Source: Candidatus Poribacteria bacterium
GTDB lineage: Bacteria > Poribacteria > WGA-4E > WGA-3G
Reading direction: 5' to 3'
Assembly: GCA_965214095.1 (NCBI GenBank)
Contig: OZ243938.1
Coordinates: 3,328,001-3,392,000 of the forward strand
DNA: 64,000 nt
In this document: positions 1 to 64,000 of the stretch, piece by piece
Layout: every line of letters begins with the position of its first letter
Numbering within the stretch: position 1 is the stretch's first letter
Translations under genes and position numbers: made by a program
The notes under the pieces: generated by a model
Databases searched by the model: none
The model's input: the letters and a program-made list of their open reading frames with translations, nothing else
What the model was told of the DNA's origin: nothing

Positions 1-1
1 G

Positions 2-769
2 ATATTAGACACAGGTGTTGATCGTGATGGCAGAAACGGGAAAACTCGCGCCTTGTTCGGTATGCAGATGCGGTATAATCTGGAAGATGGTTTTCCTGCA
101 GTAACTACAAAGAAGCTTGCCTTTCGTTCTGTCAAGGCAGAACTACTTGGTTTTTTACGGGGTTATGATCACATCAAACAATTTCAGAAACTGGGAACGC
201 AAATATGGAATGCTAATGCTGCTGCATGGGGGCGTGATGGTGCTCTCGGTTGTATCTATGGCGTTCAGTGGCGTAGGTGGCGAACAGAAGGTGGTAGGAT
301 TGATCAGTTGGCAGAGGTGATTGAACAGATCAAGACAAATCCACATAGTCGTCGGCATGTCGTTACGGCATGGAATCCGGGCGAATTAGATCAGATGGCA
401 TTAGCACCGTGCCACATGTTTTTCCAATTTTTTGTTGCAGATGACAAATTGTCGTTGCAGATGTATCAACGTAGTTGTGATATGTTTTTGGGTGTTCCTT
501 TCAACATAGCGTCTTATTCGTTACTCCTTTCTATGGTTGCTCAGATAACGGGTCTTCAAGCGAGTGAATTTATCCATGTATTAGGAGACGCACATATTTA
601 TCACACTCATTTTGATCAAGTCAAAGTACAACTCAAACGTCAGCCTTATCCATTACCTGAGCTTGTCCTTAACACGAAGGTGACCTCAATTGATAACTTC
701 AAAATGCAGGATTTGCAGTTGGAAAACTACCAGTCTCATGATGCAATTCGTGCCAGAATGATTGTTTAA
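2..769 (+). CDS. thyA: Thymidylate synthase (5'-truncated by window edge)
   Basis: Motifs FPAVTTKK, HSRRHVVTAWN, ALAPCH, YQRSCDMFLGVPFNIASY, DAHIY. The frame stays open back to base 2 (ILDTGVDRDGRNGKTRALFG). Confidence 0.97.
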   Translation: MLDTGVDRDGRNGKTRALFGMQMRYNLEDGFPAVTTKKLAFRSVKAELLGFLRGYDHIKQFQKLGTQIWNANAAAWGRDGALGCIYGVQWRRWRTEGGRIDQLAEVIEQIKTNPHSRRHVVTAWNPGELDQMALAPCHMFFQFFVADDKLSLQMYQRSCDMFLGVPFNIASYSLLLSMVAQITGLQASEFIHVLGDAHIYHTHFDQVKVQLKRQPYPLPELVLNTKVTSIDNFKMQDLQLENYQSHDAIRARMIV

Positions 770-841
770 AAAATCTAATCAGGTTTGGACATTTTTAGAG
801 TTACGCGACAATAGGTTTAAGGAATATTAAAATGAATTCAC

Positions 842-1176
842 CAACGTTTCAGGCAGGAAGCCCACTTCTTTAGGTGTGGGAGGAATGCCCGTTCCTATAT
901 TTTGCTTGACAGAAAACGTCAAGTCTATTATTATATGCCCAAGCAAGTCGGAAGTGTCTTGCATATCGGGGCACGTTGATTATATCCGTGTCCAAGTAAC
1001 TCGAAGACGATAGTTCGCTCGAACAGCTTCCGAAGTCGGAAGTGTCTGAGGTTCTGTATCGTGGGTCGCTGGGACCCCTCGGTGGCATACAGGTAAAGTT
1101 ACGAGCCAAGACCGAAGAACATCAAGCCTGGCAGAAGATTAACACAATCCCATGCCTTTAGGCTTGGGTACCTGAA
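842..1176 (+). mobile_element. Non-autonomous IS200/IS605-type element (PATE-like) with a structured non-coding interior
   Basis: Two related subterminal hairpins with CTTTAGG loops (861-880 cccacttctttaggtgtggg; 1149-1168 cccatgcctttaggcttggg), resembling TnpA(Y1)-recognised ends. No credible ORF inside. Boundaries are approximate. Confidence 0.65.
906..934 (+). promoter_or_regulatory. Sigma70-like promoter inside the IS200/IS605-type element
   Basis: TTGACA (906-911), 17 bp spacer, TATTAT (929-934). Confidence 0.6.
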
Positions 1177-1285
1177 TAAGAACATGCTTATACACCTGTC
1201 GCCTCGCTGGGGCTTTTGTAAGTGGCACACTATATACTATTTCCTACGAATTGCAATCTACATAAAATCTCAAATGTAATATTTT

Positions 1286-1420
1286 TAGTAAAAACCATAA
1301 TTATTTACACACGACGGTAGGTTCGGTTTCCTAACCGAACCGGTGTTGTTCTGTCTCATAGATGCGGTTAGGAAACCGCATCTACCGCGGAGTGTGTACA
1401 TATTTTTACATTTCACTATA
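1286..1420. repeat. MITE-like repeat family A carrying a GTAG-REP doublet
   Basis: Ends tagtaaaa...tttcactata. Interior gtaggttcggtttcctaaccgaacc plus tagatgcggttaggaaaccgcatctac. A near-identical inverted copy lies at 26035-26169. Confidence 0.85.
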
Positions 1421-1428
1421 ATAGAAGA

Positions 1429-2211
1429 ATGACTATGACTAAAACAAAAAGCCTGATTGTCCTATGCATAAGTTTCATAATAGTACTCTGTGGATGCGGC
1501 AAACCCTCTCATGGTTTCAAAATCTACAGAAACAGTGATATGGTTTTAATCTTTTTAGCATTGCAGAATACATCTGAAATTGTTGACGCAACAATTGATA
1601 ATGGCAATAAAGAGCTGCAATTGGATATTGATACGGGTCAAGAGGTAGTGAATCATGTCATGTCTCTTAAACGGAAATTATTTGTCAGTCTCATCAAACC
1701 TGATGAGACGCTTGAAATTAAAGAAAGAGACAGGATAAATGGATACGGGATCGTTCATTTAACGGTATCTTCCCCTATACCCAACAGAGGGTCAATGTCT
1801 CTCAACTGGACAGGTATAAAGAAACCTGGTATTCCTCAGCAAGCAGGACTTTTCAACAATTCCGGAGCATTCCGTGTTGGTGATAGAATTTTGGCATACT
1901 GTCGTATTCCAGAACACGAAGAGTCGTCATGGAAAATTTCTAAATTTGGCGTTACAGTTGAAGTTACAGACACTACATCTTTTGAGAATCTTGAGGTCAA
2001 TACTGATGGGAATCCTGTTTTGGAGATTTTAACTGGTGATGAAGAAATAGGAAACCAGAAACTTAATTTTGTCCTTAAAGAACTGCAACCACATGAAACA
2101 GTTGAAGTAGAGAATAAACAGAAATTAGGTGATGATGTTTTTCTTGTTAACCTGAGGGTTATCCCAAAGAATAATCAGCATATAAATGATGATATTTTGT
2201 CAGATCGTTGA
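1429..2211 (+). CDS. Uncharacterised lipoprotein, paralog 1
   Basis: Signal peptide with lipobox (VLCGC). Shares IVDA-x-D...LxxDxG...RIxG...HxxV motifs with the next two ORFs. Confidence 0.75.
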   Translation: MTMTKTKSLIVLCISFIIVLCGCGKPSHGFKIYRNSDMVLIFLALQNTSEIVDATIDNGNKELQLDIDTGQEVVNHVMSLKRKLFVSLIKPDETLEIKERDRINGYGIVHLTVSSPIPNRGSMSLNWTGIKKPGIPQQAGLFNNSGAFRVGDRILAYCRIPEHEESSWKISKFGVTVEVTDTTSFENLEVNTDGNPVLEILTGDEEIGNQKLNFVLKELQPHETVEVENKQKLGDDVFLVNLRVIPKNNQHINDDILSDR

Positions 2212-2240
2212 GTAAATGTTCGCAGTGTAAAATGGGAGAA
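2200..2240 (+). repeat. 41-bp junction repeat, copy 1
   Basis: 34/41 identical to 2996-3036. Ends in the RBS ggagaa. Confidence 0.8.
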
Positions 2241-2247
2241 TTTCCTT

Positions 2248-2982
2248 ATGAAAACCAACATTCTTTATATTATCAGTCTGTTACTGTTGTGTGTTAGTTG
2301 TAATGTTGAACAGAAACAACAACTGAGTTATGTGGAAGGTAGTGGTGGTCATGAATATCGAATGCATGAGATCCGTATACCAGAAAATTGGAAAATAGTG
2401 GATGCAGAACTTGATTTCAGACAGTTAAACTTAGAGTTTGATAGAGGTAATGGTATTGAAAAACAGAGTTTAAAATATCCATACAGAGCTTCTGACATCA
2501 TTGATGACTACTATGAGTTTTTTAAATTCAGAGGGGCAAATAGGTTAGCTGGACGAACTTTATTACATTTTTCCACAGATGAAGATCCGCAAAGCGAGTT
2601 TAACCCTCCTATTGGAACATCCAAGATTTCGTCAGGCATAAAAGAACGTGAAGAATTTGCCATCTATCGGACAAGTAGATTGCTTGTAATCCATTTCTCA
2701 ATTAAGAATACGGCTCTCGGTAATTTGACTTCTCACGACCTTACAAAACGTTACGCAAAAGGACCACATAATAGAGGAGAAACGGCTTATTTTGAAATCA
2801 TTGATGGTAAAATGCATTATAATATAGTGCTTAATAATAAAGAAACCCGAAGCTTTCTCATTGATGATTATTATAAGAATGAAACTTATAACGGTAGTGG
2901 AGAAAGCAATAGTATAAGCAATAATGAGGTAAGTTGGACTTGGAGTTATAGGATTACCTCTAAACATGAAATGGATAGGTAA
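2248..2982 (+). CDS. Uncharacterised lipoprotein, paralog 2
   Basis: Lipobox CVSC. WKIVDAELD...FDRGNGIEK...GANRLAG...LHFS is shared with paralog 3. Confidence 0.8.
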   Translation: MKTNILYIISLLLLCVSCNVEQKQQLSYVEGSGGHEYRMHEIRIPENWKIVDAELDFRQLNLEFDRGNGIEKQSLKYPYRASDIIDDYYEFFKFRGANRLAGRTLLHFSTDEDPQSEFNPPIGTSKISSGIKEREEFAIYRTSRLLVIHFSIKNTALGNLTSHDLTKRYAKGPHNRGETAYFEIIDGKMHYNIVLNNKETRSFLIDDYYKNETYNGSGESNSISNNEVSWTWSYRITSKHEMDR

Positions 2983-2995
2983 GTATAAAATCAAT

Positions 2996-3036
2996 TCAGA
3001 TCGTTGAGTTAATGTTTGCGGTGTATATGCGGAGAA
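2996..3036 (+). repeat. 41-bp junction repeat, copy 2
   Basis: tcagatcgttgagttaatgtttgcggtgtatatgcggagaa, matching 2200-2240. Confidence 0.8.
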
Positions 3037-3043
3037 CCGACAA

Positions 3044-3811
3044 ATGAAAACTTGGATAGTTTATATAATCAGTTTCTTATTACTGTGTAGTAGTTGCCAG
3101 ATGGAACAACGGAGCCTGATGGAACAAAAGTCACGTGACTTTTTTGAACAAGAACCGCGTATTATATCCATAGGTAGTGATGGATGGAGTACGTTTCAGA
3201 TAGTCATGCCGGTTCATTGGAAAATAGATGATGCTCAACTTAATTTAAACCCAATGAATCAAGAATTTGATTTACACTTAGCGTTTGATAGAGGTAGAGG
3301 TATAGAAAAACATAGTTTACCGGTTGATTTTCTGTCTAATGATTATGCCGAAGATATTCAATTCAGTGGTGCAAACAGAATTGATGGGTTGGCATTCTTG
3401 CACTTTAGTAAAAAAGATCCTCAGACTATGGCAAAACCTCCGTTGGGTATATCCAGAATTAATAAAGAAGCAAAATTCCATGAGATCATACTTGCTTATC
3501 GAAGCGGCAATCAACTTAAGGTGCTTTTTTTAGCCGAGAATACCTCGTTTGGTAATCTTCAATCTCACGATCTTCACCATTACTATTTTGGAGAAACTGA
3601 GATTAAAGACTATGCTAAGTATACATTAGAACTCAATAATGGTGAATTACAATTTAATTTTGGAAATAACTCCAAAGGCAACCGAAATTTTCCCATTCAT
3701 AAGTTGGTAAATCGGTATGAAGAATTTGGTCCTGGCGGCGAAGGGGCTGCTATGGGTTCAGTTAGGTTGCAGGTGACGGCGCGCTATGAATTAGTTTCTA
3801 AAGATAAATAA
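3044..3811 (+). CDS. Uncharacterised lipoprotein, paralog 3
   Basis: Lipobox CSSC. WKIDDAQLN...FDRGRGIEK...GANRIDG...LHFS...NTSFGNLQSHDL. Confidence 0.8.
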   Translation: MKTWIVYIISFLLLCSSCQMEQRSLMEQKSRDFFEQEPRIISIGSDGWSTFQIVMPVHWKIDDAQLNLNPMNQEFDLHLAFDRGRGIEKHSLPVDFLSNDYAEDIQFSGANRIDGLAFLHFSKKDPQTMAKPPLGISRINKEAKFHEIILAYRSGNQLKVLFLAENTSFGNLQSHDLHHYYFGETEIKDYAKYTLELNNGELQFNFGNNSKGNRNFPIHKLVNRYEEFGPGGEGAAMGSVRLQVTARYELVSKDK

Positions 3812-3865
3812 AATCAGAGAAATACAACTAACCGTTTTGCGAACCGATGGAGGACTGAAAGTACA

Positions 3866-4369
3866 TTGCAAATCTCAATGATTGCTGCGATAGATAAGAA
3901 TAGACTCATTGGCAATGGTCCAAACATCCCTTGGAAACTGCCTGCTGATCTCAAACACTTTCGTGAGATGACAATTGGCAAACCTGTCGTCATGGGACGC
4001 AAAACCTTTGAAACACTTCCACGTCCGTTGGCAAAGCGAAAGAATATCATCCTCACCCGCAATCAGAACTACACTGCCCCGAAAGGTTGTATAGTTACTC
4101 ACTCTGTAGAGGAAATCATTACAACTGTCAGCGAAATCTATGTCGACGTGACAACGGAACTTATGATTTGTGGTGGAGCGCCAATTTACGCAGCCTTTTT
4201 ATCACATTCTACCCGACTTTATCTCACACAGGTTCATGCTACGTTTGAAGGGGATGTCTATTTTCCTGAATTTGATTGGAATGCGTGGGATGAAGTGAAA
4301 CGGATTGACTGTGATGCGGATGAGAAGAATCCTTATCCTTACAGTTTTTTGGTTTTAGATAAGAAATAG
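3866..4369 (+). CDS. folA: Dihydrofolate reductase
   Basis: IPWKLPADLKHFR, VVMGRKTFETL, RKNIILTR, ICGGAPIY, EGDVYFP. TTG start with ggagg RBS. Confidence 0.97.
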   Translation: MQISMIAAIDKNRLIGNGPNIPWKLPADLKHFREMTIGKPVVMGRKTFETLPRPLAKRKNIILTRNQNYTAPKGCIVTHSVEEIITTVSEIYVDVTTELMICGGAPIYAAFLSHSTRLYLTQVHATFEGDVYFPEFDWNAWDEVKRIDCDADEKNPYPYSFLVLDKK

Positions 4370-4386
4370 AATAGTGGAGTGAATTA

Positions 4387-5019
4387 GTGCTTAATTTATG
4401 TATGCTTTCTGGTTCTTTTGAATATGACTCAGAAACATCTTTGACTATTTTCAAAAAGTATGTTGAGAAAAACTACCCCATCCAAGCCAATATGATTGCC
4501 TATGAATCAGAAGATGATGACCCATCTTTAGCTGCGATAGATGATGCAGATGCTCTGTTAGTCTTTACGCGGCGGCTCAATACAGATGGAGATTCACTTG
4601 CGAAATTTCAGGCATATTGTGAGACAGGCAAGCCACTCGTTGGTGTGCGAACTGCAAGCCACGCATATCAGAATTGGTTGGATTTTGATAAAGAGGTATT
4701 GGGAGGGGACTATCAAGGTCATTATGGTCACGGTCCCACTGTTCAGTTAGAAACGTTAGCACCAGAACATCCAATCCTGAAAGATATACCCAAATTTGAA
4801 AGTTATGGGAGTCTATATAGGAATCCTTCAATTAGTAATGATGCATCTGTGCTTCAGATGGGACACACGGATGAACATACGGAACCTGTTGCTTGGACGC
4901 GTTTGCACAATGGTGGACGTATCTGCTATACTTCGTTAGGACATCAGAAGGATTTTGAATTAGATGCGTTTTTGCAGTTTCTGGTACAGAGTGTTCTTTG
5001 GGTGACAGAAGAGATATAG
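4387..5019 (+). CDS. ThuA-like (class I glutamine amidotransferase-like fold) protein
   Basis: GVRTASHA, LGGDYQGH, EPVAWTR, GRICYTSLGH. Confidence 0.8.
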   Translation: MLNLCMLSGSFEYDSETSLTIFKKYVEKNYPIQANMIAYESEDDDPSLAAIDDADALLVFTRRLNTDGDSLAKFQAYCETGKPLVGVRTASHAYQNWLDFDKEVLGGDYQGHYGHGPTVQLETLAPEHPILKDIPKFESYGSLYRNPSISNDASVLQMGHTDEHTEPVAWTRLHNGGRICYTSLGHQKDFELDAFLQFLVQSVLWVTEEI

Positions 5020-5077
5020 GAAGATTTAATTTAAGGATTTTTTATACCTCTGTGTTTTGCAGGGGTATTTTTTAGAT

Positions 5078-6304
5078 ATGGAAACACTTGCGATAACGAA
5101 TGGCGACATCTATACCCCGACACATTACGGTCACGGTAATCTCGTCATTCAAGGCGATAAAATATCAGCAATTACTAAAGAGCAATTACCTCCATCCGAT
5201 GAGGTGATTGATGCATCTGGTTGCCTTGTCATTCCTGGATTGATTGATGGATTGATTCACGGCGGTGGTGGTTGTGATAGCATGACCGGAAAAGTTGAAG
5301 ATATTGAGACAATTGCACGCGCACATGCATCAGATGGTGTGACTTCTTTGGTGGTAGGTATATCTTCTGGGAGTATGGAGCATATAAACGCATCTTTAGA
5401 GGCAATTGCACAAGTTGCTGATGAACCCGTGTCAGATGGATCTAGGATTATAGGGTCGTATGTTGAGGGGAAATTCGGTAGTCTTGCCAAGAATGGCGCA
5501 CAGAATGCGAAATACATTACACCTCCGAACTTTGAAGAATTTCACGCAATGTGGGCAGCCTCTGATGGTACATTAAAGGTAATTTCTGTCGCACCAGAAA
5601 ACGATGAAAATTTTCAGTTTATCAAACATCTTGCTGAATTTAGGACAGATGCTTATAATAACATTGTTATAGCGATGGGACATACAAACGCTTCTTATCA
5701 GCAAGCGATGGATGCAATTGACGCGGGTGTTACACGTGCAACACATACCTACAACGGCATGAGCGGTATGCACCACCGTGATCTCGGTGCACTTGAGGCA
5801 GTTTTAGATCATCCAAACATACACGCGGAATTGATTGTTGACGAACACCACGTAAATCCTTTCTGGGGTAAACATCTGATAGAAGCAAAAGGTGTTTCAG
5901 GTGTAGGATTGATTACGGATTGCACCGAACATGCGGGTCTTTCTACTGAAGAATGGCAGAAGGATGCCGTATATGAAGCAGCACATGACGCGTTTCAGCT
6001 TAAGGATATGGTTGATACGGATACCTATAAATATATAAAAGATGGTGCAATGTGGTTGGATGTTGGCAAACCGACTGAACGGCTCGCGGGAGCAATCATC
6101 ACATTGATGGATGGTGTCCGTAATGTTGTGAAGTGGGGATTTTCATTGGAAGATGCGTTGACGATGGCGACATTAACACCTGCACAGAATTTAGGTGTAG
6201 AGGATCGCGTGGGTTCAATTGCCCCTGATAAGGCTGCAGATATAGTTATTGTTGATGACAGTTTAAATGTGCAAAAGGTGGTTTTGCGTGGGAAAGTGAT
6301 ATAA
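5078..6304 (+). CDS. nagA: N-acetylglucosamine-6-phosphate deacetylase-like amidohydrolase
   Basis: PGLID-x-IHGGGG, VAPE, GHTNA, THTYNGM, ITD, LAG, PAQNLG, ADIVIVD. Divergent at HLEGPF (here YVEGKF). ATG start chosen at 5078. Confidence 0.8.
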   Translation: METLAITNGDIYTPTHYGHGNLVIQGDKISAITKEQLPPSDEVIDASGCLVIPGLIDGLIHGGGGCDSMTGKVEDIETIARAHASDGVTSLVVGISSGSMEHINASLEAIAQVADEPVSDGSRIIGSYVEGKFGSLAKNGAQNAKYITPPNFEEFHAMWAASDGTLKVISVAPENDENFQFIKHLAEFRTDAYNNIVIAMGHTNASYQQAMDAIDAGVTRATHTYNGMSGMHHRDLGALEAVLDHPNIHAELIVDEHHVNPFWGKHLIEAKGVSGVGLITDCTEHAGLSTEEWQKDAVYEAAHDAFQLKDMVDTDTYKYIKDGAMWLDVGKPTERLAGAIITLMDGVRNVVKWGFSLEDALTMATLTPAQNLGVEDRVGSIAPDKAADIVIVDDSLNVQKVVLRGKVI

Positions 6305-6495
6305 TGAATTACTAAACTAATGGGATATTGTCTATCAGAAATAGTATGGGAACAAATTGATTTTCAGTCAGTTTTTTCTGGTATATCCCAATTTAGAAAA
6401 AGTGATCCGTATTTCCTGATTTCGGTGTAAATTGCAAGAAATTTAGCAATTTTACAATAAATCTATAATAATTCGGACATTTTTCTGAATTAAAC

Positions 6496-6524
6496 TTGAC
6501 ATGACCTTAATTAATGATTATAAT
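6496..6524 (+). promoter_or_regulatory. Consensus sigma70 promoter of the str operon
   Basis: TTGACA, 17 bp spacer, TATAAT. Confidence 0.85.
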
Positions 6525-6636
6525 ATAAGTTTTGAGTGTAGTTATAAGTCTTGTCCGCAGCAATTCAAGGGGGCATTCAATTTGAAAACAGTCTAACGTC
6601 GTTTTACAGCAACGTTAATATGTTCAGTTGAATCAG

Positions 6637-6661
6637 AAGCCCCGCGAGGGCTTTTTCTTTT
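6637..6661 (+). terminator. Intrinsic terminator-like hairpin within the rpsL leader (candidate attenuator)
   Basis: aagccc-cgcga-gggctt followed by a U-rich tract, located between the promoter and rpsL. Confidence 0.6.
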
Positions 6662-6698
6662 GTCTATCCAGTAGTTATTATGGCAGTGAGGAGTGGAG

Positions 6699-7073
6699 AT
6701 GCCGACAATAAATCAGTTAATCAAGAAACCACGTAAGAAATATCGCAAGAAAACGAAATCCCCGATTCTCCAGCAGTGCCCACAACGGAGAGGTATCTGT
6801 CTACAGGTGAAAACGGTAACACCGAACAAACCGAATTCTGCTTTACGGAAAGTTGCCCGTGTCCGATTTACCTCTTCTGCTGATGAAGCAACATGCTATA
6901 TTCCTGGGATTGACCACAATTTACAGGAGCACTCAGTTGTGTTGGTGCGTGGTGGTAGAGTCAAGGATTTGTCAAACGTGCGGTATCACATTGTACGTGG
7001 GAAATTAGATACAGCAGGTGTAGAAAATCGTCGTCAAGGTCGTTCAAAATATGGTGCACGCAAACCCAGTTAA
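6699..7073 (+). CDS. rpsL: 30S ribosomal protein S12
   Basis: [48 protein letters not shown] gaggag. Confidence 0.98.
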
Positions 7074-7104
7074 TAATGCTCAAGTTTGTTTGGAGGAGTT
7101 ATAG

Positions 7105-7575
7105 ATGCCGAGACGTGGAAACGTCCCAAAACGGGAAGTCAATCCTGATCCTATTCATAACAGCAAATTGGTTTCAAAATTTATTAACCACATGATGTGG
7201 GATGGGAAAAAAGGCACAGCACAAAATATCGTCTACACCAGTTTCAAGATTATTGAAGAACGAACGAGTGAAGACGGTTTTGAAGTGTTTCGTGAAGCGA
7301 TCAATAAAGTAAAACCAGTGCTTGAAATTCGACCCCGTCGTGTTGGTAGTCAAACGTATCAGGTTCCTGTTGATGTAAAAACAGAACGTAGAACGACATT
7401 AGCAATTAACTGGATTATTGAATCTGCGCGAAGCCGAGGCGAAAAGGGTATGGCTGCTCGGTTAGCAGGAGAACTTATGGATGCTGCAAAAGAAGAAGGT
7501 GCAGCAATAAATAGGAAAAGAGACCAACATCGGATGGCAGAAGCGAATAGAGCATTTGCACACTATAGATGGTAA
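7105..7575 (+). CDS. rpsG: 30S ribosomal protein S7
   Basis: MPRRG, DGKK, RRVG-x-[20 protein letters not shown]. Confidence 0.98.
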
Positions 7576-7641
7576 TTAAACTAACATTGTACATTTATTA
7601 CGTGGGTTGAATGAGACCTACGAACTGAGAGAATTGAAACT

Positions 7642-9747
7642 ATGGCGGACAGAAATCAGAGGGTGCCACGAAGGTCAACCCTATCGCACACGCGAAACAT
7701 AGGTGTTATGGCGCACATTGATGCGGGTAAAACAACCGTAACTGAACGTATTCTATTCTATACGGGTAGAGTGTATCGCATCGGTGAAGTTGACGAAGGC
7801 ACAACCACAATGGATTGGATGGTGCAGGAACAGGAGCGTGGCATTACGATTACTGCTGCGGCGACTACCTGTAACTGGAAAGAACATCATATCAATATCA
7901 TTGATACACCAGGACATATTGACTTTACTGTTGAAGTTGAACGTTCTTTGAGAGTTCTTGATGGAGCGGTTGCTGTGTTCTGTGCCGTAGGTGGTGTTGA
8001 ACCCCAATCCGAGACAGTATGGCGACAAGCGGATAAATACGAAATCCCTCGCATTGCTTACGTCAATAAGATGGATAGAACGGGTGCTGATTTTTTCCGT
8101 ACCGTTGAAATGATGGAAGAACGTTTAGGCACAACAGCTGTACCTATTCAATTGCCGATTGGTTCCGCTGAACAATTCAGAGGGATCGTAGACCTGATTT
8201 CAATGAAAGGGCAATTGTGGGACGAAAGTAGTCAAGGTGCTGTTATTCATGAAACCGACATTCCACCAGAAATGGAAGAGATGGTGCACGAATATCGGGA
8301 CCAATTGTTTGAAGCTGTTGCTGAATGGGATGAAGAATTATGTGAGAAATACCTTGATGGTGTTGAAATCACACCTGAAGAGATAAAAGCTGGTTTACGC
8401 CAAGCGGTGCTTAGCAGTAAGGTCGTTCCAGTGCTTTGTGGAAGTGCACTAAAGAACAAAGGTGTCCAACCGCTTTTAGATAGCATAATCTCGTATCTTC
8501 CCTCCCCGACAGATGTCAAACCAGTCGTTGGTTTTAACCCAAAAACAGAAGAAGAAGAAACACGTAATTCAGATAAAGATGACCCGTTCTGTGCGTTGGC
8601 ATTTAAAATCACCACTGATCCACACGTTGGAAAACTGACATATCTGCGCGTTTACTCTGGGGTATTGAACAAAGGTGATACTGTTTACAACAGCAAGAGC
8701 GATAAATATGAACGTATTGGTAGGTTGATGCAGATGCATGCGAATAAACGTGAAGAACATCAATCCGTTAGTGCGGGTGACATCGTTGCAGCGATTGGAC
8801 TCAAAGACCTAAGTACTGGCGACACTCTCTGTGATCCGAAAGCGCATATTGCACTGGAAACGATGGTGTTTCCGTTACCTGTTATGTCAATCGCAGTTGA
8901 ACCGCGTTCACAATCAGATATAGACAAATTGAACCTTGCTCTCTCAAAATTGGCTGAAGAAGATCCAACTTTCAAAGTGCATCAAGACCCGGATACAGGA
9001 CAAACACTGCTATCTGGTATGGGTGAGCTTCATTTGGAAATCATCGTGGACAGACTTGTCCGCGAGTTTAATGTTTCAGCAAACGTAGGTTCACCTGAAG
9101 TGGCATATCGTGAAACACTTAAGAAACCGGTCAAAGCTGAAGCCAGATTCGTACGACAATCAGGTGGTAGAGGTCAGTTTGGTCATGTCGTTATTGAAGT
9201 AGCACCACTTGAAAAAGGTTCAGGTTTTGAATTTACTGATGAGACGAGAGGCGGATCGGTCCCACAAGAGTTCGTTCCTGCGGTAAGAAAAGGTATTGAA
9301 AACGCCATGAATGTTGGTACTTTAGCAGGATATCCTGTTGTTGATGTGGGAGTTCGTCTCGTAGATGGATCTCATCATCAGGTTGATTCCTCTGAGATGT
9401 CATTTTCCATTGCTGGTTCGATGGCATTCAAAGAAGCGGCAAAAAAGGCAGGTTCTGTTTTGCTTGAACCGATCATGGGTGTTGAGGTGATCGTACCAGA
9501 TGAGTATCTTGGCAAAGTGATTGGTGATCTCAATTCCCGTCGTGCACATATTAGAGATACGGAAGTGCATACGAAATCTCGGATTCAGGTTGTTCGTGTA
9601 GATGTACCACTTTCTGAAATGTTCGGTTATGTTAAGTCGCTTCGTTCGCTGACACAGGGACGGGCTAACTATACTATGGAGTTTGCACATTATCGGGAAG
9701 TACCAACAAGCGTTGCGGAAGAATTGATTACTAATACAAAATCGTAA
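7642..9747 (+). CDS. fusA: Elongation factor G
   Basis: [50 protein letters not shown]. Confidence 0.98.
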
Positions 9748-10043
9748 AACAGATAACATAAAGATGTTTCAACCTGCTTGAAGCAATATAGATCGGCAAT
9801 ATTAGAAAATTGCTTTCAAGCAAACATTCGTCAATACAGAGAAGAAAAGATATTTTATCTCAGCAAATAATAGATGACATGCCGAAGCGAACTATCATTC
9901 GGCAGTATATGCAAGTTCGAAGAGATTCGGACAATTTGAAACACGTTGTGCGCCTACTTTGTGCGCTGGTGAGAACATAGCAACCAAGGTTAATTGATAC
10001 AAAAACCTTATATTTAAACCTATAATTTGGAGTTTGGACAGAA

Positions 10044-11243
10044 ATGGCAAAGCAAGCATTTGAGAGGACAAAGCCACACGTTAATATTGGAACTATCGGC
10101 CACGTTGACCATGGTAAAACGACGCTGACAGCAGCGATAACTATGGTTTTATCTAAACTCGCTGACAAAGACTATGTGATGACCTATGAGGACATTGACA
10201 AAGCACCCGAGGAAAAAGAACGTGGCATAACAATTAACACAGCACACGTTGAATACGAGACAGATAACCGACACTACGCTCACGTTGACTGTCCTGGGCA
10301 CGCTGACTATATCAAGAATATGATTACCGGTGCTGCACAGATGGATGGTGCCATTCTGGTTGTTTCCGCAGCAGATGGTCCAATGCCACAGACACGTGAA
10401 CACGTACTTCTTGCGCGACAGGTAAACGTACCTTCCTTGGTTGTCTTTCTTAATAAGGCAGACATGGTTGATGACGAAGAACTGCTTGAACTCGTTGAAT
10501 TGGAAGTTCGCGAATTATTAGATGAGTACGAATTTCCTGGAGACGACACACCCATAATTGCAGGTTCCGCTTTGGAAGCGATGGAGTCTGCTGGTGACCC
10601 AAACAGTGATGCCTGTAAACCGATTCTTGATTTGATGTCATCTGTTGATGACTTTATTCCGGAACCGGTTCGTGATACTGAAAAACCTTTCTTGATGCCG
10701 ATTGAAGATATCTTTACTATCAGTGGTCGTGGCACTGTTGTTACAGGCCGTGTTGAACGCGGTATCATTGAAGTCAATAATACGATAGAAATCGTAGGAC
10801 TTCGGGAAACACAGGAAACGGTTGTTACTGGTGTGGAAATGTTCAATAAGTTTCTTGATGAAGGTAGAGCAGGTGACAACATCGGAGCACTGCTTCGTGG
10901 TGTTGATCGAGATGATGTTGAACGTGGACAGGTATTGGCAATTCCCGGAACGGTTACACCCCATACTAAGTTTGAAGCGGAAGCCTATATCTTAACAAAA
11001 GAGGAAGGTGGACGTTGGAATCCGTTCTTTAGTGGGTATCGTCCGCAGTTCTATTTCAGGACAACAGATGTCACAGGTGAAATGCATCTCGCTGAAGGTA
11101 TTGAAATGATTATGCCGGGTGACAATGCCCAGATTAGCGTACAACTTTCTAAACCAATCGCAATGGAAGAGCAACTCCGATTTGCTATCCGTGAAGGTGG
11201 ACACACTATCGGAGCAGGTGTTGTCTCAAAAATTCTTGAGTAA
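10044..11243 (+). CDS. tuf: Elongation factor Tu
   Basis: [43 protein letters not shown]. Confidence 0.99.
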
Positions 11244-11438
11244 CGAGGAAGTCTTTATAGGTACAGTTCCTCAGTTCACTTAGCAAACATTGTGTTTCTG
11301 TATCTCGTCGGAGCGTTCATGACTGACGACTGAATTGTTGATAAGTCTGAATTGCTTCGGCAGATACGTGATAATAGTAGCAGAGCGAAACATGAGGAAA
11401 TACCCGTTACTTTAAGATAAAGGAACTAAGACTAAGAG

Positions 11439-11750
11439 ATGAACAATCAGAAAATACGGATTAGACTCAAAGCGTTTGATCATCGTTTACTTGACCAGTC
11501 TGCCCAGCAAATTGCGTCTATTGCTAAACGCACTCAAGCGAGAGTCTCGGGACCGATTCCATTGCCGACAAAGAAGCATATCTATACCGTGCAGCGTTCT
11601 ACATTTACTGACAAAAAGTCACGGGAGCAATTTGAAATGCGTATCCACAAACGGTTACTGGATATTCTTGAGACAGCACCTAAGACAGTTCATGCGCTCA
11701 TGCAGCTTGACCTACCCGCTGGGGTTGATGTCAAAATAACGCTACTGTAG
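11439..11750 (+). CDS. rpsJ: 30S ribosomal protein S10
   Basis: [30 protein letters not shown]. Confidence 0.98.
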
Positions 11751-11762
11751 CGGAGGTAGGAA

Positions 11763-12419
11763 ATGGTTACTGGTATTATTGGTAGAAAAGTCGGTATGAC
11801 ACAAATCTATGAAGAGTCTGGAAAAGCAATTCCCGTTACTGTAATAGAAGCTGGTCCTTGTCCAATCGTCCAGTTGAAAACCCAAGAACGTGATGGCTAT
11901 CAAGCAGTTCAATTAGGTTTTGGTAACCGTAAAGAAAACAAATTTAATAGTCCAGAGCGCGGACATTTTGCTAAAGCAGATGTGCAACCTACACGAGTCC
12001 TCCGTGAATTTCGTGTAGACAGTCTTGATGAAGTAACAGTCGGTGATACTGTTGATGCCAGCCTGTTTTCTGAAGGTGAACGTGTTGATGTAACAGGTAC
12101 ATCTAAAGGCCATGGGTTCACAGGTGTTGTAAAACGGTGGGGATTCAAAGGTGGTAGGAAGAGTCACGGCGGTGAACAGGACCTACGTCGTCCTGGTGCT
12201 ATCGGGGCAAGTGCAACACCCTCCCGCGTTTTCAAAGGTAAGAAAATGCCAGGACGTTACGGTGCGAAACGACATACCGTCCAAAATCTACAAGTCATCC
12301 AAGCGGACGCTGAGCGAAATTTGTTAGTTGTAAGAGGCTCAATCCCAGGCCCCCCTAATGGTCTCCTTCTCATTAAAAAGGCAGTAAAAGTATCTAAAGG
12401 AGACAAAACAGAAAGTTAA
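11763..12419 (+). CDS. rplC: 50S ribosomal protein L3
   Basis: GRKVGMTQ, DGYQAVQLG, SKGHGFTGVVKRWG, VFKGKKMPG. Confidence 0.98.
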   Translation: MVTGIIGRKVGMTQIYEESGKAIPVTVIEAGPCPIVQLKTQERDGYQAVQLGFGNRKENKFNSPERGHFAKADVQPTRVLREFRVDSLDEVTVGDTVDASLFSEGERVDVTGTSKGHGFTGVVKRWGFKGGRKSHGGEQDLRRPGAIGASATPSRVFKGKKMPGRYGAKRHTVQNLQVIQADAERNLLVVRGSIPGPPNGLLLIKKAVKVSKGDKTES

Positions 12420-12514
12420 CTTGGTAGAACATATTCCATTAAAAACCCCGGCACCTATGTAAGGATCGCAGGGGTAATTCATGCCGAGTACATCGGAAAG
12501 AAGATAAAAGAGTT

Positions 12515-13150
12515 ATGGCAACATTAAATGTACACAATCGTTCAGGAGAAGTCCTTCGAGAGAAAAGCATCGCTGATTCATTTACACATGCAGTGGTAAA
12601 CACAGATGTTGTTCACCAATGTGTTGTGGCGTATCTGGCAAATCAGAGAAGCGGAACTGCATCTACGAAGAGTCGTAGTGAAGTGAGAGGTAGTGGTAGG
12701 AAATTATACCGTCAAAAAGGAACTGGTAGAGCGCGTGTAGGTGATGCTAGATCTCCTATTCGTGTGCATGGCGGTGTCGCATTTGGACCAAAACCTCGTA
12801 GTTACCGTCAAAACACACCGAAGCAAGTCCGAAAACTCGGATTAAAAAGTGCTATTGCTGATCGTTTTCAAAATGACCAGTGTATTCTCATTGAAGATTT
12901 TACGTTAGAACGTCCGCGAACAAAGGATATGGTGTCTGTCTTGAATGCACTGAATTTGGAAGGAAAAGTGTTGTTTATTCTTGACGAGCACAATCCGAAT
13001 ATTCATCTGTCCTTACGGAATATACCGCAAACTAATTGCTGTACTTGGGATTTACTCAATATATACCAAGTGATGTGGCATGACAAACTTGTGATAACCG
13101 AACGTGCTGCAGAAAAATTGGAAGCGAAATTTGTAGAATCAGAAGGTTAG
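12515..13150 (+). CDS. rplD: 50S ribosomal protein L4
   Basis: TKSRSEVRGSGRKLYRQKGTGRAR, GGVAFGPKPR. Confidence 0.98.
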   Translation: MATLNVHNRSGEVLREKSIADSFTHAVVNTDVVHQCVVAYLANQRSGTASTKSRSEVRGSGRKLYRQKGTGRARVGDARSPIRVHGGVAFGPKPRSYRQNTPKQVRKLGLKSAIADRFQNDQCILIEDFTLERPRTKDMVSVLNALNLEGKVLFILDEHNPNIHLSLRNIPQTNCCTWDLLNIYQVMWHDKLVITERAAEKLEAKFVESEG

Positions 13151-13154
13151 TTTT

Positions 13155-13454
13155 ATGAAAGACAATTACCAAATTATTTTGAGACCACATATCACAGAAA
13201 AAAGCACACTTCTCCGCGAAAATAATAAATACTGTTTTGTTGTGAACCGACAGGCGAACAAAACAGAAATTAAACAGGCTGCTGAGGAGTTATTCGACAT
13301 CAAGGGGAGCGTCATTGATGTTCATACTATGCGGGTGAAAGGAAAAGTCAAAGGTAGAATGAATCGATATCAACGTGGAAGACGTCCCCATTGGAAGAAG
13401 GCTATTATTACAGTGGTAGATGGAACTCGTATCCCAGTCTTTGAGAGTATCTAA
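13155..13454 (+). CDS. rplW: 50S ribosomal protein L23
   Basis: PHITEKS, ANKTEIK, WKKAIIT; position in the operon. Confidence 0.96.
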   Translation: MKDNYQIILRPHITEKSTLLRENNKYCFVVNRQANKTEIKQAAEELFDIKGSVIDVHTMRVKGKVKGRMNRYQRGRRPHWKKAIITVVDGTRIPVFESI

Positions 13455-13497
13455 ATTTGTAAACTGTTTCATTAACAAGCAAGTATAACGAGAGGAT

Positions 13498-14319
13498 TTG
13501 AGAGTGGCAAAAACATATAAACCCGTCACACCGAGTCGTCGGTTCATGACCGGATATACCTTTGAAGAGATAACCCGTCAAAAACCGGAAAAATCACTTG
13601 TCAAAGGTGCAAAGAAAAATGCTGGAAGAAATAACAAAGGTCGTATGACAGTCCGTAGGCGAGGCGGTGGACATAAGCGTCGTTATCGGGTTATTGATTT
13701 CAAGCGAGATAAATTTGATATTCCCGCAAAGGTTGCTACAATTGAGTATGATCCAAACCGTTCTGCCCATATCGCTCTGCTGCACTATGCCGATGGAGAG
13801 AAACGCTATATTATTGCCCCTCTCGGTATAAAAGTCGGTGATACTGTTACATCTGGGCCAAATTCAGAGATCAAAGTCGGAAATGCATTACCTCTTGAGA
13901 ATATTCCGTTAGGTTCTTCAATTCATAACATAGAAATGCAACCTGGTAAAGGTGGACAACTTGTTCGCAGTGCTGGTGGGGCAGCGCAATTAGTTGATCG
14001 TGAAGGTAAATATGCACGAATCCGTCTACCCTCTAGTGAAATACGACTTGTTCCCGTAAAATCAATGGCTACCATCGGACAGGTTGGCAATGTAACCACT
14101 ATCACAATTGGGAAAGCAGGCCGATCCAGATGGTTAGGTAAACGTCCTAAAGTGCGTGGTGTTGCTATGAATCCGGTCGATCATCCACACGGCGGTGGTG
14201 AAGGAAAAAGTTCCGGTGGAAGACATCCTGTTACACCTTGGGGTGTGCCGACAAAAGGATATAAAACACGAAATCGTAAGAAGAAATCAAGTCAGTATAT
14301 TTTTGGAAAACGTAAATAA
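13498..14319 (+). CDS. rplB: 50S ribosomal protein L2
   Basis: [36 protein letters not shown] start. Confidence 0.98.
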
Positions 14320-14351
14320 TTGAAACACAATTTGTCTAAAGGAGACTTCTG

Positions 14352-14621
14352 ATGGCGCGTTCTATTAAAAAAGGACCTTATGTAGACGCTAAACTTGCGA
14401 AGCATATAGCAGAAATGGAACAATCCGGTAGTAAACGTGTCATTCGCACTTGGGCACGAAGTTCTACCATCACACCAGAATTTGTTGGACATACCGTCGC
14501 GATTCATAATGGTAAAAAGTTCTTTCCAGTTTATATCACAGAAAATATGGTAGGTCATAAACTTGGGGAATTCGCACCGACTCGCACTTTCCGGTCACAC
14601 GCAGGCGGTCAAAGAAGGTAA
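14352..14621 (+). CDS. rpsS: 30S ribosomal protein S19
   Basis: [21 protein letters not shown]. Confidence 0.98.
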
Positions 14622-14754
14622 CTTGGTTCATAATTGTATATTCAGGTATAGTGCATCTCTGATGACTGCACTTAAAGAAATAATTTGTAGTTAAGAAAAA
14701 TATAAAGCAAGATAATGTGCACCAGTTGTGCATTCGTTTTGTTAGGAGAAACTG

Positions 14755-15108
14755 ATGGAAGGAAGGGCAAAGATTCGGAACGTTTCGGTTGCACCGCGCA
14801 AAGCGCGCCTTGTCGCCGACTTAGTTAGGAATCAGTATGTTGATGATGCGCTGAATCAACTGCTCTTTACACATAAAGCGGCAGCACCTATTATCTATAA
14901 GTTGATAAAATCCGCAGCAGCAAATGTCCAATTTCAAGAGCCAAATGTGGATGCCGCTAATTTGTACGTCAAAGAGATTCGTGTTGATGAAGGAATTACA
15001 CGAAAATGGATACGTCCCCGAGCACGGGGTATGGCAAATCGCATCTTAAAAAGGCAAAGTCATATTACTGTTGTTGTGGATGAGGAGAGCAACGATGATA
15101 TTGAGTAA
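14755..15108 (+). CDS. rplV: 50S ribosomal protein L22
   Basis: PRKARLVADLVR, KSAAAN, RPRARG, SHITVVV. Confidence 0.97.
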   Translation: MEGRAKIRNVSVAPRKARLVADLVRNQYVDDALNQLLFTHKAAAPIIYKLIKSAAANVQFQEPNVDAANLYVKEIRVDEGITRKWIRPRARGMANRILKRQSHITVVVDEESNDDIE

Positions 15109-15169
15109 ACGAAGTCGTCTCTGCCTCCAAAACCACCACAGACGGGATAGTGTCTAACAGGAGGTTTGT

Positions 15170-15982
15170 GTGGGACAAAAAACACATCCACGAGGGTTAC
15201 GGTTAGGAATAATCGAAACTTGGGATTCAAAGTGGTATAGTGATCGAGATTATGCGAAATGGCTGCATGAAGACCTTGCAATTCAGAAACATATTAAAGA
15301 GCAGTTATTGCGAGCGGGAATCTCACGTATTGAAGTTGAACGTGTGGCAGAAAAGTGCACTATCAATATTCATACTGCTAGACCTGGGATTGTCATTGGA
15401 CGACGTGGTGTAGAAAGAGAAAAGTTGCAGACAGAGCTTGGCAAACTCATTGATCGTCCGGTAAAAATAAACGTCACTGAGATTAAAGTACCAGAACTTG
15501 ATGCACAACTTCTCGCTGAAGCCGTTGCAATGCAAATTGAACGGCGAACAAGTTTTAAACAAGCGATGAGACGCAACATCGCTGATTCAATGCAAGCGGG
15601 CGCACAAGGTGTTAAAGTTATGGTCAGCGGTAGACTTGATGGAAAAGAGATCGCAAGGACCGAATCCAGTTTGGAAGGACGCGTGCCGTTGCATACACTC
15701 AGGGCAAATGTTGACTACGGTTTCACTGAAGCAAATACAACCTATGGAAAAATTGGTGTCAAAAGTTGGATTTTCAAAGGTGAAATCCTCGGTGTACCAG
15801 AAGCCTTAAGTGGGGATGCGAGTGTCCGACGCCAACAGAGCACGAGACGCACAGATACAAGAAGTTCACGTTCTGGCAGCCGACAATCAGGAAACCGTTC
15901 TTCAAGCAGCAGACAACGAAATCAGGGACGTAACAACAGACGTAGACAACAAAGGAATGACCCAAAGTCAAGAGATAACTAG
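15170..15982 (+). CDS. rpsC: 30S ribosomal protein S3 (long Arg/Ser-rich C-terminal tail)
   Basis: GQKTHPRGLRLG, ARPGIVIG, GRVPLHTLRA. GTG start. Confidence 0.98.
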   Translation: MGQKTHPRGLRLGIIETWDSKWYSDRDYAKWLHEDLAIQKHIKEQLLRAGISRIEVERVAEKCTINIHTARPGIVIGRRGVEREKLQTELGKLIDRPVKINVTEIKVPELDAQLLAEAVAMQIERRTSFKQAMRRNIADSMQAGAQGVKVMVSGRLDGKEIARTESSLEGRVPLHTLRANVDYGFTEANTTYGKIGVKSWIFKGEILGVPEALSGDASVRRQQSTRRTDTRSSRSGSRQSGNRSSSSRQRNQGRNNRRRQQRNDPKSRDN

Positions 15983-16036
15983 TTGGTAGTGTGCTTTTGT
16001 CTGGACATTCCAGAAATGATTTGAGGAGTAGTTCAA

Positions 16037-16450
16037 ATGTTAATGCCGAAACGTGTGATGCACCGCAAGGTTCATCGTGGGAAACGTCGAGGAAAACCCC
16101 GCAGAGGTTCACAGATTAGCTTCGGTGAATACGGTTTACAAGCCATGGAAGCTGGGTGGATAACAAGCAACCAAATTGAATCCGGTAGGGTTGCTATCAC
16201 GCGTGCTGTGCGTCGTGGTGGGAAATTATGGATAAAGATATTTCCACACAAACCTATCACTAAAAAACCCGCTGAAACCCGAATGGGTGGTGGAAAAGGT
16301 GCGCCAGAATTTTGGGTTGCTGTCGTTAAGCCCGGTAGAATTATGTATGAATTAAGTGGTGTTTCCCGTGAAGTCGCGAAAGAAGCTATGGAACGTGCGG
16401 CACACAAATTTCCAATTAAGACGAAATTCGTTGCACGCAATGAGGTATAG
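16037..16450 (+). CDS. rplP: 50S ribosomal protein L16
   Basis: [26 protein letters not shown]. Confidence 0.98.
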
Positions 16451-16452
16451 TT

Positions 16453-16653
16453 ATGAAAGCTCACGAGTTACGAACCCGATCTACTGAAGATTTGGAAAAC
16501 GAATTAGAGAATCTTAAAGAAAACTTATTCAACCAAAGGTCCAGAAGTATTTTAGGACAGTTGGAAGACTCAACGCTTATCGGTAAGATTCGCAAAGACA
16601 TTGCACGTGTTAAAACTGAGCTGCGCGCACGCGAGTTAAACCCTCAGGAGTAG
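16453..16653 (+). CDS. rpmC: 50S ribosomal protein L29
   Basis: MKAHELR, RKDIARVKT; position in the operon. Confidence 0.95.
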   Translation: MKAHELRTRSTEDLENELENLKENLFNQRSRSILGQLEDSTLIGKIRKDIARVKTELRARELNPQE

Positions 16654-16736
16654 GCACTGTGCAAGGAATGACTATTCAGTAGGATGTGCCTTCTTGAACG
16701 GTTACAATTACTGATGGTCTTTGAAAAAGGATAAAA

Positions 16737-17009
16737 TTGAACGTGGAAAAAATAAGACACCGAAAAATTCGAACGGGTACCGTTGTCAGTAATCGCATGG
16801 ATAAAACTGTCAGCGTGGCGATAGTTCGGAGTTTTCAACATCCGCTTTACAAAAAAGTTATCCGTTCAACAAAAAAGATTTTAGCACATGATGAACAGAA
16901 TAATTGTAAAGTTGGCGATGTTATACAGGTGATTGAAACCCGTCCCATCAGCAAACGTAAACGATGGCGGGTACAATCTGTAATAACAGCAGTACAGACT
17001 GCTGATTAA
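16737..17009 (+). CDS. rpsQ: 30S ribosomal protein S17
   Basis: [32 protein letters not shown]. Confidence 0.97.
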
Positions 17010-17028
17010 TTGGAAGGAAGGTACGGCG

Positions 17029-17397
17029 ATGGTTCAGAATTATACGCGATTAACCTGCGCCGATAATACGGGTGCAAGAAATTTGATGTGCATCAGTGTA
17101 CTTGGTGGAACCCGACGACGTTATGCACGGGTCGGTGACATTATTGTAGCCAGTATTAAAGAAGCAACACCGAATACGCAAGTTAAAGCAGGTGAAGTTG
17201 TACGCGCTGTTGTTGTTCGAACTGCCAAAGAGTATCGTCGTCCAGACGGGTCTTACATTAAGTTCGATCAGAATGCTGCTGTTCTGGTTACAGAGGAAAA
17301 TGAACCACGGGGAACACGCATTTTTGGACCGGTTGCTCGTGAACTACGAGAAAAATCGTTCACCAGAATTGTATCATTAGCCCCTGAAGTGATTTAG
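17029..17397 (+). CDS. rplN: 50S ribosomal protein L14
   Basis: [26 protein letters not shown]. Confidence 0.98.
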
Positions 17398-17404
17398 GAG
17401 TTTT

Positions 17405-17641
17405 ATGATGGCACAGAAAAAGATACATATCAAAAAAGATGACTTGGTGTTGGTTTTGAGTGGTCAAGACCGCGGCAAACAAGGCGTTGTGTTAGAAGTA
17501 TTTCCAAAGAAAAATAGGGCTGTTGTTGAAGGCATCAATTTTATTACATGTCATTTGCGACCCAATCAAATGGGCCAAGGTGGCATCGTTGAAAGAGAAG
17601 GCACCATACACATCTCTAACTTGAAAAAGATCGATGGATAG
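17405..17641 (+). CDS. rplX: 50S ribosomal protein L24 (short form)
   Basis: KOW-like motif IKKDDLVLVLSGQDRGKQG, VEGIN, IHISNL. Confidence 0.93.
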   Translation: MMAQKKIHIKKDDLVLVLSGQDRGKQGVVLEVFPKKNRAVVEGINFITCHLRPNQMGQGGIVEREGTIHISNLKKIDG

Positions 17642-17717
17642 AACAGTAACACATGCTCAATTCGGTTCAAGAATATTAAATTATAACTCAATTATCAGGC
17701 AATAGGATCATAGGCTA

Positions 17718-18305
17718 ATGAGCCAATTTAAAACATTTTATCAAACAGAAGTTGTGCCTGCTTTACAAAAGGAATTCAATTACAGTAATGTTATGCAGGT
17801 GCCAAAATTAGAAAAAGTGACATTAAATATCGGGGTTGGTGAAGCGGTTCAAAATCCGAAAGCACTTGAAGATGCCGTTGAGGAGATGACGCGTATTGCG
17901 GGGCAACGGGCTATCATCACACGTGCAAAAAAATCTATCTCTGCATTCAAAATTAGAGGACCTTCAAGGATGACGCGTTCTCCTGGAAATGCAATCGGGT
18001 GTAAAGTCACACTGCGAAAGACTCGCATGTATGAATTCCTAAACCGCTTGATTAACGTCGTGTTACCTCAAATCAGAGATTTCCGAGGTGTTTCACCTGA
18101 TTCATTTGATGGACGCGGAAACTATTCCTTAGGATTAACTGAACAACTCATCTTTCCAGAAATTGATTATGATGATGTCAATGAAATCCGTGGTATGAAT
18201 GTGACAGTTGGAACATCCGCTCCAACTGATGAAGAAGCGCGTGCATTGCTACGTGAACTCGGCATGCCTTTCCGACAGCAACAAAATTCATCTAATGGAG
18301 TTTAG
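17718..18305 (+). CDS. rplE: 50S ribosomal protein L5
   Basis: [31 protein letters not shown]. Confidence 0.98.
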
Positions 18306-18337
18306 ACGAATAAGTCCAATTTAAAGGAGTATATAAT

Positions 18338-18523
18338 TTGGCAAGTAAATCATGGATTGCCAGAAATAAGAAGACCCCTCGCTTTAGCACACGGAAATAT
18401 AACCGGTGCAAAACCTGTGGACGTGCACGAGGGTATCTGCGTAAGTTTGAATTATGTCGTATCTGCTTTCGTCTGTATGCACGAGCGGGGAAAATTCCCG
18501 GTGTCAAAAAGGCGAGTTGGTAA
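18338..18523 (+). CDS. rpsN: 30S ribosomal protein S14 (zinc-binding type Z)
   Basis: [26 protein letters not shown]. Confidence 0.97.
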
Positions 18524-18537
18524 AAGGAGATTATTTC

Positions 18538-18939
18538 ATGTCAATGACTGACCCAATCGCAGATATGTTAACGCGGATACGCAATGCCAATATGAATGGG
18601 CATGAGCGCGTTGAGGTTTCTGCGTCCAAACTGAAGTTAGAAATCGCTCGTGTTTTGTCTGATGAAGGTTTCATTCGGAACTACCGATCAATTGAAGATG
18701 GCAAACAAGGCATTATACGAATCTATCTTAAATATGGAGCAAACAATAAAGAGAAGGCTATTACCAACCTAAAGCGAATTAGTAAACCAGGAAGACGGGT
18801 TTACACAAAATCGGACAAGCTTCCGCGGGTCTTTGGTGACTTAGGTGTCGCTATCCTGTCAACATCGCATGGAGTCAAGACCTCCATGGAGTGTAGACGG
18901 GCAAAAATCGGTGGTGAAGTCCTCTGTTTTGTTTGGTAA
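18538..18939 (+). CDS. rpsH: 30S ribosomal protein S8
   Basis: [36 protein letters not shown]. Start moved to the ATG after aggag. Confidence 0.98.
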
Positions 18940-18998
18940 ACAAGTCTTTTGCCCATCACTACATATTGACGGCAACAAATGTTAATTGGAGAAATAGA

Positions 18999-19565
18999 AT
19001 GTCACGTATAGGACAAATTCCAATCCCAATACCGAATTCAGTGAAAGTGGATTTCAATGACAGCGAAGTCCAAGTTGAAGGTCCCAAAGGTTCATTGAAT
19101 TGGGTTGTCCCACAAGGAATTGAAGCAACTGTAGAAGAAAATACTATTACCATTTCACGTTCAAACGAACACAGAAAACAGAAAGCACTACACGGTTTGA
19201 CACGTAGTCTCATCGCCAATATGGTGACAGGTGTATCAGAGGGATTTGAAAAAAAATTACGCGTCGTGGGGACAGGATATCGGGCAGATGTCACTAACCA
19301 GAATGTCTTAACGCTTGATGTCGGATATTCACACACTGTAACTTACACACCACCTGATGAAATCACATTGACTGTTGAGCCACCAGAGAGTATAGATGGT
19401 CAAACACACATTCTTATTGTAGTGAGTGGGATAGATAAGCAAGTAGTGGGACAGGTCGCTGCCTCTATTCGTCAAATAAAGAAACCTGAAACATACAAAC
19501 CGAGTAAAGGTATTCGATACGATGGTGAACGCGTACGAGACAAAGAAGGTAAAGTTGCAGGATAA
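18999..19565 (+). CDS. rplF: 50S ribosomal protein L6
   Basis: MSRIG, GPKG, HGLTRSLIANMVTGVSEGF, GIDKQVVGQ, KGIRY. Confidence 0.97.
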   Translation: MSRIGQIPIPIPNSVKVDFNDSEVQVEGPKGSLNWVVPQGIEATVEENTITISRSNEHRKQKALHGLTRSLIANMVTGVSEGFEKKLRVVGTGYRADVTNQNVLTLDVGYSHTVTYTPPDEITLTVEPPESIDGQTHILIVVSGIDKQVVGQVAASIRQIKKPETYKPSKGIRYDGERVRDKEGKVAG

Positions 19566-19683
19566 CAATAATATTTATCAATGTCCTTGCCTTGTCGGTG
19601 TCCTTTTTAGATACACTGATAATTGTCTCTAAGAAATTATAATTTTGTCAGAATGTACTGGTTTAGCTGCGGGAGGAAATCCG

Positions 19684-20052
19684 TTGGATAAGTTTAAGAG
19701 AAAACAGAATAGCCATCTCAGACGAAAACGTAGAGTTCGTCGAAAAATTAGCGGAACAACACAACGTCCCCGGCTTTCTGTTAATAGAAGTTTAAAACAT
19801 ATATATGCCCAAATCATTGATGATGAGAATGGTAAGACGCTTGCTCATGCCTCCAGTTTATCTCCTGAAATTAGAGATAATGCCGCTGAAGGTGGAAAAA
19901 TACAAGTCGCAAAAAATGTTGGACAACTCATCGCGCAAAAGGCAAAAGAACAACAGATTGCGGGGGTTGTTTTTGACAGGAGTGGTAATCTATATCATGG
20001 TCGGATCAAAGCCCTCGCTGAAGCTGCAAGAGAAGGTGGGTTAAAGTTTTAA
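19684..20052 (+). CDS. rplR: 50S ribosomal protein L18
   Basis: [21 protein letters not shown]-x-G-x-YHGR, [11 protein letters not shown] start after gggagg. Confidence 0.97.
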
Positions 20053-20085
20053 ATTACCCGCATTATTTCTTGAGAGGAGACTTTT

Positions 20086-20616
20086 TTGCAAAAAGATAGA
20101 ATAAATCCTGAAGATTATGAATTTGAAGAACAACCTATTGCAATAAATCGCGTTATGCGTGTCGGCAAAGGAAGAAGAACACCCAGTTTTAATGCTCTTT
20201 CTGTTGTCGGCAATCGTGATGGAATCGTTGGGATAGGTTTTGGAAGTGCAAGCGAAATTACTGGGGCGTTACGAAAAAGTTTAGCCGATGCGCGCAAGAA
20301 CCTAATACGTGTTCCCTTGTCTGATGGTACACTTCCACATGAAATACTCTGCGAATTCAAAGCTGCTAAAGTATTACTAAAACCGGCAAGACCGGGTACA
20401 GGTATCATTGCTGGGCATGCGACTCGTTCTATTTTGGAATACGCAGGTGTCCGCGATGCACTCACAAAATGCCTTTCTTCCAGAAACGTCAAAAATATTG
20501 CTGAGGCAACGATGGTCGGTTTGAGAAGCCTCAAAGATGTCAATGAAGTCGCTCGAATTCGCGGCAAAACAGTGGAAGAACTCTTACATAAACGTCCTAC
20601 AAATTCTAACAGCTGA
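20086..20616 (+). CDS. rpsE: 30S ribosomal protein S5
   Basis: INRV, VVGN, LKPARPGTGIIAG; position in the operon. Confidence 0.96.
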   Translation: MQKDRINPEDYEFEEQPIAINRVMRVGKGRRTPSFNALSVVGNRDGIVGIGFGSASEITGALRKSLADARKNLIRVPLSDGTLPHEILCEFKAAKVLLKPARPGTGIIAGHATRSILEYAGVRDALTKCLSSRNVKNIAEATMVGLRSLKDVNEVARIRGKTVEELLHKRPTNSNS

Positions 20617-20652
20617 GACAACTCAGTCATTTTTTAAGGAACGACAGATTAA

Positions 20653-21099
20653 ATGAAACTCAATGAACTTAAACCTGCCCGTGGTTCAAAGCGGAAACGT
20701 AAACGTATTGGACGCGGCAGCGGCTCAGGGAAAGGTGGCACTGCTGGCCGTGGACACAAAGGTCAAAAATCACGGTCTGGTGCTTCAATCCCCGCTTGGT
20801 TTGAAGGTGGACAGATGCCTTTGGTCAGGCGCGTACCGAAACGCGGTCCACGCAGAATTGCACATAAACGTTTTGAATATGATGTTGTAAATATTAAGAC
20901 ATTAAATCTATTTGAAGATGAACTTGAGATAACTCCTGAACGTTTACGAGAAGCAGGAATCGTCAAACGAAAGAACGCTCTTATAAAAATACTCGGTGAT
21001 GGCGAACTTAGCAAAAAGTTAAAAGTGCGCGCGCATCGTTTTTCTAAAACAGCAATTGAAAAAATTGAAGCGCAAGGCGGCACAGTTGAGGTGATATAA
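20653..21099 (+). CDS. rplO: 50S ribosomal protein L15
   Basis: GRGSGSGKGGTAGRGHKGQKSRSG, FEGGQMPL. Confidence 0.98.
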   Translation: MKLNELKPARGSKRKRKRIGRGSGSGKGGTAGRGHKGQKSRSGASIPAWFEGGQMPLVRRVPKRGPRRIAHKRFEYDVVNIKTLNLFEDELEITPERLREAGIVKRKNALIKILGDGELSKKLKVRAHRFSKTAIEKIEAQGGTVEVI

Positions 21100-22443
21100 G
21101 TGTTCAAGGCTATTCAAAACGCTTTTAAAATACCTGAATTACGTAAACGGATAATTTTTTCTTTACTGTTATTGGTTGTATATAGACTCGGTGCACATAT
21201 AACATTACCCGGAATTGACGATGGGGCACTTGAGATATTCTTTAATCAACTTATGGAACGGACAGGTAATGTCCTTGCGTTGATTAATGTCTTCTCAGGC
21301 GGTGCATTCGGTCAAATGACGATTTTCGCACTCGGAATACAACCCTATATCACCGCGGCGATTATCATGCAGCTGCTACCGATGATCGTCCCATCCTTGG
21401 AAAAACTCTCAAAAGAACCGGATGGACGCAAAAAGATCACACAATATACTCGGTATGGTACCGTTCTCCTCAGTATTGTCCAAGGTATAACAATCACAAT
21501 TCTGTTGAGAAACCCAGAACAACTTATCGGTGGTGGTGCAGGCGTAATCGTTAACAATCCTACTATTTGGTGGCACGCGCTTTCTGTTCTAACACTGACC
21601 GCAGGCACAGCATTCGTGATGTGGCTTGGGGAACAGATTACCGAACGCGGTATCGGACAAGGTATCTCTATTATTATTACCGTCGGTATTATGGCAGGAT
21701 TCCCAAGCGGTGTTGCTACTGTATTTTCCAGATTATTTAGTCCTGAGGCAGGTTTTGAAATTATACATCTTGCGGGATTAATATTACTTATTGTAGTCGC
21801 GGTATCAGGCACAATTTTTATCCATCTGTCTGTCCGAAAGATCCCTATCCAATACGGAAGACAAATACGCGGTGGCAAAGTGTTCGGTGGACGTTCTATG
21901 CATTTTCCACTTCGGGTTAATGCTGCAGGTATGATACCTATTATTTTCGCTGTCTACCTAATGACGTTCCCAGGATTCATTATCGGAATTATGCCACAAG
22001 ATTGGACTTGGGTTGGTACATTGGCAAGTATGATGGATCCAACAAACCCTTCCATCTTCTATCTGGGTATATATGCGTTATTAATCATAGGATTTACATA
22101 CTTCTACACCGCGGTACAAATCAATCCTGTTCAAATTGCTGAAGACTTACAGAAAAACGGGGGGTTTGTTCCAGGACTACGTCCAGGTAAGCAAACGGCA
22201 GATTACTTCAATACAACTTTGACACGAATCACACTTCCCGGGGCATTGTTCCTTGCTGGTATTGCTGTAATTCCTATTGCTATCACCAGTGGACTTGGTG
22301 TCGGTAATATGGTTGATGGTGCATCCATTCTCATTGTTGTTGGTGTTGTACTGGATACTGTTTCGCAAGTCGAATCTTATTTAACAATGCGTCATTATGA
22401 TGGATTCTTAAAAGACAGACGTTTGAAAGGACGTAGAAGATAA
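21100..22443 (+). CDS. secY: Preprotein translocase subunit SecY
   Basis: FSGGA, LGIQPYITA, WLGEQITERGIG, AGMIPIIFA, PGLRPG. Confidence 0.98.
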   Translation: MFKAIQNAFKIPELRKRIIFSLLLLVVYRLGAHITLPGIDDGALEIFFNQLMERTGNVLALINVFSGGAFGQMTIFALGIQPYITAAIIMQLLPMIVPSLEKLSKEPDGRKKITQYTRYGTVLLSIVQGITITILLRNPEQLIGGGAGVIVNNPTIWWHALSVLTLTAGTAFVMWLGEQITERGIGQGISIIITVGIMAGFPSGVATVFSRLFSPEAGFEIIHLAGLILLIVVAVSGTIFIHLSVRKIPIQYGRQIRGGKVFGGRSMHFPLRVNAAGMIPIIFAVYLMTFPGFIIGIMPQDWTWVGTLASMMDPTNPSIFYLGIYALLIIGFTYFYTAVQINPVQIAEDLQKNGGFVPGLRPGKQTADYFNTTLTRITLPGALFLAGIAVIPIAITSGLGVGNMVDGASILIVVGVVLDTVSQVESYLTMRHYDGFLKDRRLKGRRR

Positions 22444-22509
22444 ACGAAGAGTCTGTAAATATTCTTTATAGATGAATCAGTTACGTTGAATGAATGAAAA
22501 GGGAAAATT

Positions 22510-22626
22510 ATGAAAGTCCGAGCATCAGTTAAGAAAATGTGTAACCGCTGTAAAGTAATCAAGAGAAAAGGTATTGTTCGCGTCATTTGTCCTTCAAATC
22601 CGAAGCACAAACAACGTCAAGGATAA
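22510..22626 (+). CDS. rpmJ: 50S ribosomal protein L36 (not in the ORF track)
   Basis: Hand translation [38 protein letters not shown]. Confidence 0.97.
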
Positions 22627-22653
22627 TGCCAATCGATATATAAGGAGACAACC

Positions 22654-23049
22654 ATGGCACGTATAGCAGGAGTGGATTTACCGCGTACGAAACGTATTGA
22701 CATTGCACTGACAGCCATCTATGGCATTGGTCGTTATACTGCATCTCAAATTGTCAACGACCTTAGTATTGACCCAGCCAAGAAGGTTGATGCTTTAGCA
22801 GAAAACGAAGTTAGTAGACTCAGAGATAAAATCACTGAAGAATATCAAGTTGAAGGTGACTTACGCCGTGAAGTTGATCAGAACATAAAACGTTTAATGG
22901 ATATTAACAGTTATCGTGGACTCCGTCACAGACGGCAATTGCCTGTGCGAGGACAACGTACAAATACCAATGCACGTACACGCAAAGGTAAAGCACGTAC
23001 AATTTCTGTTGGCAGGAAAGCCAAAGAGGCAGCCCGTAAAGGCGGTTGA
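22654..23049 (+). CDS. rpsM: 30S ribosomal protein S13
   Basis: [23 protein letters not shown]-x-TNARTRKG. Confidence 0.98.
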
Positions 23050-23149
23050 TATTCAAAGAGTTTTGCAGCAATGGTTTTCTCTTCCTTTACAAGAATACAT
23101 TGCTGCGAACACAACCCCACACTTTATGTCTATATAAAGGAGAAATAGA

Positions 23150-23521
23150 TTGCGTTCACGAAGACGGGAACGAAAAAATGTGCCTGAAGGCATTGCGCAC
23201 ATACAGGCTACGTTCAATAACACAATTGTGACTATCACTGACCTTAATGGTAATACGGTTGCTTGGGCAAGCGCGGGGATGACGTTTCCAGGTTCAAGGA
23301 AATCTACGCCATTTGCTGCACAACAGACAGCAGAATCATGTGCAAGAAAAGCAATGGAACACGGGATGAAACGCGTTGAAGTGAGAGTCAAAGGACCCGG
23401 GTCAGGACGAGAATCCTCTATACGAGCACTCGCCGCTGCCGGTTTAGAAATTACTTTGATGAAGGACATGACACCCATTCCACATAACGGATGTCGTCCA
23501 CCAAAAAAACGAAGGGTGTAA
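23150..23521 (+). CDS. rpsK: 30S ribosomal protein S11
   Basis: [40 protein letters not shown]. Confidence 0.98.
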
Positions 23522-23534
23522 ATCAAGGAGACAC

Positions 23535-24167
23535 ATGAGTAGGTATTTAGATTCTGTCTGTAAATTATGTCGACGGGAGGGTGAGAAACTTTTTCTGAAA
23601 GGTCGCAGATGCCTCGGATCAAAATGTTCTTTTGAACGTAGAAGTTATCCACCTGGAGATCATGGTCAAAAGCCGCCATCACGCACTCGCAGCGAATACC
23701 GACGACAGCTACGAACAAAGCAAAAAGCAAAGCGGATCTACGGGGTTTTTGAGAAACAATTCCGCAATTACTATTTTAAAGCTGCACGACAATCGGGTAT
23801 TACCGGCGAGAACCTAATCGCATTCCTAGAACGGCGATTAGACAACGTCGTTTACCGACTCGGTTTTGCCACATCACGAAAACAAGCCAGACAATTAGTG
23901 AAGCACAACCACTTCACTGTCAACGGAAAGCGCGTAAATATCCCCTCATATTTAGTTCAAGTTGGTGATATTATTACACCACGCGAAAAAAGTCGTGATA
24001 GCATCACTATTCAAGAGGCATTAGAATTTTCGAAGCAACGCGGCGCACCAGAATGGCTCGAAATTGATGCTGATAAACCTGAAGGACGCGTTCAGGGCGC
24101 ACCAATCGTTGAACAAATTGCAGCTGAGTTAGACACACAACTTATTATTGAATTGTACTCAAGATAA
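23535..24167 (+). CDS. rpsD: 30S ribosomal protein S4
   Basis: [28 protein letters not shown]-x-H, IIELYSR. Confidence 0.98.
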
Positions 24168-24565
24168 CAACATTTTCTCTCTTGATTCTGTTCAGATATG
24201 ACACATTCAGTTGTGTTTATACAATTGGCATATTGGACAGTATGATAGGTAGGCGCGCGTTTTGTCTTCAAGCATCCTGATTGAACAAAACATAGTATAA
24301 TTCGTGCTTACCCACACAAGGAGATATATCACGTTGTCATCTCATAACCTACCTTGTTGGTGTTTCGTTCTCATTGTTGCTTGAGAGACTGCGGTGTTAC
24401 AAAGAGTGGTATTAATAAGTACATAGGCTAAATATAACTTTACAGTTCTTACATCTTACACACTACTAACACTCACAAACATGTGATGGTGTAAATAGTT
24501 CTGTTTTGAGAACTGAACCTGTATGCCTTTCAAAATAAAAAACTTATGCCTATAGGAGGAAATTG

Positions 24566-25555
24566 ATGGATAGTTTGACATTAACAGTGCCAGAACGTTT
24601 GGTAGCCGATACCGAAACTTTACAAAACAATTATGCAAAGTACACCGCTGAACCGCTTGAAAGAGGCTTCGGAACTACATTGGGAAACTCACTACGACGA
24701 GTCCTTCTGTCATCCATTAAAGGGGCTGCCATCACTGCTATTCAAATTGATCAAGTCAAGCATGAATATTCAACTATTCCAGGTATTTTAGAAGATGTTG
24801 TACAAATAATACTTAACCTCAAGGCAATTCGGTTTCGGCTTTTATCAGACGACCCCCTGTTATTGGAACTCAAAGGGGATGGTTCAGGAGAACTTACTGC
24901 TGCTGACATCCGTTCAAATGCTCTGGTTGAGATCATCAACCCTGACCAACATATCGCCACACTTGATAAGTGCCAAGGTATAGATATGGAAATTCAGATT
25001 GAGCCAGGACGTGGATACTCACTCGCTGAGGACCATCGTGACGCAAGTCAACCCATTGGATGGATTCCGATTGACGCAAAATTCTCTCCTGTTGAAAAGG
25101 TAAACTTCTATGTCCAGGAAACACGGGTTGAAGATATGACCAATTTTGATCAACTCAATCTTGAAATCTGGACGGATGGGAGTATTACACCCAAACAGGC
25201 AATTACGCAGGCTGCAGAAACCTTACGCAATCAACTAGACATCTTCACTGATTTTGATGAAAGCTACGTAGAAGAAGTACCCGAGATTGACGAAGCGATG
25301 ATACTCAGAAATAGATATTTGTCTAAACCTGTTGCTGACTTGGAACTCTCAGTGCGAGCTGGCAACTGTCTTGAGACAGCAAATATCAAAACTATCCGTG
25401 AACTTGTTGTTAAGAGTGAAAAAGAAATGTTAGAATACAAGAATTTTGGGAAAACTTCTCTCAATGAAATCAAAGACCAACTTGCTAATATGGGGTTAAC
25501 TCTCGGAATGGATTTGGATGATGACTCTTACATTGACACTGAGGAGGAGAATTAA
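24566..25555 (+). CDS. rpoA: RNA polymerase subunit alpha
   Basis: EPLERGFGTTLGNSLRRVLLSS, IDAKFSPV, LEIWTDG, LSVRAGNCL, NFGKTSL. Confidence 0.98.
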   Translation: MDSLTLTVPERLVADTETLQNNYAKYTAEPLERGFGTTLGNSLRRVLLSSIKGAAITAIQIDQVKHEYSTIPGILEDVVQIILNLKAIRFRLLSDDPLLLELKGDGSGELTAADIRSNALVEIINPDQHIATLDKCQGIDMEIQIEPGRGYSLAEDHRDASQPIGWIPIDAKFSPVEKVNFYVQETRVEDMTNFDQLNLEIWTDGSITPKQAITQAAETLRNQLDIFTDFDESYVEEVPEIDEAMILRNRYLSKPVADLELSVRAGNCLETANIKTIRELVVKSEKEMLEYKNFGKTSLNEIKDQLANMGLTLGMDLDDDSYIDTEEEN

Positions 25556-25957
25556 ATGCGACACAGAAAACGTGGCAGGAAATTAGGGCGTACCACAAGC
25601 CACAGGAATGCACTTTTTCGCAACCAAGCCACCGCGCTTTTTGAACATGAGCAAATCCGAAGTACTTTGCACAAATGCAAAGAACTCCGGCGGGTTGCGG
25701 AAAAACTGATTACGCTCGCGAAACAAGATACCCTTCAGGCACGACGACGTGCTGCAGGCATGTTATATGGGAGCAAATTACATTATAAACCGCGCCGTGG
25801 TGAATCAGGTAACTTACAAAAACAAGCTATACTTCAGAAACTATTTGAGGATATAGCACCTCGATACCAAGATCGGAATGGTGGGTATACACGTATAATT
25901 CGTGGTGAATTGAGACGCGGTGATGGTGCCCAGATGGCATACATTCAACTTGTTTAA
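25556..25957 (+). CDS. rplQ: 50S ribosomal protein L17
   Basis: MRHR, KLGRT-x-SHR, EKLITLAK, RNGGYTRI, RRGDGA. Confidence 0.97.
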   Translation: MRHRKRGRKLGRTTSHRNALFRNQATALFEHEQIRSTLHKCKELRRVAEKLITLAKQDTLQARRRAAGMLYGSKLHYKPRRGESGNLQKQAILQKLFEDIAPRYQDRNGGYTRIIRGELRRGDGAQMAYIQLV

Positions 25958-25992
25958 CTATTAATGCAGTTTCCAAACCATATTATATTAGA

Positions 25993-26031
25993 AACAATGA
26001 AGGGTGGAGTTTAACTCCACCCTTCATTGTT
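25993..26031. terminator. Long hairpin ending the ribosomal operon (likely bidirectional terminator)
   Basis: aacaatgaagggtggagt-tta-actccacccttcattgtt between convergent genes. Confidence 0.85.
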
Positions 26032-26034
26032 TAA

Positions 26035-26169
26035 TATTGAAATGTAAAAATACGTGCACATTCCCCGGTAGATGCGGTTTCCTAACCGCATCTATGAGAC
26101 TGAACAAACACCGGTTCGGTTATGAAACCGAACCTACCGTAGTGTGTAAATAATTATGGTTTTTACTAT
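26035..26169. repeat. MITE-like family A copy (inverted relative to 1286-1420)
   Basis: Same REP doublet and flanks (gtgtgtaaataattatggtttttacta). Confidence 0.85.
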
Positions 26170-27450
26170 TTAAAATCGGTATGCTCCTGATACGAAAAAT
26201 CGGTGAGAATTGCGTTCTGTCATCAACTCAGCTCTTTCTTGCTGCCAATTCCCCCACATATAGGCAAGATCAAATTTCACGGATTCCTCAAAAACCTTCC
26301 CTATACCGAATGTTAGGTAATCACGCTCATTTTCTATCTCAGCATCCGTAAATGGAATTGTATCGCGAAAATAACCTGCCCGAACATAAGAATCGATCAC
26401 AGGTATACGGAATTCAACGCCTATCCTGGCTTGAAGTGTCGTTGTGTAGTATTCTTCAAAAAAGTCGTCAGGAAAGTTCTCTGCTGGTGGTGGGTCATAA
26501 CGTGTTTGCCGCCAATCCGTAAGTTGAACATCTCCCGCCAAAATCAACTGTTCATCCAACAGTTTAATTGCAACACCAGTAGCAATCTCAAAAGGTCTTT
26601 CGATATCAAAACCAATGATACCTTCTCCAACTACAGGTTCACTTTCGCTATTATCATTGTTATATGACTTCTCATATTGATACCAATGTTCGTCAACTGT
26701 CAGTTCAGTTGGTGCGACAAATGTAATACCGAGACTGATAACATCAATAAAATTAGCCAAAATACCTACCCGTCCACCGATTCCTGAGTATTCTCGGTCA
26801 ATTTCATCAATGCCTTTAATTCTGGACAAATCTTCATTAATATTCAACGTATTTGTCGCGGTCACTTCCACATCTTTAAGACTACTCCCATTCCAGAAAT
26901 CTATTGAACCGCCTATCAGAAAGTTTTCAGAGATGTATACACTGCCACCAAAACTCCAAATCCCTATACCGCCTGAGTTCCTGTGGGTTTCATCTAAATA
27001 AAATCCGTTATATCTGCTTAATGAACTCGGGTCAATACCATCAACGTTTGTCTGGAAATCAAAGTTTTGGGCACGATTATAGCCGAATGCTATTGCCAGT
27101 CCTCCCTGTTCGGCATAAAATGGGTAAACGAACCCGATTGAATTTGGACGGAGTTGCGAACGGCTTGTTCCAGTGGGATCATCGTTACCAAAGAATGTGT
27201 CAGTACTTGCAATATTATGAGAAAAACTTGTGAACAATTCAAACTTCTTGATCTGTGCCAGTCCTGCTGGATTCCAATATAATGCGGTGAAATCATCGGC
27301 AATGCCAAGTGTTGCACCACCCATACCCATTGTCCTTGCACCTATACCAAATGTGTTACCGATTGCTATCTCTTCATCTTGTGCTGGACATACGATAGCG
27401 AATAGACTGCTAAGTAGACAGACAAATACCCCCAGAACTACTCGTTTCAT
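26170..27450 (-). CDS. Outer membrane beta-barrel, FadL/OmpP1/TodX-like
   Basis: GARTMGMGGA, ALYWNPAGLA, C-terminal YRF, signal peptide. Confidence 0.8.
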   Translation of the reverse strand: MKRVVLGVFVCLLSSLFAIVCPAQDEEIAIGNTFGIGARTMGMGGATLGIADDFTALYWNPAGLAQIKKFELFTSFSHNIASTDTFFGNDDPTGTSRSQLRPNSIGFVYPFYAEQGGLAIAFGYNRAQNFDFQTNVDGIDPSSLSRYNGFYLDETHRNSGGIGIWSFGGSVYISENFLIGGSIDFWNGSSLKDVEVTATNTLNINEDLSRIKGIDEIDREYSGIGGRVGILANFIDVISLGITFVAPTELTVDEHWYQYEKSYNNDNSESEPVVGEGIIGFDIERPFEIATGVAIKLLDEQLILAGDVQLTDWRQTRYDPPPAENFPDDFFEEYYTTTLQARIGVEFRIPVIDSYVRAGYFRDTIPFTDAEIENERDYLTFGIGKVFEESVKFDLAYMWGNWQQERAELMTERNSHRFFVSGAYRF

Positions 27451-27531
27451 TTCTTTTCTCCTTATTTACTTGTATTTTCTGTATTTATAGTAGATTTTAA
27501 GGTAGACAAATCACTATGCAGGAGTTATTGT

Positions 27532-28062
27532 TTATCTTCGTTTTTCTTGAGAACGTCCTGATAGAGAGTTTCTTGATGTTACGCTACGTGTATACTGTGC
27601 CCGACGTTGACCCTTCAGCACAGTCCTATTTTTGTAAGAGCCACGTTTGTAAGTGCCACGGGAAGTGTGATAAACTCTGCTGCCTTGATATCTTCCGTAA
27701 TATCCACGATATGGATAATAACTTCTGTAAGGATAATATCCATAATAAGGCGTATAATACCCATAGTACCAAGGACGGTAATAAGAGTAAGCGTAAGGTG
27801 GATAATACGAATAATAGTGTGGCGTATATGGCACCCAATAGGAGTCACTTAAGTATGAACGAGAATCGCGGTATGTAGGTTTACGACGACCATAATAACC
27901 TTCTGATGTGTCTGATTCTGTCTTATTTTCAGTTTTTTCTATATGACTGTCTTCTTTTTGCTTTAGGTTTCCCGTTTCGTAATAACTGAGTTTTGTATAA
28001 CAACCTGCAAATATAATCGTTGTTAAAAGAAGTAGCAGTGTAAGGACATATTTGATGTTCAT
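27532..28062 (-). CDS. Tyr/Pro/Arg-rich lipoprotein
   Basis: Lipobox FAGC followed by YT, low-complexity YYPY repeats. Lies upstream of the barrel gene on the same strand. Confidence 0.7.
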   Translation of the reverse strand: MNIKYVLTLLLLLTTIIFAGCYTKLSYYETGNLKQKEDSHIEKTENKTESDTSEGYYGRRKPTYRDSRSYLSDSYWVPYTPHYYSYYPPYAYSYYRPWYYGYYTPYYGYYPYRSYYPYRGYYGRYQGSRVYHTSRGTYKRGSYKNRTVLKGQRRAQYTRSVTSRNSLSGRSQEKRR

Positions 28063-28175
28063 TTATTTCTACCTCCATAGATCCAAGCATGGATGATGGT
28101 TATTATAACATGCCCCATCTAACCTGTCCATACTTTTCACTTGTCCATTCCAGATATAGATGGTAAACTGAAAAC

Positions 28176-29084
28176 ATGAAGAAAGTCTTTATCCAAATTG
28201 GACATGGTATTGTCGGTGCTGCTGTTATATCCTTTCTCTGTATCTGGCAGGCAGGCAGTTTCGGAGAAGCAAGACATACCATCAGCATTATCGGTGCTAT
28301 TGCTATTATCATCGCGAGTCTTTATCTCCTTCGAAGCCGATGGATACGTTGGGGTAGTCGACAGATATGGTTAAAATACCATCAACGTATAGCAGCTCTC
28401 GGTCTGTGTCTTGTGCTGTTCCATTCTGCATTTTATCCACTTGCATGGCATTCGTGGTTAACCTTTCTACTCGCTTTGTCAAATTTAGGCACAGGAATTG
28501 CTGTGAGTCTTACTTCACGAAAAGTGCGTCAAATACTGCTGAAGTGTCATCTCATCCTCGCGCCAATCCTAATAGTTTCTATCGTTTTTCACGGACAAGC
28601 GAAACTTGACCACGATGACTTCTTCCCGCTTACAGATGTACACGACGTGCCTTGTGCCAGATGCCATACTTCTGAACCATTACTTTTTCATTCAGATGCC
28701 ACAGGACAAATTGACTTGGACACATCCGAAACGATTCCAGAGGATCTACATTGGTGGTTTTTGCAGCATGATATAAAAATATCTCAAACTGCTAAAATTT
28801 TCACCAAGCAAATTGGCAATACTTGGCAAATAAAAGATTCTGAAAATCGGCGCAGCTACGATGTGGTGAAAAAGGATGAACAGCTTGCCCTCTACGCAGA
28901 CAATCCATACCGCAGCTATACTTGTATCACCTGTCACGAGCATAACACACCAGAAATCATTTCCGCACATGAACTACATGGCGTAAGCGATTTTCATAAA
29001 TGTCTTGTCTGCCATCAAACTGAAATAAACGGTGTCCTTTACGGTAGACAACGTATCAATTGGGAATATGATCCGAATTGGTAA
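28176..29084 (+). CDS. Membrane protein with several TM helices and three CxxCH haem-c motifs
   Basis: Hydrophobic N-half with His residues (KYHQ, LFHS, KCHL, VFHG). CARCH, CITCH and CLVCH motifs. Confidence 0.75.
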   Translation: MKKVFIQIGHGIVGAAVISFLCIWQAGSFGEARHTISIIGAIAIIIASLYLLRSRWIRWGSRQIWLKYHQRIAALGLCLVLFHSAFYPLAWHSWLTFLLALSNLGTGIAVSLTSRKVRQILLKCHLILAPILIVSIVFHGQAKLDHDDFFPLTDVHDVPCARCHTSEPLLFHSDATGQIDLDTSETIPEDLHWWFLQHDIKISQTAKIFTKQIGNTWQIKDSENRRSYDVVKKDEQLALYADNPYRSYTCITCHEHNTPEIISAHELHGVSDFHKCLVCHQTEINGVLYGRQRINWEYDPNW

Positions 29085-29159
29085 ATTCTTTATAAAAATA
29101 AAATGGCTTGAATTCAGCACTATACTGAACCCAAGCCATAATCAGAATAGACTCTTACG

Positions 29160-29942
29160 CTATAGACGAGACTTGATGTTTCCCCAAGTTGTCGTGAGTT
29201 TACCAGAAGGTTTCACATCCAGAAATCCACCGTCTTTCACCTGATTTATCTCATCTTCCGATAGAGCGCGATTAAACAGATAATACTCGTCCAACAGTCC
29301 TTCATACCAACGATCATTTTTATGCTGTCCGATTCCTGCTGTGACACCCCATTCAGCCGACATTTTTCCGTTTCCTTTGCCTGAATGCGTCTCTTTCCCA
29401 TCAATATAGGTTTTTATATCACCACTATCGCTATCATAAGTTCCGGCAAAGTGAACCCACTTTTTCGCTTCAATCACTGGACCAGGATTAATTTGGAAAA
29501 CAGTTGTATTTGTTTCATCTCGGTGGAAAAACCTAACTCCTCCAGGCCTAATCTCTAAGTGATAGAGTCCACTTTCGTGTCCGTTTCCAATCGCATCAAG
29601 TAGTGTCTGCACGTCTTGTGTGCCAGTATGGTTGACCCAAACAGCAAGTGTGAATCCATCTTCCGGTCCGTTTTGGAATTCCGGACCATTCATATTAATC
29701 CACACCTGGGGTGCTAATGCGATAGCACTACCGCTGATACCTTTCTCCCATTTAGCAGCACCTTCCACCGTTCCATCATTACCGTTCAGTGAACCATCCT
29801 TAACAGTAGCATCTTCTTCATCAAAACTATAGTAAACAGATAAGGTCGGATCTTTTAGATCAGCTTGGGTTGAGAGCACACACGTTCCCAATATTACCGT
29901 AATAGTAAAAGCGAATTGAATAAATCTTATCATTATTGACAT
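29160..29942 (-). CDS. LamG-like jellyroll (concanavalin A-like) secreted protein
   Basis: YYSFDE, DGSLNGNDG, WVHFAGTYD, YEGLLDEYYLFNRALSEDEI, tail VKPSGKLTTTWGNIK. Confidence 0.88.
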   Translation of the reverse strand: MSIMIRFIQFAFTITVILGTCVLSTQADLKDPTLSVYYSFDEEDATVKDGSLNGNDGTVEGAAKWEKGISGSAIALAPQVWINMNGPEFQNGPEDGFTLAVWVNHTGTQDVQTLLDAIGNGHESGLYHLEIRPGGVRFFHRDETNTTVFQINPGPVIEAKKWVHFAGTYDSDSGDIKTYIDGKETHSGKGNGKMSAEWGVTAGIGQHKNDRWYEGLLDEYYLFNRALSEDEINQVKDGGFLDVKPSGKLTTTWGNIKSRL

Positions 29943-30203
29943 ACAATCCTCCTATAAGTTAATTTTAGAATTTAAAATAATTGAATACCCAACGTAATTT
30001 GTAGGTAATCAATGTTCTTATTCACTATTTCATAACCTTTACATGAGTTTCTATGAGATAGGTTATGACTTGAATAACATATCAGATATTTCCTTTTTTC
30101 TCAAGAATATTTCAATAGTGGCAGGGTTATTTAGTTTTAGGATTTTTGTTCAATATGATTCACTAACGTTAAATTTTGTTATGGGTTTGTCCTCCTATTT
30201 GGC

Positions 30204-30357
30204 TGAACCAGGATTTTCAGGATGGACAGATTTCCAGGATTATGGGTTTGGCACTCCAAAGTTCCTATTTCCAGTTTGACGTTTATTCTCTGGATGGCAC
30301 TTTGATGTTTCAGAATCTTATCCGGGAAATCTGTCCATCCTGAAAATCCTGGTTCAG
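30204..30357. repeat. Inverted repeat pair (REP-like family tgaaccaggattttcaggat)
   Basis: tgaaccaggattttcaggatggacagattt and its reverse complement about 120 bp downstream. A partial third copy lies near 36077. Confidence 0.75.
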
Positions 30358-30812
30358 ACAAGAATCAATATATCCAATAAATTCAGTGATGAAACGATTC
30401 AGTGACTTAACAAAAAGTTAACCTAAACAATTACGAACCGCTTTTTGTGAACATAATTAACTTGCCCCTTCATCAAAAATTGTTTGTAATTTATAAAATA
30501 ACATATAAATTGTTTATTGTAAAATTTATTTTTACAAATTATGTGATATATATTAAAGTTTTTATAACGAGTTATGTCTGCTGACACTATGTTATATTGA
30601 TTGCACAACTATTTACGTTCTGCTATGAACATAGTATCCTGCTAAATCATTGCTAAACACTCTTTTGGTATTTAGCAAGACTACAGATCTGAAAACCACA
30701 TCTACGACCCTAGCAATTAGCGCGTGATTCTTTGTTTTAATAAAAACTTAAAGTTAATATAATAATTTTCTTTTGTAATAAATTATTATTTTGTGTTATT
30801 ATATATTTCAAA

Positions 30813-33800
30813 ATGATTGAGGTTAATATTTTGGAATTTGTTCATCTACACAATCACAGTGAATATAGCATGCTTGATAGTGCGTGTCGTATACCCGATA
30901 TGATTCAGTGGACAGTTGAGAATAGTGCGCCGGCTGTTGCCCTCACCGACCATGGTAATATGTTCGGTGCATGGGATTTTTACACAACTGCAAAACAGGC
31001 TGGGATCAACCCTATTGTCGGGTGTGAGGTGTATGTTGCTCCAAGACACCGAAAAAAACAGCCGAAGAATCCAAAGAATTTATACCATCTAACATTGCTT
31101 GCCGAAGATGTGTCAGGCTATCACAATCTGATAAAGTTGGTATCTCTTGGTTACATTGAGGGTTTCTGTGAGAAGCCGTGTATTGATTTGGAAATGTTGC
31201 GTGAGCACCGGGACGGCATTATTGCTCTGACGGGTTGTATTCAGGGACAAATACCACAACTCCTCTGTTCAAATAGACAGATGGCAGCTGCTCAGCATTT
31301 TAAGACGTTTGTTGATATTATGTCTCCGCGGAATATTTACGTTGAGATCCAGAATCATTATACGGATAAGGAACTGAAAACATATCCGATGCTGGTTGAT
31401 TTAGCGCGCGAATTTGAAATACCGCTCGTTGCGACGAACAATTGCCATTACTTATCTAAATCCGACTACCGTATATGGCAAATACTTCTTTGTATCCAAA
31501 AAAAGAAAAGCATCAATGCTCCCGATAGGATACGGCGTGGGAATCACTATTATTTTAAAAGTAGAGATGAAATGCAAGTTGCATTCAGGAATTACCCGCC
31601 TGAAGCGATCAGCAACACTCTTCAAATTGCCCAAAGGTGTCAGCTGAATCTGGATTACGGCAAGAGTGTGATGCCGAATTACGAGGTGCCTGATGGATAC
31701 ACTGATGACAGCTACCTCAAGGAGTTGTGCTACAAAGGGTTGCAAGAGAAGATGGGTGGAGAACTCACATCAGCTGTGCGAACGCGTTTGGATTATGAGC
31801 TTGAAACAATTCGCAAAACAGGATATGCCGGTTATTTTTTGATTGTGTGGGACTACATTGACTACGCAAACAAACAAGGATACCCACTTTCCACAAGGGG
31901 ATCCGCTGCAAGCAGCCTTGCCCTTTACGCACTCGGTGTAAATTCTTTCAATCCAATGGACCACGGTTGCATGTTTGAAAGGTTTTTGAACACTGAGCGA
32001 ATTAGTCCGCCTGATATTGATATAGATTTTGCTGATCGCATTCGGGACGATGTTATTAATTATCTTGTCAAAAAATATGGTCATGACTCTGTGGGTAAAG
32101 TTGCGACCTTTTCAACGATGGGTGCAAAGGTTGCTATCACGGATGTCGGGAAAGTTTTAGATATACCGATAGAAAACCTGAAAAAGTTGACAAGATTGGT
32201 GAATCACCTGCCTGAACTTACCGTTCAGAATATTGTAAGACATGCCCCCAGTTTTAAGAAGTTAGTGAAATGTCCTGAATATAAAGAATTAATAGCCGTC
32301 AGTAGAGAACTTGTGGGATTGAAAAGGCATGTATCGTCACACGCTTCTGCCATCGTTGTTTCAAATGGGTCGCTTAGCAATTATATGCCACTCTTTACAG
32401 ATAAACATGGTCAAGTTGTGACACAGTTTGAAGGTAAAACTGTTGAAGATGTTGGCATCGTCAAATTTGATTCACTCGGTTTGAGAAGCCTGACAAAGAC
32501 CGATGATTGTGTGAAAATGGTTAAATCCAACAGAGGTAAGGCAATAAAATTAGAAGATATTCCTTTTGATGATGCACAGACCTATCAACTCGTTGGTAAA
32601 GGTTTAATCTCCGGTTTGTTCCAACTGGAAACTTCCGATGGTATGCGGCGGCTTGTAACAGAACTGAAAGCAGAGACCTTTCAGGATTTCTGTGCAATTG
32701 CTGCAATTTACCGTCCCGGCCCGCTGCTCAGCGGTACAACGCAGCGATTTATCAACCGTAAAAATGGAAGGGAACAGGTTAAATCTGTACACCCGCTGCT
32801 TAAGGAAACACTAAAAGACACGTACGGATTGTGTATTTACCAAGAACATGTGATGCAGATTGCCCGTGATATTGCGGGGTACACGCTCGGTGAAGCGGAT
32901 GTTCTACGATATGCCATGGGACGCGTGAATAAACAACTTTTGAAAGATCAACGACAGAAGTTTCTTTCAGGTGCAATAAAGAACGGCATTTCCGATAAAG
33001 AGGCTGAAACTATCTTTGACATGATAGAACCCTTTGGTGGATACGCCTTCAATAAATCACACTCTGTTGCTTATGCTATAGTTACTTATAGGATGGCATA
33101 TCTAAAGGCGCATTACCCGCACGAATTTATGGCGGCGATTATGACAAGTGAGGCTGATTATACTCCCAGACTTATCGGCTATCGTGACGAATGTAGACAT
33201 TTGGCAAGGCATTTGGGTGTAGATATTAATTTACTTCCGCCAGACATCAATGTCAGTGATAAGTATTTTACGGTAAATGGCAATGCTATAAACTTCGGAC
33301 TCATTGTTATCAAAAATGTTGGTGGAAAAGCGATAGATGCGATCATAGCAGAACGAGAGGCAGGAGGCGTGTTCAGATCGCTACAAGATTTTTGCGAACG
33401 CGTGGATACGAGAGTTGTTAATATACGTGTAATTGAGAGTCTTATCTTATGTGGAGCTTTTGATCGCATTGATGCACATAGAGCAAAACTGGTCGCTAAC
33501 TTAGAAAAGATCATCAAAGTTTCCAGAGCAGTGAGAGCGTCACTGGCACGCGGGCAGCTAAGCCTCTTTCAGATAGACATTCCGCTTACGGATACGCCTG
33601 AATATGAACCGTTGGAACGATTCAAATATGAAAAGGATCTTCTCGGTTTTTATGTATCAGGTCACCCACTGACTGAATATGAGGACATTATCAAATACTT
33701 TACAACTGCCAATTCTCAAACGGTTCACGAACATAAACTTGATTCTATAGTGTCTATAGTTGGGATGGTAAAGAGCGGGAGAGTGAAGCACACAAAATCA

Positions 33801-34094
33801 AGTGGCACAACACTTCAACTTAAGATAGAAGACCTTGAAGGGTATGTAGAGGTATTTGCGCGTCAAGAGGTATTAGAAAAAGGGATGTCGGTTGAGAAGG
33901 GACAATTTGTTTGGATTGAGGGCAAAATCAGAAATATGCCGCGTGGTAGTAAGGGCAAAACAACAACAGAAAAACGGATATACGCAAGTAGGATTATGGA
34001 TATCACTGCTGTTACCGAGAATTTGACATCTGCGGTAGAGGTGAAAATAGCGGAGTCTGACATCAACAACCTGCAGAAACTGAAGGTTGAGTAA
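30813..34094 (+). CDS. dnaE: DNA polymerase III alpha subunit (divergent), C-terminally truncated by an IS607 insertion
   Basis: PHP HLHNHSEYS, ALTDHG; RGSAA; PDIDIDF; KFD; YAFNKSHS; clamp motif QLSLF; OB fold. The final VE and stop come from the IS. Confidence 0.95.
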   Translation: MIEVNILEFVHLHNHSEYSMLDSACRIPDMIQWTVENSAPAVALTDHGNMFGAWDFYTTAKQAGINPIVGCEVYVAPRHRKKQPKNPKNLYHLTLLAEDVSGYHNLIKLVSLGYIEGFCEKPCIDLEMLREHRDGIIALTGCIQGQIPQLLCSNRQMAAAQHFKTFVDIMSPRNIYVEIQNHYTDKELKTYPMLVDLAREFEIPLVATNNCHYLSKSDYRIWQILLCIQKKKSINAPDRIRRGNHYYFKSRDEMQVAFRNYPPEAISNTLQIAQRCQLNLDYGKSVMPNYEVPDGYTDDSYLKELCYKGLQEKMGGELTSAVRTRLDYELETIRKTGYAGYFLIVWDYIDYANKQGYPLSTRGSAASSLALYALGVNSFNPMDHGCMFERFLNTERISPPDIDIDFADRIRDDVINYLVKKYGHDSVGKVATFSTMGAKVAITDVGKVLDIPIENLKKLTRLVNHLPELTVQNIVRHAPSFKKLVKCPEYKELIAVSRELVGLKRHVSSHASAIVVSNGSLSNYMPLFTDKHGQVVTQFEGKTVEDVGIVKFDSLGLRSLTKTDDCVKMVKSNRGKAIKLEDIPFDDAQTYQLVGKGLISGLFQLETSDGMRRLVTELKAETFQDFCAIAAIYRPGPLLSGTTQRFINRKNGREQVKSVHPLLKETLKDTYGLCIYQEHVMQIARDIAGYTLGEADVLRYAMGRVNKQLLKDQRQKFLSGAIKNGISDKEAETIFDMIEPFGGYAFNKSHSVAYAIVTYRMAYLKAHYPHEFMAAIMTSEADYTPRLIGYRDECRHLARHLGVDINLLPPDINVSDKYFTVNGNAINFGLIVIKNVGGKAIDAIIAEREAGGVFRSLQDFCERVDTRVVNIRVIESLILCGAFDRIDAHRAKLVANLEKIIKVSRAVRASLARGQLSLFQIDIPLTDTPEYEPLERFKYEKDLLGFYVSGHPLTEYEDIIKYFTTANSQTVHEHKLDSIVSIVGMVKSGRVKHTKSSGTTLQLKIEDLEGYVEVFARQEVLEKGMSVEKGQFVWIEGKIRNMPRGSKGKTTTEKRIYASRIMDITAVTENLTSAVEVKIAESDINNLQKLKVE

Positions 34095-34153
34095 CAGTAT
34101 CTAAATATCTATATTTTTCTTGATATTTCTCTGGATTTATAGTATACTATTAT

Positions 34154-34741
34154 ATGGCTTATGTATCAGCACGTAAAGCAAGTGAACTGCTGGATTATAC
34201 CCCCGACCATTTAAGGAAGTTGGCAAATGAAGGAAAGATTGAATATATCCGCACAGGAGGCGGACACAGACGCTATGATGTTGAAGGATACATCAAAAGC
34301 AAATCCCAATCAATTGCAACTGTTTGCTACTGCAGAGTATCCAGCACGAAGCAAAGAGATGATCTTGAACGACAAGTTGAATATATGCGAAGCATCTACC
34401 CCTCAGCAGAAGTTATCAGAGACATCGGAAGTGGTATCAACTTCAAAAGGAAAGGGCTTAGAACCTTATTGGAACGGCTTATGCAAGGTGATAAGCTCCA
34501 AGTTGTTATTGCCCATCGGGATAGGCTCGCCCGATTCGGTATCGACCTTATACAATACCTCATTGAACAAAACGGTGGCGAACTCGTGGTTCTCGATCAA
34601 ACAGAACACAGTCCGCAAGAAGAACTCACTGCGGATCTTCTCGCAATCCTGCATGTCTTCAGTAGCCGGATGCACGGGCTCCGAAGTTACCGTGACAAAA
34701 TCAAAGAAGATAAGAGTTTATCCGACAACAGAACAACGTGA
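34154..34741 (+). CDS. tnpA: IS607 serine-recombinase transposase TnpA
   Basis: N-terminal MerR-like HTH (RTGGGHRRY), YCRVSS, DLERQ, DIGSGINFKRKGL, HRDRLARFG. Confidence 0.96.
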   Translation: MAYVSARKASELLDYTPDHLRKLANEGKIEYIRTGGGHRRYDVEGYIKSKSQSIATVCYCRVSSTKQRDDLERQVEYMRSIYPSAEVIRDIGSGINFKRKGLRTLLERLMQGDKLQVVIAHRDRLARFGIDLIQYLIEQNGGELVVLDQTEHSPQEELTADLLAILHVFSSRMHGLRSYRDKIKEDKSLSDNRTT

Positions 34742-35809
34742 AACACTGCGTCAGTGGTTTGGCACAGCACGTTTTACCTACAACAAAACGGTTGTTTTGT
34801 TGAACGAAACAGACACAAAGGCACATTGGAAAGCGATAAAAACAGGCATTCTTCACGATCTACCTGATTGGAGCAAAGAAACGCCGTATCAGATAAAGTC
34901 TATTGCTATCCGTGATGCTTGTATTGCTGTTAGAGAAGCGAAGCAAAAATGTCAAAAAACAGGTAAGTTTCAATCTGTGTCTTTCAAATCTAAACGGCAT
35001 CCCTCAGATAGTATTTTCATGCCAAAATCTGCTATAAAACCACGCGGTGTCTATCACACCTTACTTGGTGATCTAAAGATGTCAGAAATGTTGCCTGATA
35101 ATATCTCTGACTCCCGACTTGTGAAAAAGAATGACAAATACTATTTATGTGTATCTTATACTGTGACAACTCCGAAGCGAAAGCCAAACGGACGTGTTGT
35201 TGCTTTAGACCCTGGCGTGAGAACATTCCTCACATATTTTCATGAGCGTGGTTTCGGATGGCTTGGACACCATGCTATTAATCGGATTCAAAGACTTTGT
35301 TCATATCTCGATGACCTATTATCTCGTGCAGCTAAAGCAGGTAGACAATCACGCAAGAATATGAGACGTGCTGCAAACAGAATACGCACACGTATAAAAA
35401 ATCTTGTAGATGAATTGCATCATAAAGTCGCACGATACCTTGTGGATACCTTTGATATTATCTTACTCCCAACGTTTGAGACTTCAGATATGGTAATGCG
35501 TGGAAAACGAAAACTACGAAAGAGGTCTGTCCGACAAATGTTGACACTCTCTCACTACAGATTCAAACAGTTCCTAAAACATAAAGCGAAAGAAACTGGA
35601 TCTATCGTCGTTGATGTCTGTGAAGCATACACATCAAAACAGTTTCTTGGAATGGTGAGATGAGAAAATCACTCGGCGGACGCAAGATAATCAAAGATAG
35701 CATAGGACGCAAGATGAACAGAGACTTGAATGGCGCACGTGGGATATTCCTGCGTGCTTTGGTAGATGAACCCTGGTTACTCTCTATGAGTAACTTGCAA
35801 ACCGTATAA
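34227..35809 (+). pseudogene. tnpB: IS607 TnpB RNA-guided nuclease (Fanzor2-like), frameshifted near 35636-35639
   Basis: KIRVYPT, ARFTYN, ALDPGVRTF, DELHHK, CEAYTSK. RuvC-III (MNRDLNGARGIFLR) lies in the -1 frame and ends at TAA 35807-35809. The true start is uncertain. Confidence 0.88.
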
Positions 35810-35858
35810 GATGTGAAATACATAGTATCGCACGGATATATACAGGTTAATATCATCG

Positions 35859-36068
35859 GCTTTACAGGATATTGCACTTACTAACAGTGGGGACCTCCAT
35901 TTAATCCTGCGACTCGCGAGTCCGCGTTATGGTGATGTGATTGTACGGTGTGGTATGGCATATAAGATCGCTAATGATGATACTGTTTTTAAACAGGTGA
36001 ACAAACTGTTTGGAGAGAATAGCATTAAACGTAGCAATCGCACGCAACGTTTTAGGCGGAATCCGTAG
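35859..36068 (+). pseudogene. dnaE: Detached C-terminal 69 codons of dnaE
   Basis: Translates ALQDIALTNSGDLHLILRLASPRYGDVIVRCG...FKQVNKLFGENSIK...NP*. It is in frame with upstream dnaE after IS excision and resembles the alpha-subunit C-terminal domain. Confidence 0.85.
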
Positions 36069-36243
36069 GTGTTGTCTGAACCAGGATTTTCAGGATTAGA
36101 GTTTGGTTCTGTGAAGTCCCTATCTAAAACTCGACCACTATCTTTTGAATGACATTTATAATACCATTATAACCCTGCTCTATCCACAGGGTTATTTAGT
36201 TTTAATAATTTTCAATCGATGAACGTTACTAAGAGTTTATATC

Positions 36244-36320
36244 GTAGGTCGGGTAGAGCGTTAGCGAAACCCGACACGTTCAATGCTTGTCGGGTTTCGC
36301 TAACGCTCTACCCGACCTAC
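36244..36320. repeat. GTAG-REP doublet (REPIN-like)
   Basis: gtaggtcgggtagagcgttagcgaaacccgac plus its perfect inverted copy. A related doublet lies at 52893-52973. Confidence 0.85.
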
Positions 36321-36486
36321 AGGTGTTATATTGAAATGTGAAAAATATAGCAGAAAAACTTAAAACTACATAACACTGTCTCTATCCAGAATCTCTTTCT
36401 ATACAAGTTTGAATTGTGATATAATAGTTTTAGAATATAGACAATCTATTGATGATACCTTGTAAAAGCAATGAAGGAGCATTCGG

Positions 36487-36954
36487 ATGTCAAATGAAGG
36501 AAGACGTTCTTTTTTACAAATCGCATCGGCTTTCATCGGTGGGTTAATTGGCTTAGCTGCCGGTATTCCACTGATCGGATTTGCAATCTCACCTGCGTGG
36601 AAAAAAGAAGAATCGCAGTGGGTTGACCTCGGTTTGGTAGACCGTCTAAAAAACAGCCGCTTCAAAAAAGTAAATTATACTTTCACAGCAAAAGATGGTT
36701 GGGTGAAAGCAACGAAAAAACGTTCTGTCTATGTGACGGATGTTGGTAATGGGGAGTGGGATGTCTTTTCACGGACGTGTTCACATCTCGGTTGCCTTGT
36801 CCGATGGAACGAGAGCCAAGAAGCCTTCCTCTGCCCGTGTCACGGTGCGGTGTTTGATAAGGACGGAGCTGTTGTTGCAGGTCCACCACCAAAACCTTTG
36901 CAAAAACTTGAGGTCAAAGTAGAAGCCGGCGTTTTATATGTAAAGGAGGCGTAA
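36487..36954 (+). CDS. qcrA: Rieske iron-sulfur subunit of a quinol:cytochrome c reductase
   Basis: Tat motif RRSFL, CSHLGC, CPCHG, GPPPKPL. Confidence 0.93.
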   Translation: MSNEGRRSFLQIASAFIGGLIGLAAGIPLIGFAISPAWKKEESQWVDLGLVDRLKNSRFKKVNYTFTAKDGWVKATKKRSVYVTDVGNGEWDVFSRTCSHLGCLVRWNESQEAFLCPCHGAVFDKDGAVVAGPPPKPLQKLEVKVEAGVLYVKEA

Positions 36955-38154
36955 GTGAAGCAATTTCTAAATGATCGTCTCCCGTTAGATGGGATGATGG
37001 CACATCTGCGAAAACCGCTGCCGAAACATATCAATCTGCTTTTCTCACTAGGCAGCTTAGCCGTGTTCCTGCTACTGCTACAAGCAGTGACAGGTGCATT
37101 CTTAGCCATGTCCTATTCTCCTTCACCAGACCATGCCCACAATGCTGTGACATATATCAGCGAAGAGATGCCTTTCGGTAGTTTTGTGCGCGGATTACAT
37201 CATTGGGGTGCCAGTGCGATGGTCATCATCGTCTTTCTCCATATACTCCGGGTCGTGCTATATGGGTCATATAAGGCACCGCGCGAACTTACGTGGGTTG
37301 TCGGTGTGCTTCTGTTTCTGGTAACGCTCGGTTTCGGATTTACAGGCTATTTACTGCCGTGGGATGAAAAGGCGTATTGGGCAACAGTTGTCGGTGTAGA
37401 AATTGCAGGCACCGCACCTGTGTTGGGTGAAGTGGTTGCGAAAGTGATGCGCGGTGGTGCTGAAATTGGTGCGGTAACACTATCACGATTTTACGCACTG
37501 CATACGATATGGCTGCCCTGGATTGCATTCGGTTTAGTCGGTGTACACCTTTTCCTTGTCCGATATTACGGATCATCAGGATTACCGAAAAATACATCAG
37601 AGGAGATGAGAACCGGCAAACCTTTCTTTCCGGATCAGGTATTTGAAGATGTTGTCGGTATGTTCATTCTGTTTGTCGTGCTTGCTTGTGCTGCGTTGTT
37701 CGCTGAAGTCCCGCTTGAGAAAGTTGCAGACCCAACAAACGCAAATTACGATCCGCGTCCCGAATGGTATTTCCTATTCCTCTTTCAACTGCTGAAATAC
37801 TTCCAGGGTCCATTTGAAATCCTTGGCACGTTTGTGATCCCGACAGTCGGCATGTTGCTACTGCTATTCCTCCCGTTCTTAGACAGGAGTGAACGTAAAG
37901 TTCTTTGGAAACGTCCGATTGCACTCACAGTAACAACAGTGTCTGTCGTTGCGATTGTTGGGTTGACGATACTCGGTGCAACTGCTCCGAAACTTGATAT
38001 GCAGGAAGAAACACCTCCCACAGAAGAAGTGCAACAAGTCACTCCACCTGATACACAAATGCCAGATTCAGATGAAGAGGAAGATGTGTTTGAATTCAAT
38101 TTGACTGAGGAGGAAATTGATGCGGCACAAGAGGTGGAAGGAGAATCGGAATAA
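36955..38154 (+). CDS. qcrB: Cytochrome b (b6 and subunit IV fused) with an acidic tail
   Basis: RGLHHWGAS, GFTGYLLPWD, RFYALH, PEWYFL. Confidence 0.92.
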   Translation: MKQFLNDRLPLDGMMAHLRKPLPKHINLLFSLGSLAVFLLLLQAVTGAFLAMSYSPSPDHAHNAVTYISEEMPFGSFVRGLHHWGASAMVIIVFLHILRVVLYGSYKAPRELTWVVGVLLFLVTLGFGFTGYLLPWDEKAYWATVVGVEIAGTAPVLGEVVAKVMRGGAEIGAVTLSRFYALHTIWLPWIAFGLVGVHLFLVRYYGSSGLPKNTSEEMRTGKPFFPDQVFEDVVGMFILFVVLACAALFAEVPLEKVADPTNANYDPRPEWYFLFLFQLLKYFQGPFEILGTFVIPTVGMLLLLFLPFLDRSERKVLWKRPIALTVTTVSVVAIVGLTILGATAPKLDMQEETPPTEEVQQVTPPDTQMPDSDEEEDVFEFNLTEEEIDAAQEVEGESE

Positions 38155-38174
38155 CTTATCTGAAAAGTCACAAT

Positions 38175-39467
38175 ATGGAAGAACAACTCACACTTTTTCC
38201 CATAGATACCGAGTTTGAAGTCACAAAAGGGAGGATGACATCTGACAAGGTAGAATTTGTCTCCTTCCGCGAGTTAGTTCCAGAAATCACCGATACCGGC
38301 TACCTAACACATGCCATCGTATCTTATCCCGCAAAATTCATTCCGCAAGTTGTCAGATATGCAATCAATACCTACACGAAAGAAGATGACTGGATCATTG
38401 ATCCATTCGCAGGTTCTGGCACTGTAGGCGTAGAAGCGTATCTCTGCAAACGCAATGCACTTCTCTATGACCTGAACCTACTCCTAAATCACATCATGCC
38501 TTTGAAAGTCTATCGTGGAGAAGCACGGTTAAGTAAAGAAAATCTCTGTAAATTACTGGACGACATGCAGAACAGTAAGACACATCAGTTCACACCTGCC
38601 TGGTCCAATGTTGAATACTGGTACGCACCTGAAATTTTGGCACTGCTCTCACAATATTGGGGATATATACACAGCATAGATCAAGATGTCTATACAGGTA
38701 TAATCAAATCAGCACTGCTAAAGGTTAGCAAACGGTTCTCTTTCACTGAGCATAGAACACCAAAGTTAGCGAGATCTAAACGAAAATTAGCAGCAATAGA
38801 TGAATTGCTTCAGGAAAATTGGGAGGCGCAGCTGAATCAGATGGTTCATGACCACTCCTTGAAAACACTTACAGCCATCAACAACTTTATGATGCATACA
38901 CGGAATCGTCAGAATCATGTTGAATTTCAGGGAGGCGTGGATTCCTCCTATATTGAAGTGCCACGCGAATGTGACGCATTGATAACATCACCACCCTATC
39001 TACAAGCACAGGAATATATCCGCTCTACAAAGTTGTATCTCTTTTGGTTAGGGCACACTGAGGAAGAGGTTCGCGAGTTATCCCGTCTTGAAATTCCGTA
39101 TCGAAAGGCAGATAGGATAATCCATACCGAGACATTGGATACAGTCAGAGAGCAGTTGACTCGAAAAGATCTGATTAACCGTCTTGACTCATACTTTTGC
39201 CACACGATAAATGCACTTGAAAATGCTATGAGCAGCTTGAAACCTAACGCAGCCGCATGCATTTTCGTCGGTAATCCCCGTATTGATGGAATAACCGTTG
39301 AGTTGTGGAGAATCCTGTCGGAATACTTCACAGAACGAGGGTTTTCGCACGAAAAAGTTTATGAAGATAGGATAAAAACACGGCAGCTGTTCGGTGTGCG
39401 GAAGAATAAGAACCCTGATGGAATGAAGTCAGAATACTTGCTAATCCTGAAAAAAGCAAATGTTTGA
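38175..39467 (+). CDS. Amino-DNA methyltransferase (probably m4C), orphan
   Basis: YPAKFIP, motif I DPFAGSGT, motif IV TSPPY. Confidence 0.85.
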   Translation: MEEQLTLFPIDTEFEVTKGRMTSDKVEFVSFRELVPEITDTGYLTHAIVSYPAKFIPQVVRYAINTYTKEDDWIIDPFAGSGTVGVEAYLCKRNALLYDLNLLLNHIMPLKVYRGEARLSKENLCKLLDDMQNSKTHQFTPAWSNVEYWYAPEILALLSQYWGYIHSIDQDVYTGIIKSALLKVSKRFSFTEHRTPKLARSKRKLAAIDELLQENWEAQLNQMVHDHSLKTLTAINNFMMHTRNRQNHVEFQGGVDSSYIEVPRECDALITSPPYLQAQEYIRSTKLYLFWLGHTEEEVRELSRLEIPYRKADRIIHTETLDTVREQLTRKDLINRLDSYFCHTINALENAMSSLKPNAAACIFVGNPRIDGITVELWRILSEYFTERGFSHEKVYEDRIKTRQLFGVRKNKNPDGMKSEYLLILKKANV

Positions 39468-39500
39468 AACATTTCAAAAAATCAAGTGGGGAGACAGTCA

Positions 39501-41768
39501 ATGAGAACCTTAGTTGGCACATTCTTATCAATTTTGATATTGATCTCATCCAACGGGTACACACAAGAGTATACAACATGGGGACTACCAGAAGGAGCTA
39601 AAGCGCGCCTTGGTAAAGGGGAGGTAACTACAATCGCATTCTCTCCAGACGGTTCAAAACTCGCAGCGGCGAGTTCTGTTGGGATTTGGATTTATGATGT
39701 CCATACTGGTAAAGAACTCGCGCTCCTTCCATCACATAGTGGAGTGATATCCAGTCCAAAACAGATTTATTCTACCGCAACAAGTAAGAGTGTAATTCCA
39801 ACTATTAATACTGTTGTATTTTCTCCGAACGGTCAATTACTGGCAAGCGCAAGTTTAGACAGGACTATTAGTGTATACGATCTCTCAACTTATCGACTAC
39901 GCCACACGTTCAACAAAAACGAAAAAAGCAAACTTTATTTATCAGCAAGAAAACCACTCGTTGTGTTGGCTTTTTCTGCTGATGGACAGACCCTTACAAG
40001 TCTACATAAAACTGATCAACGTAGGATGAAAGTGTGGGATATCAACTCAGGGAAAATGATTTCTGAGGTATCTGGTCGTATCGGTGATAGAACTAAACAA
40101 GACGATAATCCCTTGCAGGTGTTGGCACTCTCACCTGGTGGATCTACCTTCGCTGCAACAAAATCAAGAATTACACATGTTAATGATATACCTGAAACAG
40201 AGATAGCGTTTGGTAATGTTCGCACTGGAGAACTGGAACTCCCACAGATTAGAGTTAGGTTAATTCCACCTGATCCACTAAAAAATATGAATACGGAATC
40301 GGTACATCCGATTAGCGATCTGATATTCTCTCCAGACGGAACAATGCTGGCAGGAATAGAAACCAGAACGAGTAGAGCAGGGAATCGGGCAACAATCCAA
40401 AATAATAGGATTACTAAACACACCTCTGTCCGATTCTGGTATGTGAACACAGGACGCGAAGCCTCCTCCATAATTCCACAGCAAGCAGATAGTTACCGAA
40501 AGGTATTATTCACTGCGTTTTCACCCAATGGTCTAAGGTTTGCCACCGTTAATCAAGGAACTAACATAGCACAAATCTGGGATGTTGAAACAGGCAAGTT
40601 ACTATCAACTATCACCGTTCAAACGCCTGAGTTTGCATCACCTTGGCATAAGAGTAGTATAAACACATTTGCTTTTCACCCTACGGAAAATACACTTGCT
40701 GTTGCAGCACATGAAAGAACGAATGGAGTAAACACTACCCTCCAATTGTGGAACATAAACACGGGTATACATATTTCAACTCTCTCAGTACATCCAATGC
40801 TATACCCTTATGTGATACATGAAGATTCTATGTTATGTATTAATGGTTTTAATTTCCAAGTCCGAGATGTCAACACTGGTAGGGAGTTGCAAGATTTAAA
40901 TCAGATATGGGAAAATCTCTTTGAACATTTCAAGAAAGTTGATAAGGTTCAGATATATATTGCTTTATCGGATTACAAAACCTATGCTTTCGCTGCTGAA
41001 AATGGTTCTTTGGAATTGTGGAACATGCAGACAAAAGAACGACTCCACAAACTTAGAGGTCATAAGTCGAAAATAAATACATTGGCTATTTCCAAAGATG
41101 GCACTATCCTTGCCAGTGGTAGCCAAGATAAAACTATACGGTTGTGGGATACTCGCACTGGCACACAAATCCGAATTCTTACGAAACATGTAAAATCAGG
41201 TAAAAGTCAGGTGTTGTCAAACGGATATAAACGGTCAAGTGCTGAATTGGTCAATAATTTAGAATTTTCAATGGACGGTAAAATACTTGCCGCTGCAAGT
41301 GAGCATGGTACAATCTGGTTGTATGAACTCAGCACTGGTAAATTGCTAACGACATTTACCGCACAGGAAGCAGCAGCCGATGGACTCATGACTGGAACAG
41401 GTTTATCAAAAATCGGGCTAACATTCTCTCCAGATTCAAAACGTTTTGCAAGTGGAGGCATAGATGGACAGGTAATAGTATCTGAAGTTAGTAGTGATCC
41501 AACGCCTCTATTTCAATATGAACATGATTGGTCGGCACAGACACTCGCATTCTCTTCTGATGGTAAACTTCTTGCCAGTGGCAGTAGAGATACAACCATA
41601 CGTATATGGAATACCGAAACTAAGACTGAATTAGGAGTTCTCAGAGGACATGTAGGTGCAATTCTTACATTGGGATTTTCCAAGGACGCATCAACACTTG
41701 TCAGTGGTAGTTCCGATGGCACAATCCTTCTATGGGATTGTGAAAGAATTGCTGATATGGATCAGTAA
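39501..41768 (+). CDS. Secreted WD40 repeat protein
   Basis: Signal peptide, WGLPEGAKARLGKG, many FSPDG...ASGS-x-D-x-TIRLWD repeats. Confidence 0.92.
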   Translation: MRTLVGTFLSILILISSNGYTQEYTTWGLPEGAKARLGKGEVTTIAFSPDGSKLAAASSVGIWIYDVHTGKELALLPSHSGVISSPKQIYSTATSKSVIPTINTVVFSPNGQLLASASLDRTISVYDLSTYRLRHTFNKNEKSKLYLSARKPLVVLAFSADGQTLTSLHKTDQRRMKVWDINSGKMISEVSGRIGDRTKQDDNPLQVLALSPGGSTFAATKSRITHVNDIPETEIAFGNVRTGELELPQIRVRLIPPDPLKNMNTESVHPISDLIFSPDGTMLAGIETRTSRAGNRATIQNNRITKHTSVRFWYVNTGREASSIIPQQADSYRKVLFTAFSPNGLRFATVNQGTNIAQIWDVETGKLLSTITVQTPEFASPWHKSSINTFAFHPTENTLAVAAHERTNGVNTTLQLWNINTGIHISTLSVHPMLYPYVIHEDSMLCINGFNFQVRDVNTGRELQDLNQIWENLFEHFKKVDKVQIYIALSDYKTYAFAAENGSLELWNMQTKERLHKLRGHKSKINTLAISKDGTILASGSQDKTIRLWDTRTGTQIRILTKHVKSGKSQVLSNGYKRSSAELVNNLEFSMDGKILAAASEHGTIWLYELSTGKLLTTFTAQEAAADGLMTGTGLSKIGLTFSPDSKRFASGGIDGQVIVSEVSSDPTPLFQYEHDWSAQTLAFSSDGKLLASGSRDTTIRIWNTETKTELGVLRGHVGAILTLGFSKDASTLVSGSSDGTILLWDCERIADMDQ

Positions 41769-41887
41769 CCCAGACGATCCTCAATTCAGACCAACCCCAT
41801 TTTTCATTGACACTTCCCCCTGTATGTTGTAAAATAGAACAAAAATAATAGCGACGATCCTATCATCATCGTCAGCAAGGAGACATC

Positions 41888-43708
41888 ATGAAACCTAAAC
41901 ACATCTTATATCAAACAGCAACAGCACTGATTATCACACTCCTTTTTGTGTTACCACTGTCAGCAGACGATCATCAAGAAGAGGCGACAGCATCCCTAAA
42001 AAAATACGTTGAATTCACACTAAGCGGCACCTATTCTGATACCAAAGAGATGAGTATCTTTGGCACCGCTACAACGAAAACACTACGCGGACTATTTAAG
42101 AAACTGGACGTTCTCAAAAATGACCGTAAAGTTGCCGGAATCGTATTCAAAATCGGCAACCTCGGGATAGGATGGGCGAACCTACAAGAAATTAGAGAAA
42201 AACTCAGCGAATTACGTGATGCTGATAAAGAGATGATCGCCTATCTTGAAGGTGGTAGCAATGCAGCTTATCTACTTGCAACGGCAATGGATCGGATTGT
42301 GTTAATGCCTACTGGCAGTCTCAATCTAATCGGTCTCCGTTCCGAAATCATCTTTTTAAAAGGGTTATTGGAAAAACTTGATATTGAAGCGGATATGCTT
42401 GCAATGGGTAAATTCAAATCCGGCGTTGAGCCTTATACCCGTGACAGCATGTCGGATGAGTTCCGTGAATCAATGACAGTTCTACTTGACGATCTATATA
42501 ATCAAATGTTGGAAAAGATCGCTGACGGTAGAGACGAAATTACGCCTGAAAACGCAGCAGACTTGATTGATAGCGGTCCTTTCACGGCACAAGAGGCACA
42601 TCTCGCCAAACTCGTTGATGAACTAAAATATTACGATGAACTCCTTGAGGCAATAGATGAAGAAAAAGAGGGTGAAGCACAAGTCGTTAAAGAGGCTGAT
42701 ACAAAAAAACGAAAGGTGCCGGATATGAATAGTTTTGCTGGCATGATGCAGCTGTTTAGTATGTTCAGTCCGCCACAGCGTGCAAAGGCACGTCCCGCAG
42801 ACAAGCAGATCGCTCTCATATATGCCAGCGGTCCCATTTTACCTGATATCAACTCACCATTTACTACCACGTCAATGATTACCCCTAAAACGTTGAAAAA
42901 AGCGTTTAAGAAAGCACGTGACGACGATGCTGTTCAGGCGGTTGTGTTGCGTGTGGACAGTCCCGGTGGTTCTGCGCTTGCATCTGACCTGATATGGCGA
43001 GAGGTAATGCTAACGCAACGCGAAAAACCTGTTATTGTATCAATGGCAAATATGGCTGCCTCTGGTGGGTATTATATCTCAATGGCTGCACAAAAAATCG
43101 TAGCACAACCCGGCACGCTTACCGGTTCAATCGGGGTCTACGGTGGCAAACTTAATCTTAAAGGTCTCTATAACAAAGTCGGTTTGAATAAAGAAATCAT
43201 CGCACATGGAAACAACGCAACAATCTATTCGGATTACGGAAACTTTACGGAGTCAGAACGCGAACGCGTTGAAAAGATGATGGAAACCGTCTATGAACAA
43301 TTTGTGAACAAAGCAGCTGCCGGTAGACAAACCACCTTTGACGAAATCGATGCAGTCGCACAGGGACGAGTCTGGACTGGAAAACAGGCAAAAGAACTCG
43401 GACTCGTGGATGAACTCGGTGGTCTTGACACTGCGCTCGCTATCGCTAAGAAAGAAGTGGGAATTACAGATAAAGATAAAGTGGACATCGTTGTGCTACC
43501 AGAGCAGAAAACCTTCTTTGAACAGGTTATGGAAAGCATGCTTGATGAAGAGATGAGCATCTCAGAAACATTGTCTTTACAGTTGGCACAAAACCATCCG
43601 CTATTTCCGATACTAAAATCGCAATGGCATCGGATAATGACATGGTTAACGCTATTTGAAAATGAACGGGTAGTTACTGCATTACCTTATGATATTATAA
43701 TTCGGTGA
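41888..43708 (+). CDS. sppA: Signal peptide peptidase SppA, 67K type
   Basis: GKFKSGVE, LRVDSPGGS, AASGGYY, TGSIGV, QGRVWTG. Confidence 0.95.
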   Translation: MKPKHILYQTATALIITLLFVLPLSADDHQEEATASLKKYVEFTLSGTYSDTKEMSIFGTATTKTLRGLFKKLDVLKNDRKVAGIVFKIGNLGIGWANLQEIREKLSELRDADKEMIAYLEGGSNAAYLLATAMDRIVLMPTGSLNLIGLRSEIIFLKGLLEKLDIEADMLAMGKFKSGVEPYTRDSMSDEFRESMTVLLDDLYNQMLEKIADGRDEITPENAADLIDSGPFTAQEAHLAKLVDELKYYDELLEAIDEEKEGEAQVVKEADTKKRKVPDMNSFAGMMQLFSMFSPPQRAKARPADKQIALIYASGPILPDINSPFTTTSMITPKTLKKAFKKARDDDAVQAVVLRVDSPGGSALASDLIWREVMLTQREKPVIVSMANMAASGGYYISMAAQKIVAQPGTLTGSIGVYGGKLNLKGLYNKVGLNKEIIAHGNNATIYSDYGNFTESERERVEKMMETVYEQFVNKAAAGRQTTFDEIDAVAQGRVWTGKQAKELGLVDELGGLDTALAIAKKEVGITDKDKVDIVVLPEQKTFFEQVMESMLDEEMSISETLSLQLAQNHPLFPILKSQWHRIMTWLTLFENERVVTALPYDIIIR

Positions 43709-43720
43709 TTAGGTGTAAAT

Positions 43721-44524
43721 ATGAATAACAAAGACTTTCAAGTTGATGTAACTGACGAACAGGTTGCCTTTTTCCAAGAAAACGGATATCTGAGCATTCC
43801 ACGCATCACAACGGATGAAGAGATTGAATGGCTAAAAGGTATCTACGATAAACTCTTCAATGATCGCACAGGTGAGGAACAGGGACGTTATTTTGATTTA
43901 GCAGGTCCCCGTGCACATACTGGGAAAGAGACGTTACCACAAGTCTTAGGTCCAGAGGGACAATTTCCCGAACTCCGAGAATCTATCTATTTCCATAACG
44001 CACGCAGGCTCGCAGCAAAACTGCTCAGTGTTGAAATGGAGAAGGTGGGTGGTGGTGGACACATGATATTGAAACCCGCACACTATGGAAACGAAACGCC
44101 TTGGCATCAGGACGAAGCATATTGGAATCCAGAAGTCTTACCCCATAGTTTGAGCGTATGGCTGCCGTTGGACAAAGCCACGCTTGAAAGTGGATGTCTC
44201 CAATTTATCCCAAAATCCAATAAAGGTGATGTGCGTTGGCATCGGCACATTAACGATGACCCGCTTGTGCATGGCTTGGTGACAGATGATGTTGACCCAT
44301 CCGAAGCAGTCGCATGTCCTATACCTGCAGGCGGTGCAACGTTCCATCACTGCAGAACTTTACACTATTCCGCACCAAACAGCACAGACCAAGAACGTAG
44401 GGCATATATCCTTGTCTTCAGTGGTCCACATCAGAAATTAGAAAAACCAGCAGAACGTCCGTGGATAAAAGAAGAACAGGAGGCATTGGCGAAGTTAAAG
44501 TCGTTAGCGGTGGATAGGGAATAG
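43721..44524 (+). CDS. Phytanoyl-CoA dioxygenase (PhyH) family Fe(II)/2OG oxygenase
   Basis: WHQD, VWLPLD, GCLQFIP, LHYSAPN...RRA. Confidence 0.9.
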   Translation: MNNKDFQVDVTDEQVAFFQENGYLSIPRITTDEEIEWLKGIYDKLFNDRTGEEQGRYFDLAGPRAHTGKETLPQVLGPEGQFPELRESIYFHNARRLAAKLLSVEMEKVGGGGHMILKPAHYGNETPWHQDEAYWNPEVLPHSLSVWLPLDKATLESGCLQFIPKSNKGDVRWHRHINDDPLVHGLVTDDVDPSEAVACPIPAGGATFHHCRTLHYSAPNSTDQERRAYILVFSGPHQKLEKPAERPWIKEEQEALAKLKSLAVDRE

Positions 44525-44560
44525 AAATTTAAAATAGTAGGCACACTAAATTAATCAACA

Positions 44561-44596
44561 ATGCGTGATGTACAACCACAAGAAATACATTTGTGA
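44561..44596 (+). pseudogene. 11-codon minigene, probable remnant of a deleted toxin gene
   Basis: MRDVQPQEIHL*. Its TGA overlaps the GTG start of the antitoxin (GTGA). Confidence 0.4.
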
Positions 44597-44973
44597 GAAA
44601 AATGGGAATATGGCGCGAGTACCTTATTGAAAAACTTGCTGACAGGGAAAGCGCAATTAACTATCTCCAAGCTATCCTTGAAGACTATCAAATCTTTGAG
44701 GATTCGACAGTAGTTCTAAGAGCTCTCCATACCGTTGTTGAAGCACAGGGAGGTATTTCTGAACTAGCAAAGCAGACAGATATTGCACCACAAGTGCTTT
44801 CAAAAGCACTTTCTAATGAAGATACACCTTTGATTGGTGTTTTAACAGTTGTCCTTAAAGCACTTGGTCATCAACTTTCGATCCAACCCATAGACTCTGA
44901 AAACCTAAACCTTGAAGCGTATACTGATGTATTAGAAACACAAAACACATCGACACAGATAGCAGAAAATTAG
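44593..44973 (+). CDS. Putative addiction-module antidote (HTH antitoxin)
   Basis: YLQAILED...LRALHTVVEAQGGISELAKQT...KALS...LKALGHQL. Confidence 0.8.
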   Translation: MRKMGIWREYLIEKLADRESAINYLQAILEDYQIFEDSTVVLRALHTVVEAQGGISELAKQTDIAPQVLSKALSNEDTPLIGVLTVVLKALGHQLSIQPIDSENLNLEAYTDVLETQNTSTQIAEN

Positions 44974-45036
44974 TTACAGGCAAAGGAACATGAGAAAGTG
45001 AAACTAAAATCAATAGTAGTAGATAGAAAATAACAA

Positions 45037-45156
45037 CTACATAAATGCAGCCTCATCTTCAGCGACAGCTGCATCCTCTGTTTGTTGTTCGTAGTGTGTA
45101 ATGACACTTTGTACGCGCGCTTCATCCCACCCAGGCGGAAACTTATTCTGCGTCAT
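45037..45156 (-). CDS. 39-aa small protein, conserved-hypothetical or antitoxin-like (possibly truncated)
   Basis: MTQNKFPPGWDEARVQSVITHYEQQTEDAAVAEDEAAFM, with RBS aaggag. Not in the ORF track. Confidence 0.6.
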   Translation of the reverse strand: MTQNKFPPGWDEARVQSVITHYEQQTEDAAVAEDEAAFM

Positions 45157-45356
45157 TTGTTTCTCCTTCGTCAGTATACCATTTTCTGGATTATGATAAA
45201 AACGAATGTCCACTATATTCCTGAATCAATTATAGTGGACAGCAAGTCCAAATCGCAAATCGTTTTTTAATTTACAAATCCCTTGAATTCACATAGCAAT
45301 CGTGTTATACTTCATAGTGTATGTAGAGTTTCAGAATAAGTAAAGGGTACGAAACC

Positions 45357-46388
45357 ATGAACATCTTCTGCACAGGTATCAGTTGCTCAGGACGTAAAGA
45401 ACTCATCAAAGACTTTGAAGCACTCTGCGTCCAACGACAACTCAACATCGGCTTCTTCAACATTGGCGACTACATGCACCGAGTCGCAGCAGAAGCACGT
45501 GTTCACTTCACAGAAAAAGTCCTAGACTCCGACCCAGCAGTTCTATCCTTAGCGCGCCATAATGCCTTCTACGAAATCGCACGAGATGCACAAGCATATC
45601 AGCATGCGATCATCGGGTTGCACGCCTGTTTCCGATGGAGAGGTAGTCTACAAGAAGGATTTACATTCAAAGACATTGAAATCCTACCACCCGATATGTT
45701 CATCAACGTAGTAGACAACATTGCCGACATCTACGGACGGATGGAAAAAAACACCCAATGGGCAGGCCTACAAAAGACAGCACTCAATGTCTGGTTAGAC
45801 GAGGAAGAATTCCTCACCAGACACCTCGCGCATCTTACAGAAAAACCGTATTACACCGTGGCACGGCAGCACGATCTCGCAAACTTCTATGAACTCCTAT
45901 TTACAGACAAACCCAAATTCTATCTCAGTTATCCGATAACACTCCTAAGAGACACACCAGAAGAAATAAAGAAAATCCGTGAGTTAGGTAATAGGTTATC
46001 CCGATCATACATCTGCTTCGATCCGCTTGCAATCAAGGACATGGCACTCGTCACCTTCTCAAAAGCAGAAAATGACGACCTAGATTTAGATGTCCCAGAA
46101 ACGATGAGCGAATTAGATGATCAGGTAATAGAGCAGATAAAAACCCGAACCATCTCGCGCGATTATCAATTTGTCCATCAGAGTGATTTCGTCGTAGTCA
46201 TCTATCCGACAGACAAATTATCTCCCGGTGTTCTCAGTGAGATGAATTATGCCACACGACATAACAAACCGGTGTATGCTGTCTACAACGAAACCCGCAG
46301 CATCTTCTTTGAAAACCTATGTGACAAGATCTTTGACACTTATGAGGAGTTAGACGACTTTTTGAAACAAACATACCCAGTTGGATAA
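45357..46388 (+). CDS. Archaeal-type adenylate kinase-like domain fused to a nucleoside 2-deoxyribosyltransferase-like domain
   Basis: N-terminal variant P-loop TGISCSGRK, IIGLHACFRW. C-terminal FYLSYPIT...FDP...SRDYQFVHQSDFVVV...SPGVLSEMNYA...KPVY. Confidence 0.65.
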   Translation: MNIFCTGISCSGRKELIKDFEALCVQRQLNIGFFNIGDYMHRVAAEARVHFTEKVLDSDPAVLSLARHNAFYEIARDAQAYQHAIIGLHACFRWRGSLQEGFTFKDIEILPPDMFINVVDNIADIYGRMEKNTQWAGLQKTALNVWLDEEEFLTRHLAHLTEKPYYTVARQHDLANFYELLFTDKPKFYLSYPITLLRDTPEEIKKIRELGNRLSRSYICFDPLAIKDMALVTFSKAENDDLDLDVPETMSELDDQVIEQIKTRTISRDYQFVHQSDFVVVIYPTDKLSPGVLSEMNYATRHNKPVYAVYNETRSIFFENLCDKIFDTYEELDDFLKQTYPVG

Positions 46389-46440
46389 AAAATAGATAAA
46401 TTAAAATCTACTGTAATTGAACATATACAAGGAAGTATTA

Positions 46441-47568
46441 TTGCTAAATAAAAAGAGAATCCAAAAAGCACAAGATAGAATGAAGCAGCAAGGAATTGAT
46501 GCATATCTCATTCTCACACATGATGATTATATCTATTTTTTTGGCGAAGATCGGTATCAACCCAGGGCGGTAATCCCTGCTGAAGGTCCACCCATAATTG
46601 TCACATTTTCTGGAGAGGAAGCTGAAGTAAGAGAATCAATCGGAGCAAGTGATGTACGAATCTTCGGTTCAGTGGGGCAACAGATCAAAGATGTCGTCCA
46701 AGTGATGCGCGGTATGATAGGCAACAAGGACAAACTTAAAGTAGGTGTTCAGATGTGGTTCGGCACTCCTGCGTTCCTATTGAACATGTTCCAGAAAGCA
46801 AATCCGAGCGTTGATGTAGTGAATATTGCATCAGTTATGGATGAACTGCGAATGGTGAAGGACGCATCTGAGATAGCACTCATGCAACATGCAGCAGCAA
46901 TTGCTGAGATAGGTATGGAAGCAGCTGTCAATACGCTAAGACCGGGTATAACAGAAAATGAAGTTGCTGCAGAAGTAGAATACGCCATGCGGAAAGCAGG
47001 AGGACACGGAGTCGCAACACCTGTATACGTCAACTCGGGGATACGTTCAGGATGGTTGCATGGCACCGCCTCTGACAAAATAATTGAAAATGGAGACCTT
47101 GTTGTTCTTGACTTGGTTCCCAAGTATAAAGGTTACTGTGCAAATCTATGCAGAACGTTTGTAATTGGGAAACCTAACGCCGAACAGGAGGAATTGTTCA
47201 TAACCTACAAGAACGCACAATCTGCTGCTATAGATGCGTTAATACCGGGAGCGAAGATCCGTGATGTTGATGCTGCAGCAAAGAAAGTTGTCACTGAAGC
47301 TGGCTACGGAGAATATTATGTTGCTGGCATTAGTCATAGCATAGGATTGAGTTTTGAAGAGACCCCTGCGCCTACAATACATCCTGGAGATTCCGGCATT
47401 CAAATTCGTGAAGGGATGACAGTAACCGCTGGTCATCCTGTGCTTTCTGTTCCTGGAATAGGTGGGGTTAGGTTGGAAGACACATTTCACATTTCATCAG
47501 GAGTAGCAAAACCTTTAACAGACTTCCCTTCAGAATTAGAGTTGGAAAAATATGAGATAGAAATTTGA
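46441..47568 (+). CDS. M24 (Xaa-Pro peptidase/creatinase) family protein
   Basis: LRMVKDASEI, PGITENE, HSIGL, GVRLED. Start uncertain. Confidence 0.85.
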   Translation: MLNKKRIQKAQDRMKQQGIDAYLILTHDDYIYFFGEDRYQPRAVIPAEGPPIIVTFSGEEAEVRESIGASDVRIFGSVGQQIKDVVQVMRGMIGNKDKLKVGVQMWFGTPAFLLNMFQKANPSVDVVNIASVMDELRMVKDASEIALMQHAAAIAEIGMEAAVNTLRPGITENEVAAEVEYAMRKAGGHGVATPVYVNSGIRSGWLHGTASDKIIENGDLVVLDLVPKYKGYCANLCRTFVIGKPNAEQEELFITYKNAQSAAIDALIPGAKIRDVDAAAKKVVTEAGYGEYYVAGISHSIGLSFEETPAPTIHPGDSGIQIREGMTVTAGHPVLSVPGIGGVRLEDTFHISSGVAKPLTDFPSELELEKYEIEI

Positions 47569-47569
47569 T

Positions 47570-47706
47570 TATAGTAAAATCTGAAATTAACAATACACTT
47601 TACATTTAGAAAAACGCGTTTATAGTCGCGCAATTCATTGCGCCTCTTACATTGTATGAATATGCAATTGGGACAATATGTTTCATTAATTGTCCGTTTT
47701 ACTATA
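47570..47706. repeat. 137-bp MITE family B, copy 1
   Basis: TIR tatagtaaaa...ttttactata. Near-identical copies at 56117-56253 and 63434-63570. Confidence 0.9.
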
Positions 47707-47748
47707 GTATCCATTGAGAAGTCCTTATTCAGATAAAAAGAAAACATC

Positions 47749-48654
47749 TTGACTATGAAAATAGCCATCCTTTCCCGTGGACCCCAAAATCACTCAACTC
47801 GCAGCCTTGTTGAAGCTGCCCAAAAAGCAGGACACACAGCCAACGTCTGCGACCCATTCGGATTCTACTTACAAATCGGTGGAACCGGACACCGAATTAT
47901 TTATGAAGGTGTGCCAGCAGAAAATTATGATGTCGTTATTCCAAGGCTCTCAGGCGCGACGGCACGATACGGAGGAGAAGTCGTCTCACACTATGAATGG
48001 GCAGGCATTCCTGTTGTGAATTCTGCAAGCGCAATCGCTGAAGCACGTCACAAGTTCAAATCACTACGTATTCTTGCACAACACGGCTTACCAATTCGAC
48101 CCAGTCTCACCGTCGGTTCAGCAACCTATTTAGAAGATAAATCGCAGGAAATAGGAGACTATCCCTATATCATCAAACCGTTCTACGGCACACACGGAAT
48201 CGGGGTTATGCTATTAGACACCCCTACCTCTCTCACCTCAACGGTAGAAGCGATGTGTGACCTACATCGAGATTACATCATTCAATCCTTTATTGCAGAA
48301 GCTGCAGGCGTAGATATCCGCGTTCTCGTTATTGGTGGAGATATAATCGCAGCGATGGAAAGATCTGCAGTCCCTGGAGAATTCCGATCAAACATCCACC
48401 AAGGAGCTCATGGAAAGCAGATCACACTCACAGACGAAAACAAGCGAATTGCAATTGATGCCGCATCCGCATTGAATTTAGACATTGCTGGCGTGGACAT
48501 AATGAAAACAAAAAACGGACCTGTCATTCTTGAAGTCAACCCGTCTCCTGGATTTGAAGAGTTGGAATCTGTATCGGGAATAGATATTGCAAAATCAATG
48601 ATTGACTTTGCAATCTATCTCGCTGAAAATGCACCTAAAGGATCAAGAAATTAA
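47749..48654 (+). CDS. rimK: RimK-family ATP-grasp alpha-L-glutamate ligase
   Basis: KIAILSR, VIPR, KPFYGTHGIGV, DIRVLV, EFRSNIHQG, AGVDI, LEVNPSPG. Confidence 0.88.
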   Translation: MTMKIAILSRGPQNHSTRSLVEAAQKAGHTANVCDPFGFYLQIGGTGHRIIYEGVPAENYDVVIPRLSGATARYGGEVVSHYEWAGIPVVNSASAIAEARHKFKSLRILAQHGLPIRPSLTVGSATYLEDKSQEIGDYPYIIKPFYGTHGIGVMLLDTPTSLTSTVEAMCDLHRDYIIQSFIAEAAGVDIRVLVIGGDIIAAMERSAVPGEFRSNIHQGAHGKQITLTDENKRIAIDAASALNLDIAGVDIMKTKNGPVILEVNPSPGFEELESVSGIDIAKSMIDFAIYLAENAPKGSRN

Positions 48655-48670
48655 TACAATTGCCGTGTTC

Positions 48671-48702
48671 GTAGTCGCGCAATTCATTGCGCCTCTTACA
48701 TT
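48671..48702 (+). repeat. Stand-alone REP-like core of MITE family B
   Basis: gtagtcgcgcaattcattgcgcctcttacatt without the TIR arms. Confidence 0.75.
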
Positions 48703-48767
48703 CCAATTCAAATAAGAAAGTCCATTTATAGAATTGGTATCGCTTCCCAAAAGGTTGGGTTAATTAA

Positions 48768-49949
48768 TTGACTTCCCATCAACGAAAAATCCTGATGTTC
48801 AATCACGAATTCCCGCCTATAGGCGGTGGTGGAGGTTGGGTTAGTTATTATTTAGGCAAACATTACGCAAATGCTGGACACGATGTACATCTCATCACAT
48901 CACAATTCAGTGACTGCAAAAGCATGGAGGAAGTAGATGGAATCCATATACATCGCGTACCTGCCTTACGCAAAAATCCGAATGTGTGTGCTGTCCACGA
49001 GATGTTCACTTACGCAATAAGTTCCAGCATCTACGGATTGAAATTTGCAAAGCAGTTCAAACCCGATATCGTCCAAGTCTTTTTCGGTATACCCGCCGGA
49101 GGTGGTGCTTTTCTACTAAAGAAATTCAGAAATGTTCCTTATGTTGTCTTTTTAGGTGGGAGAGATGTGCCACGTCACGACCCCGATCCACCTTACTACC
49201 GATGGTTATACATGCTCCTAAAACCGATTATCCGTGCAATATGGAGGAATGCTGCAGCGGTCGTTTCCTGTAGTGAAGGACTGCGAGACCTTGCACAAGC
49301 AACCGACAGAGGTGTTAACATAGACATCATACCGGACGGTTTAGACCCCGACAGTTTTGAACCGACACAGCGCGAGGCACATCCAAAGGTAGTTAGATGT
49401 TTATCCATCGGCAGGCTTATTCCACGCAAAGGATTTCAATTTCTCATTCAGGCACTACCACAGATACTTGACAAAGTGAAGCATAAATTTGAGATTGAGA
49501 TTGTCGGTGACGGACCTCATGAGGAAGAACTTATAAAGATAGCAAAACGTCTTAACGTGAATTCTTATATTCATCTTACAGGTGCGGTGGAATATTCAGA
49601 ATTACCACAGAAATACCGCGACGCAGACATTTTCATTCTACCTTCACTTGCTGAAGGCATGCCCCTTGTCGTATTAGAAGCGATGGGGACAGGACTACCG
49701 ATTATCGCAAGTCGTGTTCAAGGGATTGACGAACTTGTCGCAGATGATGTCAACGGTGCACTGTTTGCCCCAGGTGATGTTGATGGTCTGGCAGAATGTA
49801 TTATCAAACTCATAGACGCAGGACAAACACGCCTTGAAATGGGAAACGCAAGTATAGAAATGCTAAAACAGAACGAACGATACAATTGGAAAAACATCGC
49901 TGAGGAATATCTCACACTCTATGACAACATTCTAACAAAAGACCCGTAA
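48768..49949 (+). CDS. Glycosyltransferase family 4
   Basis: EFPPIGGGG, IGRLIPRKG, EGMPLVVLEAMGTGLPII. Confidence 0.93.
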   Translation: MTSHQRKILMFNHEFPPIGGGGGWVSYYLGKHYANAGHDVHLITSQFSDCKSMEEVDGIHIHRVPALRKNPNVCAVHEMFTYAISSSIYGLKFAKQFKPDIVQVFFGIPAGGGAFLLKKFRNVPYVVFLGGRDVPRHDPDPPYYRWLYMLLKPIIRAIWRNAAAVVSCSEGLRDLAQATDRGVNIDIIPDGLDPDSFEPTQREAHPKVVRCLSIGRLIPRKGFQFLIQALPQILDKVKHKFEIEIVGDGPHEEELIKIAKRLNVNSYIHLTGAVEYSELPQKYRDADIFILPSLAEGMPLVVLEAMGTGLPIIASRVQGIDELVADDVNGALFAPGDVDGLAECIIKLIDAGQTRLEMGNASIEMLKQNERYNWKNIAEEYLTLYDNILTKDP

Positions 49950-49965
49950 GAGCGTCCTGCCAGGA

Positions 49966-50219
49966 CCGGTAGGTTCGGTTTCCTAACCGAACCGGCTTTG
50001 TGCCAAATACCTTCATAGAGGTTCTCGTGTAGGATCCGGTTTGGTTAGGAAACCGAACCATAGGTGTCAATTTAGCGTCCTTCCAAGTGCCGGTAGGTTC
50101 GGTTTCCTAACCGAACCGGGTTTGCGCCAAAATCTTTGATAGACGGTTCTCGTGTAGGATCCGGTTTGGTTAGGAAACCGAACCTGCCGCGTGTGCAAAT
50201 AATTACGGATTTTACTATA
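49966..50219. repeat. Tandem REP doublets (family A related)
   Basis: Two units of about 95 bp, ccggtaggttcggtttcctaaccgaacc...ggttaggaaaccgaacc, ending in ttttactata. Confidence 0.85.
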
Positions 50220-50242
50220 ATGAAAGGAGTACAAACAAACAC

Positions 50243-51697
50243 ATGCTTCCAATCAAAATACTTGCCATCGGTGCAGGCGGTCTACAACGTGCTTTAACTC
50301 ATCAATTTGTCCACATCCTCAACCAAGGGAATCTATATAACGGTGGTATCTATGTCGGACAACCCAGAGGTACAGAGAAAGCAGACGCATTTAACAGACA
50401 AAATGGTGTATATCATGTCGTCACATTTGACCTTAACGGCATCCACGACATCCAACAGATTTCAAGTGTAGTCGGTGCGACAACGCTTGCTACTGAGACG
50501 GGACGCGAACAATTTTACGCACAAACCGATAATCCATTAGACCTGATCCTCATCGGGGTAACCGAAGCAGGTATTGCAAAAGGTGAACTTGCAATGGATG
50601 TGTTAAATGAAACCCTCTATCGCTATTATTGTAAACACGGTGAAGATTCCACGCTATGTGTTGTCAATACTGATAACCTACGAAATAATGGAGACGTTAT
50701 CCGAGATATTCTATGCAATGAATATCCAAAGCGAACTGATGGGTATGCGGATTGGCTCGATACCAAAGTTGGATTTCTGAATGAGATGGGGGATCGACTT
50801 GTCCCACAAGTCTACGCAGTTCCCGATGAAATAAAGGAAGCAGCACAAGCACAGATTAAAGAGACAGATGAGTTGATTACTTATGCAGAACAGATGCCTG
50901 CCACATCGCTTATTCTTGAAGACTTGGACAATATACTTCGCGTCCCCTTTGCTAAACTTGACGACTATGGGGTTGTTGTCAAACAGGAGAGCATTGAACC
51001 CTTCCACGATTGGAAACTGCTACTCGTGAATTCTGTGCATGTACCCGGGATTACGCACAAAGGTTTTCTTGCGGGGTTTGAATATGTAAACGAGGCTGCG
51101 ACACATCCACTGTTCGCACCACATCTGGAAAGGTTGATGAAAGGCTACGCTGAAATCGTTGAAGCGGATATTCCCATCACAGGCAAGAGTGCTGAAGCAT
51201 ATTCACTGGAATTCGTTGACAGAATTCGTCGCGTCAAAGACGACAATGCTCGTATAAATATCATTGAAACAGTGAAACTCCGGGAACGTGCGGCGGACAT
51301 CGTCCGTTCACCGAACTACAATAAGAGTACTGAACTGTTCAAATCAGACTTCGCTTATTCCTTCGCTACAGTTCTCCGCTTTCTGACACCACACACTATC
51401 GCAGGTGATGACGATTACCGTGGTATTACCGATACAGGTACAGAATATGAAATCCGAGATCCTGACCGAACAATACAGAGTATTCTAAAAGATGCATTCG
51501 GTGCGGATATATCTGACGTGGCAAACCGTCTTGATGAGGTTTTCTCTAATGCTGTCTTGTGGTCTCCGCAGAATGCTACTCCTGATATGGCATTGAGTCA
51601 GAACCGAGACTTTACTAAGCGCGTTGTGCAGTACTATCATCAATTAGTTAATGGCAAATCATGCCTGGAGGTATTAGAAAGCATCAATTCTGGGTAG
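50243..51697 (+). CDS. Long-chain mannitol/altronate (tagaturonate reductase-like) dehydrogenase
   Basis: Rossmann IGAGGLQRA, GVTEAGI, NNGD, MGDRLVP, K-xxx-N-xx-H (KLLLVNSVH). Confidence 0.75.
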   Translation: MLPIKILAIGAGGLQRALTHQFVHILNQGNLYNGGIYVGQPRGTEKADAFNRQNGVYHVVTFDLNGIHDIQQISSVVGATTLATETGREQFYAQTDNPLDLILIGVTEAGIAKGELAMDVLNETLYRYYCKHGEDSTLCVVNTDNLRNNGDVIRDILCNEYPKRTDGYADWLDTKVGFLNEMGDRLVPQVYAVPDEIKEAAQAQIKETDELITYAEQMPATSLILEDLDNILRVPFAKLDDYGVVVKQESIEPFHDWKLLLVNSVHVPGITHKGFLAGFEYVNEAATHPLFAPHLERLMKGYAEIVEADIPITGKSAEAYSLEFVDRIRRVKDDNARINIIETVKLRERAADIVRSPNYNKSTELFKSDFAYSFATVLRFLTPHTIAGDDDYRGITDTGTEYEIRDPDRTIQSILKDAFGADISDVANRLDEVFSNAVLWSPQNATPDMALSQNRDFTKRVVQYYHQLVNGKSCLEVLESINSG

Positions 51698-51762
51698 GTT
51701 TAAAGGAAATGGCGAGGTGCAGTGACCTCGCCTAACAAATGTATTACGGGTTAGCTCAAATA

Positions 51763-52716
51763 TTAGTCAGCAAGTGAGATAACACCTTTTTTCTGTTGTA
51801 GAACGGCATCATAAAACCGCATCGTTCCGACACAGTCTTGAATGCTGGAAATCGGTTCTCGGTTTTCACGGATTGAATTCGCAAACTCTGTAAGACTAAT
51901 ACCGTCCCCAGTCAACTCACCATTCCGCTGATCAGAGAAGTTAGAGGAGAATGTATTCCCGTTCCCAGTATAGTGTTCAAAACCCCATAGTCCTTCTAAA
52001 ACTACATACTCATGCTGTCCTGTAATTTCAATATGGTCATAGTTGCGTCCCCACAGACGTTGACTACTCAGCTGCAAAGTTCCTACTGCTCCATTTGCAT
52101 ATTCAACAGCAACAGCGAATGAACCTTGATTATCAACTACGTTGTGGAAATAGCAAAGTTCGTTGACATCAGCACCAGCAATGTGTCGCGCCAAATCAAA
52201 GTGATGAATGGCAAAATCAAGTAAATAATGCTTGACTGATCCATAAGGTCCACTACAAAACGAACAGAAAAGTTGCGTCAGTTGACCGAAGGATTCGGTC
52301 TGCATAATTCTCCGTGCTTCTCGCACTCCAAGACTAAACCGACGTTGGAAGTTTATCATCAATGTCTTGCCATGTTTTTCGGATGCTTCTGCCAAGGCAA
52401 GTGATTCTTCAAGTGAGGGTGCCGGGGGTTTCGGCACAAAGACGTGGTATCCTGCCGCAAGGGTTTCCAATACCAAAGGTTGCCTCGGATCCGGTCCCAT
52501 ACAGATTATTACCGCTTCCAAGTCTTCCTTCTCAAACATCTCGTGTCGATCCAAGTAATATCTACCTGTGCCAAATTTTCCAGCAACGGATTTTGCTCTG
52601 TTTTCATCTACATCACAGACTGCTTGTAATGCAACTGGTGCTAAATGCAACGCGGGATAGATTGTACCTCTCGCGAAGCCACCACCACCGATAAATCCAA
52701 TTCGAAGAGGGTCCAT
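51763..52716 (-). CDS. Gfo/Idh/MocA family oxidoreductase
   Basis: IGFIGGG, HVFVPKP, FQRRF, DFAIHHFD. Confidence 0.9.
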   Translation of the reverse strand: MDPLRIGFIGGGGFARGTIYPALHLAPVALQAVCDVDENRAKSVAGKFGTGRYYLDRHEMFEKEDLEAVIICMGPDPRQPLVLETLAAGYHVFVPKPPAPSLEESLALAEASEKHGKTLMINFQRRFSLGVREARRIMQTESFGQLTQLFCSFCSGPYGSVKHYLLDFAIHHFDLARHIAGADVNELCYFHNVVDNQGSFAVAVEYANGAVGTLQLSSQRLWGRNYDHIEITGQHEYVVLEGLWGFEHYTGNGNTFSSNFSDQRNGELTGDGISLTEFANSIRENREPISSIQDCVGTMRFYDAVLQQKKGVISLAD

Positions 52717-52802
52717 ATTTTTTCCTTTTTGTGTTTCAATGATAAATGTATCTCAAATTTATCACAAATATAATTCTCTGTAAAGAAAAATAAGAATTAG
52801 AA

Positions 52803-52839
52803 AAACACCGAATGCAGTTTTGGCATTCGGTGTTATTTT
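52803..52839. terminator. Terminator hairpin downstream of leuA
   Basis: aacaccgaatgc-agttttg-gcattcggtgtt flanked by A and T tracts. Confidence 0.7.
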
Positions 52840-52892
52840 GGGAGGGCGAGGTCACCTCGCCCCTACGATCATATTACCCGTTTCGAACATTG

Positions 52893-52973
52893 TAGGTCGG
52901 GTAGAGGCACGAAACCCGACTTTATTGATGATAAATGGCTGCATGTCGGGTTTCGTTCCTCTACCCGACCTAC
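52893..52973. repeat. GTAG-REP doublet
   Basis: gtaggtcgggtagag...gaaacccgac / gtcgggtttcg...ctctacccgacctac. Confidence 0.8.
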
Positions 52974-53003
52974 AAGATTAGTGTAGAAATTGAGTGATGC
53001 GTA

Positions 53004-54572
53004 TTACCCCTCTGTGCGGAGATGAATCAGTTTATTGACAGCGTGGATATATGCTTTCGCACTCGCTTCAATGATGTCAGTGCTGGCACCATTGCCGGTG
53101 ATAATGTGTCCGTTATCCTGCACCTTTAAGGTAACCTCACCGATAGCGTCTTCACCTTCCGTTACAGAACGGATTTGGTAATCTATCAGGTTGAGTTTGA
53201 TTTTGACAATCTGATTGATAGCCTTGAAAGCCGCGTCAACAGGACCATCGCCAGTTGAGGCATTTTCAACCAAACCTTCCTCAGTGTGAATACCAACAGT
53301 CGTTGTTGGAGATATTTTCGTCCCACTGACAACTTGAATGTAATCCAGTTCATAGGTAGAGGGTATCGTCCGAATTTCATCACTCATGATCGCCTCAAGA
53401 TCGGCATCATGAATTTCTTTTTTCTTATCCGCTACCCGTAGGAATCTTTCGTAGACCTTTTCTAACTGCTCTTGATCCAGTTCATATCCGAGTTCGCTTA
53501 GACGGTGTCTCAAGGCGTTTCGTCCTGAACGTGGACTGAGAATAAGTTGACTTTCTTTCCATCCGATCTCTTTCGGATCAATGATCTCAAAAGTTACTCG
53601 TGACTTTATAATGCCATCTTGATGAATACCTGAACTGTGGGCAAATGCGTTTTCACCAACGATTGCCTTGTTCGGTTGAACAGGGATACCCATAGTGCGA
53701 CTGACACGTCTGCTGATGGGGACAATCTCTTTTGCATTTATATCGGTATAATAGGATTTGAAGTAATCACGACGGGTTCGGATTGCCATAACGACTTCTT
53801 CTAACGATGTATTTCCAGCGCGTTCCCCGAGTCCATTGATAGTACACTCCACTTGCCGCGCACCTTGTTCAATCGCAATTAGACTGTTTGCTACTGCCAA
53901 TCCTAAATCGTTATGGCAGTGCACACTGATTACAGCATCGTCTATATTTGGAACATTTTCTTTGATACCTGCGATGAGTCCACCGAATTCGGCGGGGACC
54001 GTCCATCCAACAGTTTCTGGTATATTGACGACGGTTGCACCTGCGGCGATAGTCGCTTCAACAACCTTATACAGATAGTTCAATTCTGTGCGACCTGCGT
54101 CCATCGGAGAAAATTCAACTGTGGCATCTGGATGATCTGCACATAAACTCTTTGCGTAGGCAACAGCGTCCACAGCCATTTCCAATGTTCTCTCTGGTGT
54201 TGTGCGTGTGATACGTTCCATGTGGATATTAGATGTGCCGACAAAGGTATGAATACGTGCACGCGGCGCATCCTGTATTGCTTTCCATGCTGCCGTGATG
54301 TCCTTTTCAACGACACGCGAAAGCGCGCAGATTTCAGGTCCCTTAACTTCGTTAGCTATCTGTTGAACAGCATCAAAATCTCCCGGTGACGAAATTGGAA
54401 ATCCAGCTTCTATGACATCAACATTTAATTTCGCAAGGTGCTTGGCAATCTCCAATTTTTCTTCAATGCCGAGAGCGGCTCCGGGAGTTTGCTCCGCATC
54501 TCGGAGTGTTGTATCAAATATAAGAACCTTTTCTTGGTTAGATTCAAAATCGTCCACGGTTGTGTCCTCCAT
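53004..54572 (-). CDS. leuA: 2-isopropylmalate synthase
   Basis: [40 protein letters not shown], regulatory domain GDGPVDA. Confidence 0.93.
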
Positions 54573-54644
54573 AAGAGTTAACTGTTTATTGTAAGCACAA
54601 ATTGTTTCGTCTTACAACGTAATTTATTATATTTGTTTCTTTAC

Positions 54645-55670
54645 TTATATTTCACGACCAACAGCGATAGCAATCGGTTTTAGTTCTTGCATTAGTGTTT
54701 CAAATTGTTCAGGAAACAGTGACTGTGCTCCATCACCTGTCATTGAATGGTCTGGATCATGGTGAACTTCCAATAATAGTCCATCGGCTCCTGCAGCAAC
54801 GGATGCTTTTGTCATGTCACTCACAAGACTTCTTATCCCAGTGCCGTGACTCGGGTCAACAACGATGGGAAGATGACTCAATTCATGAATGACAGGTACT
54901 GCGTTAAGGTCCAGTGTGTTTCGTGTGTGGGTTTCATAAGTTCGGATACCCCGTTCACAGAGGATTACGTCTGGATTCCCTTCAGAAAGAATATATTCTG
55001 CAGCGAGTAACCATTCTTCAATTGTTGAAGCCATTCCACGTTTCAGAATAACAGGTTTTTGGGAACGTCCCACTTCACGCAATAGATAGAAGTTTGTCAT
55101 ATTCCGCGTGCCGAGTTGAAAGATGTCTGTGTATTCCCCGACGAGCTCAACTTCATGAGGTGTCATGACTTCTGTAACAATGCCTAAACCAGTTTCCTGT
55201 TTTGCTGCGACAAGCATCTTCAGCGCATCAGTGCCAAAACCTTGGAAACTGTATGGACCAGTGCGAGGTTTAAACGCACCCCCTCTAATAAAACCGGCTC
55301 CTGCATTTTTCACGAGTTTTGCAATAGTTACAATCTGTTCGGTACTCTCAACTGCACAAGGACCCGCCATGACTGCTAACTTCCGTCCCCCAATTTTTGT
55401 CCCGTTTGAAGAGATAACAGTCGGTTCTTCCCGAAACTGACGGCTTGCTAATTTATATGGGGCAGTGATCGGCATCGTCCTTTCTACGCCTGACATTGAC
55501 CCTATCGGCATATCACCAAGCAATGTTTTATCTCCTATTACACCGATGACGGTGCGTTGTTCACCAGTTGATACCTGTGCTTTCAACCCAACACTTTCAA
55601 TTCTCTTGACAATCGCGTCAATCTGTTCAGGTGTTGCATCCGTTTTGGTAATAATTACCATGGTTATCAA
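54645..55670 (-). CDS. aroF: DAHP synthase type I-beta with N-terminal ACT-like regulatory domain
   Basis: MAGPCAVES, RGGAFKPRT, LKRG, CERGIRT, DPSHGTG, EVH. Confidence 0.95.
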   Translation of the reverse strand: MITMVIITKTDATPEQIDAIVKRIESVGLKAQVSTGEQRTVIGVIGDKTLLGDMPIGSMSGVERTMPITAPYKLASRQFREEPTVISSNGTKIGGRKLAVMAGPCAVESTEQIVTIAKLVKNAGAGFIRGGAFKPRTGPYSFQGFGTDALKMLVAAKQETGLGIVTEVMTPHEVELVGEYTDIFQLGTRNMTNFYLLREVGRSQKPVILKRGMASTIEEWLLAAEYILSEGNPDVILCERGIRTYETHTRNTLDLNAVPVIHELSHLPIVVDPSHGTGIRSLVSDMTKASVAAGADGLLLEVHHDPDHSMTGDGAQSLFPEQFETLMQELKPIAIAVGREI

Positions 55671-55716
55671 TTCCCTCCGACAATAACTCTGTTTCGAGTC
55701 AACGTTGATTACTACT

Positions 55717-55756
55717 AAAAAAATAACCCAACATCGAACTCTTATCGACGTTGGGT
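55717..55756 (-). terminator. Attenuator terminator upstream of aroF
   Basis: mRNA acccaacgtcga-taagagt-tcgatgttgggt-tattttttt: a 12-bp stem with a G-U pair that forms only on the minus strand. Confidence 0.85.
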
Positions 55757-55806
55757 GGTGATGAATGAAATCGGTTTAGAACATTTTCATAAGTGCATAT
55801 AAACTA

Positions 55807-55956
55807 TCACCACTTACCGCCGTAGTACGTAAACGGGTACAACCCGAGCGTAAAGAGTGCCCAAAGGCTAAAGTAAAAGCCTCGTAATATTATTCGTGTG
55901 GATAGGTTGGCACTTGTTAGTACTGTAGCGATGGTAGTGTGTTCAAACTTTTGCAT
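55807..55956 (-). CDS. Leader peptide of aroF-leuA (49 aa, aromatic-rich)
   Basis: MQKFEHTTIATVLTSANLSTRIILRGFYFSLWALFTLGLYPFTYYGGKW, with RBS aggtg. Confidence 0.75.
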   Translation of the reverse strand: MQKFEHTTIATVLTSANLSTRIILRGFYFSLWALFTLGLYPFTYYGGKW

Positions 55957-56060
55957 CACAAAGACACCTAATTGTTCTATTGTTGTAGACCTTTTTCCGT
56001 ATTTGTTATCTTATAATACGTGTTTCTAAGCAAAACGTTTAAAATAAAACTATTTTTAAT

Positions 56061-56090
56061 ATTATAACACATTTTGTGGTGTTAAGTCAA
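56061..56090 (-). promoter_or_regulatory. Promoter of the leader-aroF-leuA transcript
   Basis: TTGACT, 18 bp spacer, TATAAT with extended TG on the minus strand. Confidence 0.65.
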
Positions 56091-56116
56091 TTTTTGATTT
56101 TTCACCCAAGGGTATT

Positions 56117-56253
56117 TATAGTAAAATGTGAAATTAACAATACACTTTCCATTTAGAAAAACGCGTTTGTAGTCGCGCAATTCATTGCGCCTCTTACATT
56201 ATATGAATATGCAATTGGGACAATATGTTTCATTAATTGTAAGTTTTACTATA
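56117..56253. repeat. 137-bp MITE family B, copy 2
   Basis: Same TIR and core as 47570-47706. Confidence 0.9.
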
Positions 56254-56370
56254 AAACTAAAATAATTTAGAAAAAGGGATTCCATATTGATTTTAACTTT
56301 TAGTAGATTTAAGCATCATACATTAACGAAAAACTTGTTTTAACTTGCTGATTTTTTGGTCTGAATTACC

Positions 56371-56853
56371 TGTACTGCCATCGGAAATTTAGACCACTAC
56401 CTAAGATAAGATTGTGATATAATTACAACCTTGTTAGAAGGAGAAATCCGATGGCGAAACGAAGAAGATTCACCCCAGAATTTAAAGCTGAAGTTGTCAT
56501 TGAGGCACTGTGCGGTGAAAGTTCACAAGCGGAACTTTGTCGCAAACATAACCTCAGCGATGTCCAGCTCTCAAAGTGGAAACGTCAACTTCTTGAAAAT
56601 GCGGCATCCTCTTTGAACCTATTGATAAACAGACCCATGCGTCTCAACAGCGGATCACTACCTTGGCTGAAAAACGAGGCGTTGTCCAAACTTTGCGAAC
56701 CGATTATTCGGTGCGACAGATTGAATTTGAGAAAGAACATTCGTCTTAACTTTACGAAATTATGGTCTAAAAAAATCAACACCTATTGAATTTGAGAATG
56801 AATACTTGTCTTAACTTTACGAAATTATGGTCTAAAAAATCGATGGCACTTCA
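56371..56853 (+). mobile_element. Internally deleted IS3-family element (OrfA remnant at 56451)
   Basis: 26-bp TIR tgtactgccatcggaaatttagacca / tggtctaaaaaatcgatggcacttca with TG...CA ends. HTH MAKRRRFTPEFKAEVV...KWKRQ. No DDE domain. Confidence 0.88.
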
Positions 56854-56979
56854 GTTCTGGAGAAATGAAACAATTTGTAATTAATCTTTACAACATTTAT
56901 GAAATAATAACTTTATGGGACAAATACCAATTTTTTAATGGAAATTCGGTATTTGTCTCAAAATCGAAGAGGTGATATC

Positions 56980-57705
56980 ATGCTGACTTGGAAACGTATC
57001 TTTCTTGCTTCATCCATTTTGTGTGTTACAGTAATAATTGGATGGACAACATGGTATTTATGCATTGTTCGTCCTCAATTAGTTGAAAAACCAGCAATTA
57101 AAATTAATGCCAAAAACACCAGAACAGTGGATGATACACCAGACGTAACGACTGCAAAAACATCTCAAGGACAGAAATTTTCTCAGGAAGATGATGACAC
57201 CACTGCTGATACACATGTAGAAAGTGAGGAGTCCGTAAACACGTTGCCAGACTCTGTGTCAGAAGCATTAAAACAGCACACACATCATCAGGATGAGTCA
57301 CATGACCATAATCACAAAGAATTAAATGCCAAGGAAATGGAAAAGGAAAGAAAGTATCTTGAGAATGTCAAAAGCGAGTTTAATGAACTCAAAGCCAAGA
57401 TAAATGAACTCAAGAAGCATTCAGAAAAACGAAATACAGAAATTGCAAATTATTTAAACTCTCTTTCTGCTGAAGAGCAGCAAGTTTACTTTGAAAATAT
57501 CCGAAGTGGTAAAGTGCTTGAAGAAATGCCATCTAATTTTTTTGAATCAGCAAGGGCAAATTTGAAATCAGAAAAATATTCAGAGGAAGCAATAGACGAA
57601 GTCCTTGGTTCTTTTAAACAAGAGATACAGAACTTTGCTTCAGAAGCCGGCGCGAAAAAGCATTTAGAGAAGCTTCGGGATCATGGATTTGTACCGAAGT
57701 TCTGA
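56980..57705 (+). CDS. Hypothetical membrane-anchored protein with a His-rich linker
   Basis: N-terminal TM helix, HTHHQDESHDHNH, coiled coil. RBS gaggtg. Confidence 0.7.
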   Translation: MLTWKRIFLASSILCVTVIIGWTTWYLCIVRPQLVEKPAIKINAKNTRTVDDTPDVTTAKTSQGQKFSQEDDDTTADTHVESEESVNTLPDSVSEALKQHTHHQDESHDHNHKELNAKEMEKERKYLENVKSEFNELKAKINELKKHSEKRNTEIANYLNSLSAEEQQVYFENIRSGKVLEEMPSNFFESARANLKSEKYSEEAIDEVLGSFKQEIQNFASEAGAKKHLEKLRDHGFVPKF

Positions 57706-57840
57706 GAAAATGGAGAACCACTTCTTTAATAATAGAATACAAGCATTAGCAACAATACCAGATTGTATTGCTCAATTCCGAATTTACTGCATTGTTTCGT
57801 GCAAAATATGTTATTGAAAAAATAGATCTCATCACCGCAC

Positions 57841-57912
57841 GGAACCTGTGCGAGAACCTCTATAAAGGTATTTGACACAAAGCCAGTTCGGTTAGGAAAC
57901 CGAACCTACCGT
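57841..57912. repeat. Partial family A REP unit
   Basis: Reverse complement resembles 49966-50030 (gttcggttaggaaaccgaacctac). Confidence 0.7.
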
Positions 57913-57989
57913 CACGGGGAATAACGTGTAATTCTGCTTAAATTGACGCATAAGGTGCAAGTTTAATAACAATTACAAGTCAGTTGCTA

Positions 57990-59228
57990 TTAGCCCTCAA
58001 GCACAACGCGGTGATAACGTTTCTTACCAGCACGGAGTAGCAGTGCATCTTCATCTAACATGTTGGCATCGACGATAGTATCTATTGTATTATATTGTTT
58101 TTCATTGATATATGCACCGCCTTGCTGAATTAGTCGGCGCGCTTCACTCTTTGAGGTAGCTAATCCGACTTGATGGAAGAGGTCCATAATCGGAATACCA
58201 GTGTTTAGTTGGTCGGCAGGGATAGTAGTGGTTGGCATTGCATCAAGGTCAAGTCCACCGCCACCAAACGCAGCCTGCGATGTTTCTTGTGCCTTGTCTG
58301 CTTCGGCCTTTCCGTGTGCAAGTTTAGTCGCTTGGTATGCGAGGACCGCTTTTGCTTCTCGTATAGCATCATGTTCCAAATTCCCAAGTCGTCGTACTTC
58401 ATCCATTGGTAAGAAGGTAAAATATGCTAAGAACCGCTCAACATCACGGTCATCAATATTAATCCAGTACTGATAAAATTGGTAAGGAGATGTTTTTTCT
58501 GCATCAAGCCACACTGCACCACCAGCAGTTTTTCCCATTTTGGCACCACCTGCTGAAGTGAGCAGAGGGAATGTCAGACCATGCACACGTTCCCCTTCAA
58601 TCCTACGCACCAGGTCCACTCCAGCGAGGATATTACCCCACTGGTCGTCACCACCAAGTTGTAGCACACAATCGTACTTTTGGAATAGACACAGATAGTC
58701 ATAAGCTTGTAGTAGTTGATAATTAAATTCAAGGAAGGAGAGTCCTAATTCACGTTCAAGTCGTTGTCGGTATCCCTCAGCGCGTATCATTTCATTAACA
58801 CGAAAATGTTTGCCAATATCGCGTAGAAATTCAATATAGTTTAGCGATAGTAACCATTCAGCGTTATTCAAAAACAGTCCTGCATTGTTGTCTAAATGCA
58901 GATAACGTTGTAATTGTTTGAGGATACGTGCCCCGTTTTTATCTACTTGCTCAACAGAGATCATAGGTCGCATTTCTGTTTTATCAGTTGGGTCACCAAT
59001 CATTGTTGTGCCACCACCGATAATTGCGATAGGTTTATGTCCAGCGCGTTGTAGATGTGCCATCGCCATTATTGGTACAAGACTTCCAGCATGTAAACTG
59101 TCTGCGGTGGGATCAAAACCGACATAATATGTGATTGGATTGTCAGAGAGGACTTTTGATACGTCTTCTGCGTTCGTACACTGTTGCACGAAACCACGTT
59201 CTTGTAGGGATTCAAAGATATTTGACAT
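57990..59228 (-). CDS. tyrS: Tyrosine--tRNA ligase
   Basis: GFDPTADSLHAGS, QLGGDDQWGN, KMGKT, S4-like C-terminal domain. Confidence 0.98.
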   Translation of the reverse strand: MSNIFESLQERGFVQQCTNAEDVSKVLSDNPITYYVGFDPTADSLHAGSLVPIMAMAHLQRAGHKPIAIIGGGTTMIGDPTDKTEMRPMISVEQVDKNGARILKQLQRYLHLDNNAGLFLNNAEWLLSLNYIEFLRDIGKHFRVNEMIRAEGYRQRLERELGLSFLEFNYQLLQAYDYLCLFQKYDCVLQLGGDDQWGNILAGVDLVRRIEGERVHGLTFPLLTSAGGAKMGKTAGGAVWLDAEKTSPYQFYQYWINIDDRDVERFLAYFTFLPMDEVRRLGNLEHDAIREAKAVLAYQATKLAHGKAEADKAQETSQAAFGGGGLDLDAMPTTTIPADQLNTGIPIMDLFHQVGLATSKSEARRLIQQGGAYINEKQYNTIDTIVDANMLDEDALLLRAGKKRYHRVVLEG

Positions 59229-59310
59229 GGAAAAGGTTCCTTAATAAAATTATGATACCGATGTTAATGATACCACAGGGGTATTAGATTGTCAAATCAG
59301 ATGTAATGTA

Positions 59311-59413
59311 TATAGTGAATTATAAATATAAGTTGACACTTTCGCTCCACGGTAGGGGAGGTTTCCTAACCTCGCCGATGCAGAGTGTTCGAGTAATTTC
59401 AAAATCTACTATA
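59311..59413. repeat. MITE-like element with a single GTAG-REP
   Basis: tatagtga...ctactata ends, internal gtaggggaggtttcctaacctcgcc. Confidence 0.65.
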
Positions 59414-59527
59414 TTATAGTTGACAGATGCAAAATGATTGTGTATACTTAATAAACATTTTTCAATTTGGTATGTTCCATCTGAGATGTTTTGATATACT
59501 ATATCCTATAAAGTAAAATTATATACC

Positions 59528-60649
59528 ATGGCTAAGAAAAAAAGTAGATCCGCAAATGTTGCGCGGAAACGCGAGAAACGGAATCGCAGTCGAAAATCCA
59601 GATGTAAACAGTTAGCAGCTGAAAAACAAAGAAAACAATCCTATGGAAAGATAGATGAGGAAGGTTTACGTACTTGTTTAATCAAAAGTCGTGACTTGCT
59701 AAATGAACCAGAATTTGAGGAAGTACACTTTGACATAGATTTGATGTATGAAGAGTTGTTTACGTTACTCAGAGACAATAGCGAAACTGAGACACCTACA
59801 TATCAGATAGATGTTGGACCTAAGGTTATAGGCGTTGAAAGTGAAGAACAATATCACTCTAATAATGAGACAGCAGAATTTGAAGAGCTTTGCGAAAAGT
59901 TTCGAACAGTCGTTTTGCGTCGTTTAATTACGCCAAAGTTTATTCGTACGTTGCAATCTGCACTCTCTGCATGCGAAAAACGTTTTAAACAAATTGGAGA
60001 ACGGGACCGGGCAGAGGTGGCTTATGTATCTTATACACTTTTTGAGGTAATGCCACAACATATTATGATTGAACACCCGTTGATAATAGATATAGGTCTG
60101 AAAACGATGCAGTATTTGGTTGATGCACCGTTCTCCATGAAGATGGGTAGTACGGATGTTAGAGAGGTCGTTTCAAGTATGCTGAAAACTGAAACTGCAG
60201 AATATGAAGCAGGTGAAATGTCAAACATCATATCTGATGCTATTGTTCAGAAACCTGCATTTTCAGAGGTTAAAGCTCCACCTGAACCATCTACCACTGT
60301 CTTGACCATAGAAAGCAACGTATCTACACCTGAGTCAAATTCACTACCATCACCCGAAACGTTGCCTGCGAAAGCACTCTACAAAAACTTTGATGGTATG
60401 GCTATTAAGAATGTATTAAAAGAATGGCAAAAGGATTCTCTTGAGAATGAATCCGAAACACAACTTGATCTGTTTAATGAGGATAAGGATCTATATATAA
60501 CAATCACGGAAAACAGAATACAACTTTATGCACAATCTGTAGAAAAATTAGATATAGCGATGGAACTCCTTGAAGAATATTGTCAATCGGGGGTAATGTT
60601 TCTTGCTAAAACTATTGAAGAAGGAGGTAGTGTAGATGCCACGGAGTAA
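59528..60649 (+). CDS. Hypothetical protein with a very basic N-terminus
   Basis: 373-aa ORF. No family recognised. Confidence 0.7.
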   Translation: MAKKKSRSANVARKREKRNRSRKSRCKQLAAEKQRKQSYGKIDEEGLRTCLIKSRDLLNEPEFEEVHFDIDLMYEELFTLLRDNSETETPTYQIDVGPKVIGVESEEQYHSNNETAEFEELCEKFRTVVLRRLITPKFIRTLQSALSACEKRFKQIGERDRAEVAYVSYTLFEVMPQHIMIEHPLIIDIGLKTMQYLVDAPFSMKMGSTDVREVVSSMLKTETAEYEAGEMSNIISDAIVQKPAFSEVKAPPEPSTTVLTIESNVSTPESNSLPSPETLPAKALYKNFDGMAIKNVLKEWQKDSLENESETQLDLFNEDKDLYITITENRIQLYAQSVEKLDIAMELLEEYCQSGVMFLAKTIEEGGSVDATE

Positions 60650-60749
60650 AAGTGGACTAACGAGACGGCGCACACAAATACGGCAACGTCAAAAACGTCG
60701 TTTGAAAAGGCAAAAAGCAGCTAAAAAAGAAGCGTTGCAGAAGCAATAA
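60636..60749 (+). CDS. 37-aa highly basic small protein
   Basis: MPRSKSGLTRRRTQIRQRQKRRLKRQKAAKKEALQKQ. Perfect aggagg RBS. Overlaps the upstream stop. Confidence 0.65.
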   Translation: MPRSKSGLTRRRTQIRQRQKRRLKRQKAAKKEALQKQ

Positions 60750-60859
60750 TTGATAATTCTGATGGGACGGGTGTGAATCCCGTCCTGCCCGATATTGCAA
60801 TTTTTAAAGATAGATAGTTATGATAATTCAAAATTAATTGTAGAAATCATGTGTTTTTC

Positions 60860-60892
60860 TTGACATTCTTAATAATAATGAGTATAATTATC
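60860..60892 (+). promoter_or_regulatory. Consensus promoter overlapped by a Fur-like box
   Basis: TTGACA (60860-60865), 17 bp spacer, TATAAT (60883-60888). aataatgagtataattatc (60874-60892) matches GATAATGATAATCATTATC at 15/19. Confidence 0.8.
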
Positions 60893-60959
60893 AGCAATCG
60901 TGTGAGAATAGGCATAACTCACATATATATCTCATTAGTTGTTATTAAACATAACTTAG

Positions 60960-60978
60960 GATAATGAGATTCGTTATC
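60960..60978 (+). promoter_or_regulatory. Fur-like box
   Basis: gataatgagattcgttatc, 16/19 match to the Fur consensus. Confidence 0.75.
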
Positions 60979-61028
60979 AAATATTGACATATCCGAAACC
61001 TATTTGGATTTGGGTTCAACTCAAAGAT

Positions 61029-61057
61029 ATTATGATATTGAGTCTCAATATCATAAT
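61029..61057. promoter_or_regulatory. Perfect palindrome containing a third Fur-like box
   Basis: attatgatattgag-t-ctcaatatcataat. Confidence 0.6.
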
Positions 61058-61073
61058 TGACGGCTTCAACTTT

Positions 61074-62291
61074 ATGAAAAAATTATTTCTATTTATTCTA
61101 TCCGCTGCATTAGGATTGTTTCTTATATTCAGTTTCTGTGCTGTCGCTGATACGAACCCATTTTCGGTTTCTGGTTATGGTATTATCAACTATGCACATT
61201 ATGACTGGGAACTTGACCCGAATAGACGTGCATCCATTGATTTAGAACGTCTTGTGGTTGCACCGAAATACCGAATTAACCGGAATATCCGCCTTGAAGC
61301 GGAAGTGGAGTTTGAACACGGCGGGACCGGTAGCACAATGGAATTTGACAAGTTTGAAGAATTTGGCGAATTCGAGATGGAAATTGAAAAAGGTGGCGAA
61401 GTTATTGTTGAAAAACTTGCTGCTGTCTTTTCTATACATCCTTTACTCAACTTTCGTGTGGGACATATCATCGTGCCAGTCGGACTTTTAGCGAAACGGC
61501 ATAGACCACAACATTACTTTACAACAACCCGATCCGAAGCGGAATCGCACATCATTCCGACTATCTGGCACGAGACTGGCGTTGAACTTTTTGGTTCTCT
61601 GGGACCATTGAAATATCAATCACAAATTATCAACGGACTGGATTCAACAGGATTTAGTTCACGGCACTGGATTGTTCCTGGACATCAACTTCGATTTGAG
61701 ACCGTCAATGCTGAAGCACCCGCGTTTGTCGGACGGCTTGATTTTGAATTTGATGAGAATATTGCTGTCGGTATCTCAGGTTATTTTGGCGATACAGCAG
61801 CGAATCGTCCTAAACCAGATGTTGACTTTGATGCTTATGTTGGCATTGTCAGTTTACACGGATTTTATGAGATGAACGGTGTAAAACTGCGTGGGGTATT
61901 CCTTAGCGGGGCACTTCAAAACGCTGACAGATTGTCAAAAGTCAACCGCACACTTTCCAATAATCTTAATGTCAAGCGAACACCGATTGGCAGTACTGCT
62001 CTCGGCTATTATGTTGAGGTAGGTTACGATGTTCTATCGCTTATCAAAACGGACGCATCTTCACCTGAGTTGGATGTGTTCGCTCGTTTTGATTATTACG
62101 ATACGATGGCAAGTGTTGAAGGAATTATCTTTGATAATCCACGGTGGGAAAGAAGGACCATGACTTTTGGAGTTAACTATCACATACATTCACAACTTGT
62201 TTTCAAGAGTCACTATTCACTAAGACGTTTAGCTGCACAAGAAAAAAATAGAGAAAGGACTTTTGCAGTTGGTCTCGGTTTTCAATATTAA
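61074..62291 (+). CDS. Outer membrane porin-like beta-barrel of an iron-uptake locus
   Basis: Signal peptide, EVEFEHGG, PTIWHETG, C-terminal FQY. Adjacent to imelysin. Start set at the ATG after the Fur boxes. Confidence 0.8.
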   Translation: MKKLFLFILSAALGLFLIFSFCAVADTNPFSVSGYGIINYAHYDWELDPNRRASIDLERLVVAPKYRINRNIRLEAEVEFEHGGTGSTMEFDKFEEFGEFEMEIEKGGEVIVEKLAAVFSIHPLLNFRVGHIIVPVGLLAKRHRPQHYFTTTRSEAESHIIPTIWHETGVELFGSLGPLKYQSQIINGLDSTGFSSRHWIVPGHQLRFETVNAEAPAFVGRLDFEFDENIAVGISGYFGDTAANRPKPDVDFDAYVGIVSLHGFYEMNGVKLRGVFLSGALQNADRLSKVNRTLSNNLNVKRTPIGSTALGYYVEVGYDVLSLIKTDASSPELDVFARFDYYDTMASVEGIIFDNPRWERRTMTFGVNYHIHSQLVFKSHYSLRRLAAQEKNRERTFAVGLGFQY

Positions 62292-62344
62292 AATACATTT
62301 CAGCGGATGGATACCGCTTTTATAAACCAAGGATGGAGGATTCT

Positions 62345-63448
62345 ATGAAATTCTATAAAGTTTGTACACTGTTCTGTTGTTTCTTACTCACGACCGCATT
62401 GCTTATCGGATGTATGGGTTGTAGTGAGGAGGAGGATGATGGCGATGATCAAGTTGAGGCTTATGATGCCGGTACTATGCTCAATGATTTTGCTAACACT
62501 GTTGTCTTGGCAACCTATACCGATTTAGACAATAAAGCTGGAGAGTTATTGACAGCAGTGAAGGCATTAGCAGAGGATACCACACAAGCAAATCTTGAGA
62601 AAGCGCAGCAAGCATGGGTAGCAACACGTAAACCTTGGGAACAGAGCGAAGCGTTCCTGTTTGGTCCTGTTGATACACAGGGACTTGATCCGGCTTTAGA
62701 TAGTTGGCCTGTTGATCGTGTTAGTTTAAAGGCAGTGTTAGAATCTAACGATGAATTAACTGCTGATTTCGTCAAAGATGGATTAGAAGATACGCAGAAA
62801 GGGTTTCATACTATTGAGTTTCTGCTTTTCCGTGAAGGTGATCAACATAAGGCATCAGATATATCTGACCGAGAACTGGAATATCTGGTTGCTTCCACAG
62901 AGTATCTCAAAGAGAGCACTTCTCAACTACGATTGGCGTGGTCACCCGCAGGTGAAAATTTCAGTAATACTGTTGCATCAGCGGGAGAAGACAATGCTGT
63001 CTATCCATCTCAAAGTTCCGCGATTCAAGAAATGGTCAACGGCATGATTACGATTGCCGATGAGGTGGCAAACGGAAAAATATCTGATCCTTATAACCAA
63101 GAAGATACAACTTTGGTTGAATCTCAATTTAGTTTGAATTCTATCTCGGATTTCCAGGACAACATCCGTGGGGTTCAAAATGTCTATATGGGTAAATTCA
63201 CCAATGATGGACAAGGATTGAATGAATTTGTGAACGGTCAAGATGCTGATTTAGATTCACGTTTCCAGTCTGAGATAAAGAATGCGATTGACGCTATTGG
63301 CGCGATACCAGACCCATTCCGAGATTCAATTACTGCAAACAAATCTGCTGTTCAGGCAGCCATTGACGCTGTCAGTACAGTTCATTTGACACTTGAACAA
63401 GATATACTACCGCTTGTTCAGGAAAGTGAGTTTAATAGTGAAATCTGA
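62345..63448 (+). CDS. Imelysin (peptidase M75)-like iron-regulated lipoprotein
   Basis: Lipobox, WEQSEAFLFGP, DSWP, GFHTIEFLL (GxHxxE), EVANGKI, ESQFS. Confidence 0.9.
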   Translation: MKFYKVCTLFCCFLLTTALLIGCMGCSEEEDDGDDQVEAYDAGTMLNDFANTVVLATYTDLDNKAGELLTAVKALAEDTTQANLEKAQQAWVATRKPWEQSEAFLFGPVDTQGLDPALDSWPVDRVSLKAVLESNDELTADFVKDGLEDTQKGFHTIEFLLFREGDQHKASDISDRELEYLVASTEYLKESTSQLRLAWSPAGENFSNTVASAGEDNAVYPSQSSAIQEMVNGMITIADEVANGKISDPYNQEDTTLVESQFSLNSISDFQDNIRGVQNVYMGKFTNDGQGLNEFVNGQDADLDSRFQSEIKNAIDAIGAIPDPFRDSITANKSAVQAAIDAVSTVHLTLEQDILPLVQESEFNSEI

Positions 63449-63570
63449 AATTAACAATACACTTTACATTTAGAAAAACGCGTTTGTAGTCGCGCAATTC
63501 ATTGCGCCTCTTACATTATATAAATAAGTAATTGGGATAGTATGTCTCATTAATTGTCCGTTTTACCATA
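63434..63570. repeat. 137-bp MITE family B, copy 3 (supplies the stop codon of the imelysin gene)
   Basis: Matches 47570-47706. Its first 15 nt encode NSEI*. Confidence 0.88.
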
Positions 63571-63586
63571 AATAAACTATATTGAT

Positions 63587-64000
63587 ATGAAGAATTTTCT
63601 TATTGGAATAACTCTAATTTCCTTGGTATCTGTTGTTGGATGTAAATCAGAATCACAATCAATAATAGGTATTGGAAAATCGTTTGATTCCACCAGTGAA
63701 CTCTCTGGTGGAGACACGACTATATTTGACGGATCAAGTCATGCGTTCTCAATTCCTGCACCTAATCTTTCTCCAGCAGCCCTTCAAAAGCACCTTGACG
63801 GTGATGTTGAATTTGAGGCAGTATTCGTCACTGCTCCTGCGGAGGTTAACCCTGGTTTAGGACCTATCTACAATAATATATCGTGTGTTAACTGTCATAG
63901 CCGTGATGGACGTGGTCGTCCCCCAAATGTTGATGAAAAACTGGTATCATTGTTATTTAGGCTTAGTCTCCCGAATACCGAAGATGGTGAATCTGGAAAA
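63587..64000 (+). CDS. Di-haem oxidoreductase (DHOR/DUF1111-like) lipoprotein, 3'-truncated
   Basis: Hand translation MKNFLIG...VVGC...SGGDTTIFD...AFSIPAPNL...GLGPIYNNISCVNCHSRDGRGRP. Confidence 0.88.
   Translation, partial: MKNFLIGITLISLVSVVGCKSESQSIIGIGKSFDSTSELSGGDTTIFDGSSHAFSIPAPNLSPAALQKHLDGDVEFEAVFVTAPAEVNPGLGPIYNNISCVNCHSRDGRGRPPNVDEKLVSLLFRLSLPNTEDGESGK

Follow-up and report, generated by a model that had tools for sequence, protein, structure and literature searches.

An insertion sequence of the IS607 family interrupts a dnaE gene in the genome of a Candidatus Poribacteria bacterium (GenBank assembly GCA_965214095.1, contig OZ243938.1; MAG completeness 94.5%). We consider it probable that the insertion is specific to this lineage and tolerated, and that the gene it interrupts is an accessory paralogue of dnaE. 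Because the main dnaE elsewhere in the genome is intact, we read the event as an ordinary tolerated insertion and not as a demonstrated switch. The analyzed window comprises 64,000 nucleotides (positions 3,328,001 to 3,392,000 of the forward strand). Coordinates without further label refer to this window, and the dnaE pieces and element parts described within it lie on its plus strand.

The insertion can be read directly from its two junctions. A first-pass annotation of the window had placed the left junction at 34086/34087 (...ctgaagG|ttgagtaa...) and the right junction at 35859/35860 (...atcatcgg|ctttacaggat). Both read in the window sequence exactly as described, which confirms this observation to the single base. 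The dnaE frame (30813..34094) crosses the left junction and, in the translation of the window, stops two codons inside the element (V, E, TAA). GG stands on both sides of the element, so that its boundary carries a two-base ambiguity (34087-35859 or, equally, 34085-35857). A BLAST search with 34087-35859 against the same genome returned five full copies with 93-100% identity. Since each of the five matches exactly positions 1-1773, these boundaries are the real ends of the element (TTGAGTAACAG...ATCATCGG), which is 1773 bp long and has the same orientation as dnaE. The window flanks match locus L031 of a sister MAG at 2614-6271 and 6270-6468. A 2-bp GG alone is common to both matches, which fits a crossover core, with no base gained or lost and no target-site duplication.

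This syntenic sister locus (94.5% nucleotide identity) carries exactly the predicted empty site, CTGAAGGCTTTACAG, and its uninterrupted dnaE sequence reads CAGAAACTGAAGGCTTTACAGGATATT. The natural empty allele shows the full-length form that exact removal of the element had been proposed to restore. The 69 restored codons of the first-pass annotation correspond to the split codon g|ct plus 68 codons of the frame 35862..36068, then TAG. The joined protein also aligns with intact orthologues: on 11 of 12 orthologue ORFs, the N- and C-terminal pieces are separated by just the one residue of the split codon (E-values of the C-terminal piece 5e-15 to 2e-28). The restored frame is thus not a product of chance. 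The twelfth orthologue, L026, is a deleted copy on which the two pieces do not adjoin. A comparison of alleles in relatives, which had also been suggested, gave an empty site at L031 and an occupied site in the genome under study (G000). Among 40 genomes of the genus, G000 included, the left junction is matched in G000 only. G045, which is the one close orthologue and corresponds to the place of L031, has a match over 1-487 that stops at exactly 34086. The sister genome holds the same two dnaE genes, both intact, and three full copies of the insertion sequence at other places. The insertion would accordingly be placed after the split of the G000 lineage from its closest sampled relative.

Five near-identical copies in one genome also invite the suspicion that the element was put into dnaE by a mis-join, as assemblies fail at repeats. 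This reading is hard to reconcile with independent Logan contigs of sequencing run X1, the run with the best coverage, which join unique dnaE sequence to both ends of the element. One contig leads from the dnaE flank into 25 nt of the left end and another from 30 nt of the right end into the flank, lengths that fall below the 31-letter bridging criterion; both are free of mismatches, and their depth equals that of the flanks (about 128). Furthermore, in the sister genome a single gene runs collinear with the two unique flanks, and the junction bears the GG signature of the family. An assembly artefact is therefore extremely unlikely. Run X1 may represent the sample that the MAG came from. The RNA runs X15-X20 cover small shares only.

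The element is a new IS607-family member, from Poribacteria, and insertion of an IS607 element into a gene is routine. Its tnpA gene (34154..34741) follows a left end of just 67 nt and is intact. The encoded serine recombinase transposase of 195 aa contains a MerR/HTH_17 domain (residues 5-42) and a Resolvase domain (57-179), and scores 178.2 bits against NF033518 (IS607 family transposase; cutoff 110). Of the 11 distinct left flanks from G000 and G031, ten have purines and then GG at their end, while the remaining flank has AG. The right ends all read TCGG; the ten compared, which represent nine of ten elements (L078 being a fragment of a right end), all finish in CGG. No terminal inverted repeats involve the tips of the element; the closest inverted pair, 34121-34140 and 35836-35855, lies subterminally and has 75% complementarity. 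The profile match of TnpA, the GG core and the absence of both target duplication and terminal inverted repeats sustain the family assignment made in the first-pass annotation. A serine recombinase TnpA with an N-terminal MerR-type HTH and a downstream tnpB are common to this element, IS607 from Helicobacter pylori and CboIStron from Clostridium botulinum. The lack of terminal inverted repeats and target duplication, and the GG core at the ends and in the target, are likewise shared with the IS607 family, for which one study gives GG at element end and target as a rule (PMC6188088). A TCGG scaffold end together with a GG core is described for a Clostridium IS607 element (bioRxiv 10.1101/2023.11.20.567912). 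The TCGG right end and the purine-rich left flanks before GG of the Poribacteria element are consistent with this pattern and with the published TGGG TAM.

The second gene of the element, tnpB (34692..35809), belongs to the RNA-guided endonuclease family and is frameshifted in the assembled dnaE copy: frame 1 stops at 35663, and the rest reads 35624-35809. The break lies in a run of A that is one base shorter (A4 at 35636-35639) than in the other copies (A5). As the difference is one of homopolymer length, an assembly error is possible; run contigs show an extra A behind 35635. Copy L002 encodes an intact TnpB of 372 aa that scores 147.9 bits against NF040570 (cutoff 100). TNB domains usually carry a zinc finger with a CxxC pattern. 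In the TnpB of this element, no cysteines stand at the usual place of this finger. The structured region at the right end (35738..35859), which ends in ...AUCGG, is a candidate omegaRNA scaffold. Folding 16 copies to a consensus predicts 39 pairs, of which 8 persist despite changes on both sides, and three mini-elements conserve the fold. By this model, the dnaE bases from 35860 on would be the guide of the candidate omegaRNA. Genome-wide, the presumed guide finds its self site and one site with three mismatches, and no others.

We also considered repair at the RNA level, as in an IStron. A search of 33800-36500 against Rfam (E<=1) gave no group I intron; the matches are below-threshold microRNA models only, on a palindromic repeat downstream. 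The element is therefore not an IStron, in contrast to CboIStron, and the host mRNA is not repairable by splicing.

The N part of the accessory dnaE (30813..34086) consists of 1091 codons and the first base of the split codon, and the ORF is extended to 34094 by the V-E-stop of the element. It codes for a DnaE1-type protein with the Pfam domains PHP, DNA_pol3_alpha, finger, HHH_6 and OB, and scores 1171 bits against NF004226 (cutoff 1002) over profile positions 5-1089 of 1146. The motif PDIDID is found at residue 400 and the clamp motif QLSLF at 915, so the occupied allele does keep its polymerase domains and its catalytic and clamp motifs, as had been claimed. The domain order is that of E. 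coli DnaE1 (PDB 5fku), with an alignment of 8-1081 to 5-1090 (E 3e-200). The clamp motif, near 915 here, corresponds to 920-925 in E. coli, and the C-terminal tail aligns to 963-1155. Unlike E. coli DnaE1, the protein is an accessory paralogue and is truncated at about residue 1100 (E. coli numbering).

Most of the tau-binding domain is encoded by the detached 3' remnant (35860..36068), which comprises two split-codon bases, 68 codons and TAG. The remnant shows 40-69% identity to orthologue C-termini and aligns to approximately 1101-1155 of E. coli alpha, so that the break falls at about R1100/L1101 of that protein. The tau-binding domain of E. coli alpha is given as 1079-1160 in the pertinent section of PMC4703070. 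The break within these limits removes about 60 of about 82 residues, or about three quarters, and leaves about 22, in line with the earlier claim that most of the domain is missing. We infer that tau tethering is lost in the truncated product.

Between G000 and the sister, dN/dS amounts to 0.10 over the 1091 codons of the accessory gene and to 0.06 for the core gene. Given this purifying selection, the accessory dnaE is not a decaying gene; truncating it may come at a cost or alter what it does. In the detached remnant, dN/dS is 0.37 (8 nonsynonymous, 6 synonymous changes), compared with 0.10 in the N-terminal piece (p 0.037, Fisher test), no more than a hint of relaxed constraint from counts that are too few and in an extreme tail that is variable in all clades. 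The rpoA/rplQ operon upstream and Rieske/cytochrome b genes downstream make up a chromosomal housekeeping context. This gene neighborhood contains no signs of a prophage or island and offers no clue to the role of the paralogue.

The genome has a second, intact dnaE (C1:2647455-2650751) that codes for 1181 aa with a full C-terminus and covers positions 3-1144 of 1146 of the NF004226 profile. The accessory protein is 61% identical to it. In a FastTree phylogeny of 42 rows, the core clade comprises 18 rows, namely G000 and 17 of 18 sampled genomes of the genus. The interrupted gene is a member of a patchy accessory clade of eight rows (SH-like support 100), found in G000, in the sister and in 5 of the 18 others. 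Judged by this distribution and the tree, the core copy presumably carries replication. The first-pass annotation had implied an effect of the interrupted gene on the replisome and had missed the core gene; since an intact 1181-aa DnaE is present, no effect on the replisome has to follow. The accessory clade can be dispensed with or, at the least, has a plastic C-terminus. Two of its members, G002:C15 and G012:C121, are ORFs of 1090 aa without the C-terminus (dN/dS 0.097), and the accessory copy of G007 has an internal deletion. The natural short forms stop close to the position of residue 1081 in G002:C14 and differ in their tail.

Such natural tau-less forms raise the question as to whether the truncated product is itself functional and favored, so that the insertion is kept by selection and the occupied allele converges on them. 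The purifying selection on the subclade formed by G002:C15 and G012:C121 and the intact catalytic and clamp motifs of the interrupted gene speak in this direction. A contig from run X6, which belongs to another study, is a hint that the occupied allele has endured some divergence between strains: it leads from the dnaE flank into 26 nt of the element and shows 10 differences over 356 nt, although it enters the element by fewer than 31 letters. However, the sister lineage holds the full-length form under constraint, and the partial domain of about 22 residues left by the insertion sets the product apart from the natural short forms. We therefore regard an adaptive truncation as unlikely.

The preferred explanation is a tolerated insertion. 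The IS607 element moved into a GG in the 3' part of the accessory dnaE of this Candidatus Poribacteria MAG by way of a serine recombinase that exchanges strands over the 2-bp GG core; strand exchange of this type would neither add nor remove bases. The gene now stops two codons into the element. In its product, a polymerase of the DnaE1 type, all catalytic domains are present together with the OB fold and the internal clamp motif, whereas the tau-binding domain is short of about three quarters of its length. The cell would tolerate this change, as the separate full-length core dnaE presumably does the replicative work. The first-pass annotation had named a neutral insertion as its fallback; given a spare paralogue and an intact core dnaE, this proves to be the better reading, and we infer that the insertion is near-neutral.

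Mechanistically, the intact TnpA could excise the element precisely, which makes the insertion reversible in principle. The first-pass annotation went further and proposed that TnpA could excise and reinsert the element, with the accessory polymerase alternating in the population between a form tethered by tau and one without the tether. In the dnaE copy, tnpA is indeed intact next to the frameshifted tnpB, and the frame of the remnant is still open. The TnpA of IS607 is reported to leave donor joints without a scar and to form circles, with about 5% excision overnight upon overexpression in E. coli (bioRxiv 10.1101/2023.11.20.567912). Reversible phase variation by precise excision, in which exact removal of an insertion sequence from a coding region restores the gene, is a known concept. 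In contrast to those cases, the two alleles are known here from separate genomes. Contigs of four runs were compared with the window. Those of X1 show the occupied site only, with neither an empty joint nor a circle junction among them; contigs drop rare variants. Contigs with an empty site occur only in runs of other studies (X7, X5) and are about 4% off the window over the flanks (32 differences in 785 nt for one of them). Given this divergence, they represent the allele of a diverged relative and not excision products. Nor would the element be expected to return to the same GG, because its target preference extends to (G)GG only (PMC6188088). Moreover, TnpB and the right-end RNA are described as restoring the element through cleavage of the donor joint (bioRxiv 10.1101/2023.11.20.567912), and in this element family the pair would be expected to counteract loss by excision. 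The intact core dnaE also makes an effect at the level of the replisome doubtful. For these reasons, a reversible switch is very unlikely. We give equally little credence to the more specific idea that the truncated accessory DnaE is a working clamp-bound, tau-independent polymerase like the tau-less forms of sister species, and that TnpA occasionally restores the tethered form. If this were true, the IS607 element would reversibly switch a single domain of a spare replicative polymerase.

As a tolerated insertion, the occupied site and the empty site of the sister provide a clean natural example, from an uncultured phylum, of how an element inserts at a GG core without a scar. More interesting than the insertion itself is what surrounds it. 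Among the publications found on Poribacteria and dnaE, none addresses this subject by title. Genomes of this Poribacteria genus contain two to four DnaE1-type genes each, including forms that by nature have no tau-binding domain and a sigma-FtsZ-DnaE fusion, and this diversity poses the question as to which role spare polymerases of the replicative type may play.

The accessory dnaE of the window is split by an insertion element and, as it stands, forms an ORF of 1093 codons (30813..34094, + strand) with the Pfam domains PHP, DNA_pol3_alpha, DNA_pol3_finger, and HHH_6, and an OB fold. The encoded protein passes the NCBIfam equivalog for the DNA polymerase III alpha subunit (NF004226; 1171 bits, cutoff 1002) and spans only profile positions 5–1089 of 1146. 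It keeps the motifs PDIDID at residue 400 and QLSLF at residue 915, which we take to be the catalytic aspartates and the clamp-binding consensus, respectively. The final two codons and the stop codon (GTT GAG TAA) are supplied by the element, which occupies 34087–35859. The detached 3′ frame (35862..36068, + strand) comprises 68 codons followed by TAG; the 69 codons counted in the first-pass annotation are these 68 plus the codon that is split by the element (g|ct). The genome (5.25 Mb in 4 contigs, 94.5% complete) has its nearest database relatives among MAGs titled Candidatus Poribacteria, and the surroundings of the interrupted gene are ordinary chromosomal sequence: secY-rpsD-rpoA-rplQ lies upstream, and Rieske/cytochrome b genes follow downstream.

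Two independent lines of evidence, an orthologue alignment and a natural empty site, establish that dnaE is cleanly split by the element. First, the end of the N-terminal piece and the start of the C-terminal piece adjoin in 11 of 12 orthologue ORFs, with one residue between them that corresponds to the split codon; the twelfth ORF is a deleted copy. The joined protein, on whose fit to intact orthologues the original proposal had been staked, does align with them. Second, the syntenic locus of a sister MAG (L031), which is 94.5% identical across 3.6 kb of the gene and collinear on both sides, has ...CAGAAACTGAAGGCTTTACAGGATATT... at this site and lacks the element; the ORF there continues to a normal C-terminus. 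On this locus the two window flanks overlap by exactly GG. This natural allele matches both the junctions and the full-length frame that had been predicted for removal of the element. In a search of 40 genus genomes the left junction was matched across in the window genome only, and the one close orthologue, at this same place in the sister (G045), matches to base 34086 and no further. The element family is present in many of these 40 genomes; the sister genome carries three full copies at other sites.

Logan contigs from public sequencing runs bear on the possibility that the interruption was created during assembly. In the best-holding run (X1), which is possibly the source sample, contigs covering 33300 to 34111 and 35830 to 36215 join dnaE to both ends of the element with zero differences and at a depth equal to that of the flanks (~128), which makes an assembly artefact extremely unlikely. 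From unique dnaE sequence these contigs reach 25 and 30 letters into the element, below our criterion of 31 letters for bridging; contigs from a k-mer graph end in this way when they meet a repeat. A contig from another run (X6) leaves the flank and enters the element for 26 letters; its 10 differences in 356 nt hint that a somewhat diverged strain also carries the occupied allele.

The same chromosome encodes a second dnaE (C1:2647455-2650751, 1181-aa ORF) with a complete C-terminus. This copy is 61% identical to the interrupted gene and covers the NF004226 profile end to end. A search of 30 relatives found 1–4 dnaE-like genes per genome in the genus. We computed a FastTree phylogeny of 42 rows, comprising every match of at least about 880 residues in 18 genus genomes, the N-terminal piece from the window, the core copy of the same genome, the sister gene, and, from outside the family, six DnaE1 and one DnaE2-like sequences; we excluded the other out-of-family rows as well as seven short fragments. 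The tree resolves three genus-level clades. The core clade contains the second copy and members from 17 of the 18 genus genomes, the missing one being 81% complete. The accessory clade (8 rows, support 100) unites the window gene, its sister, and copies in 5 of the 18 genomes. The third clade (9 rows) consists of sigma-FtsZ-DnaE fusion ORFs. The first-pass annotation was right about the anatomy of the split gene, but this gene is a spare paralogue, accompanied by an intact second dnaE. The window gene has been constrained: measured against the sister, its dN/dS is 0.10 (1091 codons), and that of the core gene of the same pair is 0.06. We consider it likely that the element represents a lineage-specific, tolerated insertion in a spare dnaE paralogue.

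The C-terminal 210 residues of the sister protein align to residues 963–1155 of E. coli alpha (weak, E 1.6e-5), in agreement with the full-length alignment of 8–1081 to 5–1090. By this weak C-terminal alignment the break maps to about R1100/L1101 of E. coli alpha. The E. coli protein is described as having its clamp motif at 920–925, an OB domain at 960–1071, and a tau-binding domain at 1079–1160 (PMC4703070). Given the position of the break relative to this last domain, the occupied allele retains about 22 of its residues and loses about 60. The predicted product, with catalytic and clamp motifs kept and most of the tau-binding domain lost, thus finds support at the sequence level. Such a tau-less polymerase could itself be useful, as natural short forms within the accessory clade may be. 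The C-terminus is repeatedly absent in this clade: 1090-aa ORFs in two relatives, G002:C15 (L056) and G012:C121 (L057), stop short of the tau-binding domain and carry a different short tail, and they are under purifying selection (dN/dS 0.097). Even so, we regard a useful tau-less product of the window gene as unlikely and favor a tolerated insertion. Another locus, L038, is also listed with the naturally short accessory ORFs. The copy in G007 (L026:1498-4606, G007:C1) lacks about residues 983–1116 through an internal deletion, and its C-terminal remnant is in another frame; it is either a decaying gene or an assembly problem.

BLAST of 34087–35859 against the window genome returned five full copies of the element (93–100% identity, every match exactly 1–1773), together with a mini-derivative (~277 bp) and the solo ends L006 and L008. 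When the copies are aligned with their flanks, similarity begins at TTGAGTAACAG and ends at ATCATCGG. The transposase gene tnpA (34154..34741, + strand) encodes 195 residues, with a MerR-type HTH at the N-terminus followed by a resolvase catalytic domain, and the protein passes NF033518 ('IS607 family transposase') with 178 bits (cutoff 110). No inverted repeat involves the tips of the element. Among 11 distinct insertions in the window and sister genomes, the left flanks end in GG after purines (AAGG, AGGG, GAGG, GGGG) in 10, and the right ends read TCGG in all. These end and flank features are the published hallmarks of IS607, and with the TnpA profile they bear out the earlier family assignment. 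One account lists no TIRs, no duplication, and GG at termini and target, and states that transposition requires tnpA alone (PMC6188088); for a Clostridium IS607 element, TGGG is given as the TAM and UCGG as the end of the guide-RNA scaffold (bioRxiv 10.1101/2023.11.20.567912). No group I intron was found in the element, which is therefore not an IStron. A promoter-like TTGATA-17-TATACT (window 34120–34153, a consensus match only) ends 5 nt upstream of the ATG of tnpA and suggests a near-leaderless transcript. In the left end, moreover, every one of the three forward frames meets a stop codon within 21 nt.

The second gene of the element codes for TnpB. Copy L002 contains an intact 372-aa ORF with HTH_OrfB_IS605, OrfB_IS605, and full TNB domains (NF040570, 148 bits, cutoff 100), and 3–4 of the five copies in the genome encode intact TnpB. 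In the dnaE copy tnpB is broken by an A-run that is one base short (A4 at 35636–35639 vs A5). The extra A is present in public-run contigs, and the frameshift may be an assembly error because it is a homopolymer difference in an apparently long-read assembly. Similarly, tnpA of copy L003 (G000:C1:2759539-2761311) is frameshifted by a C-run one base short, which may be an error of the same kind. TnpB proteins of this family (L002:2106-3224, P0004; window 35624–35809) keep the RuvC-like D/E/D contexts and have no cysteines at the usual TNB zinc-finger positions (TVSWNGE...KDSTGRK); the canonical TNB zinc finger has a CxxC pattern.

Across 16 copies, the terminal ~120 nt of the element (about 35738–35859) give a predicted consensus fold; of its 39 pairs, 8 are retained via double changes. 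All three mini-elements share this fold. It fits a candidate guide-RNA scaffold, for which the guide would consist of the dnaE bases that directly follow 35859; within the genome, the presumed 20-nt guide matches nothing but its own site. In the miniature, non-autonomous derivatives of about 277 bp (G000:C1:3164014-3164290, L007/L009; G031:C4:632487-632761, L079/L080), what is left of the element is 39 nt from its left end and about 106 nt from its right, and the right-end portion contains the conserved fold, complete with compensatory changes.

The proposal that TnpA toggles the gene between occupied and restored states draws on a known activity: scarless excision is reported as intrinsic to IS607 TnpA, and TnpB and its guide RNA cut the regenerated donor joint, and recombination then puts the element back (bioRxiv 10.1101/2023.11.20.567912). 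An element that re-inserts would not be directed to the same GG, since the target preference is given as (G)GG only (PMC6188088). Neither a circle junction nor a joint that leaves out the element appears in the X1 contigs; contigs drop rare variants, so rare excision may go unseen. We consider a true excision switch very unlikely. Joints that skip exactly 1773 bases do occur in two runs from other studies, X7 (2542-nt contig, depth 3.9, 32 differences over 785 nt of flanking sequence) and X5 (low depth). We rejected these as excision products; they represent the empty allele of a diverged relative, like L031.

The third-clade genes, found in nine relatives and absent from the window genome, have an unusual architecture. 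One ORF (~1427 aa) combines ECF-type sigma-70 r2/r4 (31–183), an FtsZ/tubulin GTPase with FtsZ_C (210–517), and DnaE PHP-pol-finger-HhH (551–1425), the DnaE part stopping after HhH and before the clamp-motif region, OB fold, and tau domain. The loci are L083:747-5030 (G017:C1), G002:C31, G012:C117, G013:C121, G014:C20, G006:C1:69009, G008:C47, G010:C41, and G004:C76. Just downstream of the window dnaE stop lie a short repeat (36072–36100) and a MITE-like palindrome (36187–36380, about 190 bp); the latter has at least 16 near-full genomic copies, very high contig depth in public runs, and below-threshold matches to Rfam microRNAs. The intergenic stretch past the stop differs in the sister genome.

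Follow-up and report, generated by a model that had tools for sequence, protein, structure and literature searches.

A probable pro-Fanzor-type TnpB with its first ~155 residues in the +1 frame of tnpA in an IS607-type insertion sequence of Candidatus Poribacteria

The window, a stretch of 64,000 nt from the genome of a sponge-symbiont bacterium, Candidatus Poribacteria (contig OZ243938.1, positions 3,328,001 to 3,392,000), contains an IS607-type insertion sequence at positions 34087..35859 of the forward strand, the strand on which all features described here lie. The element is 1773 bp here and 1773–1775 bp in its other copies. Five copies that share 93–98% identity are present in the genome, and their identity stops at the 34087 and 35859 borders. 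The right terminus is ...ATCATCGG, and a right end of ...TCGG was found in all five copies and in 32/32 relatives. On the left, the flank has GG next to the element in four copies and AG in the fifth, the left and right flanks of the copies differ (no target duplication seen), and a search for terminal inverted repeats found none, only a 75% subterminal pair. On the bacterial chromosome, it is flanked by dnaE on one side and cytochrome b/Rieske genes on the other. It splits dnaE (30813..34094), the final two codons and stop of which are now supplied by the left end of the element, and the orphaned dnaE tail, the last 68 codons, continues in frame past the element at 35862..36068 and is presumed to be the guide-matching flank. 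A second dnaE paralogue (60% identity) continues uninterrupted into a homologous tail. An empty site was found in contigs of run X5, which connect 34084 to 35858 with 1773 bases absent. The five copies and this empty site in another population demonstrate that the element is mobile. With a serine-recombinase TnpA that includes a MerR-type HTH, GG ends and mobility as a unit, it has the characteristics of IS607. A search of Rfam returned no family for the element, the sole match being a chance miRNA outside it (E 0.69), and matches from RNA run X15 were restricted to repeats at 36072–36277, also outside the element.

The tnpA gene (34154..34741) encodes a 195 aa serine-recombinase transposase that combines a MerR-type HTH with a resolvase catalytic domain. 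TnpA residues 57–179 match PF00239 (E 7.7e-20), and residues 5–42 have weak MerR/HTH_17 matches that fall below the Pfam cut-off. The tnpB ATG at 34227 is 73 nt inside tnpA. The initial annotation had noted a tnpB frame open over 515 nt of tnpA, and we found exactly this, with a shared stretch at 34227–34741 in which tnpB is in frame +1 relative to tnpA. As read in the window, the long tnpB frame (34227..35663) extends for 478 aa and is ended by a frameshift, and the peptides that had been quoted from it (STSKGKGLEPYWNGLC, SKLLLP, NSWFS, VVALDPG, IILLPTF and VCEAYTSK) are all present in this ORF. The C-terminal part of TnpB (35639..35809), comprising a zinc-finger-less TNB region (TVSWNGE...) and RuvC-III, is found one base back, where TVSWNGEMRKSLGG...NRDLNGARGIF is encoded from 35639 to the TAA at 35807–35809. 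The RuvC-III Asp codon, in NRDLNGARGIF, is at 35723–35725. This part matches positions 30–60 of PF07282 (E 0.045) and is the same as the end of P0001, save for one residue. P0001 is the 527 aa form of TnpB, which the intact sister copies encode. An in-frame GTG (34692..34694; MTKSKKIRVYPT...), where the canonical TnpB core begins, is taken as the start of a shorter form in some pipelines, and P0019 and P0078 begin there. Proteins that start from this GTG are 372–386 aa, and among the 120 proteins listed, 15 are calls of short or odd length. In Vibrio phage F100 the short form is annotated, as 'transposase'.

TnpB has the Pfam core of a canonical TnpB, namely PF12323 (E 3e-12), which begins at ORF residue 157, PF01385 (E 1.1e-8) and PF07282 (26.4 bits against a cut-off of 26.3), but DPG and P415 stand in place of the D-hydrophobic-G motif and the canonical RuvC-II Glu. 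The RuvC-I motif had been read as DPG; in VVALDPGVR (DPG at 35208..35216), D328-P329-G330 are invariant in the 105 sequences of alignment A2 and align with IDPG of the mimivirus Fanzor2 (ApmFz2). The position that we take to be that of the canonical RuvC-II Glu is occupied by an invariant Pro, P415, and a near-invariant Glu three residues past it, E418 (PTFET), could be relevant to catalysis. Relocation of the RuvC-II Glu, also proposed at the outset, is borne out by E466 of the intact protein (35622..35624), which is invariant in A2 and aligns with ApmFz2 E467, described as the catalytic Glu in the available text of PMC11832414. The RuvC triad consists of D328, the relocated E466 and D500, and the catalytic positions vary little or not at all in A2. 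Six residues on from E466 is V473, opposite ApmFz2 C474. The reported absence of zinc-finger cysteines is seen in the intact copy too, where the ApmFz2 residues C474, C477, C491 and C494 are replaced by V, N, a gap and T, and SWxGE is invariant in A2 in this region. The Cys pair is missing from 70/71 rows of the clade that includes the query, in a classing that used a crude regular expression and wrongly scored at least P0190 and P0211 as lacking the finger. At the level of sequence, the zinc-finger cysteines are gone from a whole clade.

A structured RNA of five helices, a candidate omega (right-end) RNA scaffold identified by covariation, spans the last tnpB codons and stop at 35733..35848. 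Its statistics are taken from an alignment of 10 Poribacteria sequences alone, in which there are 32 pairs, 99.1% of cells are paired and 9 pairs have compensatory changes. None of 500 shuffles scored as high, and slid controls were 33–48% paired. A mixed alignment of Poribacteria and cyanobacteria yielded only 13 pairs because MAFFT misaligned the variable 3' part, and the hairpin at 35735–35757 covaries across cyanobacteria too.

The part of TnpB that lies over tnpA has two segments. Residues 1–79 (34227..34463, over tnpA codons 25–104) form a Ser/Thr/Lys-rich arm that is predicted to be disordered (pLDDT 26–33), and amino acid identity over residues 1–60 is low (0.31–0.44). Residues 80–153 (34464..34685), which lie over the catalytic domain of tnpA and contain the motifs PYW, SKLLLP and KTVxNSWF, are predicted to be the counterpart of the N-terminal domain (NTD; RuvC-R and thumb) of the mimivirus Fanzor2. 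A template-free AF2 model of TnpB has a mean pLDDT of 72, with mostly 80–94 in the core (154–520) and block values of 51–74, a middling confidence, over residues 81–160. The best Foldseek match for the model was 9b0l_P (E 1.8e-22). With VIA, 413 residues were aligned to this chain (Z 26.9; model 78–517 to chain 53–518), including model 78–153 onto chain 53–130. The alignment to 8h1j (Z 25.8, 336 residues) begins at model residue 154, as do those of canonical TnpBs, which thus have nothing that matches the NTD. A profile search of the PDB also returned 9b0l (E 1.1e-34) in an alignment that starts from the SWF motif and sets KSWFST on ApmFz2 N82-S83-W84. According to the available text of PMC11832414, the ApmFz2 NTD (53–130) is unique among TnpB structures, and N82 and S83 touch the pseudoknot. 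W82, L93, P96, S120 and W121 are invariant in the 105 sequences of A2, and W121 is also invariant among zinc-finger-bearing relatives. The PxWN, LxLP and SWF motifs that the initial annotation had named for this region are borne out by alignments A2 and A4; they are not given in the main text of PMC10711439.

In all 80 genome-contig loci from Poribacteria and cyanobacteria, the TnpB match overlaps tnpA and is in frame +1 without exception, and the overlap frame is open in 77/80, with at least 506 open codons. Among the viral loci, which include GVMAG-named contigs, 54/77 have a same-strand overlap of >150 nt, every one in frame +1, and the overlap frames that were inspected have no stops (12/12). 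Stop avoidance was measured by shuffling the synonymous codons of tnpA, with 2000 shuffles per locus, in 31 dereplicated relatives with an intact tnpA. The shuffles have on average 2.9–7.2 tnpB-frame stops in the overlap, whereas none was observed in 31/31 loci, and the tnpB frame was open in just 0–2% of the shuffles per locus (median 0.1%). The third frame, used as a control, fits the shuffles (5–16 stops observed vs 10–16 expected). The shuffle test has little power when viral loci are taken one at a time, as 0.004–0.64 of the shuffles are then open. Identity at the wobble positions of tnpA is 0.45 in the non-overlapped codons 1–24 compared with 0.56–0.68 in codons 56–195 (26 loci). For tnpB, the wobble baseline is 0.40 compared with 0.57 at second positions within the overlap, in a comparison that 47 of the 80 loci entered and 32 remained in after dereplication. 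In 18 loci, not dereplicated, where tnpA has in-frame stops, the tnpB frame crosses the overlap without a stop in 17 loci and is open for at least 506 codons in 16. It had been proposed that stops in the overlapping frame of close homologues would overturn the overprinting claim; with the frame open in 77/80 bacterial and 54/77 viral loci, this is not the situation. These comparisons indicate that the overlap is real dual coding, not chance, and that both frames are kept by selection in Poribacteria, cyanobacteria, phages and giant-virus contigs. We found no description in the literature of a TnpB domain overprinted on tnpA.

An open upstream frame might still go untranslated, leaving TnpB as an ordinary protein of ~372–385 aa made from GTG 34692 or ATG 34653 with an overlap of only 50–90 nt. 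The Pfam domains do start at ORF residue 157, several sources (P0019, P0078 and Vibrio phage F100) annotate the short form, and residues 1–79 are predicted to be disordered. However, the avoidance of stops in 31/31 loci relative to shuffles, the raised conservation of tnpA wobble sites, the retention of the frame in 17/18 loci with a broken tnpA, the invariance of W82, L93, P96, S120 and W121 despite an overall identity of ~52%, and the alignment of the predicted NTD with that of ApmFz2 make exclusive use of the short form very unlikely. The long protein could instead be a TnpA-TnpB fusion that starts at the tnpA ATG (34154) and undergoes an early +1 shift, rather than one initiated at 34227. 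IS elements often use frameshifting, and in most loci the tnpB frame opens just ~60 nt past the tnpA start. But nearly all loci have an ATG within a few codons of the frame opening, in 24/31 dereplicated relatives an ATG is found 67–76 nt into tnpA behind an AGGA-like stretch, and an unsystematic look noticed no conserved slippery motif; we regard such a fusion as very unlikely. We favour initiation of the long form at 34227.

The break in the tnpB of the window copy is at 35636..35639, where a run of A4 represents a 1 nt deletion relative to the A5 found in the four other copies, which have a whole 527 aa ORF. Long-read assemblies frequently contain homopolymer errors, and the frameshift in the window copy may be one of them. 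Alternatively, A4 is a genuine deletion and the tnpB of this copy is dead, such that only its tnpA and RNA could act, which we put at a little under an even chance. The assembly reads A4, the extra A is found in just 27/73 depth units of X5, and decay does occur, as illustrated by copy c3, in which tnpA is broken. Against this, contigs of X1 and X4 have A5 exclusively, but they collapse all five copies, and for that reason could not settle the question. A dead tnpB in the window copy is compatible with dual coding at the level of the family. A third reading would have TnpB regulated at the A-run, through a programmed -1 frameshift or transcriptional slippage; judged from the sequence, tRNA-Lys could slip back by one base and pair again on A AAA. 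However, A5 is in frame in four of the five copies and in all relatives, and four A are short for slippage; this reading is extremely improbable and was rejected. Repair of the frameshift is unnecessary for an activity test because four intact copies exist.

A sequence search of the PDB matched TnpB to 9B0L with an E of 6e-26, compared with 1e-5 to 1e-6 for TnpB and Cas12f structures. In the tree, a branch with an SH-like support of 99 separates it from 4/6 canonical TnpBs of the same genome, while the other two, attached by a very long branch (3.1), were placed inside, probably through long-branch attraction. Rooting on canonical TnpBs is imperfect and no order of events was drawn from the tree. 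A grouping with canonical TnpB, which would have undone the initial annotation, was thus not what we obtained: both the PDB search and the tree place the protein with Fanzor2. Like Fanzor2, it is predicted, with middling confidence, to have a structured NTD before the WED strand, but it is not encoded by a eukaryote or a virus of eukaryotes. The closest loci are from Candidatus Poribacteria, with cyanobacteria as the next group beyond them. In the available text of PMC10711439 (NAR 2023), pro-Fanzors are defined by DPG together with an alternative Glu that precedes the zinc-finger position by six residues. The label of zinc-finger-less pro-Fanzor stands in so far as DPG and the alternative Glu fit this definition, but CxxC...CxxC is absent and the host is not cyanobacterial. 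Membership of a clade ancestral to Fanzor2 was borne out only as a grouping with Fanzor2, as the zinc-finger-less forms appear as a large derived clade alongside the zinc-finger-bearing ones. On the sequences compared, the element appears as a cousin of Fanzor2, off the direct line that leads to it. The published pattern, as given in the text available to us, requires the zinc finger, and would therefore miss the zinc-finger-less clade. The main text of PMC10711439 contains none of 'overlap', 'N-terminal' and 'extension', and the overlap of the NTD with tnpA is unmentioned there.

We conclude that this is probably an IS607-family insertion sequence carrying a TnpB of the pro-Fanzor type, and that the first ~155 residues of this RNA-guided nuclease are encoded by the +1 frame of tnpA. 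Analogy with ApmFz2, ISXfa1 and other TnpBs suggests translation of the long form from the conserved ATG at 34227, with its AGGA-like stretch upstream. The NTD would pack against RuvC, its invariant SW motif would contact the omega RNA pseudoknot, and the segment downstream of this motif would clasp the target DNA. The omega RNA would start at the 3' end of tnpB, extend into the flank and guide cleavage of the empty site beside a purine-rich, G-ending motif (TAM; homing by analogy). Once TnpA has excised the element at GG, this cleavage would lead to its restoration. The most likely origin of the NTD is de novo, as an overprint on the ancient resolvase domain. It is also reasonably probable that the NTD that separates Fanzor2 and pro-Fanzors from other TnpBs (RuvC-R and thumb, touching the guide-RNA pseudoknot and target DNA) is itself a de novo overprint of the IS607 serine transposase catalytic domain, dual-coded from bacteria via phages to giant viruses of eukaryotes.

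If so, it would offer a clear example of a functional nucleic-acid-binding domain born inside another gene, and its birth would fall in the lineage that gave eukaryotes the Fanzor nucleases. With an NTD that is dual-coded throughout the lineage, transposase and nuclease would be physically inseparable and would co-evolve codon by codon; the overlap that links them may explain their stable association. Gene callers retain only one of two overlapping frames, and catalogues of compact nucleases may therefore hold N-terminally truncated pro-Fanzors, constructs of which may fail. The zinc-finger-less clade overlooked by the published pattern extends beyond cyanobacteria, to sponge symbionts and phages.

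Overprinted genes are known from compact viruses, where a new frame arises within an older gene and yields a partly disordered product, as here. Unlike those, the overprint described here belongs to a bacterial insertion sequence, persists in bacteria, phages and giant-virus contigs alike, and has as its younger product what is predicted to be a nucleic-acid-contacting nuclease domain. ISDra2 TnpB (8H1J, 8EXA) shares the WED/REC/RuvC core, but has nothing matching residues 1–153 and has the canonical Glu and zinc finger. Canonical IS607 elements (H. pylori IS607 and ISXfa1), as described in the available text of PMC3673617, PMC10711439 and PMC13565253, have a serine-recombinase TnpA, GG ends and a right-end guide RNA, and are without terminal inverted repeats or target duplication, all as seen or proposed here. 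In the same sources, 'two overlapping ORFs' is stated generically for IS607, not as a 515 nt dual-coded domain, and the TnpBs of canonical IS607 differ in carrying a zinc finger and the canonical Glu and in lacking the NTD. The mimivirus Fanzor2 (Acanthamoeba polyphaga mimivirus, 9B0L) is the best match in both sequence and fold and has the same D/E/D arrangement and, in the available text of PMC11832414, an NTD with an SW motif ahead of the WED strand. It differs in having kept four zinc-finger Cys, in its N-terminal NLS and in its viral/eukaryotic setting, and identity is ~22%. The pro-Fanzors, the cyanobacterial IS607 TnpBs of PMC10711439, share with the TnpB described here DPG, a Glu that lies six residues ahead of the zinc-finger site, an IS607 TnpA partner and close cyanobacterial relatives, but have the C4 zinc finger that it lacks.

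Five copies of the IS607-type element, at 93–98% identity, were found in its own genome. When these were aligned together with their flanks, the ends of the 1773 bp element on the forward strand were placed at 34087 (TTGAGTAACAG...) and 35859 (...TTAATATCATCGG). No inverted repeat was present at the termini, the left and right flanks are unlike in sequence, and the left flank ends with GG in four of the five copies and with AG in the fifth. Four copies include an intact tnpB encoding 527 aa, and tnpA is broken in one copy other than that in the window. The window copy, as assembled, has a run of four rather than five A at 35636–35639, which puts the last 56 codons of tnpB one frame back. Contigs from runs X1 and X4 read through both junctions, with a depth matching that of the flanks, and contain only the five-A form, but in them all copies are collapsed. 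In run X5, from another study, joints that omit exactly 1773 bases represent the empty site. Five copies and an empty site show that the element is both mobile and polymorphic.

In the window, the element interrupts the 3′ end of dnaE (30813–34094, forward strand), supplying its last two codons and stop, and the severed native last 68 codons are found in frame past the right end (35862–36068, forward strand). A second dnaE paralogue, 60% identical and with its tail intact, is at C1:2647458–2650937. Beyond the severed tail, a 28 nt repeat (36071–36099), which is present on both strands of the genome in approximately 35 copies that are exact or nearly so and is also matched by RNA-run contigs, resembles a REP or MITE. 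The genome includes a further 17 matches to canonical OrfB_IS605 TnpBs of several families, with open frames of 176–421 aa, and is rich in RNA-guided nuclease elements.

The tnpA gene (34154–34741, forward strand; 195 aa) encodes a serine recombinase of the resolvase type (PF00239, E 7.7e-20), with a weak match to a MerR-type HTH. The tnpB ORF (34227–35663, forward strand; 478 aa) is in frame +1 relative to tnpA and, as the initial annotation stated, is open across 515 nt of it; all of the peptides quoted there were found in translations of the window. The Pfam domains of TnpB (PF12323, PF01385 and PF07282) begin no earlier than ORF residue 157, and residues 1–142 match no family.

When the whole 478 aa ORF was used as a query, 3072 protein matches were returned. 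Most of the 120 listed are 500–560 aa and span 92–99% of the query, with identities down to 51%. In an alignment of 105 of the 120, from which 15 short-form or odd-length calls were left out, W82, L93, P96, S120 and W121 (numbered as in the intact protein) are invariant, and K62, K76, P80, Y81, C86, S91, L94, L95, T116, V117 and F122 are at least 90% conserved. Conservation of both frames in homologues, a check proposed in the initial annotation, was evident in the 80 loci retained from genome_contigs (26 from Poribacteria, one labelled Aeromonas and the remainder cyanobacterial by title): tnpA overlaps the TnpB match in all 80, always in frame +1, and at least 506 open codons are retained in 77. 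In synonymous-codon shuffles of tnpA from 31 dereplicated loci, 2.9–7.2 stops were expected in the tnpB frame and none was observed in any locus; no more than 2% of the shuffles left the frame open (median 0.1%), and the third frame, used as a control, agreed with its own shuffles. Across 26 loci, wobble identity in tnpA is 0.45 in codons 1–24, which precede the overlap, 0.48 over the part encoding the disordered arm and 0.56–0.68 in the rest, relative to a baseline of 0.40 in non-overlapped tnpB. The tnpB frame is open throughout the overlap in 17 of 18 loci where tnpA contains in-frame stops, copies from one genome being counted separately. Finally, an ATG preceded by an AGGA-like stretch lies 67–76 nt into tnpA in 24 of the 31 dereplicated loci. 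All four results (avoidance of stops, constraint on tnpA wobble positions, survival of the frame without tnpA and a conserved start) speak for selection acting on the second frame.

The intact 527 aa copy was modelled with AlphaFold2 from the alignment of 105 sequences, without templates; the model had a mean pLDDT of 72 and a confident core (mostly 80–94 for residues 161–410). Residues 1–79 are predicted to be disordered, and residues 80–153 to form a helix (84–92) and two strands (109–115 and 123–129) with middling confidence. The top Foldseek match in the PDB was the mimivirus Fanzor2, ApmFz2 (9b0l_P, E 1.8e-22), and VIA-align paired model residues 78–517 with 53–518 of that chain (413 residues, Z 26.9, rmsd 3.7). 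Alignments to ISDra2 TnpB, ISFba1 TnpB and Cas12f chains all start at model residues 151–156 (8h1j: 336 residues, Z 25.8). The family profile matched the 9B0L sequence (E 1.1e-34) from KSWFST, which corresponds to N82-S83-W84 of ApmFz2. According to text in PMC11832414, the ApmFz2 N-terminal domain (53–130) is missing from all other TnpB structures; within it, RuvC-R (65–91) completes the RuvC fold, with N82 and S83 touching the omega-RNA pseudoknot, and a basic 'thumb' (109–130) clasps the target DNA.

The catalytic residues D328, E466 and D500 align with D324, E467 and D501 of ApmFz2. The canonical RuvC-II Glu position is occupied by an invariant Pro, and a near-invariant Glu, E418 (PTFET; 35478–35480), is found three residues past it. 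The four Cys positions of ApmFz2 correspond to V, N, a gap and T, bearing out the reported absence of the zinc-finger cysteines; SWxGE is invariant in the 105-sequence alignment. That large branches of TnpB have lost the finger is mentioned in general terms in PMC10691335. DPG was found in 125 of the best 150 of 7173 representatives; a crude pattern scored CxxC at the first position of the finger in 57 of these 150 and an SW-type replacement in 48. A FastTree tree of 127 of the 150 included one clade of 70 finger-less rows and a single finger-bearing row (SH-like 98). P[YF]WN, L[WL]LP and NSWF are common to finger-bearing representatives, and SWF is found in finger-bearing (30) and finger-less (44) rows alike. 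In a second tree, the query falls in a Poribacteria clade (100) adjoining cyanobacterial elements, within the finger-less clade (95), and the entire DPG group is separated (99) from four of six canonical TnpBs from the same genome, the other two lying inside it on a very long branch. Overall, what the initial annotation observed holds up, and its reading of a finger-less pro-Fanzor with an overprinted N-terminal domain is supported.

Finger-bearing representatives whose N-termini are long and rich in Lys were aligned and used to query viral_contigs. This returned 77 loci, many of them in contigs that have GVMAG in their names or are hundreds of kilobases in length. There is a tnpA match at 60 and none at 17; in 54, tnpA lies on the strand of the nuclease ORF and shares more than 150 nt with it, invariably in frame +1, and in two tnpA is on the opposite strand. 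All 12 loci examined (seven GVMAG and five other viral contigs) have no stops in frame across the tnpA match, and the PxW and SW[FY] motifs, where found, are within the overlapped span. Shuffle values for single viral loci were 0.004–0.64, the test being weak at that scale. At L092, L123, L136, L138, L161 and L162, all in viral contigs, tnpA was undetectable in any frame, and the N-terminal domain may have persisted after the transposase was lost. The ORFs at these six loci are Fanzor2-like, with long N-termini and DPG at codon 299–346. Named phages also carry relatives, covering residues 29–523: only a short 'transposase' is annotated in the record of Vibrio phage F100 and only a 561 aa 'hypothetical protein' in that of Microcoleus phage My-WqHQDG, with no tnpA in either.

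The last approximately 130 nt of the element form five helices of 32 pairs, with 99.1% of cells paired across ten Poribacteria sequences and compensatory changes at nine pairs. None of 500 shuffles scored as high, and slid controls were 33–48% paired. The hairpin at 35735–35757 covaries at tnpB wobble positions, cyanobacteria included. By analogy with ISXfa1, as described in PMC10711439, the guide RNA would be expected to extend into the flanking sequence, and the TAM to be the purine motif, ending in G, to the left of the element. Two solo 104 nt stretches without genes (G000:C1:1573353–1573456 and 3164014–3164117), 82–83% identical to the right end (35754–35859), are perhaps orphaned right ends or relics of the guide RNA.

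A general statement in PMC3673617 gives IS607 'two overlapping open reading frames', and a dual-coded N-terminal domain was not described in the main-text excerpts on 'overlap' or 'N-terminal' from the openly accessible literature covered. As an IS607 element, the finding is ordinary. What is unusual is a functional-looking nuclease domain that is overprinted on a transposase gene and retained across very distant hosts.
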